Shown: positions 1 to 64,000 of the stretch, in pieces
How positions within the stretch are numbered: position 1 is the stretch's first letter
Layout: the number at the start of each line of letters is the position of its first letter
Assembly (NCBI GenBank): GCA_020536535.1
Contig: JAHLWZ010000822.1
Location: forward strand, 45,337-109,336
DNA from: Pelomyxa schiedti
Lineage: Eukaryota; Protista; Evosea
Length of the DNA stretch: 64,000 nt
Reading direction: 5' to 3'
The notes under the pieces: generated by a model
Database searches by the model: none
The model's input: only the letters and a program-made list of their open reading frames with translations
What the model was told of the DNA's origin: nothing
Translations under genes and position numbers: made by a program

Positions 1-64
1 GTGGCTCCGGCGGGGGTCCCTTCTTGGCCAACCGAGCACGTCCCTGCTGTAGTGCCGCGTCCAT
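1..64 (-). CDS. Possible 5' end of a gene running off the left edge (MDAALQQGRARLAKKGPPPEP)
   Basis: ATG at 64 opens a GC-rich frame to the window edge, preceded by an A-rich tract on the minus strand; too short to identify. Confidence 0.3.
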   Translation of the reverse strand, partial: MDAALQQGRARLAKKGPPPEP

Positions 65-85
65 TCGTTGTTTATTTTTGGTTTC

Positions 86-2352
86 ATGTATGAAAAACCT
101 TCGACGAATCAATCGATTGATCGACGAACAGGTTGGTGAGAGAATTCCGAAGAAGGGATTTCCTACTGATTGCAGAGGCGCAATTGCGGTCGGATGCATC
201 TACGGCAGCGAAATTAAATCAAAAACAAAGAAGGAACATTAAAACACCCCAACCACTGTATTGCAGGAGCTCTTTGATCGCGACAAGCCAAGCAAACACG
301 GCGTCCCAACACCCGTGCAATTCCCCCAACTCTCCCACATCACCCACAACCAGCAGCAGCAACAGCAGCCTCGTCAACCACCCCACCGCCAACAGCAGCA
401 GCAGCAGCAGCGACGGCAACGGCGCGGCCGCGTCCTCCATCTTCCCCTGGCTCGTGAGCCTGTCCGACGAGTTCCTGGACGGCGTGCTCGCGGCGTGCGG
501 GCGCCGCTGGGGCGCGCGCTGGCTGTGCGGCAGCGGCCGCCGCGTCTGCCGCCTGTGGCGCTCGCGCGTCGACGGCAGCCCCGACGCCTGGCGCGGCGTC
601 ACCCTCCGCGTGCGCAACGACTGGGAGGCCGCGCGCCAGGCCCCGTGGGCCAGCTCCGGCGTCGTCCGCGCCCTCTCCTTCCGCGGCAAGATCGCCCCCT
701 CTGAGACCGTCATCAGCAACGCCGGCAACTACCGCCTCGCCACCTCGTCTTCCTCGTTGGGAATGTCTCTGCCGTCGCCCGAGTGCCCTTCTTCATTACC
801 TTCTTCTACGGCATGTTCTAACTCCGGTGGGAGGATGTCGCCGTACTCGCCGCCCCTGAGGATCATGAGCAGCAGGGACGCCATATCCGCCGCGACGGTG
901 AGCTCTCTGGCCGAGGGCGGGGGCGCCAACCTGCTCAAGGTGGCGTTCCGCAGCTCCTGCGACGCCGCCGCCCTCGCGGAGGTCGCGTGCTGGTGCCCCA
1001 AGCTCAGGCACCTGGTCCTGCCCGCCAACGGGTGCCAGTCCGCCGTGGCCTCCATCGCCGGAGGGGGCGTCATCCTGCCGGCCTCGCTGCGGGTCTTCGA
1101 GCTCAAGGCCTGCGGCGCCGCGCCTGTGAAGAGCCCCGCGGCGCGCGCCAGGGCCGCTGTGGGGCACAACGCGGCGCCGCCGCCGTGCGACGGCAAGGTG
1201 AACGACTGCATCATGAGGGGGCTCAGCAGCGTGCTGCTCAAGCTTCCGAAGCTAAAGAGGCTTGTCATTCCGGCGGCCCCGCAGTTTGCGGACGAGTGCT
1301 TCTTGGCGGGCGCGGAATCTAACATTGAGAACGTGCGCTTGCTGGGAAGTGCCGAGAATTTTGATGTGTCTGCTCTGGCAAATCTTCCGCAACTGCGTTG
1401 TGTAGAACTGAAAGATGCTCGTCCACAGCACCTTACTTCTTTCGCTACATTATGCTCCCGCAATATACAAAGGATACAGCTCTGCGGCAACTGTACCGAT
1501 GCGGCGTTTGTAGCATTTGGTGGGCTGGCTTCTCTTCCACAGTTGAGCGAACTGAATATAAAGTACTCTGACATCAGTGACGCTGGTATGCAGTGACTTC
1601 TTCCAAACCAAGTGCACTCACTGCGCCACATTTTATCTTCATAAGATTTGTGGTGTTGGTGGTGTGGTGGTTTGTTATGTTTTGTACGTCAAAACGAGGT
1701 CTGTCAAAGGGGATTATACTTATAATATCCACTATTTTCCCTTTCCAATCCTAACCAATTTCCTTATTAAAAAAAAACAGCTTTACAAGCTCTTGCAAAT
1801 GGGGAGTGCCACAGATCTCTACTTATATTAAAACTTGAGCAGTGCCCTAACCTCACAAATACTGGCATAGTGGCAATTTGCCATGGCCTTGTTTCTATGC
1901 ACACACTGCACCTGCGGCATTGCAACGGGATTGACAACCTCGACGGGTCCCTGTCATTCATACCAAACCTGCTATCTCTGTGTATATCCTCCAAGCACGT
2001 CCACAACAGCACCGTGGACTTCTTATCCACCGCTTCACCGGCCCTTGTTCAACTTGACTTGAGCGAATGCGGATCAGTTGAAGGGAATTCATTCACTTCT
2101 CTGCAGAAACTCACATCACTCCAAGAACTATCACTCTCACACACCCGGCTCACGGACTTTGCCCTAAGTGCCCTTGCTGACACCCTTGACATTCACAAAC
2201 TGTGGATAAACTACTGTAGAAATCTGACTGCAACTGCTACCTCACTTCTGGCAAAAATGCACCACCTACAATTACTGGAGACCAGTGGTTGTTGTTTCTC
2301 TCAAGTTGTTACGCAAGCCAGATCCCCAATAACAAGAAAGAAAGTAATGTAA
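86..2352 (+). CDS. F-box/leucine-rich repeat protein (FBXL-like)
   Basis: F-box-like LVSLSDEFLDGVL...RRVCRLWR, then Cys-containing LRRs (CPNLTNTGIVAI, LDLSECGSV, INYCRNLT). Intron 1586-1780 (GTATGC...CTAAC...CAG) joins ORFs 133-1596 and 1870-2352 in frame. Start at 86 with intron 136-266 is tentative. Confidence 0.75.
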
Positions 2353-2448
2353 AAGCCACTTTTTTTTTGGTTTTGAAATTTGCTTTGGTTTTTTTCTTCT
2401 TGTCTTCTGGGACCAATTAAGACCCCCAAAATTGAGGCAGAGAATAAG

Positions 2449-5400
2449 TTAATCGAAAAGCCCAAAGTCAAAGGTCTCCGTTTCTTCCTCTATGTCATGG
2501 CTTACAGGTGCTGGCTTGGGCTCAGGCTTTTTTCCTTTTGTTGGTTTGCTGTCGATTTCTTCGTCAAATAAACCCAGATTCGAGCTTTCATCTTCGCTGT
2601 CGGGCTCTGGTATCTTAGGCTTTTCTTCACGTGGCTCCTTTGGTTTGTGGTCATCTTCATCGTCATCGTCAAATAGGTCAAAGCCTGCCAGAGGGTCTTC
2701 TTTTTCACCCGGTGTTCCCTGCACTAATTCTGCTTCGGGTTCATCCTCGCCGAATAGGTCCGCATTGTCGGGGTCTTCGTCTACTTTTTTGGGTGCTGGT
2801 GATGGTTTCTTCGCTTTCACAGATGGTTCCAGCTTTGAATCAGAAGCAGATTCCTTGTGTACCGCCCACTGATCCAGTTCCTTGTCCAATTCATCTGTAG
2901 TGGGTTTCTTGAAGGAGTTCTTCACCCTGGCTTTTGCTTCTTCAATCCTCTTGGGAATTTCAGCCAGCATTGCTTCTTGGGAGGCCCGGGCTGCAGCTAA
3001 AGCAGCAGGAGGATCGGAAGGCAGTCCTCGCCTCAACCCAAAGGTAACTTGAGCAAGTGTGGGAAGAACATCCCCAACGCAGAGAGTTGCACATAGCCCT
3101 GGCCTTCCGAATCTTCCCGTGCGGCAGGCACGGTGAATATAGTGTGTGCGTGTTGGTGCCACCCCGTAGTTCACAACTAAGCCAACTGTGGGGATATCAA
3201 GACCACGTGCAGCATCATCCGTACACAACAGCAAGACAGCTTTCCCACTTCGGAACTCCTCGAGGGCGGTTCTGCGAGAAGTTTGCGCCATACTACCGTG
3301 CAGGGCAGCGTAAGAAAATCCTGCGTCTTGTTTGATTTTTTCGGGAAGGAAATCGGCGTTTCTGTGGGAAAGTTGATGGGGGGGAAACAAAAAAAGAGGG
3401 AATGGTTACTTGACAGAACAGAAAATTATGCATGACGAGAAACGTGAAGAGTTGGAGTGCAAAAAGTGCAGTAGGCTTGTTGGCATCTCTTCTTCATTTG
3501 GACACAAAACAACCTTGTGCTCAATAGACTCCGGTATGAGATCTTTTGTAGGTACGGTCGAGGGCTCAAAAACGTAATTCTTTGCGTTGGAGACAGTGGT
3601 GCCCACAAATATAACAGGTCCTTTGGAAAGATCCTCAAGCAATCTCCGAAGCTTCAGAACAGTCAATAAAGTTAAAGAAATAACTAGCCAACCTCATTGA
3701 ATTTATAGTCTTGGATCATCAAATCAAATTCGTCATAGACCACTGCAGCTTGGAAACTCAAAAATAAAAGTCGATTGTTAAGCATATGTTTGACCCTTCC
3801 AGGTGTACCAACAACAACGTGACCAGAGATTAACTGTATTTTAGTAAACCTAAGAAGAGTTCTTAAGATTACCTTTCGAGGTACCGAATCTCCTCCTGTA
3901 AGTAAAACTACTTTCACTTCTGAAAGGTTGGCAGCAATTTTGGACGCTACGTCATGCACCTGGGAAGCAAGCTCTCGTGTGGGCGTTATAATAAGCGCTT
4001 GGCACAGATTTTTCTTTGGTGAAAGCTTGTGCAAAATTGGTACAAGATACGCCAAAGTCTTCCCACTGCCACCGGGTCCCTGAATAACTGGAGGGCAGTA
4101 TTCAGGCCATCCGTCGATCATTTTGGAAATAATCTGTTGTGTTTGGGACGGCTTGTCGAAACCTTGTAGCGACCTGCACAGACTTAGTTACATAAAACAA
4201 AGATTTGACATACAAAGCACGAACAAGTTTGCCTCTCAGCCCAAAATCAGCAAACGAGGATTTCAAAGACGCCTCGGTTTCAGCCTTGGTTTCTTCCACT
4301 GGCGCCTCCATAGGAATGTCAAGGAGGGACTCTTTACAAGACAGTGTGAATTTAAAAGAACAGGGGAAGATATTCAAACCTGGATTGTACTGGAGACGGT
4401 CACGAGGTTGAACAAATGATGGTAGTACTTCCAATGAAGGATGTCCAATTGGCACGCGAGGTCTTCTCATGCGAAAAGGGGGTGGCATTTGCGGTCTGAT
4501 ACTTGGCGGCATGCCAGGTATTGCTTGCATAGGTTGCCTAAGATACGGAGGAACCTGGAGTCGGGGCCTTCGTAAAAATGAAGGGGGGTCAACAGGAATA
4601 GGTGGATGCAAGCTAGGAGGTTCTCGAATCCCATAGGCGGATATTAGCGAGGGAGGGATATTAAAAGGTAAAGCCGGTGGAGGAGGAAATGGTTCGTCCA
4701 AGGCAGGGGGAGGGGGTAATGGCATATCCATTGGAGAAATCCCGAACCGACGAGCTCTTAGTGCAAACCTTGAGGGGTCTGTCGGGGTAACCAGGGGTCC
4801 TACAGGCGGAAAATCTGATGCAAAGGGTGGTGGCGGTCGTGGTACCCGCCCAGACATTTGACGTTGTGGCTCCCACCTAGGCCTTTGAATTTGTGGTCGC
4901 GGTATTGGCTGCCAGGAGTCATCTGGTACAGGGAGGTGACCTGATGGGACATTCCAAAGCAGGTTGTCTGGATTTTCGGTCTCCGTTGACTTACTTTCGG
5001 TATTTGCTGGTAAATCGGGGGTGTCTGAAGGGGAGCCACGAGTTGTCTTTGGTTTTGCGGATGCACCGAATTTTGAGGTTTTAGGTGCGTCTTCGACTAC
5101 TGGTTCTGGCGGTGGATCAGAGATTAAGTTGGAGTTTTCCAGTATCTTGACTACTTCATTACTGTCAACTCGGACTTTTTTACGTAAAGCCGTGAGTTGA
5201 TTGGCAACGTGCTGCCATTTAGTAACGCACATGTGGAGATTGTGATTAGACAACCAATCCAAAACAACCTGGGGAATTTCGACACTTCCATCCACACGAT
5301 GTTGTAGGGCCATTGCGTTGCGCTTTCGATCCTCTTTCTCTTTGTTATAGGAGAAGCAGACTTGTCGGCAGGTTGGGCACGGGAACACCCAGCCCCGCCG

Positions 5401-6616
5401 GATGACTTCCTTGAGCACAGGTTCCGCGTTGAAAGGCAGTTGTATCTCACACATGCCCTTTATTGCTGAAGCTAATTGCTCTTTGGTCTTGGGGAGCTTT
5501 CCAGTTGGCAAGTTGCGCCTGATGAAGTCCTGCGCCCGACTACAAGCTTGGTCGAGTGCGGGCAATGGAGGGGGGAAAGGAGGGAACGATAGATTCGTAG
5601 TTTCATTCTCTTGTTTGAGAATGTCGTTGATGTAGGCCAGAAACAGCTGCGAGTCCAAGACACTGGATTCCTCAGTTGCTTCTTCCTCTTCCTCGCCTTC
5701 CTTACCTTCCTTACTAGAATCATCTGTTTCTTCTTTGGTCTCGGCGTTATTTTCAGGTTCCTTTTTTTCCCCCGCTTCTTTGGGAGGTTCAGAAGCGGCC
5801 TTCTCACTGGGACTTTCTTCCACAGTCTTTCCGGCAATCTTGGAGAAGGGGATAACATGGAATTCCTTCCCTGTGGGAAGAGCCGTTTTTGCTGCTTTGG
5901 AGTTTGTTCCACAGTAGAACAAAAGTTGGCTGGCTGAGACTTTAGATGTCAAAGCAGTGACAACCTGTTAAAGTTAACCGACATTAAGGATGCAAGGGGG
6001 CCAACCTTTTTGCGGATTTCGGTGCGTGAGGACTCCCTAAAGCGGATAAGAATTCTATTACCCTTATCAGATGAAGTAAGTTCGCCTTTGATAGTCCTCT
6101 TGCACTCATCACAAATCTTGAAGGAAGTCAGCGAAATTAAAGGATGAAAATGTGCAACCGGCTGAAAGTTGAACTTTCTGTTACGTGGAACAATGACACA
6201 AACAAAAACAGCATCAGGCAGTGGGGAGAACAAGAGCTGGGGAACAATTGGTTGCAAGTGAGGGTCACTTGGTTGCTGGTAACGGAACATTAGGGGACAA
6301 AAACAAGAAGAAAGGGGAGAAAAAAAAAAAAGGTTAATACCTCGGGTATTTCTATCAACACAATGCACCTCACATCGCTACCCTGACATCCCTCCAGCTT
6401 TGTCTCCAGGGCTGCGGAAGAAGATTCCTTTCCGTCGGCGGGCTTTTCCTCCGATGGGGCATCTCTCTCGGCCGGCGACCGCGACCTAGATCTGGATCTA
6501 GATCGCTGTCTCAGGACCACGCGCCTGGGAGGCTGCGGTATTGGTCGTCTTGGATACGAAGATCTCTTTGGCGAGCTGTAGCTACCCCTACCACGTGCGC
6601 GTCCGCGTCCTGACAT
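2449..6616 (-). CDS. Divergent DEAD-box RNA helicase (eIF4A/DDX6-like core) with long RS- and Pro-rich N-terminal extension and acidic tail
   Basis: Q motif FADFGL...GFDKPSQTQQ, GPGGSGKT, PTRELA, TPGRV, DEFD, ARGLD, HRACRTGRFGR across ORFs 3684-4121, 3406-3666 and 2449-3390. Joining to 4102-5952 and to the RS exon 6290-6616 is inferred from splice sites. Confidence 0.75.
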
Positions 6617-6891
6617 TTATGCTTGTTATTGTTTGGTTTTTGTTGTTGTTTTTTTGTGTCTTTTTGTGCTGCCGAACGCGTAGTGTTTGACAGAAAATTT
6701 GATGTCGGTTTTTTTTTATTTGCTATCAGCTTTAAGAAACTCGCACATCAAAGAAACTACGGAAAAAGGAAAAAGGCGAAAAAAATGAAAAGGAACAGCT
6801 TGATTCGGGAGTGGGAAAGTTTTCTTTTCTGGACAAAATGGTGTTTGTTGATTACATGACAGTCAAAGGAACGTGGTCAGGCCCAAGGCAG

Positions 6892-7753
6892 TTAGCCAAT
6901 GGGTTTAATCTGAGAATGGAAAAGTTAGGTGGTGGTGGTGGTGGATTCGAAAACAAAATATAAAAATCCTTTGGTTGCGGGATTTATAAACTATAAAGAT
7001 ACTAGAATTCCGGTTGAGCGGAAATTACTTATTATTATGTCTCACATAAACTTATAATAAGGAAGAATTTACTGACCTTGAAGTGAAGTGAGATCAGTGA
7101 AAAGACAAAGCACTTGAGGTCTTGGACAAGGTAGTAGAATAATCTCAGTCCCTCAGGATCCTGGCTCTCTTGAACATCTATGAGTGACCCAATTTTCGAT
7201 GTCTTTGTTTTGTGTAGGTTAGAAGATACTGTAAATTTTGAACTTATTATCCGCACCACAAAGGAGATGTGCTCATTGCCCATGACAATTTCCAATTCTT
7301 GTTTGCCACCCACATCGGGAAGGGGCCACAAATTATCGTCTTCCCTGGTAAAAGTAAGTGCAACAATAACATTGACGCGAGGGCATACATACTTCATAAT
7401 TTCGCTTTCCTCGATGACTCGCTTTAACTCCTTGAGCACGGCATCACTACAGTACACTACGAGTGTTGCATGCAGTGAGTGCATACGAAATGAGAGACGA
7501 GAGAGTTGTGAAGTGCCAACCTTTCTTTCTGATCATAAGTTCGTTCTTGTAGTGCGAATTGTTTGCATATCGTAGCTCGTTGTTGGGTCTGAACTCAAAC
7601 TCCAAAAATTCGTGCCCGAACTTCCCCTTGTGGCCCACACTAACAAAAAAAAAAAAAAAGTAGCGTCGTTGGTATCCACAACCAGAGAAAACAAAAAAGA
7701 GCGCCAAAGGGATCAGGTCGTTACTAGTATCGAACGTAAAAATCCTCATCCAT
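6892..7753 (-). CDS. MAGOH: Mago nashi, exon junction complex core protein
   Basis: Spliced [71 protein letters not shown]. Confidence 0.97.
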
Positions 7754-8079
7754 GGCCACAGCACCAAAGTTTCTTTTTTTTTTTTTGTTTTATGTCTTGG
7801 ACCCAAAATTTTCCTTTAGTCGGCAACTGTAGGTTCGAACTTGTGGATTGAGGAAGCCCACTGTAGTCACATCACAGCCGTTGTCCTTCATCGTTCAGGA
7901 CGTCGACTGTCAATGCCGATCTCCATTCCCCACAAATCTCTTGTTTCATCTCGAAGGGTTTTTTCAGGTGTGCCTTCGACACAAGGGGAAAAAAAAAACA
8001 AAACAAAAGCAAGCAACACACCGGAAAGCTACAACACCGCTATCTCTCCACAGTGAACTGATTAGCCCATAATTTCGAA

Positions 8080-9805
<1,726 letters not shown>

Positions 9806-10011
9806 TTGTTTTCACTTAGCACCTGTACAAGTCGAACACCCACAAAACCCTTCTTCCAACAAGAACCGTTGTTGCATAACCCCACGCGGTTCTCTTTGTT
9901 TCAACACCGAATTCCCCATGAATCGTTCCTACTGTGCACAAAAAGGATTTTCTTACGAAAGAGGTTACAGTTACCCTAACAATTAAAAAAAAAGGAAATC
10001 CAAATCGCGAG

Positions 10012-11787
10012 ATGGCAGCAACAGCCGCGCCGGTGATGGGGCACGACCGGGGAGTAGCGTCAATGTTGTTCAAGACAGCGTTTTTCGCAGGCAGGGAGCC
10101 GGAATCCATAACCCCGGCAATTAGAGAGTTGGTGGCAGATGTGTGCGCCCTCACCCCATTCGAAAAAAGAGCAATGTCGGGACCTTGTCAGATAGAAACA
10201 ATTCGCATGAGAGAATTCATGGCCAGGTTGGCCTTTTTTTTTTTTTTTTTTTTTGTTTTGTTTTGTTTTCCCTTTTCTCTTTTCTCTTTCTCTTGTTTTT
10301 CCTCCCACTAATAAGAAGTAGGGCTTTTCAGAAAAAAACCTTACAGGAGGAGTTTGTACAGGGCGTTAAAGCGTTTGCACTTGGGAAGGAAATTAAGGAT
10401 TTGGAGGATACAGAGCCTGTTCAATTTGGACTGGACAGGGACCCTTGCAAATACGTTTTACTTGGTGATTTCCATATGTTTTTTCCCCCTAAAATTCCCA
10501 TTTTTCAACTAATTCCGTACACTCCAAAAAATACCAGGGAGTGAAATAAAACAACTTGCATCAACCTACCGTGTTTTTGTTCCCGAGTCACTCTTCCCTG
10601 GTACTGCTGGCAATGATTTAATTTTGAAGTGTTTGGGTGGATTTTCTGACCGTGGTACTAGACCCAAACACTCTTTATCCCGTGCTCAAGTCAACATAGG
10701 TGAAGACGCTTGGTTAATGAAATTTGTTGTCAGAGTTTCTGAGAATCCCATTCTACTGGAATTTGACGGGCGAGTTATAGAGAGGATGCCTGGTACTGAA
10801 ATAGGAACCATCTTCCTGTATGCCCCCTTATTGCCTGGCTTTCCTGTATTCAGTCTTGGTTAGCGTTTCTGTTTGTGGAATGGACTTCGCATGTCGTGAT
10901 CATGACATTGATGATATTCATCACTACATAACAAACTGGCAGAACGTGTTCGATTTATATTCTGACAGGGTTGACGTGTTTAAGGTGCGTCATATTGCAG
11001 ATTTCCTTTTTAACACACAATAGAGCGCTGAAGTTCCTGCCATTGCTCATGAAAATCCTCGTGACTTTTCAATCAGATGGAGGCACCCTGCTGTACAAGT
11101 ACATTCATTCAAATGGTGAAGTGTGCCATTAACGTGGTTTAGTTGGATGGAGCCAAATTTGTAGCTGATGTAAAGCGAATGACTCATCTCCGGTTCACAG
11201 CAATGTGTGAACTTCATGTCCAAGTGGCAGTTGAAGTGGCTGTTGGATTGGGGGTGTTTGCAGGTGATGCACTAGGTATCGCAGAGCAGGTACGAGAACT
11301 TTCCGCTACTGCATACCGTGATGTCTTGCAAGAAAACACATACCCTGGCCTGCTATTAGTTATTCTGGCCTTACCAATTTTCCGTGCTCGAGACAACTAT
11401 TTCTTCTTCGAGAAAGCATTCGCAACCTACACCGGAGCAGTCCCAGTACTCATAGTTGATCAGGTCAGAACAGTTCGTACCTCACAGAAGTTTATTGCTA
11501 AATCATTGTAGGACATGCATAAAGTCGCCCGTGTTTGTGCAGTAAAGAATGGTGCAAAACGGTTTATCACAAGTGAACTGAACCCAGGGGATTCACACGG
11601 AGTTTTTGGTAACCAAACATCAGTCCTGGTTCTTTCCACCTAACCACAGAAAGGTGAATACTGGGAGAATTTCGGACCCGGCACGGAAGAAAAGCTTGCC
11701 CTCACTACACTGGGCCTCCTTACACAACACCATGCTGTTAATCCGCGTGTACTGGATCCCACATGCATAACCAAACTAAACTTGTGA
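10012..11787 (+). CDS. Hypothetical protein, candidate macrodomain (MavL/Larg1-like) ADP-ribose hydrolase
   Basis: Multi-exon ORF set with VAVGLGVFAG and spliced NPGDSHGVFGEYWENFGPGTEEKLALTT. The gene itself is well supported; the function is inferred. Confidence 0.5.
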
Positions 11788-11829
11788 GACACCAAACAAG
11801 ACAAGCATTGACCCAATCAATCCAACATG

Positions 11830-13161
11830 TCAAAATGGTTCTGTGTTATATACAAAAGAAAGGTCCAATGGCCCAACAGTGAAGTCACCAACATGGAACC
11901 CTGTTACTCCATCCCGCACACTGAATTGCCACTCCCCACTGTTGTCCAGTTCCTTGTCCTTCTGATGTGTTGTATAGGCAATCAGTCCACACGGTTGTTT
12001 GCTTGTGCATGCCCAAGAGCATGGAATGCAAAGGGAGGGTGCAGCCAAGTAGTTTCCAGTGTTATAAACCTCAAATCTATGGTCTCCAACAGTTACGAAG
12101 GCGTGGCTCCTGCCAATTGGTGTGACTTCAGAGAGCTGTGGAAACCGGTAGTGCTTGCCGGTACCACCACTCGGAGTTGGGTTCCGTTCTACAAGGTATG
12201 TACAACAGGGTTCTGATTTGTGGAGGTTCAGTGTCGCAAGGGAACCATCGGGCATCCAAAATACACCGCGTAGGCATGGCCATTGATCGCCGCACGCAAC
12301 CTTCAGAGTTACAACTACCTCACGTGTTCGGAAGCTTTCAGCCAAGTCGATGAATGTGACAGAACTCTGAGCCTCGGGCGTGTTTTCGTTTTCCCTCAGC
12401 ACAATCACAACATCATCACACAGCGGCGAGAACTCCACCCTCCCCGGCTCGATTCCGTCATCCTGCCACAACTCCGGGTCGACTCCAACAACAGCACCGC
12501 AGTCAGAAGAAGAAGAAGAAGAAGAAGAAGAAGAAGCAGCAGCAACTTTCCAAACACGGAGTAGCGCGCTGTCCCCGGTCTCCAGCACCACAATCCACCT
12601 CCTGTTGCACATGACCCACCCGCAGCCGCACTCCACGCGGAATCCCGGGAGCTCGGCGTAATCGCCGTCGTCGTCGAGCAGCGACGCCAGGTTCTTGACG
12701 TAGTAGTGCTCGCCGGCGTCGTGCCTCTGCCTTTTGCACAGGACCATGCCCGGGCCCACGCACCCGGCCGCGCCCCTGCTGATGAAGCACCCATGGCTGA
12801 CAAACCCCAGCGTCGGAGACACGCTCACGTGCAAGTAGTGCTCGACCCCGTAGGTCCCGCCGGTGCCGCCGAGAAAAGGCAGCCTGAACACGGCATCGGT
12901 GGCAGGCCTGAGGACCCACTCCTGCGCCCACGCCCTGAACAGCGCAGAGGACTGGGCCCAGACGACCATCGACGGGGCTGGTGCGCATGCGCTGCCGTGG
13001 CTGGATCGGCTGCGCCGCCGCGGGGGGGGCCTCACGATTCCTGCACAGCAGACGGCCGTCGCTTGTGACTTGGCTGTTGTAACCACATCGGCGCGCGACG
13101 GCACGAAACTGGAAGATAAACCGTGGGGCCGTGGGCGGTGTTTGCTGTTTGATTCGCCCAT
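11830..13161 (-). CDS. Intronless lineage-specific family protein (paralogue of 19223-20461)
   Basis: Single long ORF from MGESNS; shares TAKSQ..AVCCA, RAWA..WVLRP...VFRLP, VSVS.TLG, CNRRWIV and EFSP.CDDVVI with the paralogue. Confidence 0.8.
   Translation of the reverse strand: MGESNSKHRPRPHGLSSSFVPSRADVVTTAKSQATAVCCAGIVRPPPRRRSRSSHGSACAPAPSMVVWAQSSALFRAWAQEWVLRPATDAVFRLPFLGGTGGTYGVEHYLHVSVSPTLGFVSHGCFISRGAAGCVGPGMVLCKRQRHDAGEHYYVKNLASLLDDDGDYAELPGFRVECGCGWVMCNRRWIVVLETGDSALLRVWKVAAASSSSSSSSSSDCGAVVGVDPELWQDDGIEPGRVEFSPLCDDVVIVLRENENTPEAQSSVTFIDLAESFRTREVVVTLKVACGDQWPCLRGVFWMPDGSLATLNLHKSEPCCTYLVERNPTPSGGTGKHYRFPQLSEVTPIGRSHAFVTVGDHRFEVYNTGNYLAAPSLCIPCSWACTSKQPCGLIAYTTHQKDKELDNSGEWQFSVRDGVTGFHVGDFTVGPLDLSFVYNTEPF
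12505..12537. repeat. (GAA)n microsatellite encoding poly-Ser on the minus strand
   Basis: About 11 perfect GAA units. Confidence 0.9.
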
Positions 13162-13198
13162 TTCCGAGAAGACTCTTTTTTTTTTCTCCTTCTCGTTT

Positions 13199-16100
13199 TT
13201 ATGTGTGGTGGGCACCAAAAGAACGGAATTGGGTAACCATTGAGGGTGTGATTTGCGGTGGGTCCATTGCTGCGAGTGCTGCCTTGAAGTGTGATTCTTC
13301 AACCTAGTAAGGAGTTGTGTGAGTGCTCGAGTGAGTGACATAATAAATAGTTAATGTATGTTTCAGAAAACAGCAAACCTGTGTGGCCTCGAGGCTGCTC
13401 CGAATTGCAAGAATTGCTGCTGAACGGCAAAGCCCAGCAAGCTCAGCTCCACTGTAACCTTCTGTAATGACGGCCAGTTGGTGCAGGTCCACAGAGGGGC
13501 TGCATGGAGTTTTGGCCAGATGTATTTTCAGTATGGCTTCCCGGGACTGCAAGTCAGGTGGACCAACATACAGAACCCGGTCAATTCTGCCTGGCCGCAG
13601 TAGAGCTGCATCCTGGGGTTTGTTTTTTTTCAGTGATTTTTCCCGAGATACGCGAGTTGGTGTGTTACCACGAGGTCGGGTCTGTTTGTTGCGGCTACTA
13701 CTGCAACCCCCCTGAGTGTCTGAACACCGTCCATTTCAACCAGCATCTGGCTCATAATTCTATCATTTACAGCTGTAACTCCTCTTTCAGAACCAAACAT
13801 TCCATCCAGTTCATCCTTTAGAAATGGGAATTGAGAGGGAAGAAGGGCAAGCATACAAAAAAAAGGATGGAAGGTGCATTTTGCCTGGCCTTTTTAAACA
13901 CGTCGCTAATTGCCTTTTCTGATTCACCCACATATTTTTTAAGAAGCTGGAAAGTGAAGGTCAAAACTGGAAAGAAAAGGAAACATTTTTCACCTGTGGT
14001 CCTTTCACGGCAATGAAGTTAAGGTGTGACTCGGTGGCCAGAGCCTGAGCAAGTAAAGTTTTTGAACATCCTGGAGGCCCATAAAGAAGAACTCCAGAAG
14101 GAGGTTTTATTCCCATCCTCATGAATGCCTCTGCATGCTGTAATTTCACAACTGTGAAATGATAAGACAAAACAAAGAGAGAACCTTAATTGGCCAATCA
14201 ATAACTTCTGTCAACTGCTGTTTGATGGAATCATGGCCTCCGATATCACTCCATCTAACGTTGGGTACATCAATTAATACCTTGTGTCATTGAAATAAAT
14301 CGTAGGTGTTTATTCGGACAATTTCGCTACCTCACGCATGGCACTTGGGCGGATGATTGCTTTGCCTGCAATAAAGTCATCAAGTGTAACTTGAAGGGTA
14401 TTTTCCTTTGCGTCACGTGCTGCTTGTGCGTGGTCTAAAAGAGTAAATAGTAGTAAACGCAGGTGCTAAAGTTACTTTTTCTTCGTCTGATAGCGAACAT
14501 GGCAGCTTCATTACATAGAGCACGCAAATCGGCCCCAACAAACCCATGTGTACCTGCTGCTAATTGGACAATCTCGTCTGGTGTCAGGGTGTGGGGAGTA
14601 TCGTGCAATAACAGTTCAAGTATTGATTGACGTGCTCTTTTATTCGGAACACCTGGATAAAATTAGAGCCAACAATAAACTCCTAGTTTTTGCTACTGAT
14701 TTCAAGTTCGCGATCAAATCTTCCAGCTCTTCTAAGGGCTAGGTCAACAGTATCAAGCCTTTTAAGATGAGATAGAACAGCCCAAAGGGAGAAATAAACC
14801 TATTTGTAGTAGCAATGACAACTACTCTCGCTGCAGGCTTGACGCCATCCATCAGAGTGAGTAATGTGGAAACAACTCTTCTCTCAACTTCATTGGTCGC
14901 CTGCATTAGGACTCTTACTGGTAAGTATGAATGCTCACGTCACACCTGGTCACGTTTTGGGCAAAGGGAGTCAATTTCATCTAACAAAACTATTGAAGGT
15001 GCATTCTGTGCAGCAGAGGAGAAGATCGCTCGAAGCTAGTTCTCGTGTGAGAGAAAGAGACAATAAAAAGTGCAACTTTCGCCTCGCTTTCTCCAACATA
15101 TTTAGACATTGTTTCCGAGCCTGATACTGAAAATAGTTTCACACCACAGTGCACTGCAGTGGAATGTGCGAGCAAGGTTTTGCCAGTTCCAGGTGGCCCA
15201 TAGAGAAGAACACCTTTTGGTGGTCTAACACCTTGGAGAATCAGTGTCACAATCACTGGTAGACAACTTGCCTAGCTTAGGGAAGAGTTCGGAGTGAAGT
15301 AGAGGCATTTCAACAAGGTCCCGCATTACTTGAATTTCGTTATCCAGTCCTGCAATGGCAGAAAAAGCTGTAAGCTGTTCCCGGGACTGAGGGATCATAG
15401 GTGAGCCAGATGTTTGCTCTTGTGGATGCTGAGTTGCATTTGAGGGAGGGAGGTCCCCATCTGTAGTGATAGTGATGGTTGCATCTGGGAGTACAACAAA
15501 TGCTTGTTGTTCTCTAACATTTGTGAGAAACCTTTCACAAGTTTAAAAAAAGAAAATATAACTCAAAAGCGGGCAAAGAGTTTTCTATCCGGAACGGAAT
15601 CTTCTGTGCCAGAATAGGAACTGAGACCGTAGTCCCAGATTGAGGCAAGACTTGAGAATAAAGGGCAGCGCCAACAAAATCACCAATCGGGGTATCCTTC
15701 AATCTATCTTGATCGTTTTACAAAGTGAAAGGGAAAAAAAAGAAGGGTGGGAAAAAAAAAACCGTGCTAATACCAGGTAATTCGCGAAGAGGTTTTGCCG
15801 TCAATGAAAAGGAGTAACAAGGTGGATACGCAAGAAGCTCAACCAAAGCATGCTCACCAGGAGTGATATCACACTTGACACAAGTAGCAATGTCCATGGA
15901 TATGCCTTGTGTAAACACCGCATGAGTGAGTTTTATTCTCTTGCACTGGCACTATCTAGCAACAACAAAAAAAAAAAAAAGGGAGAAACAAATTCCGCAG
16001 TGGAGAATGAACATTGCCACTAATGAAACAAATGCAATGGATACAATTTTGAGTCAGCCAATTCCCACAAGCAACAGGAACCACAACACTGGATCCAGAC

Positions 16101-16597
16101 CAAGAACATCCACCACCTCCACTACCATCCCCATCATCACAACCACCACCACCACGTCTGCTGGATTTCGAACCGGCGCCGCCGCCGGGAAACGAACCCC
16201 TGACCTCCAGCATGTCCCCGTACCCCACCCTCATCCGCGCCATCGTCGCTGGGTGAATTATGGCTACGCCCGATGGGTCGTCGGGCCTTGCTATTTTGAC
16301 CTCTAGTTTGGTGCTGCTTTGCTGCTGCTCCTGTTGTTGTTGGTCGAGAGCATGTTTGTTTGAAGAAGAAGAAGAAGAGGACCGCGACGGGGAGGCGTGG
16401 TTGTTGCTTATGCGAGGAGATGACGCAGAGGAAGTGTGGGAGGACTTGGGGGCAGGGAAGGAGCTCGGAGACGGGGGAGTCGACGGAACGCGCGTCGACT
16501 TGGATGTGGGCAGTCCCGCGCCTCGCGAATGAGACGGCGGCGGGGACGAGGGCAAGTGCGGCGACGACGAAGAAGACGGCGAACGCCGAGGTTTCAT
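13199..16597 (-). CDS. AFG2: Type II AAA+ ATPase, AFG2/Drg1/SPATA5 family
   Basis: D1 [14 protein letters not shown]2 [13 protein letters not shown] (typical of AFG2), [26 protein letters not shown]; many short introns. Confidence 0.88.
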
Positions 16598-17020
16598 CAA
16601 ATTGAACAGATTACCAAAATCCCAAACCAGCACACCCTGTGTTATACCGAAAAATGTATTAGAAAGGAACATGCTCGATGCAATTAGCAACAAAGTGGAG
16701 CCGCCTTGGAACTGGTGTATCCAAAAATGCTACCAAACATGTTTCTTTTTCCCCCGTGTGAACAAATGCAGTCTATACATCCATATCCCTCAAACCGAAT
16801 CACTCAACTCATGTATTCTCCCTGTAGTGTGTCGATTGGCGAGTGGTGCTCTACTTTGGTTAGTGGAACTATATAATTAGAATTACTAGTTCCTACAACT
16901 GGTTTCTATTTTTGGTTTTTTGGGCCAAGTTCCATCAACCGCCTGCCAAGTTGTCACCACAAGCACAAAAACTCACATAAAAAAAGCCTAAACAACACAC
17001 ACCAAAAAACACATTTCCGG

Positions 17021-18088
17021 ATGAGCCGGCGTGAACCTGAACGACGACAACGAGAGAACCAACGTGCACGTGCACGCGAACGTTGCTTGACAGAGGATGC
17101 AGCACTTGTTATAGACACTGATCCAGCATTCAGCACTTGGCCAATTGCAACTGTGAGAAACCTTACATACTTTATTCACCAAGGTACTACAAATTGCAGC
17201 GCGGAAGCGTTCTCACAGGCCTGTGCCAAATGGGAATCTGTCTGTGGGGTGGCATTCAAACCTGTGACGACAGTGCAAGAAGCTATGTTTGATATTAGGG
17301 ATGCTTCTCTGTATGAGGAGACACAAAGTAACAACACAGTCTTCTCACAGTCATTCTTTCCTGGTGACCCATCGGCGCACACTGTGGTGTGTTACAATAA
17401 AATGAATACACTAGCTCCTGGACTAGCTGTTTCTGTTTTCGCACATGAGCTTGGTCATATCTTGGGCTGGAGACATGAGCATATTAGGGATGCTGATGCT
17501 GCTACAAATAGGGGGGAGGCACATACGCCAACATGTGTTGATGTAACACCATATGACAGAAACTCTATAATGCACTATGATAAAATCCTTGGTGATATTG
17601 CTATGGGGCTGGTTTCAGAAATTAGTACTTATGATGCTCAAGGAGCCCGAGCTGTCTATGGTGCTCCTATTCGTTTCTCCCAAAGATCAATGTCGATAGA
17701 AGAAGCAAAGACCCTATGGGCACAAGACCCTAACGTGGATCGTGTACAGGTGCACCCTTGCCCATGTCAATGGAGGCCAGCTGGTGGAGCCCCACACCCA
17801 TGCCCCCTCAAGTCAAGCATATCAACACCGACAATGCTGTACACACGTGTGCAGCTCTCGCAGGTTCCCTCGACATGCTGCATTACGCCATCATTCCGCA
17901 GAGACACACTGTGCCCAAAAACAGGGTGTGACAATGGTGGCACACAAGGAGGATGGTGTGCCACCATAATGCCTGATGGTACATACCACTGCTTGCATTG
18001 CTGGTGCCACCGCAGGCCACATTTTACTGGTGCCTTTGAACCTTGTACTAAAACAGTGCACCAGTGCACTGTATGGGTTAGACTCTAA
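17021..18088 (+). CDS. Metzincin zinc metalloprotease (matrixin/astacin-like) with Cys-rich C-terminus, intronless
   Basis: HELGHILGWRHEH zinc motif and YDRNSIMHY Met-turn. Confidence 0.9.
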   Translation: MSRREPERRQRENQRARARERCLTEDAALVIDTDPAFSTWPIATVRNLTYFIHQGTTNCSAEAFSQACAKWESVCGVAFKPVTTVQEAMFDIRDASLYEETQSNNTVFSQSFFPGDPSAHTVVCYNKMNTLAPGLAVSVFAHELGHILGWRHEHIRDADAATNRGEAHTPTCVDVTPYDRNSIMHYDKILGDIAMGLVSEISTYDAQGARAVYGAPIRFSQRSMSIEEAKTLWAQDPNVDRVQVHPCPCQWRPAGGAPHPCPLKSSISTPTMLYTRVQLSQVPSTCCITPSFRRDTLCPKTGCDNGGTQGGWCATIMPDGTYHCLHCWCHRRPHFTGAFEPCTKTVHQCTVWVRL

Positions 18089-19222
18089 CAATCCCGCAAT
18101 CCCAGGTGTAAAAAGGGGTTAAAAGAAAAGAAACTTCCAAATTCATCATTTTGTGTTAGTCTTACAGTAAGCGACCTTACTAAAAATCGTAAACCGGCTG
18201 CGGTGAAGTACACACCACTTCTGATTTGTGTGGTGACACTTCTTTTTGAGAGCATGCCTTGCACTATGGATAATGTTCAATTGAAATTCTAAAGTTGGGT
18301 TAGGAGATCAAAAACACGAACCAACAAAAACAAACGGTTTTGCCGGTATTGTCAGTGGGGGGTGCACACTCAACAACAACAACACAACTGCAACAAGTGA
18401 CCATGAACATGACGCAAGAGAGATTACCATTGAATTCCAAAAAGAATGGATGCACACAAACACGAGCCCCAGCCCCGAGACTGGATATTTTCTTCACTCA
18501 ACTCCGTAGGCTCATTGCATACACAATACACACGTTGGAATGGAGTCTCAGCAGAATTCCCCAACGCACGCACAATCTGCAATCACGCTTCCGTAGCGCT
18601 GACAGCCTCATCGTCAACCCAAAACCACAGCGAATCTCCACCCGCAACAATGTCCAACAACAGCAACCAGCCAATGGAGTCTCCAGGTACGCCACCACCG
18701 AGGTCGATCTCGCACCGTTGCATGGCATTTGTATGTGTACAGCGACAGCAACAGCCGCACTGCACACCTCCACGTCACGTCGTTGAGGGGAAACCAGAAG
18801 TAGAATGAGAAGGTGCCTCAAGCGTTACTGGCCTGCTGTGTCCTGCTTTATGTGAGGAATCGAGTCACACTCAGAACATGTGAGGTCGATAAAAAAAATG
18901 TCCACCGAAACAGCACCCGAAATTGGTAACAAGAGAACGGGCGGCACCCATAAGTCTGAACCAGCACCCCAACAACAACAGCCACAACCAACAGCGGCAC
19001 CCATTTATCTGGAATTTACTTGCTTTTAGAGAGATGTGCAATTTTTCTTTGTGTTTCCTTTGTGTTCCAAGCCTGGTTTGCTCTGAATTGTTCTAAAAAA
19101 TTCGTTTTGGTGAATTGGAGTCTTGTTGTCAGTGGTGGGTGGAGGGAAAAATCTCCTCTTTTGGATTTAGCTGGCCCAAAGGGTGGACCAGAAACTGCAA
19201 GGGTGTCTGACATCTCATCGAA

Positions 19223-20461
19223 TCAATACTGATTCCAGTATGCATTTGATGAATCCCACGAAAGAAAGGTGCTCGGCAATGGCGCTGCGAACTTCCCAAC
19301 ACGAAACCCGGTGGGGCCATCATGCACTGTGATCAGTATCTCAGTGGCATTTATGTCAGCCACAGGCCGCTGTGTCGTTGAGGCAATGAGGCCTGATTGT
19401 GTGCTGGGCCGTGCCCATGTACAGGGTACTGAAAGTGAAGGTGCAGTTAGGTTGTTTCCTGTGTGGTAGACGTGGAACTGGCCTGAATTTGGTGTAGTAG
19501 TTGAATAAACAAAGGCGTGACTCGACCCAATCGGTATGACCAAACATCGCTTTGGAAATGCAAGTATCTTCTGAGTGGCGCAGTCAACAAGACAGTAAGC
19601 CATAGAGGGATGAAAATTATCCAGTGTGCACAGGGAACCGCCAGTCAACCACATGTAGCCCTCTGGCAGGCAGCAACCGCACATAACTTTAGATGTCACA
19701 ACCAGATGTTGTGTGCCGCAGCTGGCATCCAAATCCGCGAATATGATGCAGCCAAAACCAGTGCTTTCACTAGTAGTACACATAATTACGACATCATCGC
19801 ATATAGGTGAGAACTCGGCTCTGGCCGCCTCCACACCAAAGGAAACATCCCGGAAGTATGTGGGACTCTCACTTGGTACCTTCCACACACAAATCTCATT
19901 CCCCAAAGCGCACCTCACAATCCACCTCCTGTTGCACCTCAGAGTAAACACTCGCGAGTCCAATGACCCCCCAATGTAAAGCCGCGTTTTCGCGGGATCC
20001 TTCGGGTTCTTTGCATCCAGTGACTCCACGGCCATGTCGCGAACATCGCTGTAATAGAACCTCGTGCCCCGGGCGTCGTCGGTGTGATGGGCGCACAGGA
20101 CCCGCTTGTGGCCAAGGCACCCGCACACCATTGTGTCAGTCCCACAGGTCATCCAGTAATTCTCCACCACCCCCAGAGTAAGTGACACGCTCACAAAAAG
20201 GTATTGCTGCCGCCCGGTGCCCTCGGGGTCGCTTATGGGAAGCCTGAAAACCGCCTCCCGCGACGGCCTCAGCACCCAGTCCTCCGCCCACGCCCTCACA
20301 ATAGCAGCAGATTGACACCACTGAACCATCGACTCGGCCGGCGAGCGGTGGCCACTGCGTGAAGACGCAGGTCTCCTGGCAACAACGGGTGCACAGCATA
20401 CTGCCAGCACTTGTGACTTCGCTGTCACTGTGCCAGAGGTTTTGCCTTGGCGTTGTCCCAT
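19223..20461 (-). CDS. Intronless lineage-specific family protein (paralogue of 11830-13161)
   Basis: 412-aa ORF, colinear similarity over its full length, e.g. FHVYHTGNNLTAPSLSVPCTWA vs FEVYNTGNYLAAPSLCIPCSWA. Confidence 0.82.
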   Translation of the reverse strand: MGQRQGKTSGTVTAKSQVLAVCCAPVVARRPASSRSGHRSPAESMVQWCQSAAIVRAWAEDWVLRPSREAVFRLPISDPEGTGRQQYLFVSVSLTLGVVENYWMTCGTDTMVCGCLGHKRVLCAHHTDDARGTRFYYSDVRDMAVESLDAKNPKDPAKTRLYIGGSLDSRVFTLRCNRRWIVRCALGNEICVWKVPSESPTYFRDVSFGVEAARAEFSPICDDVVIMCTTSESTGFGCIIFADLDASCGTQHLVVTSKVMCGCCLPEGYMWLTGGSLCTLDNFHPSMAYCLVDCATQKILAFPKRCLVIPIGSSHAFVYSTTTPNSGQFHVYHTGNNLTAPSLSVPCTWARPSTQSGLIASTTQRPVADINATEILITVHDGPTGFRVGKFAAPLPSTFLSWDSSNAYWNQY

Positions 20462-20717
20462 CTCTCCCTTAAAATTTTTTCAAGTGGCTGAATAATCAAC
20501 AGACCGGGATGCAGGGTTGTTATTTCAAGTAAGTACTTGTTGATCTGGGTTTTACTAAACAAGCACCATCAAGTCTTGAAACAACCCTGCGGTAATTATC
20601 GTTATCGTCACTCAGGATCGGCGGTCTGCCAAGTGTTAAAAAAACAGTCATATCTTTTGCTTTCTTGGGCCAGTTTTATCAGGTACTGATATTCTTTGTC
20701 TTGTGTGGTGTATTACA

Positions 20718-21983
20718 TTAGTACAAGAAGGAGGAATGGTGGTCCAGTCGCGAAAAAGGTCTGAACAATTTGAAGGTCATGATATCTGCACCTGAGTGCT
20801 CATCTTTCACGTGAATTTCAGTTCTGGTGTGTTTAATCTCAAAGATAAGTCCACCTTCAAAGAAAGTTTCACTCTCTAAGTGTGTGCTTCCTGCCTTCAA
20901 TGGCTCCATTGGATTGTCATTGACATCCCAGACCTCAGAGAAACCGTGAGTGATAACACAAAACTGTGATTTGCTGAGCTGTGTCTCCACCTGAAGGCGT
21001 TTAAAATATGGAGTTGTAGTAGTCACCATTTGAACATTTCCGGTGCCTTCCTCAATGATTACAACAACAGGATTCCTGCCTTTAAGTCTACGGTAGCAAG
21101 GTAGAGCACAAACAAATGAGTGGGTTCCACTCTCCTTTGTCAGTACAAGGTAGTAACCAAGCTGCAGTAGTGGGTCAAAAAAGGAAGGGGTCGCATAAGT
21201 AACGCCGCCAATATGAGGTGCTGTTGAGCTCAGCACGGCTAGTGTGTTGGTATCAATTGTTTGAGCGAGGTCCACAATAACAAACTGGCAGGTAACCGAG
21301 CACAAACCGGCTTTATGGAAGCAGAATGAAATACGGTCTTCTTCACTTCTGCAGAACGAGAGAATACAGGTGTTCCAATCGCCTTTTATCTGATCACAAA
21401 TTGGCACAACACTTACCTTCGCAGTCGCTCCGGGAATAAGTTTTTGCTGTGGGAGCTGAACAACTGTGATTTCTTTCCTTACTTGATCGCAGTTCACAAA
21501 CCACTTCCCGTTCGTACGGGAATTTGTCCCGTCCTCGTCCTCGCGCCGGCGAAACAAAGGCGACCTCTCGCCCGTCACTCTGTCCCACAATTGATACAGC
21601 TTACACGCCTCTTCCTCGCCCTCCTTCTCTTGCACACCCGCTTTGGAGGCGGCGAGCAAATACCGCCGGCTGGCGCACGCCAGCTCCTCCTCCTCGCCCC
21701 GGCGCGTCCACCACGCCGCGGGGTGCGTGACCGACAGGAGCAGCGGCGAGAGGCCAAAGGCGAGCAGCACCGAGTACCGCGGGTTGCGCCACCGCAGGCA
21801 GAAGAGCCTGGCGGAGCCGGCCTCCGCCGTCGCCCAGCACCACACGAGCCTCACGGCCGCCGCGCCGGTGCTGTCTGGCAGGCGCAACAATGGGCAGCCG
21901 AGGCCGCACCTCGGGTGGGTGCCTGCTGCCAAGGCCAAGATCTGCTCGCGCAGCGTAGGGGCCGAGGGACACGCGACTACCAC
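20718..21983 (-). CDS. Intronless lineage-specific family protein, more distant member; no in-frame ATG start
   Basis: 421-codon ORF with LREQILALAAGTHPRCG, TNGKWFV, VDLAQT..T..L.V. Confidence 0.65.
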   Translation of the reverse strand: MVVACPSAPTLREQILALAAGTHPRCGLGCPLLRLPDSTGAAAVRLVWCWATAEAGSARLFCLRWRNPRYSVLLAFGLSPLLLSVTHPAAWWTRRGEEEELACASRRYLLAASKAGVQEKEGEEEACKLYQLWDRVTGERSPLFRRREDEDGTNSRTNGKWFVNCDQVRKEITVVQLPQQKLIPGATAKVSVVPICDQIKGDWNTCILSFCRSEEDRISFCFHKAGLCSVTCQFVIVDLAQTIDTNTLAVLSSTAPHIGGVTYATPSFFDPLLQLGYYLVLTKESGTHSFVCALPCYRRLKGRNPVVVIIEEGTGNVQMVTTTTPYFKRLQVETQLSKSQFCVITHGFSEVWDVNDNPMEPLKAGSTHLESETFFEGGLIFEIKHTRTEIHVKDEHSGADIMTFKLFRPFSRLDHHSSFLY

Positions 21984-22083
21984 GTGATTACAGGGGCAGC
22001 GTACTCGCCAGCTGTTCTGTTGCGCCGTCCTTCAAATCGGTAGGCGAAGAAAAGAGAGACAAAAAAAATTGATTGCACACTAG

Positions 22084-24384
22084 ATGAGCCAGCAGGACCC
22101 ACGGGCGGCGCCTTCGCGGGACGGGGAGGGAACCGCCGCCGAGCACGAGCCCACGCCCATGCCCGAGTTCATCTCTTTGGCCCAGTACAGCGGAGCCACC
22201 CTCCGCACAAGCAGCGGCCTCCCAACCCAATCCCGGCACCAGAACCACCACCCACAACAACAACAACCACAACGACAACAGCAGCGGCAACAGCAACAAC
22301 AAGCGCCACCCCACCCACCCCAGCGCAAACGCCCCCGCGTAGAGGAGGCCGCCGCCCCCGCGCCTCGCACCGCGCTCATGCCCCTCCCGCAGGCGCAGAC
22401 GCAACCGCAGGTGCGGCCGCGCCCGGCTCCCGCGGCGCTTCCGCCCCCGCCCCCGCCTCGGCCGCCGTGCCCCGACAGCAGAGGTCCCGCGCCGCGGCCC
22501 GCGCCGCCTGTGGACCAATCACGGGACCAGGCACGGCAAGGGGGTGGCGGCCAGCCACTCCCTCGAATGGAGGAGGGCCCGTGGACCGTGATCGACTCTG
22601 ACGACGACAGCACTAGCAAGGAGATCGGTGAGGAGGACGACGACGACGTGGTGGAGGTGCCGCCCCCCATAATGCCGACTACGACTGCACCACCGCCGCT
22701 TAATTCTCTCGCTCTTGCACCTACTCACAGAGAGTGCACTGCAAATCCTTCTCACGCAATTCCAGCGGAACCTGCTGCTGCGGCTCCAGTTCTAACTCCC
22801 CCAGTTAAAGTTCCCATTGCAACTGCACCAATAACCACTTCAGTTCTCACTCGCCCTCCAGCAACTCCACTTGGAACAACTCAACTTCAATTTGAAGCTT
22901 CAAATCCCACTCCAACTCCACGTCTAAATGCAACTGCAACTCCAACGCCTAATTCTACTTGTAGTACTTCAGCTCTGGCTCCGCCGTCTATTACCACATC
23001 CAAAACTTCAGCTCCAGTGTTTCCTTCAAACCCCATCAAATCCGCCACGCCGGGCAGTTCGCAACCTTGTAGGCAGCAGCAGCAGGAAGAACGAGCTCTG
23101 CCCCAGCAGCAACAGCAACTCGAAAAGAAAGAAGCCAAGCCGCAACAAAAGATAGGTCTGGAACTTGGACTGGAACCCCAGCCGCCACTTGCATTGGCTC
23201 CCTCGCCATTGTGCGCTATTCCAGCCCCTCACCCGCAGCCGCCACAACCTCAATTCACAACAATCAAGCACAATAACATACCGCAGAAGAAGGATTCCCA
23301 AATAGAGGCCCTCAATCCCGTTATAGAGCATTCACCCTTGCAAGCTGAAACACAGGCCCACATGCAAGAGCAAAATCGAGCACAAGCGCAACCACAGAAG
23401 CAGCCGCAGACACAGACACAACTGCAACCGCTATCGCAACAGCAACAGCAACCGCTATCGCAACAGCAACAGCAACCACAACCACAATCGAACATGCCTC
23501 TCTTCCCACAAACACTTCAAAAACAACCACAACAACAAACCCCAGTGTCGCAAGAACCTCAACAGTTAGAGCCTTCAACTCATCCACTGCTCCAAACACA
23601 AAAGAGATTGGAAGTGGAAATAGAAAAACCAATAGAGAGACGAGCAGCGACACAACCACAGACAAGTCCCCAGGAACCCAACACCACACAGAAAACCAAT
23701 CAAAACCGCGAACCCATTATGGAACCCAGTGTTCTCCAACACGGTGCACCTCCACCCCCTGCGCGACCTTCAAATGAAGCCCGAATCAGGCGGACTTGCT
23801 TATCATTCTTAGAGGAAATGGAACAGCATGATGCTTACAAAGACAGGACCGAAAGGAATAGCGGAATGGCTGCCAAAGAAATCCGGAAGACATTCATAGC
23901 CGACTGGCTCAACTCGCTGACTGAGACTGAGAAAAAGCGCAACCTCTACGACATGGTTGCGATATTCCAGTCGGGAAACATTCCTGCCAACTTCGCTGTC
24001 AATGTGTCACCTTCAGAAGCAGCAGTTGTTTGTGAGAAAGAGTGGACCGCGGAACAGGTCGCTAAAGCCAAAGCCGAACGCCAAAACAGACATCAAGAAA
24101 CGCACACCGAAGAAGCTCACACAGAGGAAACACAACAAGATGCAATCCAAAGGAATGCTGGGAAAAATAAGCCAAAGAAACACCCCAAGCACCCGCCAAA
24201 TTACGCAAATCAGGACCCACAGCCCCCAACACAAATTCATTCATCAACAATTCCAACAAGTGACAACACACTACAGCACATTGCTGCCACGAAAAAGACC
24301 AATGCAAACCCTGAATCCACTACAACAGCAGGGAAGCCCCGGAACAACGATATACAAGTAATTGTGCTGGATGACGATGAGTGA
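22084..24384 (+). CDS. Gln/Pro-rich disordered protein with candidate SUMO-interacting motifs
   Basis: 766-aa intronless ATG ORF; VIDSDDD, DDDDVVEV, C-terminal VIVLDDDE; small helical segment near residues 565-665. Confidence 0.75.
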   Translation: MSQQDPRAAPSRDGEGTAAEHEPTPMPEFISLAQYSGATLRTSSGLPTQSRHQNHHPQQQQPQRQQQRQQQQQAPPHPPQRKRPRVEEAAAPAPRTALMPLPQAQTQPQVRPRPAPAALPPPPPPRPPCPDSRGPAPRPAPPVDQSRDQARQGGGGQPLPRMEEGPWTVIDSDDDSTSKEIGEEDDDDVVEVPPPIMPTTTAPPPLNSLALAPTHRECTANPSHAIPAEPAAAAPVLTPPVKVPIATAPITTSVLTRPPATPLGTTQLQFEASNPTPTPRLNATATPTPNSTCSTSALAPPSITTSKTSAPVFPSNPIKSATPGSSQPCRQQQQEERALPQQQQQLEKKEAKPQQKIGLELGLEPQPPLALAPSPLCAIPAPHPQPPQPQFTTIKHNNIPQKKDSQIEALNPVIEHSPLQAETQAHMQEQNRAQAQPQKQPQTQTQLQPLSQQQQQPLSQQQQQPQPQSNMPLFPQTLQKQPQQQTPVSQEPQQLEPSTHPLLQTQKRLEVEIEKPIERRAATQPQTSPQEPNTTQKTNQNREPIMEPSVLQHGAPPPPARPSNEARIRRTCLSFLEEMEQHDAYKDRTERNSGMAAKEIRKTFIADWLNSLTETEKKRNLYDMVAIFQSGNIPANFAVNVSPSEAAVVCEKEWTAEQVAKAKAERQNRHQETHTEEAHTEETQQDAIQRNAGKNKPKKHPKHPPNYANQDPQPPTQIHSSTIPTSDNTLQHIAATKKTNANPESTTTAGKPRNNDIQVIVLDDDE
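23425..23475 (+). repeat. 24-bp tandem duplication (QPLSQQQQ x2)
   Basis: caaccgctatcgcaacagcaacag occurs twice. Confidence 0.85.
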
Positions 24385-24484
24385 AATTGAAAAATGAAAA
24401 ATGAATAGGGAAAGGCCCAGACAACAGTGCCTTTGTTTTCTTTGTTGTATCACTACATAGGAAGAAGGCATAACGTGTGCTTCT

Positions 24485-25965
24485 TCACAAATTACCGAAC
24501 TTGGCTTTGGCCCGCCGGCGTTCTGTCACCATTCCCATCATCTTGCTCCGATTTATTGGTGTGGTGGAACATTTGGCCCCCTGGTGCGATAGTCAATTAA
24601 TTCACCAGTTATTATTGAAGGGATGTTGAGGGGGGTCATACTGTGAGCCAGGGATGTTCCAGAGCTTGTTTTGCTGTAAGTCTTTGAGTAGGGTCCAAAA
24701 CAAGAAGAGAATCTATAAAATTTTTCGCTTCATCGGAAATTCCTGACCAGTACTATAGAAGTTTAACAAAAGCGTTAACATTGATAGAGCAGTATTACTT
24801 CCTCATGGTACTCATAATGACCATGCAAAATTTCCTCAAATACGATTGGTACAGAATCACCAAAGAATGGGGGATATCCGCACAATCTTTGTATGTTTAG
24901 TCTTACGTAATCCACATGTAGATAAGTTAAAGCTGGTGACTCACAAAATATAGGTGATAACGCCTGTGATAGTATTAGTGAAAATAGTATGTGTGCAGGA
25001 CCTACCAACTGACCACATGTCAACTGGTTTTCCATAACCAACAGCTTCTAAGATTTCTGGTGCTTTATTGTGAAGTCAGCGGTGGTCTTCGTTGTGTTGT
25101 AATACCAACATAGGACGGAGTGCCACAAGAAGTGTATAACAAACTATCATCTCCAGCAATCTTACTAAATCCAAAATCTGAAAAACAATTGTTCAAACTT
25201 AGTCCAACAAGAAAGAAAAGGTTGGGCCAAACCTGCTATTCGTACATCAAGGTCATCATCTTCCGATCTTAAGAGAAGATTTTCTGGCTAAATCCTTGTT
25301 ATGTAGGAAAAAATATAGGTGTTGGATGACCTTGAGATCTGAGAGAAGTGTGAGGAAGTTAGGTTATGAGTATGGAGAAAAGGAACCTCGATGTACAATA
25401 TTATTGTCATGTAGGTATTTAACAGCGTCGACCACTTTGCGAACAAGAGCAATAGCATCCTGTTCAGAATAACTTCCTTTCTGAACTATACGCTCAAAAA
25501 GTTCCCCTCCAGTCACCCTTCGTTGGGTAAGGCAAAGGATGTATGGAAAGGGGTAAGGGTTGCAGTACAAGTCTGTGACAAGATGAATTTTATCATGAGT
25601 TTCGGCAATATCTCTCAGTGAAATGATGTTTGGGTGGTGTAGGTTCTTCAAAATAGATACTTCGTTTTGCAATGTCTTGGAGTAGTCTCCCATAGCTTTT
25701 TTGTCTTGAAAAATATCATAGAGCTGTGTCAAAAGATAGCAGTGGGTGCGAGAGTCCTACCAACGATTTTTACAGCAACAGCCTCCCCTGTTTCTAAGGT
25801 CTCCGCCATCCACACAACAGAAAATGCACCTCTACCAACAGAACAAGAAAAAAGCGTAAGGAAAAAAGGCCAGACTAAGCAAGTGTATGTGCCTTTGTTA
25901 GAGAAATACCTGCCAAGAATCTTGCATAGCCTATACTTCGTCATAGGGTCGGGTGTTGCGGCCAT
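24485..25965 (-). CDS. CAMK-group Ser/Thr kinase (CaMK1/MLCK-A-like)
   Basis: [24 protein letters not shown], spliced [36 protein letters not shown]. Confidence 0.9.
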
Positions 25966-26448
25966 CTGCTAATACACTTTGGTTTAAATTAATTTATGTT
26001 GTTCGTTGCTGTTTTTGTTTTTTTGTTCTTCCGACCCATTTTACAAGCAGGGCATTGCAGTAATTACGGTGCCACACAAATCAAGACAGTTATTCATTCA
26101 GACATAATGGCCCAACACCGTTCTCCTTTTCTTGGGAAAGGAGGCGGGAAGGAAACTTGATGACAAGCTGGTCGGGACTTCTGAGAGACTCAACCACCCA
26201 AATTCAGCTTGTGCAGTTTTCTTCAGTTGAGTTTTTGTGAACCTCTTCATCATCAAGGACACGCTCGTCGTTGTTCTGATTTGCAACGAGTTGATGTGAC
26301 AACAATCAACTTCTGGTTTTTCCTCTCAAACTGGTGCCTGGGGAAAATTTTCACTTCCTATAAGGCGACTTCACCACGCACGGCAGGAAACCAAATTACT
26401 TTTAGTTACATACCATCCATCACAACCGATCGTCATCAAAATCGGCCC

Positions 26449-29400
26449 ATGGCTTCCAAGCCGTCTACGCCTGTGAAATTCCCACTCCTTTCAATCTTAT
26501 TTATTCCTTGATTGACAACTTCACTTTTTTTTCCCCCTCCCTCCTTCACTACGACAGAGACCTTCTAGGAGATCAAAGCCTGATGTCAACATCAGCGTGT
26601 TTAGCACATACCAATTTGTGGCGCAGTCTTTTTGTTCCAAGTGCTCAACAGGTAATTGTTGTCAATTTTCTGAATAACTTTTTTTGAGTGTGTGAATGCT
26701 GCTTCTTTTTTAACATTTTTGTTGTTGCTGTTTGGTTTTGATTCATAAACAGAGTTCCCTTTACTTGTGGATGGAAAAGTGGTGCATTTAGGACTGGCAG
26801 TTTCCTGTGATGGAATCACTTGTGAGTCACCATTATTGGGTTCTCCTATCACAAGAACAAGAAGCAATAGCCTTACTTTGAGTGCACCATCACTCCTGGC
26901 TGTGACTCCACCAATTGTGGCTGCCACTCCACCTCCTCCCTCACCTTCTCCTTCATTGAGGTCTTCTACATCATTTGGTGCTACTGTCACTCACTCAGAA
27001 TTCACGGTAGTGGTGGTAAGTGTGCTGGACCGTGATGGATTTTCACAGTTGCCTGAATGTGTTCACAACATCCTGTACGGTCCTCATGGGCACTCCATAA
27101 AGCGCAAGGTGGCAGTATGTCTGATTGATATTGACATGTTGAGTGCTTGGGCTTCAGGGGATATTGACACTGTGTGTTCTCGGTGTTTTTCTGCTGGTTT
27201 TGCTGGGCCTCCGCTACCGGGAACTGAAGGAACTAGTGCTGCAAGGAAATGGGATCCTATTAACAGAGAGGAGTTTATGTCCTTTATGAACAGTGAGGAT
27301 GGACAAAACTGTTGCCTCTTCCGTGCAATGGAAGTTGTTGACTCAGCAGGTGTAACTATTTTCTTTCATGATCTTGTGAGATTTTGTGTTCTGAATAAGA
27401 ACAAGTAAGTGTACCGTTTTCTATACTGTGGAGTTGTTTATGTTACATAGGAGATCATGGAAGAAGGCACTCCCACATCTTGATAAGAGTTCTCTTACAA
27501 CACTCCCCCAAAAATTTGGGGCAACAGCTAAAAAAAAAGGATTCACAGAGGAAATATATGAAATGGAAGATTCTCTCATCCACACTTGCGCACAAAAGTT
27601 CGTGCCACTTTCAGAACTCTTATTGTACTTCATTGGTATTTGTTTCAATATTCGCCTGTTGCTTATCGAAGACAGATCAAGACATTCTTCAAGACACCAA
27701 GTCATTCATTTACCTGATGTCACATTTCCCCCACGACTTCCCTAAGTGGAGAAGTTTCTTATCTCCGACATACAACTTCATATTGCCAGATTATTCTCAG
27801 GCAGCTTTGGAATTAGCTTCTCGTAGAAAAAAAAATGTTTCTTTTAACCATTTTGACTTACTCTTTCAGGGAGTGTTCCACCTTCTCCCACAGTGGATAC
27901 CTCTCTTTCCATGAGTTTCCTCATGTTAGCTACACCACCAAGTATTTCACAACCAATTTCAGCCAATGGCGTAAACTATTTTCCAGAAGTGATTCCATGC
28001 ACCTTGACTTCCATCGATTTGTCACATAATTTCTTAACCGAATTACCAGAAACATTTTTTAAGGAACTAAAGGCTCTCCAAAGGCTTAACTTATCATGTA
28101 ACATTCCCAATATTTCCATATGATTCACCTGCGAATTTCTAAAACAAAGGGAATACATTGAGGAGCCTTCCAGATTCCATAACATCTGCTTTTGAACTTC
28201 GCCTAGTTAATGTATCATGTTCATTTTACAAACAAAACCGTGTAAATTCCTTCAGGTGGAACATAATGATCTCACTTCTCTCCCTCAAATGATTGGTGAC
28301 TGCATGCAAATGGAACTGTTATGCGGTCATAACAGGGTCAGTGTCTCTCTTTTTAAGTCTAACTTAAAAAATCTTGTCAGCTTACTTCTATTCCGCACTC
28401 CCTTGTTGAACATATCCGGGCTAACAAAGTTCAATACCTACCAAATCCACTGAATGAAATGCCGCCATTTAAAACCAATGTTGAGTTGGCAGTCTTCCTG
28501 GAGGAGAGATGTCTTAAGGACTCAATGAGATGGCCCAAGGTGAAGATGGTCTTAGTTGGTCCCGTAAGCAACAGTGTTAGTCATTTTCTATTAAACGATA
28601 GTAGGAAAATGTGGGTAAAACTACTCTCCTAAAGAGATTCCAGAGGAAAGATCACGATGGAATGTCAACTGGTAATAGTACTTCTGATTCTTGTGTTTAT
28701 TTTTGGAATAGATGGCATTAATATCCAAGAATTACTCATCAAGGATGTGATATTCAACTGCTGGGGTAAGCATCTATCTTTATTGCTGTTGAATATTGTT
28801 CTGATCATTTTTTAGATTTTGGAGGACAGGTAAGAAGCCTCTCTCTTCCATATTATTTGATACCATCTTAATATATTTCTTATGAGTAGGCAGTTTTTCT
28901 ACCCACGCATCAAGTATTCTCGGTTTTGAATGTGTTGTCAACTAACTATGTAAAGTTTTTTTTAACTGGAAGAGCTCTGTACCTTGTACTTTTTGATACT
29001 GCCAATCCAAATTCTCATCGCATAGAGTATTGGCTAAGGTATTGAGGTCTTTTTAGAACTTAGTTTAACTGACTTTTAAGACAAATTGTTAAGACTGTAA
29101 GAACACCCCCTTATCCCCCAATCATTCTTGTGGGCACTCGAGCTGATAAATTGCCCTCAATGGAACGAGCACATGAGCTGTGCAATTCCCTTTTAGCTCA
29201 GTTTAAGTGTGTTGTCCAACCTGGCCAGGTTGTTGGGTGCATCCCAGTCTGTGCTAAGGATGGTGACCTATCCGAATTACTCAACTGCATTATTTACACA
29301 GTTCATGCAAAACACTCTGTTCTAAAAGAGAGGGTATGCAAGGCTTGCACCTTATTTCTTTTAAATTGCGTAGGTTCCAGGTAGTTGGGTTGTGCTCGAT

Positions 29401-32400
29401 AGAGTTCTCGCAGAAAAAAGAAAAACAACTCAAGTGATGCATTGGGATGAGTTTAACACCGTCTGCAAGGATGTTAAAGTTCTTCCTGAAGAGATACTCA
29501 CAGTATTCCAAAAGTAAACGAGTCCTGTAAATAACTGCAATGTAGGCTACCAGATTTCTACATGGAGTGGGTTCCCTGTTGCACTTTGAAACTACTAATT
29601 CCAAACTTGGTGAGATAGTTATTCTTGACCCGGAATTTCTGGCTGGTTTGTGGTGGTTATTCGACCTCCAATTTACCTAAAAATCCACAGGTGTGATGTC
29701 AACAATTGTCACATTTAAGACGACGATGATAAACCAAGGTTGTTTATCCAAGGAAGCATTGTTACAGATATGGCATGCTTACAGCCCAGATGACCACCCG
29801 CACTTAATAGACTTGCTACACATGTTTCTTATCATGATGCCTTTTAAAATGCCTGATGGACGAGAAGGCTACCTGGTCCCATGGTATGCAGGAATTATGT
29901 AAAACTTGCTGATACATACCCATACCTAGTGTTTTACCCGAGCAAGAACCTCCAGAAGCTAATGAAATTTGGGGAGACAAGGCTTTGGACTCTCACTATG
30001 AATATGGTTTTTTCACCTCTACAATCCTTTTGGTTTTTAAAAAAAACCAACAGAAAGGACTTTCATTTTTGGCAGTCTTCCCATTGGCCTATTCGGGAGA
30101 ATACTGCTTCAAATTCTGCACATGAAAACTCTCATCCGAAAAGCAATCTGGCGTGACAATGCCCGAGTAGAAGCAATGCCTCCTTGTGGTATGGATCATC
30201 AAGGATACGGTAGTATCTAAAACAAACAAATAAAGACTCCCGAGCACAATTTGGCTATGTAACCTTTGATTGCACGTGCGGGTTCACTCCATACCTGAGA
30301 GTGAGTGTCAGAGCACCAAAGGAAGCAGTTTGTGCCTTCGATTCCAGAAACAAAATAACACCCAAAAAGAAACCATGGCTCCTCACACAGCTAATGGATA
30401 GTGTGCAAACAACTCTAGATTGCTTTTATGGGTATGAGGGCAATATTTAATCTGGCACTAAATTTCCCAAGAGTGCATCAATTGAATATGCAAAGGTTAA
30501 TTACCTGCAACCATTGTCCCCCACCCGTTTCTCCCTCGATTCCCCTTCCTCACCAGTTTTCCTATGATGACATTGCTGTAGCCATTTCCAAGAAGACAAC
30601 GTTACTCTGCCCTGTATTGACGTTTATCTCCGAACTTTTTTCCTTAATCGCGGTGCGTCTAGGTTGAAAATAAAGAGATCCAGCTGTGTGCACTAGTTCC
30701 GGAGTTAATTGTATCTACAAATCTTACAATTACAGCAGAAGAAATATCTGATGTCGTTCCGATAGCAGAAGGTTTTTCCACTATTTTCCATCAATTCTAA
30801 TGCACGTGGAACAGGTGGCTATGGAAAAATATATAAAGGTAGAGTTTCATTACAACAGAAGATTATGACGAAAGTACAGGGCAACTGGATAACAGAGTTG
30901 TTGTTCTGAAGGAATTGAAACTCTCATCTGCAGAACAAACAGCAGAAAAATTTTCAGAATTTCACCAGGAAGCAACAATCATGAGGTGAGCCAACCCCGA
31001 ACTTTTTATTATCAACATTTTATTATGCAGCATGTTGGATAGTCCTTACATCGTTCGCCTGTATGGAGTTTGCATGTCCCCGTTGATAATGGTCATGGAA
31101 TATGTTCCTCTTGGGGACTTATACAAACTCATCCATACTGTGCAAGGCGCTGAGAGTGATGACCACAAGATTCAAAGGTCTTTTAGCAAACCGGAGTTAG
31201 TCAGAGAACATAGACATCGGACATCTGTTGCAAGTGGGACTACTAGCCACAGATGGCAGAACACTGAACTGCCTGAGAGCAGCAGTGCAGGTGCTTGGAG
31301 CGGAGGAAGTAGCAGTGGTAGTAGTGCAAAAAAAGATGAGGAATACCGGTCAACACTGGTAAATTCTCACTCTTCTTCTAATGCCCTGCATGGACTTCCA
31401 GAAGGAGAACAAGCTTTCGAAACTCCAATGAGGTTTCTTTCTTCTTACTTACCAGAGTCCTAATCAATGTCGAACCAAAAAGCTGGAGGATGAAACTTCT
31501 CATCGCACTTGATGTTGCCCGTGGATTGCAATATTTACACAGTCTTCACCCTCCAGTTGTCCATCGGTTGACAAAATTCTCTTTTCCGTTTCTCACAGTT
31601 TTCTACACAGGGATCTCCGCAGTGCCAATATTTTTGTATGCCTTTTTTAACTATATAAACAACCTTGCCTTAACCCCTTTCTTAGATACAAACACTAGAT
31701 ACTGAGGCGCCAGTCAGAGCGAAACTTGCTGATTGTAAGTACTTTATTTTATATTTTTTTTGTCTAGTACAACGAGAAACCAATACTCTAGTTGGTCTCA
31801 GTATTAAAGCTGCAGGAAAGGTAGCTGGAAAACTGCGATCCTGGCAGGTTAGTATCGTAGTTCTTTTTTGTTTACATTTATCTGCTCCAGTGGTTAGCTC
31901 CTGAAATTCTGGATACCAGAATAGAAACCTATGACGAACAATCTGATATCTTTAGTTTTGCGGTACAACACAATAAACAGCCTGTTGCTTACCCTTTCCA
32001 GATACTACTGTTTGAAATCATTTGTCGGCAGCACCCATATGATGGTATTTCTTATGTGAAGGTCAGGTCAGTAGCATTCTAACCGAACAAAAAGAGTATT
32101 TTTCTCAGTACTCGATCGTCACCCGCCATTCCACAATGGAATGGAGGGATGCAAATATGAAGGTGGCCATTTCTCAGGAAAATCTTCGACCTACAATCCC
32201 TCGAACAGTTCCACGGTCCAATTTCGATATCGAGATTTTTGGTAACAAACAAAAAGTAAAGTGAGACATTTGATACAAAGATGCTGGAGAACCGCACCCA
32301 ATACAAGACCCACAGCTGGCGAGGTAGTGAGCAAACTTGAAGAAATATTAGGAATCACTCATATGTCCGAACAAGACAGTATTGCCGAGAGCGTGCCAAG

Positions 32401-33803
32401 TATGTACATTCTTATGCCGGCTACCTTTCACGTGTAATAGAAGAACTTCCGGAACCAACATGTTGTTGGAACGTTCCTCTTGATGCCAAGATTTGGAGTT
32501 TTTCTTCTCTGGAAGCCACGGAGACCCACTCCTGGGTATTCTTTTTGAACTATGTTCTCACCTGACTATTTTATAGGTAGGTTGTGCTGACGGTACCGCC
32601 CGACGCATCGATTGGAGTTCTGGCACCTTTGACCTTAAGGTGGTTGCCCATGAGAGGAAAACCAGGATCCATGGGTTACTTATTACCAACGGTGAGTTGT
32701 GGGTGAGTTCCGACTTTGGAGCTATTTCGATTGTCAATTTGAAGGTAAGGAAATAACTCACGGATTTTCCAATTGATTTCTTTAAGACTATGAACTCGCC
32801 TCGACTTCTTCATGCCCATGGGGAGAAACACAGCATATCTTGCCTCATTGTTGTCAATCACCGGAAATTACCTTCCACAGTGTGGAGTGCATCTTCAACC
32901 GAATCCGCTATTGTGGAAATTGATCCCAATGTAAGAGACTTGGTTTACACATTAACTCTTTCATGGAGTAGGAAAAAGAAGTTACCAACAGAGTATACTT
33001 TGACGCAGGCTTAGTAATAAACTCCATGGTGCAGTGTGGGAAGTTTGTTTGGGTTGCCTGCACCAAACGCATACTGATTCTGGATTCTACTAGCATGGCT
33101 ACCCATAGAGTTCTATCCAGACGTGTGTTTGTTTCCTGATGTTTGTCTTGTTCATTTCAGTAGTCCCAGTGATGGGTCGCTATTCTTGTGCTACTGTCAT
33201 TTCAAAAAGAGTATGGCTGGTAGCACAGGATAAAATATGTATTTTTGATTCTACGCACTTGGTAGCTTTTTCCAGCTTTGTATCATTTAATTTTATTTAT
33301 TCACAAACAGAACTGTGTAGCAACTCTAAGTGGACATGAACATGATGTAACTGCTCTCTGCCCTTGTTCCGGGTACCTCCACATCATTATCTTATTTTCT
33401 TCCATTTACCAAGAGTCTTTTAGGGCAGTTGTTTCTGCTGACTCGGAAGGAGCGATATTTATCTGGGACCCACATACGTACATGTCCCTCAGAAAAGTCA
33501 CACTACCCAACGCTTGCTTCATCAATGCCTTACACACATGTAATGAAAGGTATTTTCCAAATTTACATAATGTACACAGCTCAAATGTTCCCACAGAAGC
33601 TTCATGCTATCCACTGTCCACCCTGACTCGGCAGTCATACAATTTTCTTTCTAAACAGTAACGCCTTTCTACTAAACGAGCTGATCACTAACACCACAAA
33701 GATTTTGTCAAGAGGGAGCACCTTCATTGTTGACTTCCTCCTTTTTTTTGGTATTCCAGGCTAAAATCGAAAATAATAAAAAGCACCAGCAATGTATATT
33801 TTG
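26449..33803 (+). CDS. Roco protein: N-terminal domain, LRR, Roc GTPase, COR, TKL kinase, WD40-like propeller (LRRK2-like)
   Basis: LRRs (LTSIDLSHNFLTELP); spliced GPENVGKT, STDGI, WDFGGQ..FYPTHQFFL, VGTRADK; COR FLHGVGSLLHF..ILDPEFL; kinase HRDLRSANI, DFGLS, WLAPE. End coordinates approximate. Confidence 0.9.
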
Positions 33804-33842
33804 AGCACTGTTCTTTTTTTTTGTTGTGGAAAATACTGCCAC

Positions 33843-36800
33843 TCATTCTATTCCTCTCTTGCCCTCCAATGACTGAGACCACTCTAGCAGTTCCACAGAA
33901 GCAAGATATGTATTTTGACAGTAATGAAGGTAGTGGAGTCCCTCACGGCCCGAGAAAGAGACAAGCCATTCTATCCAGCCTTTGTTGCCGCACACAAAGG
34001 CGTTTATAAATGTCGAGCGTAGTAGGACATTCCTGGGCCCTGTGGGGCAATCACGCATGAAGTTCCTGGCAAGCCGCAGTGTGTAGTCTGAGAGGTTTAC
34101 TTTGGAGGAACAGAGTTTCCAGCACTCCTTCAGGTCGGCCTGGCCCAGAATGCACTGGCTGGAAATGTAGAGTCCGCAGCTGTGTAGCTTGTGCGTGATT
34201 GTGAGGCCTAAAATGGTGGTGATGGGGCACGGGGGTAAAGCTTTGGTGATAAGTGCTATCAAAGGGAAGAATACTTCAGCAAGGGAAAGAAGTGTAAGAG
34301 GAGTTTCGGCTTCTCCCAGAGCAGAAGGAAGGAGTAGTGTTTTGGGCAAAACGAGGGTCCATAATGTATGTGACAATGACAGCACATGCTGTGGATTCTT
34401 GTTCAAAAAAACTGCGACAGATCCATGAGGTGCGGCACAGCCAGGAGTCCAAGAAAAAATGTTCTGAGCACATGCATAATATACCCTTCTGGTTTTGGGT
34501 GCAATGGCACTACAAGTGATCTAAACGGTATTAGGGCTAAGAGGAAACCAGAAATGTATGACCCCATCCCAGCTGGACATGGAATACAGAGCACGCCAAT
34601 TGATCGTGTCCCACAGTTCGAGAATATTTGAAGCCCAGATTATAAGTAGATTATCCATTTGATTGCAACCTGCAGGATACCCCTCCTTCTGTGTACAACG
34701 TTGTAGTTAGACACAAAAGTAAGGGAATGCAAGGAAAAATAACCGGAATGTCCCAGTGGAAGGGTGCTATTTTTAGCTGAATCTTGATAGTAGGGTTCCC
34801 CATTTTTCCTACAGTTCTGAATCCACACAGAAATGAAACTTCATCTGGACCATAAACACAGTATGGAGCAGGGCAAGGAAAATTAAACAGTTTGTCTGTA
34901 TCCAGTATCTGCAACGGTTCTGTAGTTTTCAAGTTCCAGAAAGTAATTTGCGAGCTCCCAACAGAAATAAGGATATCATCTTTCCTTGGCAACAATTGCG
35001 TTACCTTTTTGAAGGTAAGACTTGGTTTGTATTTTCTTTCTTGTGTAAAACCTCTTGGGTTTGTCGAAAAGATTTCAACTGGGTCCCATTCAAAATGTTC
35101 CAGAGGACAATACTTCCAGTATGCATTCCAGTTGCAAGGATATTTGACTCCAAGCAGGCCCAGCACAGCAGCACCTTAAAACGAACAAACTACGGAAGAC
35201 AAACCAACAAAACAGCCTACGTACATTTTCCATACAGTCCATTTGACGCACAACTGCCCCAGACACGACATCGAACGCCGCAATCAACCTGCACGAAGCG
35301 GCAACGGCGAGTGTCCCTTCAACCGACACCCCCATGCATCGCTTCACGGCCGCGCGCAGGCGCAGCTCCCAGCCGCAGTCGCTGGCCGCGCCGCCACCAT
35401 TATGGGGCAGCCTCCACGCTCTGACCGTGCCCGCTTCTGTGCCGCACATGAGCACCTCCCCACATCCAGAGAACTCGGCCACGCGCAGACATGTCACCTT
35501 GGTGCCGACGTGTGAGCAACAGAGCCTCTCACACACAACGACGCGTTGCGTTTGTACGCACTTTTAATTACATTTCAAAAGGGTTTTTTCTTAGGGTTGC
35601 TTGTGTTTTTGTGTGGGAGTACCGGGGACGAAGTGTGCAGGATGAGCGATGTCTGCATTTTGGTGTGGGAGTTGAATTCAGGGTTGTGCGTGTGGCTGGC
35701 ATGTTGTGGGCTGTTTGTTGCAAATGGTGACTTGTTGTTGTTTCGTGGGAGACTGCTCTGCCTGTGGGGAGGAGGGTTAGTGCAAAAAAAAGCAAGTATG
35801 GGGGGAGTTGGATTTACCTCTTGTTCAAGCTGGGAGCCAGGAGCCTCACTAGTGGTAGTACCTTCTTCTCTGTGGGGGCCCTCAGTGGCAACTGCGCTGG
35901 TCACACAATTCGGGCCCAGGACGGAGGCTGGTGATGCTTGATTACCGGGCGAAGGGCTTGCACTGCTGGAGTCTACAGAGCCTGGCGAGGTTTCTGGTGA
36001 CATTTGTGCCCCACGTGGCTGCCGTGGCTGCGCGCGAAGCGGTATGGGTTCCTGCATTGCGGCGTAGGTTGGTGAAAGTCCAGTGGCTGCTGCCACAAGA
36101 TAATGCATGGGTGCAGTGACTGGTGAGTGTGGATCATTTGTTGGGCCAAATGCATGATTGGGAGTATTTTGCCTGTAATTATTGTATGGCGAACACGTCT
36201 GTCTTGCGGACAAGCCTGGCATATAGACATTTCCTTCTGGTGTGAGGTGACACATTTGCGGGGCGGAAGTAGGTGGAGGCGGAGGCACTGTTGTTAATTG
36301 ACAGTTCTTTGGGTTGGGGGCAAGTGGAGTTGTGGGTGTACCAGTTGTATTTTGGACGACATGTGGTTCCTTTTGATGGCGGGGAGTAGACTCCTTTGGA
36401 GTACGAGGTTGGGAAGGAGCAGTACACTTGTGGCCGCGTTTTAATTGTAAACACTGAGATAAAATTTAACTGTGGAAGATGAGGATCGATTTCATACCTT
36501 GCTGCATCTATACGACCCACGAGGCTTCTTTGGTGGCTTTTCTGATTGGACCTCACCACTTGGAGGCCGCACTCTTGAACCTTTTGTATCTGCACTTGCG
36601 CTTGAAGTTTGGGGTGGGGGTGTGTTGGTCACTGTTTGTTGTTGACTTGGTGAAGAAACTTGAGGTTGGCGGATGTGTAGAACTGTACTTGGGGCTGGGA
36701 TAATAGGAATACTAGGAGCAGTGGCCTGAGAGATACCGCTGTACGACGGCTGAAAAGGAGAAAACAGTCTGTATCCGTGGAATGGAAACTGACTTAGCTG

Positions 36801-37245
36801 TTGTTGAATCCTTTGGTCGTTGAGTTGCGGCTGCTGTTTTCTACGCTGCAAAAGGGCCTGTTGCTGCTGCAGAGCCGCAATGTACTGGCTTTGTTGCAAA
36901 TTCAGACTCGCCTGCTGCTGTGGGGTAATTTCCAGCAATGGCAGCAGTGGAACAGGCGACGTGGGAGACGACGGCTCAGAAACTGGAGCAGGGCCTTGTG
37001 TGATCACATTGTTTACCGAGTTTCTTGAAGAAGTGGACTGTGCTTGTGTCTCCACGTTCTCCTGCGACTCTAGCGACGTCCTTGGAGATGCAGTACTTTG
37101 CTGATCTTTTGTTGTGCTTTGCTTCGACTACGTACGGGCGTTATATGTTAGTTTCGAGATCCAAGTAAAAAATGTGAAAACGTATTTTGCTGGTGTTTGG
37201 TTTTGCCTTTCGAGATTCAAGCGAAAGTGCGACACTCACCTCCAT
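33843..37245 (-). CDS. Multidomain protein: Gln/Pro-rich region, CCHC-type zinc finger, WD40-like repeats, lineage-specific helical domain
   Basis: ATGGAG|GTGAGT first exon; spliced RGSYRCSK CLQLKRGHKC; an intron at ~35561-35622 joins ORF 35575-36288 in frame to WD-like ORFs (GTVRAWRL, ITFWNL, LELWDT). Confidence 0.6.
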
Positions 37246-37410
37246 TTTGCTACCTTGACGCGTGGTTTTTTTATTTTTGGTTTTTGGTTTTCCCTCCTTT
37301 TTTTGTTTCAATTTCTTTTCCCGGTGAATCATTGTGACATAGCAAAAAAAGGGGAGAAAAAAAGCGGGTAAACGACTTTTTATTTTTGAAGCAGTGACCC
37401 GGCGCCCTGA

Positions 37411-39506
37411 TCAAAACCCACGTTTGTCTTCAGTGAAGAAGACGTTTGAGGTTTTCGAAGTAGGGCCCAGGCTTTCATGCTTATTGTATTGCTCTAGTAC
37501 TTCCACACAAAGTTCGAAGGTGGGTGCTTCATCTTGTTCTTGGTTAAGGAGGGTTGGAGATTTACACTGCACACCTTTATCTGGATACAAGCCAGTGGGT
37601 AGAAAAGCGTGCATTTCTTTTTCGTCAGAGGGGTCAAATTTAGACAGGTGCGTTCCAACGTGACTTTTAAGTGCAAGTTGGGCTGGATAAACTCCGGGCT
37701 CGAGTTCCCTCAATTCCTCCAGCTCCTTGAAAGACTTTTAGAGATAAATGAGGAAAAGTAAACCAACCCTGTGGGCTACACTGGCAGTAGCTTGGAAGGT
37801 AGGATACATTTCGTTAGTTGCAATGGGTCGTTCATAAAGTATACAGCTGGCTCTGGTTTCTGAGTCATAAACTGCCATATGCACACAAGCTGATAAGGCC
37901 GCCGCCACAACTAAGAAGTTGAGTTGGAAAATACAACCAAAAAATACTTGGGGGCTTACTTTGGGGACCAGTTAAGGTCTGGTTGACTTGTGGTCGGTTG
38001 ACGAGGAATACCACATTTGGGCAGAAGGAAAGGTCTGCATCTCGCTTTGGACCCAGGGCAGTGGAGACCCCTTGCTCTATTGTTGGTAGGTCGATAGTTT
38101 TCCAAAATATTTCCCTTGTGTATTCTGTAAGGTGGTTGGGTGATTAATGTAGAATGGAGACAGGTACCTGATACAGACAAAGTGTTTGGGTGCATTAGTA
38201 GCACCAAAGTGATGTGCTGAAGCATTGTAACATGCATTCCCAGAGTGACTAAACCGCTTGAGCGAGTATAAGGCCAGAAGTCAGCACCTTCAGCTGATTT
38301 CCTGAAAAGCTTCGACATGTGAAGGGGAGAAGTTTCATCTGAATTACTAAAAAGAAAAAAAATGAATTTAGTGAGAAGGTGCAGGAATTGTACTTACACT
38401 GGTCCATCCTGTATCCTAATGTCTGGGAACTGCAGGCGCAAAGACTCTTCTTCAACATGAACTAGATAATAATCGGTGAAAGCTTTGCTACTCTCTGCAG
38501 TAGCATTAATGGAAGAGTCCCGGAGGTCTCTAATATAAGGCAGCCGACGAAGAATGCACTGCGTAACAGAAAGATCGGCATGTGTACACAATACAGAATC
38601 ACCATAGAACATACCTGAAAAGAGTTGGATTTTTAAGGATTTCAGGGGGGTGCATACATCCACTTAGGATGTTTGAATTAGCACACAGAGAAAATAATAT
38701 CTGCGATGCACGGAGGAAAAGTTTATTGCTTTTATGCTGAAGTCGTGTGTAAAGGATCGGTTGAAAGAGATCAGAAAACCAAGTTGTAGTTTGTGCATCA
38801 ATAAACCTAAGGTGATGAGCAGTCGTTCTTTAGGACGCTGTGTGGTGCCTTACGGTGCCAAAATAGAATTGCCAATTGGTTTCAGTGATTTTATCAATTC
38901 AGTTCTATTGGAATGAGCTGCCGCACGAATAGCGGAAACAGAGCCATAGAAAAACACAATACTTGCCACCATCTGCTCAAGGGTGGCGTGCATCACGGCA
39001 TCGGGCTGGTACTCCAGGGCTAGTAAGCCAATAGTGATAGGAGTTTTTACCTGAAGGACCACAATAAGTACTCAGGGAAGGGCCCTTCTTTCTCGCACAG
39101 TTTTAAGGATATCACACCCTGGGATCATCTTCCAATTGATGAAACGCTATCTTGTGTTGTGCCAAGCACGCAGTTTTAGCCTGGGACTTGAAAATATCAA
39201 AAGTGTATTGCCTCATGGCCAGCGATGTCTGCACCAGCCACATCCTAGTTTCCATCGACACACACTGCGGGTGAAAGTACAGAGGAACCTCTTCCTCGCA
39301 TCCACCTTCAAGTACTACTCTGCACGTTAAAATTGGAAACGACACGCGAGTACGAAACAGCGACATGGTTCATCGAGGGGGGGAAAAAGACCTTCGTCAA
39401 ACATGAACACGCAAGCATTAGGTACAGCCGTTTCTGGCCTGTGTGCCGCACCCACCGGCGGCCCCGTGAGATCAGGCGCAGATCTCAGCACACCACCCGA
39501 CAACAT
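37411..39506 (-). CDS. CCZ1: CCZ1/HPS4-like longin-domain Rab GEF subunit
   Basis: VFMFDE..EEEVPLYFHP..AMRQYTFDIF..AKT..MVL..FFYGS resembles the first longin domain of CCZ1/HPS4; CCZ1 versus HPS4 is not resolved. Confidence 0.6.
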
Positions 39507-39611
39507 CCGACCCTTTTTGTTTTTATTTCCTCTGTCTTTTGTGATCGTGGTTTTCGTTTGTTTCTTTTTGTGCAGCAGATCCCCGGACAAGTCGACAGGG
39601 CGCCCCATGGG

Positions 39612-41772
39612 ATGGGATGTATTCTGTCCCTCAGACGAGGCCGAAATGTAAGCAGCACCAGCTCGTCGACGTCGCCGGCAGATCGCATTCGGGAGCGCGA
39701 GAGGCTCCTGGGGCTGTGCCACGTCGTGTGGACGTGCGTGGTGCCGTACTACAACGGGGCGCCGCGCGACCGGGCCGGGGAAAACATGGAGGCGTGGGCC
39801 GTCGAGCTCCTGCGGGTCGCCGAGGCGCTGTGGCCGCTGGTCCCCGCCGCCTGCTCCCGCTCCCTGGCCCGCGACTCCCGCTACTTCACCCTCCGCTGCG
39901 CCTCCATGGCCCCGGCGCCCTCCTGCCTGCGCTGGGCCCTGCGCCGCACCCGCGCCCGCGCCACCGGCGGCGGCGGCGGCGGCGGCGGCTCCCCGGGCGC
40001 GGCGGACAAGGAGCGCATGGCGGTGCTGTGGGGGCTGTGCGCGGGGGGGCACACCGAGATGGCGCGGGACTTTGTGGGGCGGCGGGGGGCGGGGGGCGCC
40101 TGGGGCGCCTGCGACGGCGACGGCGACGGCGACTGCGGGCTCGCCTGGCCCGAGGAGGACCGGGACCTTGTGGAGCTGATCAGGAGCCACACTGGGTACT
40201 TCTCGCTGATGTACAATGTGTGCGGGAATGGGCACCTGGGCACGGCCAAGTGGGTGGCTGAAAGGTTCGGAATTAGGGAAACTTGGGAGGTGGCCGACAC
40301 CTTTGTGCACTCGCTGGGATCCGGCCGCCTTGATGTGGCAAAGTGGATGGCTGACACTTTCCAGTGTGACCACCTGCAGTGGTATAGTTATGTGAACTTC
40401 GACTGGATTGCTGGTGGTTGCTGCGTTGATGTCGCAGAGTGGCTCATGGAGAGGCTTCCGGACTGTGATTTCAACAGCGGGGGCATTCTCTCAATAGTAT
40501 CGTATAGCAAGAATGACACCGAGGAAGTTCTGAAGCTGTGCCAGTGGATCCATGAAAAATTTTCCCTCTCCCCCCATGAAGTGGCTTCGATTTACAACGG
40601 AGCTGTTCTCAAGTGGGCAGCTGACACATTCCATGTAACGCCCACAGTGGAAAATTTGAACGATCTCTTTTCATCCCGGTCTCTAGAGCTCAGCTTCGTT
40701 GAGTGGCTTATTGTGAACCAAAATATAACACCAAATAACGAATCCTACATTTCGGCCTGCAAAAATCCAAATGACGACGTGGGTGTAGTAAGCTGGCTAC
40801 TAACAAATAGAGCTCCTCTTACTCCGGCAGTTCTTATAGAATTACTCTGTGCTTCCCTAGCTCATAACAATATGAGAATAGCATCTTTCCTGGAATTCCA
40901 CTACCACATAATGGATGAAGTCAACACAAGTCCATCTGGTGTACCCGATGTTCTCCTGAGTATTTGCAATCATTCGCACGCTGAGGAGGAAAAAACTGAC
41001 GGCATAGAGTGGTTTCTTCACCACACATCAACGCAACGCATTCCCGACGATGCGGGTGCTGAAATCGTAAACTGTTCTCTTACAAGTTCTATGTATCCCG
41101 CCACTCTGCTGTTACTGGAAAAGCTCCGCATTGATCCCATTAAATTCCCAAAGTTGATGCGCGATGTCCTTGTTCAAATTGCTTCAACGGATGTCACCCT
41201 CCTGAAACGCCTTGTCTCCATTGTGGGAATTGACTGCTACAACCAAGAGGTAATTGTAGAGTGTCTTACAAACGATAAGCATGGAGTCTATTCCAGCAAA
41301 GTCACCAAATGGCTGGTGATGCAATACCACCTAGAAGCTTCTCAAATTAAAAGCAACACGAACTTCTTGTTGTACAACTTACTATACATGAAGAAGAACA
41401 ACTGTTCTGAGTGGCTAATTCGAACCTTTGACATTACTTTACCGGAAGTTCGTTCCTCTATCTCGGCTTCCACTACTAACAGATTAATTAAAGATACTGG
41501 ACATGATGACAAAGTGGTTCACAATTGACTCCTACTCTCGCGCCAACCTTAACACAGTGAAACTGCTCATGAGGCTGTTCCCCAGCATCACATCAGACAT
41601 GATCAGAAAATGCTTCCTCAGGATAGCCCTGAGTTCACCAGTGACTGCACAGTACATCATCAACAAGTTCCCCACAATAACAAAGCAGGACCTTGCTGAA
41701 TACCATGCCAAAGAACATACACTGCAGGTGTCTGTTGAGACCAGACTGTGGCTTGACACATGGGACCACTGA
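39612..41772 (+). CDS. Degenerate ankyrin-like repeat protein, lineage-expanded family, MGC N-terminus
   Basis: CAGGHTEMAR, CGNGHLGTAKWV, GSGRLDVAKWM repeats; one intron at ~41447-41493. Confidence 0.78.
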
Positions 41773-42042
41773 GCTTCATTATTTGTTCCATAGTGCCAAA
41801 AACCCTTGTGAATTTCAACCAATCCTTTGTTGTCACTAAAAACAACCAACATCTATCCACGACTCGGTAGCAAGGTTGGCATTAGTTCCCTGCGTGACTG
41901 ATGAATTGCCCCAAGAAGCCCCAATGAATCTCACAGTTTGAAAAACAACTCTCCAATGCTGCACTTTCGAGATCCATCGATCTCTCTCAGAAGAAGGGAG
42001 CAAACCGATCGAAATCAAATCAAAGAGAAAAAGCAAGCCAAG

Positions 42043-43615
42043 ATGATGAGCGACAACAACCCCTTCTTTGAGACAACCAACAACCCATTTGACGCCGAGC
42101 CGGGCGCCTTTGACGAGGAAGATCAAGCCCCGCCCCCTGTCCCTCTCCACACGATTTCCGTCGACGGAGTCCCGGCCGTCGTCCCGCCCGCCGCGGCCGC
42201 GACCGCGACGGCGTTCGCGTACGCAGATCCCGCCGAGCCCCCGCCGCTGCCGCCGGCGCCGCACCGAGCAAACCCCGAAGATCCCGGCTACTACGAGGTC
42301 ACGACGGGCACCTCCGCGCAGCCTTTCTACGCCCCGCCTGCTCCTACCGTGGTGGTGGCACCGGCGAAGGCCCTGCCGCCGCTCCCGCCCCATGTGGCCG
42401 TCGCGGCTCCGGCGGCGCCCGTGCTCGAGGCGCCGCCGCCTCTCCCTCCTCACGGTGTCCCTCCTACTATCACTTTTGTGTCTGGCGCTGGTCTGCCTGC
42501 GATGCCCCCTGTGGACGACGTGTGCTTTAACTACTCGCCCCAACACTAAGTAATAGTGGTTGTCTCAATTTTTAACAGAAGGCTGCTGCTTACTCGGAGC
42601 CTGCACCTGCACCTCCTCCTGGTTGAGCGGCCTCTTATCTCTTAATATGTTAATATGTTGTGCACAGCAGATACAACTCCCAAGAACTGCAGGCAACGGA
42701 TGTGCTGCAAATTCCTCACTGTTGAATTCTATCGAGCCTTTTTTGATGTATCTACAGGAGATGTAAGGATTCTTGAACAAGAGAACTTTCAAGTTCTGAC
42801 TTGGAAACAGGTTCTGGGAAGGACTCTCTTGGGGCTTTTCCCAGTGAAGAAAAACTTCTTTGCTGCTGTTGCCCCAAAGCCGGACATGTATGGGCCCTTT
42901 TGGATTGCATCCACTGTGCTGTTTACTCTTGCTATAATTGGCAATCTTGCTGAATACTTTGTCTACTGGAGGCATGGCAGAAAAGATGAATTTCAGAGTG
43001 ACTTCGGAAAGGTATGACCCCGTTTCGAATGTAACTTCCCCCAGTAAAATAAGCGCCCCAGATTGGGTTTGCCGCCGCCGCTGTATATGGTTACCTCTTT
43101 TTGGTTCCATTAATATTATGGGCTATTCAAAAAGCCCTTAATGTTGGATTATCTCTTGTTGAACTGATTTGCTTGTATGGATACAGTTTTTCCGCATATG
43201 TAATACCAACCGTGAGTATCGCAATCCGAATTGTGCCAGCTTAATTACTCTGTGAAAGGTAATTTGCATGATGCCCTTTAACTGGCTTCAATGGCTACTA
43301 GTACTTGTTGCGTTTCTAATGACCACCTTTGCCTTAGAGTGGACTCTATTTCCACCATTCAGGTTCTTTTTTTTTTTTTTTTTTGCTCTTCCTCAATTAT
43401 AATCTTAATCACAACCTCACCTCAATGTACACAGGAGAGCTGGTGTAAAATGGTGGTTACCTATCCTTATTGGAGTTGCTGTTGTAAATGGAGCTTTTGC
43501 CTTCACACTCAAGATATACTTCTTCAAATTTGATGTCTCCTATGCCAGCAGCTCTGACGGTGCGCCGCCTGCATCATCCCCACCTCCACCTCCTGTACTC
43601 TCTAGTGCTTCTTGA
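42043..43615 (+). CDS. YIPF1: Yip1-domain membrane protein (YIPF1/2-like) with Pro-rich N-terminus
   Basis: FYRAFFDVST..VL.R, KPDMYGPFWIASTVLF, ELICLYGYS, several TM segments. Confidence 0.88.
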
Positions 43616-43746
43616 CTTTCTCAACCTTCAGAAGGTGTAAATAAATAAAAACAAACAGCGCCAAAAGCCAAAAAAACTGCACCCGCTTATTAAAAACACC
43701 GCGGCCCAAAGCAAGATCTGAATTTTCATCAGTTCCCGTAGAGACA

Positions 43747-46700
43747 ATGGAGATGCAACAACAGAGATCAGAGGACGTCGCGGACGCGTCGGGGGTGAGC
43801 GCCTCAGCTATTGCGAATGCGAGTTCGGCGGCGAGCAGCAGCGGGAGCAGCGGGGCGCCGCCCACTTCCCCTCCTGGGTTTGCTGCCACCTCGCTGTGCG
43901 GCTGCCCCACGGCCCCGTCTGTGTGCTGCGCGCGGGGCCCCGCGGGGAGCCGAGGGGGCACGTCGCGGCCCAGGCCCGAGTGCAAGTGCATGCTGGAGTC
44001 GGCCGAGTTTGACAGGGGCGCGTCCTCGTGCGAGGGGTGCCGCGGCGGCGGGGCGTGCGAGGGGGCCAACCACAGCCCGGCGCCCCGCGACCCCTCTCCC
44101 TCCCCCTGTCCCTCGTCTTCGTCGGCCGAGCCGCCGCCGCCCCCGTCTGCTCCGGGTTGCTGCGCCCCCCCGGGGGGGACACTCACTGGCAAGAGGCCGA
44201 GGCCGGCGGATACAGTGGGTGCCGTGGCGACCGAGACCAACAACCAGGGGCGATGCTGCGGTGGCGGGGGTGAGGGCGAGGGCGCCGACGACGACGATGA
44301 TGATGGTGATGGTGAGGGTGAGGGTGAGGGGGGCTGGAGCAATTGTGGCATTGTGGGACAAAGTGGGGAAGGAGGGAATGGGAGCGGGGGCGGGGACAGG
44401 GACAGGGACAGGGACAGGGACATGGACGAGGCTGGCGTAGTCGCGGTGGAAGGGGAGAATGTGTTGCATACACCTGCTTCCGGAATTATGGGGCGGCAGC
44501 AATCACAGTCAGAAGTACAAAAGCAAAAGCAAAAACCAAAGAAAACTCAAACACATAAGCAACAGCAAACCCAACCACATCAAGTACAATCACCACATCA
44601 AGTACCAATATCACAACAGTCACTAGTTCATGCTGAACTCCAACCACCCCAATCACAGTCACAGCCACAGCCACAGCCACAATCACAGCCACAGCCACAG
44701 TCACAATCACAATCACAGTCACAGTCACAGTCACAGTCACCACAACCTAAGTATGATTGGCAGCAGGCCTACGCTGACAACGACACCTGGATGACGCGAA
44801 TAGCTGCAATTCCTCCTCCACCCCCTAATTCTGCGGTTTCACAAGTTAGCCCACGATCGGCAAACTTTTACAAGAGACGCCGGGTTGCAACTCCCCGTAG
44901 TACGTGTGCTCCCCCACCCACTTCCCCTGCACTGGAACACCCTAGTTGCCCTCCTCCTTCTGCCAAACAAACTCCCATGAGCCATAAAACGACTACACGC
45001 ACACCTTCACAATCTGCCACTCCTATCACAGCGAGAACACGTCAAAGGACTTCAAGCACCAGAAAGAGAGTTGGCCAGTCAGTTGAGACAGTGGCCCCTC
45101 CATCTCCACAACTGGAGGTACAAGTTATCTAAAAAATGCGTCCTAGCACCCTGCATTTCATCTCACAGTTTGACAGGGAACCAAAGATAATCCTGTTGAA
45201 GTTGATGATTTTGTCCCCCCTCCATGTACTCCTCTCAAGGTTGCACCAGTAAACCCCAATATCCCAGTGACACCACCACCTCGTGCCAAACATGCTTATG
45301 GCGTGAAGGATGTAGTTTTCATGAAGAAAAGTATGCCTGGCGAGGGCACATGTGCATTTGGGAACAGAACCTTGCGGATTTTCAGCCAAGTACGTACCAT
45401 TTGTTGATGCTTTAACTTATAGACCACTGTAGTCCTTCAAGCCTATTGAAATTGCCGCCCAAACAGTGAAGGAAATAAAGGTTTCTGACGATATGCCTGT
45501 GCACGTGTGTATAGTTTTTGCAGCCTTGGATGACCCCTCCAAAGAAATAGAGATGACATTTGTTACTGAAGGTATTTATCATTTAAATTGTTATTGACTC
45601 TGATCTCTGTAAGGTGGTCCTGGAAGCCCAAAAGAGCTTTCTTCATACCTTCAGTCGTGGAAGGGAAATCTCAGCTCGGCAATGGTAACTAGATCTATGT
45701 CCCGCAGAGCCGCTGCCGCCACACCCCGGGTGGTATCTCAGATCGATGTAGATTCTGTTTTCCCGCCAGATATGATGGAAGAGGGAATTATTGAGATATC
45801 ACCATTGGAAGAGGACAATACTATTGTGTTGAGATACCCAGAAGGCGACCCAGATGCAATTGCTTTGAGTAGTGGTGATATTGCGAGACTAAAACCCAAG
45901 AGATTGATCAATGACAACTTGATTGCATTTTATATGCGCTTCTGCACTGAAAGAGCCCAGAATAAAGAGAGATTTCATTTTTTCAACACGTACTTTTTCA
46001 GTGGACTGCAGCGTGGCAGAGATGTACACAAATGGACACGGAACGTATGGTCCTCATCCCCATCTGAACTATATACGAGATAGACAGGTGAATATTTTCG
46101 AAAAAGATTTCCTTGTGATACCTGTTCATATAGGATCAGAGAGGGCTGTATGCCAAACTCTGGCGTACGTAAATATTTTAACAAAAATGTAGGCTCATTG
46201 GAACTTGGTGATAGTTGTGCTTGCCACTAGCCCCGAAGTCTTCAAAGAAGCACCTTGCCTTATTATGCTGGATTCGATATCTGGGAATTACCATAAACCG
46301 ATTGCCGGGCTTATCAGAAAGTATCTTAAAGAAGAATGGCAAGCAAGACATCCTGATGAAGGCCCTACTCCTTCCCGAGATTTTGGATCTGTCGGTCTAC
46401 TCTATCAGGCCCCAAGGAGTGTACAGATGCAGTCAAATACATGGGATTGTGGTGTCTACTTACTATACTTTATCAAGGTATTATTACCTTCGTTTCCATT
46501 GGTCCCCCATCCGAGCTTCACCCCCTTCAAAACAGCTTTTTGTCGAGGAGAATCCCAGGAGCATCGCCGACATCAATAGCTGGAACCAAATCATCACACC
46601 CAGACAAGTGGAAACCTTCAGGGGAGAACTACAGCAGACGATTCGAGCCCTAATCCCCGCCGACCCCAACACTGCGGCCGCCGAAGATGATGTGGTGCCA

Positions 46701-47060
46701 CCGGCTCTCTCTCCTGAGACTCCGCCTACCCAGCCATCGCAAACACCCGCGGCCACACCCACAACACCCAGCCACAGCCAGCTACCGCAAATCAAAGTTC
46801 ACAGCAGAAGGACTTCGTGCTGCACAACACCATCATCAACAGCTACAACCACAACCACGCACAGTGCTGAAAGTGATCCTAATACTCCACAACCATCCCA
46901 CAATCCCTCTTCACCCCAGATATCACTACTGTCCCCTTCATCACCCCTAACACCCCAACACACTCAGGAAATTTCTACTACAACTACCACAGCCCAACCC
47001 CCACAACTCACTGACGAGGAACATCACACCCAAAATAGCACAAACAAAGGTGGAATGTAA
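43747..47060 (+). CDS. Ulp1-family (peptidase C48) SUMO protease, Ulp2/SENP6-7-like
   Basis: [57 protein letters not shown]: His-Asp-Cys triad intact. Confidence 0.92.
44392..44421 (+). repeat. (GGGACA)n hexamer repeat (Asp-Arg)
   Basis: Five tandem units. Confidence 0.85.
44650..44740 (+). repeat. CA(G/A)(T/C)CA hexamer repeat (Gln-Ser/Gln-Pro)
   Basis: About 15 degenerate tandem units. Confidence 0.85.
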
Positions 47061-47134
47061 CCACCCAAAGAAAAGGAAATTTTTCATACTTTGTGTTTCT
47101 ATTGACATTTTACGAGGGGTGTTTTTTGTTTCTT

Positions 47135-48252
47135 CTAGGTCTTGTTGGGGACTGGGTTGGCTTCAGGTGCTTTCAACCAAATAGGGCGGACTTCCCTAAT
47201 TACATATTCATCAACTCCATCAGGTAGCATGGCTTTCAAAGTGGCACAATCATTGTCCCTCATTGCTTTTCTCACGGCTGTGGAGCTGACCTCTCTCAAC
47301 TCACCAGGAACAATCTCAATTTTAGAAGGTTCTGCACCAGCGTTTTTTACTGCTTCCATTACACGGGCCAATTCTGCAGTATGGGAAGGTCTCCCTAAAA
47401 CAAGCCAAGTGCACATAGAATTCCTATATGCACAGCAGCGCAGAACAACATCCGCACCATATATTTCACGTACTTCCCACTTATAGGCTTTGATGAGTGG
47501 TGGATGGAAGGTTTACAAAGTCAATGCAGTATCAAGTCAAAGTATGCATACAAACTTGGAAATTTTTCGATAAGGTAGTCAAGAATCAATTGCCTTGAAG
47601 AACGCCCATTGGGGTAGCCCCATGGACAGACATCAATCCAATCAGAGTTAGAGACGGCAAGTCTTTGTAACACTGAATATTGAAGATATAGGAAGGACAC
47701 ATTTTAGCACCTGCACATTGCGTTCCTGGCTGAAAGATTAATAAAGTCATTACCAAGTTTGGATGAAACATAAGAATCAGATGATGGTGCAAGGTATCCA
47801 CCAACAACCTTTGGTTTGAGTAGGCAAAAAAATAACTACACCACAGTTACCTTGAGGTAATATTTGTTTTCCAGATATTCTTTAGCTTTATCGAACATTT
47901 CCATGTGCATTTTGTGAACTGATTTGCGGATTAAAATAATAAAAAAAACCAGTGGCTATAAGTAGATACTCGGGGCGAAAGAGCCTGAGGAGAGTAAGAC
48001 CATAAAACGGAGGTCGGAAGTGTCCCCCCCAATGGCAGTTATGGGATCAGTTATTTTCTTGATGTTTGCGGTTATTTTGTCCACAGACACGGGGTGTGAC
48101 AAGGGGTCGTTTTCAATGGGCTCAATGGCAAACCCATTTAGCGGGCCCACTTGGTCCCGAAACCACGAAACTCGACTGACACCACTTCCTTGCACCGTAG
48201 CGGGCTTGGAAACTTCGGCCTCAGCAGCTGGGCTTGAAGAGGAAACCCCCAT
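47135..48252 (-). CDS. NMNAT: Nicotinamide/nicotinate mononucleotide adenylyltransferase-like (cytidylyltransferase fold)
   Basis: Spliced GSFAP VHKMH, VVGGYLAPSSDSYV, GADVV, VSSTAVR..LPDGVDEYV. Confidence 0.8.
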
Positions 48253-48614
48253 CAAATTGTGCTTTGTGGAATGTCAGTTGGAAAGGTCAGAATACAAAAA
48301 AAGGGAAACGCGCCGAGTAACGTCAAGAACACGGAAGATCTTAATTGAAGAAATGCCAGTGCTGCCACTCACGGGGTTATTAATACCCAATCGAAGAGGG
48401 AAAAAAGAAACCCACAAACTTAATTTCTCGTAATGCCACAGAAGGAAAGTAGGAAAAAGACAACGAATCGATAAAGAAAAACAAAAAAAAACTTTGACAA
48501 CAAAGCCCGGGCTTTGTCGCTGTTCCCCGGACCCCACAAAAACATAAGAAATAGACAACCCACACCGCCATGCCGGGGACCAAGATCCGCCCACGAACGA
48601 CGACCTCGTGGCCA

Positions 48615-51600
48615 ATGGCTAATGCGCGAACAGCGATAACAACGTTATTTATCGTATCGACCTTGTTTGGTCGCTACTACGTAGGGGCTGACGAAAGTTG
48701 CACATTTGTCAACGAATCACCTTTGTTCGTCTTTCCTCCCAGTGCGTTGCCCCTTTCTTGTTTTCACCTTACCACTAGCTGTTTTTTTCCAGTGGGTTTA
48801 CCGATTTTCAGGCGGCTATGTGTTTGACGAAGTCGGGCTGGGAAGGCAGGTCAACTTCACGGTACTTGTTCCTTTTTTTCCTCTCCGTTTGTAATTTACC
48901 TGCCACAAATTCCAGTGGACTTTCACTTCTTGGGCTAAAGGGGAAAACTGTACTTGCCATCACTTTGTTCTGTACTTAGCTGGGGCGGATTCCTATAAGT
49001 GTGGAGATTGTTCATTGAGTACTTGGCTTAATTTAACTTAAAGATCGGATTTTATTGATTGTGCTTTTAACTTCACAAGTGTTACCCCATTTTACGACAC
49101 TGTCACGCTAACAGAAGCTGGAGACTACACTTGGAAGATCGAGTCTTGCAATTGTACTCCCCCCCTTTTTAGCCGCCAATTCACTGTTCTAGGGGAATTG
49201 TACAACAACGAAGTTCAGATTTGTACAGTATTACCCTTTTCTGGTGTTCCCTTTTGCGTCAGAGCTGGCCCGCAGACTAAACCCACTCTCGATTCCCCAA
49301 AGGGAGGCGCTCCACAATCTAGGACACCAACATTCACAGTAGGTTACTGTAACTATTTTTTCAGAGGTTTTAAAACATAACAGTGGGAAACCATCAGCGA
49401 CTGGGGCCGCTCATGCACAACAGACGATGTCAACACTATCACTATTCTCCTTAAAAATGAAACTACCGACTTCCAGGTATTGGATTGGGTACTAGGGTGC
49501 AAGACTTATCTGTGGGCAGGTTTGGCACGTTCTTGATGGCTCTGAGACATCTTTCGATACGCCAGTTTTTGAAAGTTTTGAAAACGGTCTTTATACATGG
49601 AAACTCTCAATTTCTAATGGGTAAGATTAATTTTTTTTTCCCGGTAAAAACACTTCCTTTCTCCCAGGTACTCTTCCGCTTTGAACTCCTCGGAAGCACA
49701 ATTCACTATTTGTGACAATGGCACCTCTCCAGTTGCTCCAGTGTTGACTATACCAGGCGCTGAATACCTGCCTAGACTTCCTTCTTTCACATGGTTGTTT
49801 ACTTCTTTGTCTTCAACTTTCCAACTCTGGATAGGACCCTCACAGATTGGGGATATGACTGTGGCAATAGTGCTGCTCGCAAATTCGTGATTTATATAGA
49901 TACATCACTATCTCCAACTACGCTAGTTGGGGAGACCGCCTCTTCTGTTTATTCTTGGTCTGCAACAGAGAAATTGAACAATGGGCAAACTTATAGGATA
50001 AGAGTCAGCGCTGTTAATGGGATGGAGTTAGAAACATCGAGCGCTGTTTATACCTTCGTTGTTTGTGAAGATACGGCTCCCTCTGTCCTCCTTTCAGTTT
50101 GTTATCATCTTGTGCAAGGTTTTCTTCCTAACTATTCCTCAGGTAAGTCCTCCAAGTTCTGTTGTTGGTGATATCGATAGCCCAATCACTTTTTCTTGGG
50201 CTTCTCCGTCCAGCTGGGGTTTTGTATGTGGTAGCAATGCATCACTGAGCTACGAGTTCTCCTATGCTGGAGATACTTTTACAACATACGAAAATACGTA
50301 TGAATCTACTATTGCCGACCTATCTGGACTTCACTCCTGGAGCGTCACTGCTGTAAATAATGCGTTATCCAAGCGCAGTGACTTTAGTTTCAGCCTCTGC
50401 TCACCTACTGGCACTGGCGTTCCTTCAAATCTAGCAGTAGAGGTATTTCTTTTGAGCTAAAACATGGAAGGAATTAAGATTAACCAGGATAAATTGAGCA
50501 CACCTAAACTTGTATGGGAATGCTACACTGGTGATTCCTGTTCACTAGGGACCCCTTCATTCCTGCTTCATTTGTACAATAGCGGTCGTAACCTTTCTGT
50601 TTCTGTGGAAACAACAAGTAAAGCTGATGGAGGCGAGTACACTCCTTCCCCACCTCTATCTTCTGGGGTATGGACCTGGATAGTTTTTGCAAATAACGGA
50701 TATGACGGTTTTTTACCTCTCGTGGTAACTGCGTTCTAATTGTTCTGCAGCAAACTGGAACAATGCGGCATCTCAATTTTGTATTACTTCGGTTGACAAG
50801 CCAACCCTCATTTCACCAGCTGACGGGAATCACACAAATTCCCTTGTTACTTTTGAGTGGATCATTAACCACTCTTATCTGTGCCCAGAAGACGATTCTT
50901 CCCTTAATTGCACACTCGTTTTGGGTACATCCACAAATGTTACCCGAATATCAATTGGGTCTGCTACCACTGGGGCGATGAGCTACTCAATTGATTTGCC
51001 GATATCAGGAGAAGTATGGTGGAATGTTGAAGTTATCGGTGCAACTACAGGTTCATTATTTGCCAGAAGTGACACGCACTGGTTTGATTTCTTTTACTGG
51101 TGAGTCTTTCTCTTCACAATTAAGGAACTAAAATGGAGGTAGCTTTGGACAATCTGCGTCCACGGCAACTGAGATTTTTCCGTTCGATGCTACTCTAGGA
51201 GATGGTTCCACACTGACTTGGGAAGACAAGGGCCTGGGAACCAATTGTGGTTCTTCCACCTCAATCCGGGGTTATACTGTTAGTGTGATGGATAAGAGTT
51301 CGTTCCTACGCACAATTACTTCCACCACTACAGCAGTCAACGTTTCTGGTCTTGCAGCTGGTGTAACGTATCAGTGGACGGTAGAAAAGTGACAAACCAG
51401 TAACTGTTTTAATGGATTGAGTAGATAGCTGCTTCAAATGGTCTTACGACAGTCTCCTCCGGTCCATTCTCTTTTATTCATTGCTTGACTGGTGCCACTG
51501 TGCCTGCTGTAACTGGTGCCTCACCCTCCAACCAAAACGTTCCTCTTCCAGTCAAACTTCAATGGGATGCCATTAATTGTACGTTCCAGAGACAACTTTT

Positions 51601-54600
51601 TGTTTTAAAAAAAAACCCTGATATTCGCAGTTAAAGGATGTGGCCCTCGGTCAATAGAAATTCTCCTTAATGGAGAGCTAATTGATACTGTTGCAGAGGA
51701 TAAAACTGAGTACACAATCCGTACAACAATCCTCAACTCAGAAGTACACCCACTTTTCAAAATCCTCCAATTAACAAAGCTAGGGTTCTTACAATTGGAC
51801 CCTTATTGCTTATGACGGAGATAAGTCAACCAAAAACGGAGTTTACTCATTTTCTGTGTGCATCTCTGTTCCCCCTTCTGCTCCAGGACTCGACTCTCTG
51901 CTTCCTGGTTGGTACCCAGGTCTTTTCACACCCGCACTCATACCCTGTTTAAGTTGATGGATCCCATCTGTCTTTGGATGATGCAGTATTGAGCTGGCAT
52001 GACGCCAGTATGGATTGGGGAAGCTCAAGCTGTGGAGTGCTCGAGAAGAAGTACTATCTCTACCTCGGGACAAGCCCTTCCAACTTGACCCTTCTTGCCG
52101 TTTTAGCAGATACCACTACAAGGTGGGGCTAATTTTCACCTTCGGAATTCCCTGCGCTAACATGTCCGATTTGCAGTTATTCTCTTAAAAGCAATCGAAC
52201 CTTTATAGAAACTAGTAGTTCCTTCCTTTGGTTTTGGAACGTCATACCGAGCAATAGTCCTTCCATACTATCTACAGCAAGTTCCACGCAATCCCTGTGG
52301 TTGTGCACGTCAATAAACCCTTCAATTCCTCGCCTAGTGTCTCCTGTTCCCGCCAGTTCTATTGGTTTGCCAGCCCTTTTGGAGTGGGACGAGATCTCTT
52401 TTGGAGAAGATTGCATTGGCCAAGAAGTCTACTATTTACTTTTCATTGGACCCTCCACAGCTGATCTCCAATCAGTTGCGGAACTGCCGGCTTATGCTAC
52501 CTCATACCTTCTGGAAAATTACACTACTGGTACTCCACTCAGTTGGCTAAGGACTTATTAACCTAGCCCAGGACAAACGTATTGGAAAATTTCCAAAATA
52601 TCTCCGCTGGCAATAGTTCCGAGCGCCGTAGAATAGTATTTCTTTTTTCACCAGTATTGTCTGTAATTAACGTTCCCAGTTTCTATGTATGCACACCAGG
52701 CATTCCTGATGCGCCAGTCCCCACCCCGTCTTTGACTGCTGGTGTCTTAGTAGCCCCTGTCACCCTCTCATGGTCTCGGCCAAATATGGGCTCATGTGCG
52801 CCTTTTCCTTATTGGTTTTTTGCCTAATTTTATTCCCATAAGGTTCTGGTGAAGAATCTTATAATGTCTTCATCACCAAGGGGTCTGTTCCCCAGTATCG
52901 TGCTACAACCACAAATTTGAGCTTCACTTTTTCCTTCGATTCTGTTGATATTACTCTAACATCTGGGACTTACTACTGGTCCGTTCAGGTACGCATTTAC
53001 CTGCTCATATCCACCCCTCATTAACATCCAGGCCAACAATGGCTACTTTACCAGTGCCTTAAGTAAAAAACAACAAATTGAGATTTGTGTGCCGTCACCA
53101 CCACCCAAGCCTGTTTTGATATCTCCACCCGATGGAGCCGAGGACGAGCCACAAAATATTACGTTCCATGTTGCTCCCACTATTTCTTGGGGAGAGTCGT
53201 GTGGTGTTAATCCCGGTGCTGCTGAATATAGGGTTTGTCCCACCTCTTTTTACACTTACTAACCAGGGAGCACAGCTATTGACTGGTTTGGAAACACTTG
53301 ACACTGACTCCCCTGTTTCTGTGGCAGGGACCACCGCCCCTAACAGTGAAACTGGGACTATCACATTCGCGGTTTGGTCACACCCTACTTCTTGGTCCAT
53401 GACCCTTTGATAAAGGTTACACTGCAAATGGCAACCTGGGTGTGGAGTGTTGATTATGCCAATGACTACGGTCTCACCAATCGTGCGGCACAACGATATG
53501 TTGATGTGTGTCAAGAATATCTTCCAACCGCCCCTACACCCCTTACTCCTGAATCTGGTGATAAAAATATCACAACATTCGGTCAGTGTCCCATCACAAT
53601 ATGTGCATCATTCTTACGAAAACTAGAACCCGTTTTAACCTGGCTAGAATTGAAGTCTACCGATTTCGGCAAAGTTTGTTCTTCTGTACAGTCTGTTGCT
53701 CAGATCGAACTTTACTTTGGTGTCGGGGGCTCATGGGTGACTGGAAATGAATCTTCTTTACCCCACGTCTGGAGTGGTGTGCCCTCTGCCACATCCTACA
53801 AATTTGATGGTGTGTGATTATTATTTTTTCCTAGAAATAATTTCCTTACAGCTTTAAATGTGTCTACTGTCTACACTTGGCAACTTGCCGCCTACAACGG
53901 CTACCATCGCACGATGTCGCCTATCTTTAACTTTACCACGCGAACCACTGATTGCTCTCTCGTCAACTGTACCTTTGGTAAGGGACTTTGTGACAAGGCA
54001 ACTGCTATTTGTGTGTGTTTGCCTGGATGGCACGGGCCCTCCTGTGACATTGAAGACTCGACTTCTACTGAAGCTGAAGGACTTCCAAGTATTTTGAGTT
54101 AATTAGGTTGTTCTTTAAATTCATCTTTCATAGAGTGGGTCATTGCCATTATAGCTGTTGGCTCAGTACTTGTTGCACTCGTTGGTGCAGCTGTTATTGC
54201 AATAATACTGGTTCGGAAAGTGAGAGCTCGCCAGCGTTATACTATCAAGCCTCCGGACTTCGATGAAATCAAGTTTTCACCCGTGAAGGAGCCCATGTTC
54301 TTTATCCCAGAGCAGGAGAACTTCCCTGTGGCATTAATGGAACAGGTAAAATGCCTTGCAGGAATCCCACGGACTAAGAAAAATCCAGTTCCTTTTCGGA
54401 AGTGATAACATGAAACCAATATGGGACCTATGTAAACTCACAGCAGTGACGGAGGCGGATACTGTTGCCAAAGCATTGGTGTATGCCTCAGAGCGCCGAA
54501 AGCAAGGTTATCTTTTTTCTTGAAGCATTGCCATTAACATTCTACAGGCTTACCCCTTCTCACCATGTTGATATCAAACGAAGTAGATGAAGCAAATTCC

Positions 54601-55734
54601 CCAGAAGCATTATTCCGCGCCAACAGTTTTGCTACCAAGGCACTTAGCTCATCTTCCCTGCTTCCTTAACTTTCATAGGCCTTCAAATACTACTCTAAAA
54701 TGATTGGCCTTCCATATGTTTTCAAAACACTAGCAGTTCTTCTACAAGGCTTGATACGAGACCTTGAAGGTTTTTGCGCTCCACCATTCTTTTTCCCGGC
54801 TGAATAAATTAAGATACGGAGGAAGAACAAAAGAGAAAAGATGAGGAAGCTGGGTCTGGTGAGGTTTCATCTGTCAAGTTGTTCAATGCTCAGTATGAGT
54901 TGGACCCCGACAAGATTGGGGACATAGAGGATGCAAGCATAAACGTTCTCACACTGGAGTTCTCATGTCAGAAGTTCATTGTGCAAATTACTCGATCAGC
55001 TCCCAATTGCCCAGGGTGAGGCTTAACCTTCGATTTCATTCTGTTCATCTTTTCCAAGGGAGTTCAAACGTCTTTGTGCACACATTAGGGAGATCGTTGA
55101 AGCTAAATTCCCCCCTTATGTGTACAAGGCCATTGGTGCCTTTATATTCCTTCGCTTCTACAACACAGCCATCACCGTACCTGAGAACTACGGGCTTATG
55201 ACAGGTTAATCATCAAAAAGGAAATAAACCTAGTTTCTAACTTGGAGGGGGAAAAAACAGAGCCACCAGGGCCTGTTGCCCGAAGACAGTTGATCATGCT
55301 GTCAAAGGTCCTACAGAATCTGTCCAATGGTGTAAAATTTGGTGACAAGGAAGAGTTTATGAAGAAGTTGAATAGATTCATAGATACAAACGCACAGCCA
55401 CTGCTAAAGTTTTTCGACAGACTTTGTGTAAGCATTGTCCATCCCCGAATACCGCTTGCTAATGCCTCAACCCATACAGGACAAAGATGCACCACTGGCT
55501 GGTGATGTGGTTATAACCGACGAAATGTACCACGCCTGCATCGCCACACTCTTCAACCAGCTGTGTGTCATTAATCAGGACTCGACAGCCAAGCTCGACT
55601 CGCTCAATCTCCCGCCGGAGATTGTGGCGTGTGTCAGAGCCGGCGGCCAGAAAAAGAAGAAGCACCGCCACCATCACAACGAGGAACAACCTCTCATTAC
55701 AAGCGCCACTTCAACACAACCAACCGACGGGTAA
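48615..55734 (+). CDS. Single-pass receptor-like protein: signal peptide, ~13 FN3-like repeats, EGF, TM helix, cytoplasmic RasGAP domain
   Basis: MANARTAITTLFIVSTLFG leader; repeats ending Y.W.V.A.NG; CVCLPGWHGPSC; TM WVIAIIAVGSVLVALVGAAVIAIILV then RKVRAR; LFRANSFATK, FLRFYNTAI, RRQLIMLSKVLQNLSNGVKFGDKEEFM. Confidence 0.85.
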
Positions 55735-55896
55735 TAAGAAACATCTTACGTTGTAAAAAAAAACTCCAATGTTTATTCGTTAGGAAACTCTGTTTAAGGT
55801 TATATTGTTCACTGTTTACTTATGACAACGACGGGTTTTGGGTGCCTAAAGGAGTCCCAGCATAGAGACGTTCTAAAGTACAGAATCAAATGTTGT

Positions 55897-58800
55897 CTAA
55901 GTGGCCACAGGTCTTTTCCATTGGGTGGCCTTGGTTGTTGGATTGTAGTAGTACTTTCTGCCTGATGCATCCTTCACTTCTCTCCAACCGGGAGAAAGAG
56001 GCTATTTATTCGTATGAGCACAATCTCTATTGTTACGTTATGTACAAAGCTTACCGCGTTTTCATCCACAACTTCCTCTTCAGACTCTGATTCGGTATCT
56101 GATTCTGAGTCACTTTTGTCGTCATCCACTACCTCCTCCCCAGGCTTGGCAAAACAGGGAGGAGGATTCCACTGAGTAACTCGGGTAAGTTTGTTCCAGT
56201 AATATTTCCGCCCCGTGTTAGCATCAACGCATTCCTTCCACCCGTCATTGGGAAGGCTTGTGGGGGCTGCTTGGGAGGGTGTCGCAGTAGGTGTGGGATT
56301 GGATGCAGGGGTTTTTGTTATGGTGGTGTCGATGGGTGTTGATTTCAGTGTGGGTGTGGCTGCAGCTGCTGGGGTTACTGTTGCTGTGGGTGGGGCTGCA
56401 GCTGCTGGGGTTACTGTTGCTGTGGGTGTGGGTGTGGCTGCCACTGTGGATGTAGGTGTGGTGGCTGTGGGTGTGGAGGTTGTTTGCGCTGGAGTGGAAG
56501 TGCGAGTCGGTGTGCTTGTAGAAGTAGACGTTGTAGAAGGGGAGGTTGATGGAAGGGTGTGCGTTGAAGACGTGGACGGCGATGTAGAGGTTGATGTGGA
56601 GGGAGATGCAGCCATGAGCGCCGAGGAGGAAGTTGATGCAGAAATAGATATGGGTGCTGATGTTGATGGTACAGAAGCTGAGGATCCTGCAAGCTTTGCT
56701 CCAGTTATGCCAACTCCACGCCTCTCCTTAAGTAAGTCTAACAGACGGTTTAATCTGGAGTCCCGAATTTAGGCAGTTCAATGCAAATGTCAACTTATTC
56801 ATACTTTGGAGGCCAGTAGTCGATGGAACTATCACCATCTGCAACCATTGCCCATTCGCGCGTTGGCGTGATTAGTGTCATCTCTAATTTTCCTGGCTTT
56901 TTAGCCACTTGGACCTGGCCTTCAACTTCTCGCAAATCTATTGTACCCTATTTTGTGCTTTCAGAATACCGCAAGTTGAAAAAGGTAATACCTTCAGTGT
57001 CTTCTTGGAAGTATTTGGGGATGTATGATACGACAAAGTGAATAGCTGAAAATAAATCAGCTTCAAAAATATTAACAACGATCATACGTCTTCGACAGTG
57101 TTGCAGAACCACCTCTTTTTCCAGTTTTTAGCCCCGCCTTTGCCTCCCCCAAGTTTAACTAGCCACCCTGAAACGATATATTCTTTATCATTAACAGTCT
57201 TATCCCCATCCTTGACACCTTAGAAATAAAGGATGTCAAAGAAAAGGTGTTACACACAGTTGGACCCTCAGTTGCAACATTGCCCCTCATATGCTGGAAT
57301 TTTACGTGAAGCTTTTTATGTATGTCAGACTAGAAGTACTTAGTTGCTTCAAGAAAGTCCGTCGTGGATACACACATCAAATACTTCCTTTAAATGTGAA
57401 AGCCATTTGTTCAACTGGTCTTCATTCTCAGCAAGTAAGAAATAGGGTCTCATGCTTAGGTCATTTGCATTGTATATCTTGAAGGAGTGCTGCTTGCCTG
57501 AGTCAGTCGCTTTCACAGCCGTTGAGTATTGGGCAAGATCAATTTCACAGGCAGCTGTTTTGTCCTAAATTAATTTAATTTTTCTTTTTTTTTTTAAATC
57601 AGTTGCTCACTGTCTTTGATTGGTAATACTGAAGAATACAATCCTTAGAAAAATCCTTTAGAACAAACCACCTTTTTTGCCATAGTTTCCCTGTGCTAGC
57701 CTGTTTCTTCAACCAACCACAGAATTTTGCCTTTTTTGTGTAATGGCCGTTAGGATAATTCCAAAATCGGTTGCATACCCCTTCAGGAAGGTCATTTGCG
57801 ACCTTAGTACTGGTCTGAGTTGGAATTGGAGATGCCGATGGTGTAGTAACCGGGGCTGAGGCAGACGAATTACTTGTGGTGTCCTTTTTTGAGGTGTCTT
57901 CGTCGTCTGGGAAGTTGGGTGCTTCGTCATCTGGTGAGTCAGGCTCTTCATCAGAGTCTTTTGTCTTGTCAGCAGATTTGGCTGTTGCACTTTCAGCTGT
58001 TGTACTTTCCCCCGAGGCGTTCTTATCCAGTTTTTCTATTGCCTGGCCCTCATCTGAATCGGGTTGCTCCCCGTCATCACGCTTCTCATCTGTGTCATTA
58101 GCAGAATCATTTTTTGAAGAGGTTGCGGTTTTTTCAGCGTGTTTCTTGTCTTCTTCAGAATCAGACATATTTTTCTTTGGAGGAAGAGCAGGCAAACTAT
58201 GCTGGGGAACGGGAGGCGCAGATGGAGCAGGACTACGAGCTGGAGGTTCAGATGGAGTTGAATCGGGGTGCGTGGAAGCCAAGGAAGGACTTGAACCATG
58301 TTCATGGGCTTTGCTTGGTTCATTGGTTTCCCCAGTAGCATTGCCATGACTGGTATCATGCTCACGATGGTGAGATGACTTGTGATGCTTTCCTTCGTTC
58401 TTGGAGCTATCAGCCTTTAAGTCACTGGGCTCAGCCGTGGCCCCACCTTCTTCGGCCGGTGTTGCGGTAGCGGGTGTCTTATCTTTGGGTTTGTCTGTTT
58501 TGTCTTTGTGATGAGAAGAGTGGTGGTGCGCGGAAGAGTGCCCATCCTTTTTCTCGCCGTCTTTCTTGTCCTTTTTATCCGCGCCGTCTTTCTTCGCACC
58601 GTGGTCTCTGTGTCGAGACGACGAATGCGCTGCTTTGGGTGTAGTAGAAGCTGCAATAGCGTCGGCTTCGGCAGTCACTACGCTTGTTGAATCGGCCGGC
58701 TCCCCGCCGTTTGCGTTTGGCTCCGAGGTAGAGGTAGTAGCAGTAGCAGTAGTATTGCTCGGATCGCCTCCAGACGGTACGGGATCTCGCGGTTTGTGCG

Positions 58801-58933
58801 CGTGTTTGTGCGAGTGACCGCCGTGTTTGCTGTGAGATTTGTGTTTGTTTGGCGGTGGTGGCGGCTCCGTATTGGCGTCACCCCCTTCTGTCGTCGTAAG
58901 ATCTTCTTGCGGCTTCGGATCTTCGTCCGCCAT
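55897..58933 (-). CDS. Adaptor with disordered N-terminus, two PH domains and two WW domains
   Basis: FCGWLKKQ..WQKRWFVL; SGWLVKLGG..NWKKRWF; LPNDGWKECVD..GRKYYWN..TQWNPP; PGWREVKDASGRKYYYNPTTKATQWKRP. Confidence 0.88.
56358..56428. repeat. 36-bp tandem duplication (PTATVTPAAAA x2 on the minus strand)
   Basis: gctgcagctgctggggttactgttgctgtgggtg occurs twice. Confidence 0.85.
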
Positions 58934-59154
58934 TACGCCTCGACGTTCGGCACTGAACTCTAGCGGTTTTTTTACCCTTTAAAACACAATCGATTCTCAG
59001 AAGATGATTAGGCTGGCATCTGAAGAACCCCAAGAAAACAGTAAGCAGGTCTCTGCAGGCGCAAAACGCCACATGCTCCCAAAAACTTGCAGGCTGCTTC
59101 AGACTTCTGTCTCAGTGTTCCACGATTGCAGGCAATCAATTCATCAGAATTCCG

Positions 59155-59889
59155 TGAATGGAAGATTGAGCAATGTTCTAAGAGGGGTACTTCTTCAAAA
59201 TTTGATCTTGTGGTTTACAAGGTGGGGCAGAATTGAAAAAAAATAAAGGGAACAACCACTAAAAGTGACATCTGCACTATTTGGAAGAATTTAGAGGACC
59301 TGTACACAGGAGCTCTTATCTTCCTAGAAAAAATTGAACCAATGATTTATTCCCATAGTCCTTGGCTTACCAAGGAAAATAGTAGCCACCAAGGAACACT
59401 TGATGGCCCTCAAGAAACAAGGAGGCCTGACAACACCCTGCTAGATAAAGCACCCAATTAAGTGTTTGCACCACAAACTCCACACCACCATGGCCACAAA
59501 CAGGCAAAATTTAGTAAGGAACCTCAACACCTTTTGGGTTTACCAAACAACCATTTCTTACTGCAGTTACCAAATTACTCAGCTCAATATTACTAGGTCT
59601 TTGCTTCTAGAACAGAATAACAGGACAATAGGCTGCTCATACCACAGAGAGCAATGTGCATTATAAACCAAGAAGTCCTCAACTTTATGCAGCCTGTCTA
59701 GAACTCAGGGATCCACAGGTTCTACCACTCATTTCCTGCAATCAAGTTCACCTTCAAACTCATTGAAGTGGTTTTTGTATGCTGCTCCACTTCTCAAAGC
59801 AGTGTGCTTGATGCATGGAATCCTATGGAAAACAAGAAAGCCACAGAGTGAAAACAACTAGTCACAGTGAGATCCAAAACCAACAGGTG
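59155..59889 (-). pseudogene. CpG-free degenerate element or pseudogene relic
   Basis: No CG dinucleotide over ~735 bp; a minus-strand protein-like frame is broken by TGA stops. Confidence 0.4.
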
Positions 59890-60069
59890 CGGAATTATTT
59901 CAGAGACAAGCAAGCTACAATCAATAACTCCCTCGTACTCTCCTACAGTACACCAGCAGAGCGGGACAAAATAACCACCACAAAGGCCGTAACGTTAACG
60001 TTTCTCCCTTTTCCAGAGCTTGAGTTTACGGACGTTACCATTCACCGAAAGCCATCAATCTCTGAAAGA

Positions 60070-61656
60070 ATGAAAGACGAACTCGAACGCAAGCTTCGTC
60101 GCCGATTCCAGCAGTTCCCCTGGCGCCAGTCGTCGTCCCCATCGCAGAATTCTTCGCTGGGCGGCTCATCCCCGGCCTCGATCCCCGGCCACGTGCGGCG
60201 CCGGCGGGCCGCCGCCAGCAGCAGCCAGTCCCCGACGAGGACGACGGCCGCCTCAGGGGGAGGAGGGGGCGCAAGGGCGCGGGGCCTGTACCGCCCCGCC
60301 CAGTCCCAGTCCCCCTCCTTGTCCCTGTCCATGCCCCTGTCCCCGTCCCCGTCCTCGTCGGCCCCTTTGGACTTCGACTCGAACACCGCCGCCGGCGTCG
60401 GCAACGACCCCAGGGCTTTCCCTCGCGAAAACCAACTTGGTTCCGGCGCTGGGTGCGGCGGCGGCGGTGGCGAGTACTACGACTACGACGAGGACGCCGA
60501 GCACGAGGCAATTATGCGACTCGTGGACGACATCCCGCCTCCCGCCATATTAAGCGACGACGACGCCGAGCACGAATCTGGCTTGGACTACATCCCGCCT
60601 CCTCCTGAGAGTGTCGGTTCGCCGCCTAGCGACGGTTCGTTTTCGTTTTCGGCTTCGTCGCATTCGCCGAATGGCGGTGGTCCTTACGACCCTTGTACTA
60701 ACTCAAATCCTACAATGGCACCTACAACGACGACTAGGACTACAACCACTACAACTTCTACTGCTAGTGCTAATACTTCTGCAAGGTGGGATTCTGCTGG
60801 AAGTAGGGGAAATTTGAGGGGTAGCCGTAGTTCACTCCAGGTGGATGGTGTGAGCAGGAATGTGATTACTGGTGTTTGGTGGTTGGCCTTGATAGTCACT
60901 GCTGCGATTTGGGCCTGGGCTTTCTGGGGTTACTCCCCAAGGATGTGGTTCTCGGCAAGTTTGGCTGGATTCTTCATAGCAGCTTCCTTGTTTTTGTATC
61001 CTACAAGATGTGATGACCCCGATTTAGATTCTTTGAAAGGTCTGCAAACCTTTTACCCTGTCTCAGTACAAACCAAGTTTCTCATACTAAGACTAAGACT
61101 GGATGCGATCTGGCTTTCACTGTACAAGGAAAAAGCTTTGCGATAGCTCGTCTGAATGTCACCACCAACGCGAAAGAAAGGCACCACAGAATACTCATAG
61201 AGTGTACAATCACCGATACCATGAGCCACTTAGTACAACGTCAAATACAGAATTCTCTTGCCCTGTTGAAATAGAAAAAACCAAGAAACGGAAAAAGTAC
61301 CTACACCCCTCTCTGAAAAGCAAAAATCAAATACTCTTAATAAGAATATATTTACAAAAAGTTTAGAGTAAATGACTCAGGATTCCAAAAGATACTCACC
61401 CAGCCTACTTCTCCCTGAACACCCGCTTTGCTACCTCCTGCCGGTAGTTCTATCACTGAAACATTCCATCCAAAGCCACCCACTTGTTGCCCTATTGGCA
61501 CTCTTTCCACTTTGCATGGAACTATTCACAAGTCTCACGGTGGCTGCTGTTGTATCTACTGTTCTCTTCATTGCTCTGTCTCTATCCCGCACAATTGGTC
61601 GGGAATATGCTCTGCAGCGTTCCCTAACAGGAAAAAGACCCCACCAACACCAATGA
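60070..61656 (+). CDS. Hypothetical membrane protein with disordered N-terminus
   Basis: ORF from MKDELERK; hydrophobic segments VWWLALIVTAAIWAWAFW, WFSASLAGFFIAASLFL and, in the last exon, LVALLALFPL..VAAVVSTVLFIAL. Confidence 0.6.
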
Positions 61657-61735
61657 TTGCCACATTCTAAAATTGAAATTGTAAAAAGAAAAAAATAATT
61701 TTTTTTGATTTGGTTGTCATAATAATTTTAGTGGA

Positions 61736-63450
61736 TCACTCCTGGACTGTTGGCTCCATTGCTGGGGAACTGTAGTTCATACGGAGTAGGGTGCAATCAG
61801 ATCCATATGTGCATGCACCGTCATTCATGTAAAAGAATTTGGCACCTTCAGACTCCATGCCCCTCTGCATTGGTTCGTGTGTGTGACCTTTTCAATAACC
61901 ACCAGATAAATTGGGTTAGGAGAAATTAGGTGGGTTTTTTGAATTTTCTGGGACTGACCTAGAACCACGTAGGGTGCCCCCGTGTCGGCATTCACTTTTG
62001 TTGCTCGGCTATATGGATGGAAATTGAGTAATTAAATAATTGTGAAGCAAAACAAAAATCTGGTATGTAGAAATTACCATTCACCATAGTAGCATCCTGC
62101 CCATTCCTCTTTGTGCAGAGTACAAAGTGCTTTGGCCATGAATTTGTGATACAGAGAAGGTTCTGGCAGCGTTGGTTTGCGGCGCTCGACGAATCCCATC
62201 ATCAAAGCTCCTTCTATAGGGGCTTTACGCCCAGGTACAGGAAGTGCAAACAGATCCATTAATTGTTCCTATGTTTATGTGAACGAACTGAAGACATTCT
62301 ATTCTGCATAACATACAAGTGTCTTCACTTCGCCTGTGTGGGGAACAGAGACTTGCCACTGAGTCCAGCCTGGGGTGGACCGGGCACTTATATCTGTGGC
62401 AACTGCCATCACTTGTTCGTCAGAAGGGTTAATAGCCACCTGAAGTAATGAAATCTCGTGCCTAAAGTAAAGAATAGACCTTGAAGAGATCTTTAACAGC
62501 ACTAATAAAAGTCTGGTTTTTGGATTCTTGTTGGAAGCATGCATCCAGTTTTGTGATGATATAGCCCCATGGTAGTAGCCCCATTGGGTCAGATGGATTC
62601 ATTTCATGATTAAAAGTATCTCCTACATGACCGTGCTCAAGAACTGTTTTCTTTTTAGTATTATCCCATAAAACACACTGCATGAAATAGAATTAGTGAG
62701 TGGGGTTTTTTTTCGCCTTCTACCCAACTTGTTTGCAGAGTGTGAACTTGACATTGGGAAGGGCACGGCTCACATCCGTAAAGGTTACAGTCATGTCATG
62801 ATTTCCAGTTACATAAATTATGTCAACGCCTTTGACCTAATTCTGGTAAGAGCCAGATAACATTGGAGGGAAAGCCATACACTCAACGCTTGTAGAGTTA
62901 TTCGGAATTTATTGAAAGCTTCACTGAAACTAAAGTTATGGCTTGCCAGCTTGGCAAGTAATTCAACGGTCTTGGCATTGCTCACAACAAGGGTGTAAGT
63001 GGCTGGGTTGAAGGTCTCAATATCTAGAACACTCTTGAATTCAACTCCAATTGGCTATAGACTGAGTTAGAACCACAGCGAAAACAGAGAAAGAAAAAAA
63101 CTTGTGCCCAGAGATCAAAAATGTCCCCATCCATCACAACACACCTCTTGGCCTTGGTTGCTGTTCTATTTCCCATAAGTGTTCAATTCATATGACAAAA
63201 AACACACAACACAACACACACACAAAAAGGGGAAATTTTGTGGATGGACGCACTCAGTCTCCCAGCGGGCGAGTTTGTCACACAGAATCGCCATTTTTGT
63301 AAGGGGACAAGGCGGGGCAGCTGTTTCACTTTCCCAGTGTGGGAATGCACCAAGGTGCAAGTCGCTGAACACAGCAACTTCCTCGTATTGTACGTCAACC
63401 ACTTCATGTGGGGGCGTCCCTGAAGCAGAAGGAGCGGAGCAAGAGGCCAT
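61736..63450 (-). CDS. Calcineurin-like metallophosphoesterase, LpxH/YbbF-like
   Basis: All five motifs after splicing: FSDLHLG, DGDIFDLW, VTGNHD, EHGH, LGHTH, plus YMNDG. Confidence 0.85.
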
Positions 63451-63715
63451 TTTTTCCTGTTTTTTCTGTTTTCCTGCCCCTTCGAAGGGTTTTCCTCCAG
63501 CTTCTTGAATTAGCAGAAAGACCCAGCTCTGAAAGAAAGAACGCAGTTTGTTGTTGTACTGGGCTATGAGTGATGGCTGCCACAATAAGCCAAGTTGTAC
63601 CAGGAACACGAAAGAGAAGAGGGTTATTTGAGAGTTGCGGTCCACAATCGAGGAGCTGCAATCACTGAGACCAACCAGAAAGATTTTTAGAGAGAAAAAT
63701 CGAGTTGCCGTAAAA

Positions 63716-64000
63716 ATGAACGTCTCGCCATCAGACGGCGACCCCTCCGCGTCGTCTACCTCTGCCTCGTCCTCGGCCCCTCCGCCCCCGTCCTTCTCCC
63801 CGTCTCCGTCCCCGTCCCCGTCCCCGTCGGCGCCCCTGCCGTCGCCCTCCCCGCCCTCCGCCCCTTCCGCCGCCTCGGCCTCGGTCCCCTCGCCCCGCCA
63901 CTCGCAGCACCTCCCGCCGCCCACCCACGCCGCCCCGCGGCCCCCCTCCTCCCTGCACTCCTCCGCGCCCCTGGCGCCGCCCCCTCCCTCCTCCTCGCCA
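63716..64000 (+). CDS. 5' end of a Pro/Ser-rich gene truncated by the window edge
   Basis: AAAAATG start, open GC-rich frame MNVSPSDGDPSASSTSASSSAPPPPSF, like the other gene 5' ends here. Confidence 0.55.
   Translation, partial: MNVSPSDGDPSASSTSASSSAPPPPSFSPSPSPSPSPSAPLPSPSPPSAPSAASASVPSPRHSQHLPPPTHAAPRPPSSLHSSAPLAPPPPSSSP

What the first reader, a model, noticed from the sequence alone, without database searches (positions are those of the whole stretch)
48615..55734. Receptor-type RasGAP: FN3-like array + EGF + TM + intact NF1/p120-type GAP domain
Seen: signal-like leader, a large repetitive ectodomain, an EGF motif (~53951-54045), a TM helix (~54136-54213) followed by basic residues, and a contiguous RasGAP domain with the arginine finger (LFRANS), the FLR motif and SKVLQNLSN..FG.KE.FM. 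Established: classical RasGAPs are cytosolic, and plexins are the well-known TM receptors with a GAP domain, but they use Sema/PSI/IPT ectodomains and a split GAP. Inference: an independently assembled surface receptor that couples contact or ligand binding directly to Ras/Rap shut-off in an amoeba. I know of no characterised family with this architecture.
Basis: partly seen in the sequence, partly recalled or inferred. Interest (0 to 1): 0.9.

Follow-up and report, generated by a model that had tools for sequence, protein, structure and literature searches.

The report
Single-pass receptor with RasGAP tail
This Pelomyxa schiedti gene encodes a cell-surface protein whose outside is a rod of 13 fibronectin-like domains and whose inside is a complete Ras "off-switch" enzyme. 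It belongs to an old, widespread protist receptor family that I could not find described in any paper.

Summary
Window 48615-55734 (+) is one 34-exon gene of Pelomyxa schiedti (GenBank KAH3756518.1, 1869 aa, annotated only as a RasGAP).

It encodes, in order:
- a signal-like leader;
- 13 Cys-containing FN3-like repeats;
- one EGF module;
- one TM helix followed by a basic cluster;
- a conserved juxtamembrane motif;
- a contiguous NF1/p120-type RasGAP domain with the arginine finger, FLR and the catalytic Lys intact.

Evidence for a single gene:
- My blind gene model agrees with the public one.
- Twelve of 18 RasGAP loci in this genome have a TM helix upstream of the GAP. One carries PSI, TM and the GAP start in a single uninterrupted ORF.
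- Full-length transcripts with ectodomain, TM and GAP exist in other protists.

The gene is not a one-off. TM-linked RasGAPs with varied ectodomains occur in Amoebozoa, Rigifila and Thecamonas, and most of their GAP domains form one clade.

The cytoplasmic domain ranks with NF1, p120GAP and SynGAP, far above plexins.

Eight literature searches found no description.

Ligand or contact control of GAP activity is inferred, not shown. No RNA reads could be laid on this locus. The scan had already noted two paralogues elsewhere in this genome.

The parts
48615..55734 (+). Whole coding region: 34 exons and 33 introns (39-70 nt), encoding 1869 aa (P0010 = KAH3756518.1)
   Evidence: P0010 maps exactly onto the window. 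My blind model agrees in 1862/1869 aa.
48615..48689 (+). Signal-like leader MANARTAITTLFIVSTLFGRYYVGA. It has Arg in the n-region, a 13-aa h-region of mean hydropathy 1.92, and V-G-A at -3 to -1.
   Evidence: Complete relatives carry clear leaders (sequences). No dedicated signal-peptide predictor was available.
48823..53955 (+). 13 tandem FN3-like repeats of about 95-105 aa (aa 47-1398). Each has an invariant Trp and Cys early in the repeat, and a YxWxVxAxNG motif and a late Cys that are nearly invariant.
   Evidence: Self-trained profile finds 13 units. Alignment A2. Its profile hits titin, FNDC3A and neogenin FN3 chains. AF2 model pLDDT 82, and the top Foldseek matches are mostly FN3 domains. 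Pfam fn3 38.2 bits.
53953..54045 (+). EGF module, six Cys: C-x4-C-x6-C-x6-C-x-C-x8-C
   Evidence: EGF_Teneurin 24.8 bits on exon 53818-54099. An EGF exon is conserved in 10 paralogues.
54136..54213 (+). Transmembrane helix WVIAIIAVGSVLVALVGAAVIAIILV (aa 1444-1469)
   Evidence: Hydropathy 2.93-2.97, the maximum of the protein. It is acidic before (DIEDSTSTEAEGLPK) and basic after. An equivalent helix sits in 11 paralogues.
54214..54276 (+). Stop-transfer cluster RKVRARQR and juxtamembrane motif PPDFDEIKF
   Evidence: The P-D-F-x-x-L-x-F consensus is conserved across 29 TM-type RasGAPs with unrelated ectodomains (alignment A3).
54556..55328 (+). RasGAP domain, Pfam PF00616 envelope (aa 1556-1752), spread over six exons. 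The GAPex helices begin earlier, around 54389.
   Evidence: 94.9 bits, full profile. Exon-level hits. NF1 GRD E 2e-27. AF2 model pLDDT 88, top Foldseek match NF1 GRD at E 1.8e-12.
54610..54627 (+). Arginine-finger motif LFRANS (finger Arg1576)
   Evidence: Aligned to NF1 LFRGNS. Invariant in A3.
54640..54678 (+). 39-nt GC-AG intron just after the finger motif
   Evidence: The genome paper reports 1.59% GC-AG introns.
55147..55155 (+). FLR motif (Arg1713)
   Evidence: Aligned to NF1 FLRF. Invariant in A3.
55302..55361 (+). SKVLQNLSN (Lys1745) and FGDKEEFM
   Evidence: Aligned to NF1 SKILQSIAN. K, F, G, K, E and M are invariant in A3.
55648..55734 (+). C-terminal tail with the K/H-rich stretch QKKKKHRHHHNEE, and the stop codon

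Best explanation
The gene encodes a type I membrane glycoprotein.

Shown by sequence, profiles and models:
- a cleavable-looking leader;
- an extended extracellular rod of 13 FN3-like domains plus one EGF module;
- one TM helix with a positive-inside flank;
- a linker of about 50 residues carrying a family-wide PDFxxLxF motif;
- a complete NF1/p120-type RasGAP domain with all catalytic residues.

Inferred mechanism:
- The TM anchor keeps the GAP permanently at the membrane, beside lipid-anchored Ras-family GTPases.
- Binding of a surface, prey or neighbouring-cell ligand to the ectodomain clusters or relocates the receptor. Ras (or Rap) is then switched off locally at the contact site.
- In an amoeba this would trim the Ras patches that drive pseudopods, macropinocytic cups and phagocytic cups.
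- The paralogues carry different ectodomains on the same cytoplasmic cassette: C-type lectin with FN3-like repeats, or PSI. That fits a panel of receptors for different ligands feeding one output.
For: One gene:
- The exact map of P0010 and my blind model agree.
- The exon 54134-54345 encodes the stalk end, the TM helix and 44 cytoplasmic residues together.
- Introns of 41-45 nt leave no room for a promoter.
- 10 paralogous loci show the same order of repeats, EGF, TM and GAP.
- Locus L021 has PSI, a TM helix and the RasGAP start with its arginine finger in one stop-free 1388-codon ORF.
- Trinity transcripts of Rigifila, Clastostelium, Soliformovum, Gocevia and Cavostelium encode ectodomain, TM and GAP in one ORF.

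Topology:
- Hydropathy and flanking charges.
- 25 N-glycosylation sequons in 1418 ectodomain residues against 1 in 400 cytoplasmic residues (Fisher p = 0.028).

Catalytic competence:
- Full RasGAP profile match.
- Finger Arg, FLR and Lys align to NF1 and are invariant in 29 family members.
- The model matches KRAS-bound NF1 GRD.

Family:
- The TM helix lies a fixed 44-56 residues before the GAP profile in most of 56 rows, some of them duplicate isoforms, and 27-35 residues before it in the cadherin-like group.
- 36 of 42 TM-type GAP domains lie on one side of a branch with 99% support.
- One clade for all TM-type domains is not rejected (p-AU 0.61).

Biological plausibility: the RasGAP NF1 limits macropinocytosis and phagocytosis in Dictyostelium (title and abstract of PMC4374526, listed).
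Against:
- There is no experimental GAP assay, no localisation and no known ligand.
- The signal peptide was judged by eye and by hydropathy only.
- Nothing shows that the ectodomain regulates the GAP. The GAP could be constitutively active.
- The substrate (Ras, Rap or another Ras-family GTPase) cannot be read from the sequence.
- The tree is a quick search. Its rows were drawn from searches seeded with this family, and it is unrooted.
- Cysteine density does not differ between the ectodomain and the cytoplasmic part.
Confidence: 0.6

Rival explanations
1. It is an adhesion or cell-coat protein with a constitutive GAP. The FN3/EGF rod serves adhesion or the glycocalyx. The GAP is simply tethered to the membrane and is not regulated by ligand.
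For: FN3 and EGF arrays are typical of adhesion molecules. No regulatory domain lies between the TM helix and the GAP apart from a linker of about 50 residues.
Against: The juxtamembrane motif and the fixed TM-to-GAP spacing are conserved across unrelated ectodomains. That suggests a functional coupling element. Twelve paralogues with different ectodomains look like a receptor panel.
Confidence: 0.25
2. It is a resident of internal membranes (phagosome, endosome or contractile vacuole). The repeat array faces the lumen and the GAP acts on endomembrane Ras-family GTPases.
For: The topology evidence cannot tell the plasma membrane from endomembranes. The K/H-rich C-terminal tail is of unknown role.
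Against: Long FN3/EGF, lectin, PSI/TIG and disintegrin ectodomains are usual for surface proteins.
Confidence: 0.1
3. It is a catalytically inactive scaffold (pseudo-GAP), as in IQGAPs.
For: Activity was not measured.
Against: The finger Arg, the FLR Arg and the Lys are present and invariant in the family. NF1, p120GAP and SynGAP rank far above IQGAP.
Confidence: 0.04
4. It is a gene-model artefact: an ectodomain gene and a cytosolic RasGAP gene wrongly fused by the annotators.
For: No reads were laid on this locus. The Thecamonas entry P0001 does look like two tandem units fused into one protein.
Against: A blind model gives the same structure. The TM exon carries both extracellular and cytoplasmic residues. 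The same order holds in 11 paralogues, and L021 has it in one ORF. Single transcripts exist in five other species.
Confidence: 0.01

Closest known systems
Neurofibromin, p120GAP and SynGAP (classical RasGAPs, Pfam PF00616)
   Same: The GAP-related domain is contiguous, with GAPex and GAPc helices, the arginine finger FRxNS, the FLR motif and the KxLQNL Lys. NF1 GRD is the best match by sequence (E 2e-27; family profile 1.6e-61) and by predicted structure (E 1.8e-12, 28-29% identity).
   Different: The classical proteins are cytosolic and are recruited through C2, PH, SH2 or Sec14 modules. This one has a leader, a 1400-residue ectodomain and a TM helix about 50 residues before the domain. Its GAP domain falls in a clade of TM-linked GAPs separate from the NF1-like sequences sampled.
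Plexins
   Same: Both are single-pass type I receptors whose cytoplasmic part has a RasGAP-type fold. Some relatives of this gene carry PSI and IPT/TIG domains outside the cell: P0020, P0133, P0149 and paralogue L021.
   Different: This gene has no Sema, PSI or IPT domain. It has no Rho-GTPase-binding insert splitting the GAP and no Pfam Plexin_cytopl match. No plexin chain is matched even at E 10 by the family profile. In the fold search plexins come after NF1, p120GAP, SynGAP and IQGAP, at about 10% identity.
Mastigamoeba balamuthi m51a1_g8516 (P0076) and Rigifila ramosa P0103 and P0114
   Same: They share the full layout of W/C FN3-like repeats, EGF, TM, PxFxxLxF motif and RasGAP. P0076 is 48% identical over the TM-to-C-terminus region. 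The Rigifila proteins carry 10 and 18 copies of the same repeat.
   Different: Repeat number differs. P0103 has extra FG-GAP repeats and the Rigifila proteins have a second EGF. All are uncharacterised predictions.
Receptor enzymes with FN3 ectodomains (receptor tyrosine phosphatases, Eph and cytokine receptors)
   Same: An FN3 array, one TM helix and a cytoplasmic signalling module. Their FN3 domains are among the top structural matches of the repeat.
   Different: The output here is a GTPase-activating domain, not a kinase or a phosphatase. The FN3-like units carry a conserved Cys pair.

Membership tests
RasGAP (PF00616) | Match to the family profile above the curated cut-off, over the whole domain | tested here: met
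   94.9 bits against a cut-off of 28.3, profile positions 1-207 of 207, aa 1556-1752. At exon level, 39.7 bits on window 55027-55206.
RasGAP (PF00616) | Arginine finger in the FRxxS motif | tested here: met
   LFRANS aligns to NF1 LFRGNS. The Arg is invariant in 29 relatives.
RasGAP (PF00616) | FLR motif and the Lys of KxLQxLxN that stabilise the finger loop and switch contacts | tested here: met
   FIFLRFYN and SKVLQNLSN align to NF1 MFLRFIN and SKILQSIAN. They are invariant in A3.
RasGAP (PF00616) | All-helical GRD fold | tested here: met
   AF2 model pLDDT 88.3, pTM 0.85. NF1, p120GAP and SynGAP are the top Foldseek matches, with TM-scores of 0.63-0.71.
RasGAP (PF00616) | Stimulates GTP hydrolysis by a Ras-family GTPase | not testable with these tools
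   A biochemical assay is needed.
Plexin | Sema domain followed by PSI and IPT domains in the ectodomain | tested here: not met
   Pfam on P0010 gives only RasGAP, fn3 and EGF. The exon-level scans agree.
Plexin | Plexin-type cytoplasmic region: a GAP split by a Rho-GTPase-binding insert (PF08337) | tested here: not met
   The GAP is contiguous and has no PF08337 hit. No plexin chain appears at E up to 10 with the family profile. Plexins rank 27th or lower by fold.
Plexin | Single-pass receptor with a cytoplasmic GAP of the RasGAP fold | tested here: met
Fibronectin type III domain | Profile match and seven-strand beta sandwich | tested here: met
   fn3 38.2 bits against a cut-off of 25. The repeat profile hits titin at 1e-10 and FNDC3A at 9e-5. 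In the fold search most top matches are FN3 or FN3-type cytokine-receptor domains. Only 5 of 29 single repeats reach fn3 on their own, so it is a divergent, Cys-bearing variant.
EGF-like domain | Six-Cys pattern with CxC and GxxGxxC | tested here: inconclusive
   The pattern is readable in CSLVNCTFGKGLCDKATAICVCLPGWHGPSC. EGF_Teneurin scores 24.8 bits on the exon (cut-off 24.3) but 20.3 bits in the whole protein.
Type I membrane receptor | N-terminal signal peptide | tested here: inconclusive
   n/h/c regions and V-G-A at -3 to -1 by inspection, with h-region hydropathy 1.92. No predictor was available.
Type I membrane receptor | One TM helix with a positive-inside flank and glycosylation sites confined to the N-terminal side | tested here: met
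   Hydropathy 2.97. RKVRARQR lies after the helix and an acidic stretch before it. Sequons number 25 against 1 (p = 0.028).
Type I membrane receptor | Binds an extracellular ligand that changes the cytoplasmic output | not testable with these tools
   No ligand is known.

The most novel reading that the evidence does not exclude
These proteins are survivors of an ancient lineage of single-pass receptors with a TM-juxtamembrane-RasGAP cassette, at least as old as the common ancestor of Amoebozoa, CRuMs and apusomonads. Its PSI/IPT-bearing branch is the stock from which plexins arose, by gaining a Sema domain and an insert in the GAP. Receptor-to-GAP signalling of the plexin type would then be far older than the choanoflagellate-animal ancestor to which PMC6374515 assigns it.

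Evidence that leaves this open:
- PSI+TIG+TM+RasGAP proteins occur in Gocevia and Soliformovum, and PSI+TM+RasGAP in this genome.
- A single clade of all TM-type GAP domains is not rejected.

Evidence that weakens it:
- Their GAP domains show no special sequence or structural affinity to plexins.
Probability: 0.15. Interest if true: 0.85.

Novelty: new variant of a known kind. Interest (0 to 1): 0.68.

Why it matters
Ras switching is normally controlled from receptors through adaptor chains, and the RasGAPs studied so far are soluble proteins recruited to membranes. This family wires a classical RasGAP directly to an extracellular recognition array through one helix.

- It has up to a dozen paralogues in one amoeba.
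- It is present in several deep branches of the eukaryotes related to animals, fungi and amoebae.

If the ectodomain controls the GAP, this is a short, experimentally tractable route from surface recognition to local Ras shut-off. The cells concerned feed and move using Ras patches.

It also offers a comparison point, and possibly an ancestor, for plexin signalling.

Tried and rejected
No runs were found and read laying was not used.
- First gene finders: a length-maximising model over-extended exons. A weak codon model stopped early. Adding splice and branch-site signals gave a full model. One GAP intron (55205-55260) was then corrected by comparison with paralogues.
- The TM exon has no paralogue by sequence. 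The TM position is conserved, its sequence is not.
- L021 was first taken for a non-TM RasGAP. It turned out to have PSI and a TM helix.
- The AU test on the full 71-row tree did not finish. A 41-row test under a simpler model was used instead.
- Plexin affinity was looked for and not found.
- Literature: eight searches found no description of a TM-linked RasGAP. I read three papers on plexin origin, the Mastigamoeba genome and Ras-module evolution. None of the three mentions one. The library lacks most subscription journals, so this is not proof of absence.
- No self-joined spliced model was sent to any search tool. Searches used exon references, and then the public protein P0010 that a search returned.
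Full report
**What is there**

The region is eukaryotic coding DNA broken by many very short introns. Translating the stop-free pieces by reference gave three Pfam results.
- RasGAP (PF00616) matched window 55027-55206 at 39.7 bits (profile 128-183). It also matched 54538-54666 (profile 1-31), which holds LFRANS.
- An EGF module matched 53818-54099.
- fn3 gave weak hits in the upstream exons.

I built a gene model blind, from codon bias, splice and branch-site signals and a narrow intron-length prior. I corrected one GAP intron by comparison with paralogues.

A profile of one GAP exon (A1) was searched against 1.84 billion representative proteins. Among the hits was P0010.
- It is the public prediction of this very gene: KAH3756518.1, 'GTPase-activator protein for Ras family GTPase [Pelomyxa schiedti]'.
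- It maps exactly onto the window as 34 exons, from 48615 to the stop at 55732-55734. The 33 introns are 39-70 nt long (median 44) and one is GC-AG.
- My model agrees in 1862 of 1869 residues.

The genome statistics of G000 are 52.4 Mb in 5337 contigs. They equal those of the P. schiedti paper, which used Augustus, PASA and EVM with a transcriptome and reports 1.59% GC-AG introns.

I did not send any self-joined spliced model to a search tool. Searches used exon references and then P0010.

**Anatomy (window coordinates)**

- Leader, 48615-48689. It has a basic n-region, a 13-residue h-region and V-G-A before the likely cut.
- Repeat array, 48823-53955: thirteen tandem repeats of about 100 aa.
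  - A Trp and a Cys early in the repeat are invariant. The Trp of YxWxVxAxNG and a late Cys are nearly invariant (A2).
  - The repeat profile hits FN3 domains of titin (1e-10), FNDC3A and neogenin in the PDB.
  - An AlphaFold model (pLDDT 82) mostly matches FN3 and FN3-type cytokine-receptor domains.
  - Pfam fn3 scores 38.2 bits on the whole protein.
  - So 'FN3-like array' is right, as a divergent Cys-bearing variant. Only 5 of 29 single repeats reach fn3 alone.
- EGF module with six Cys, 53953-54045.
- TM helix, 54136-54213. It is the hydropathy maximum of the protein. It is acidic before and has RKVRARQR after.
- Sequons: there are 25 N-glycosylation sequons outside against 1 inside (p = 0.028).
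- RasGAP domain, aa 1556-1752, matching the whole Pfam profile at 94.9 bits.
  - The finger Arg1576, FLR (Arg1713) and Lys1745 align to NF1 R1276, R1391 and K1423. The NF1 numbering is from my own knowledge.

**One gene or two?**

Four lines of evidence point to one gene.
1. The exon 54134-54345 encodes the last ectodomain residue, the TM helix and 44 cytoplasmic residues. The neighbouring introns are 41-45 nt.
2. The GAP exon has at least 18 matches in this genome.
   - Ten fetched loci show the same order of repeats, EGF and GAP.
   - Each has a strongly hydrophobic 21-mer followed by an R/K cluster right after the EGF exon.
3. An eleventh locus, L021, carries three things in one uninterrupted 1388-codon ORF, so no splicing is needed to join them there:
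   - PSI domains;
   - a TM helix (IIIGAVCGFFVLLLLALGGLA, then a basic cluster);
   - the RasGAP start with its arginine finger.
4. Relatives from Trinity transcriptomes of five species are single ORFs with ectodomain, TM and GAP. The species are Rigifila, Clastostelium, Soliformovum, Gocevia and Cavostelium.

Twelve of the 18 RasGAP loci are therefore TM-linked. Six show no convincing TM helix.

**The wider family**

- Complete GAP domains were found in 118 rows among the fetched proteins. Of these, 56 rows (including duplicate isoforms) have a TM-grade helix plus a basic cluster upstream.
  - In most of them the helix lies 44-56 residues before the GAP profile.
  - In a cadherin-like group with two GAP domains it lies 27-35 residues before it.
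- The ectodomains differ:
  - W/C FN3-like repeats with EGF: Pelomyxa, Mastigamoeba and Rigifila. The same repeat occurs 10 to 18 times in Rigifila.
  - C-type lectin with the same repeats: Pelomyxa paralogues.
  - PSI with IPT/TIG: Gocevia, Soliformovum and unnamed contigs.
  - EGF-bearing ectodomains otherwise without a Pfam match: P0070, P0125 and P0127.
  - Disintegrin: Thecamonas.
- The cytoplasmic alignment A3 of 29 members shows a shared juxtamembrane motif (PDFxxLxF) and invariant catalytic residues.
- In a quick maximum-likelihood tree, 36 of 42 TM-type GAP domains lie on one side of a branch with 99% support, away from all non-TM RasGAPs. The TM label needs 2 changes against 22.6 when shuffled.
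- On a 41-row set, forcing all TM-type domains into one clade is not rejected (p-AU 0.61).
- Caveats: the rows come from searches seeded with this family, the tree search was quick, and the tree is unrooted.
- The closest named relative of this gene is Mastigamoeba P0076, at 48% identity over the TM-to-C-terminus region.

**Relation to plexins**

- By sequence the cytoplasmic part matches NF1 (2e-27), p120GAP and SynGAP.
- The family profile matches NF1 at 1.6e-61 and finds no plexin chain even at E 10.
- The AlphaFold model (pLDDT 88) ranks NF1, p120GAP, SynGAP and IQGAP first. Plexins follow from rank 27, at about 10% identity.
- This gene has no Sema, PSI or IPT domain and no insert in the GAP.
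- It works like a plexin in outline, as a receptor with a cytoplasmic GAP, but it is not a member of that family.

**How it probably works**

Shown: the architecture, the topology signals and catalytic-site integrity.

Inferred: the TM anchor holds an active GAP next to lipid-anchored Ras-family GTPases. Ligand or contact binding by the long ectodomain clusters or relocates it, so Ras or Rap is switched off locally. In Dictyostelium the RasGAP NF1 limits macropinocytosis and phagocytosis (PMC4374526, listed). A receptor-borne GAP could do the same at sites of contact.

The conserved spacing and juxtamembrane motif argue for coupling between the helix and the GAP, but regulation is untested. 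A constitutively tethered GAP on an adhesion protein is the main rival.

**Novelty**

Eight full-text searches and three papers read gave no description of a TM-linked classical RasGAP (searches; papers). The proteins are in public databases under generic names such as 'GTPase-activator protein', 'disintegrin' and 'hypothetical protein'.

The scan itself had already noted two paralogues on other pieces of this genome, s1-383123 and s1-383142, with follow-up verdicts like mine. It had also noted the repeat array of this gene as s1-611603. These are not independent evidence.

I rate this a new variant of a known kind: known domains and a known concept (a receptor carrying a GAP) in an undescribed, old and widespread family.

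Noticed in passing
L021:3748-7911 (+) = G000:C851, about 26947-31110: A paralogue with Plexin-repeat (PSI) domains, a TM helix and the RasGAP start lies in one stop-free 1388-codon ORF. The window gene, by contrast, has 33 introns, so intron density differs sharply between paralogues.
   Followed up: partly
P0020, P0133 (Gocevia fonbrunei), P0149 (Soliformovum irregulare), P0016, P0022, P0038: These proteins have PSI and several IPT/TIG domains, one TM helix and a contiguous classical RasGAP. The ectodomain is plexin-like but lacks Sema, and they occur in Amoebozoa. The plexin-origin paper I read does not mention them.
   Followed up: partly
P0009 (4016 aa), P0143 (4200 aa), P0002, P0008, P0031, P0101: Giant receptors with cadherin-like repeat arrays, one TM helix and, in five of the six, two tandem RasGAP domains (P0101 shows one). 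Their first GAP domain does not join the main TM-type clade in the free tree.
   Followed up: partly
P0001 (Thecamonas trahens XP_013755410.1, 'disintegrin'): The predicted protein contains two complete units of disintegrin repeats, TM and RasGAP in tandem. It is probably two neighbouring genes fused by annotation.
   Followed up: no
window 54640-54678: A 39-nt GC-AG intron lies directly after the arginine-finger motif. It is the only non-GT donor among the 33 introns.
   Followed up: partly
window 48615-55734 and loci L014-L024: Introns are very uniform (39-56 nt, mode 43-45). Most have a CTAAC/TTAAC-like motif some 10-20 nt before the 3' AG.
   Followed up: partly
window 55974-56615 (-): A convergent neighbour 240 bp downstream encodes a WW-domain protein (49 bits) with a long Thr/Pro/Ser/Ala-rich tract.
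   Followed up: partly
window 47135-48255 (-): Upstream ORF pieces on the minus strand have no Pfam match. They leave about 360 bp of divergent intergenic DNA before the start codon at 48615.
   Followed up: no
alignment A3, first 60 columns: A juxtamembrane motif P-D/N-F/W/Y-x-x-L/I-x-F/Y/W lies 10-15 residues after the TM helix. It is shared by receptors with unrelated ectodomains and from different supergroups, and its role is unknown.
   Followed up: partly
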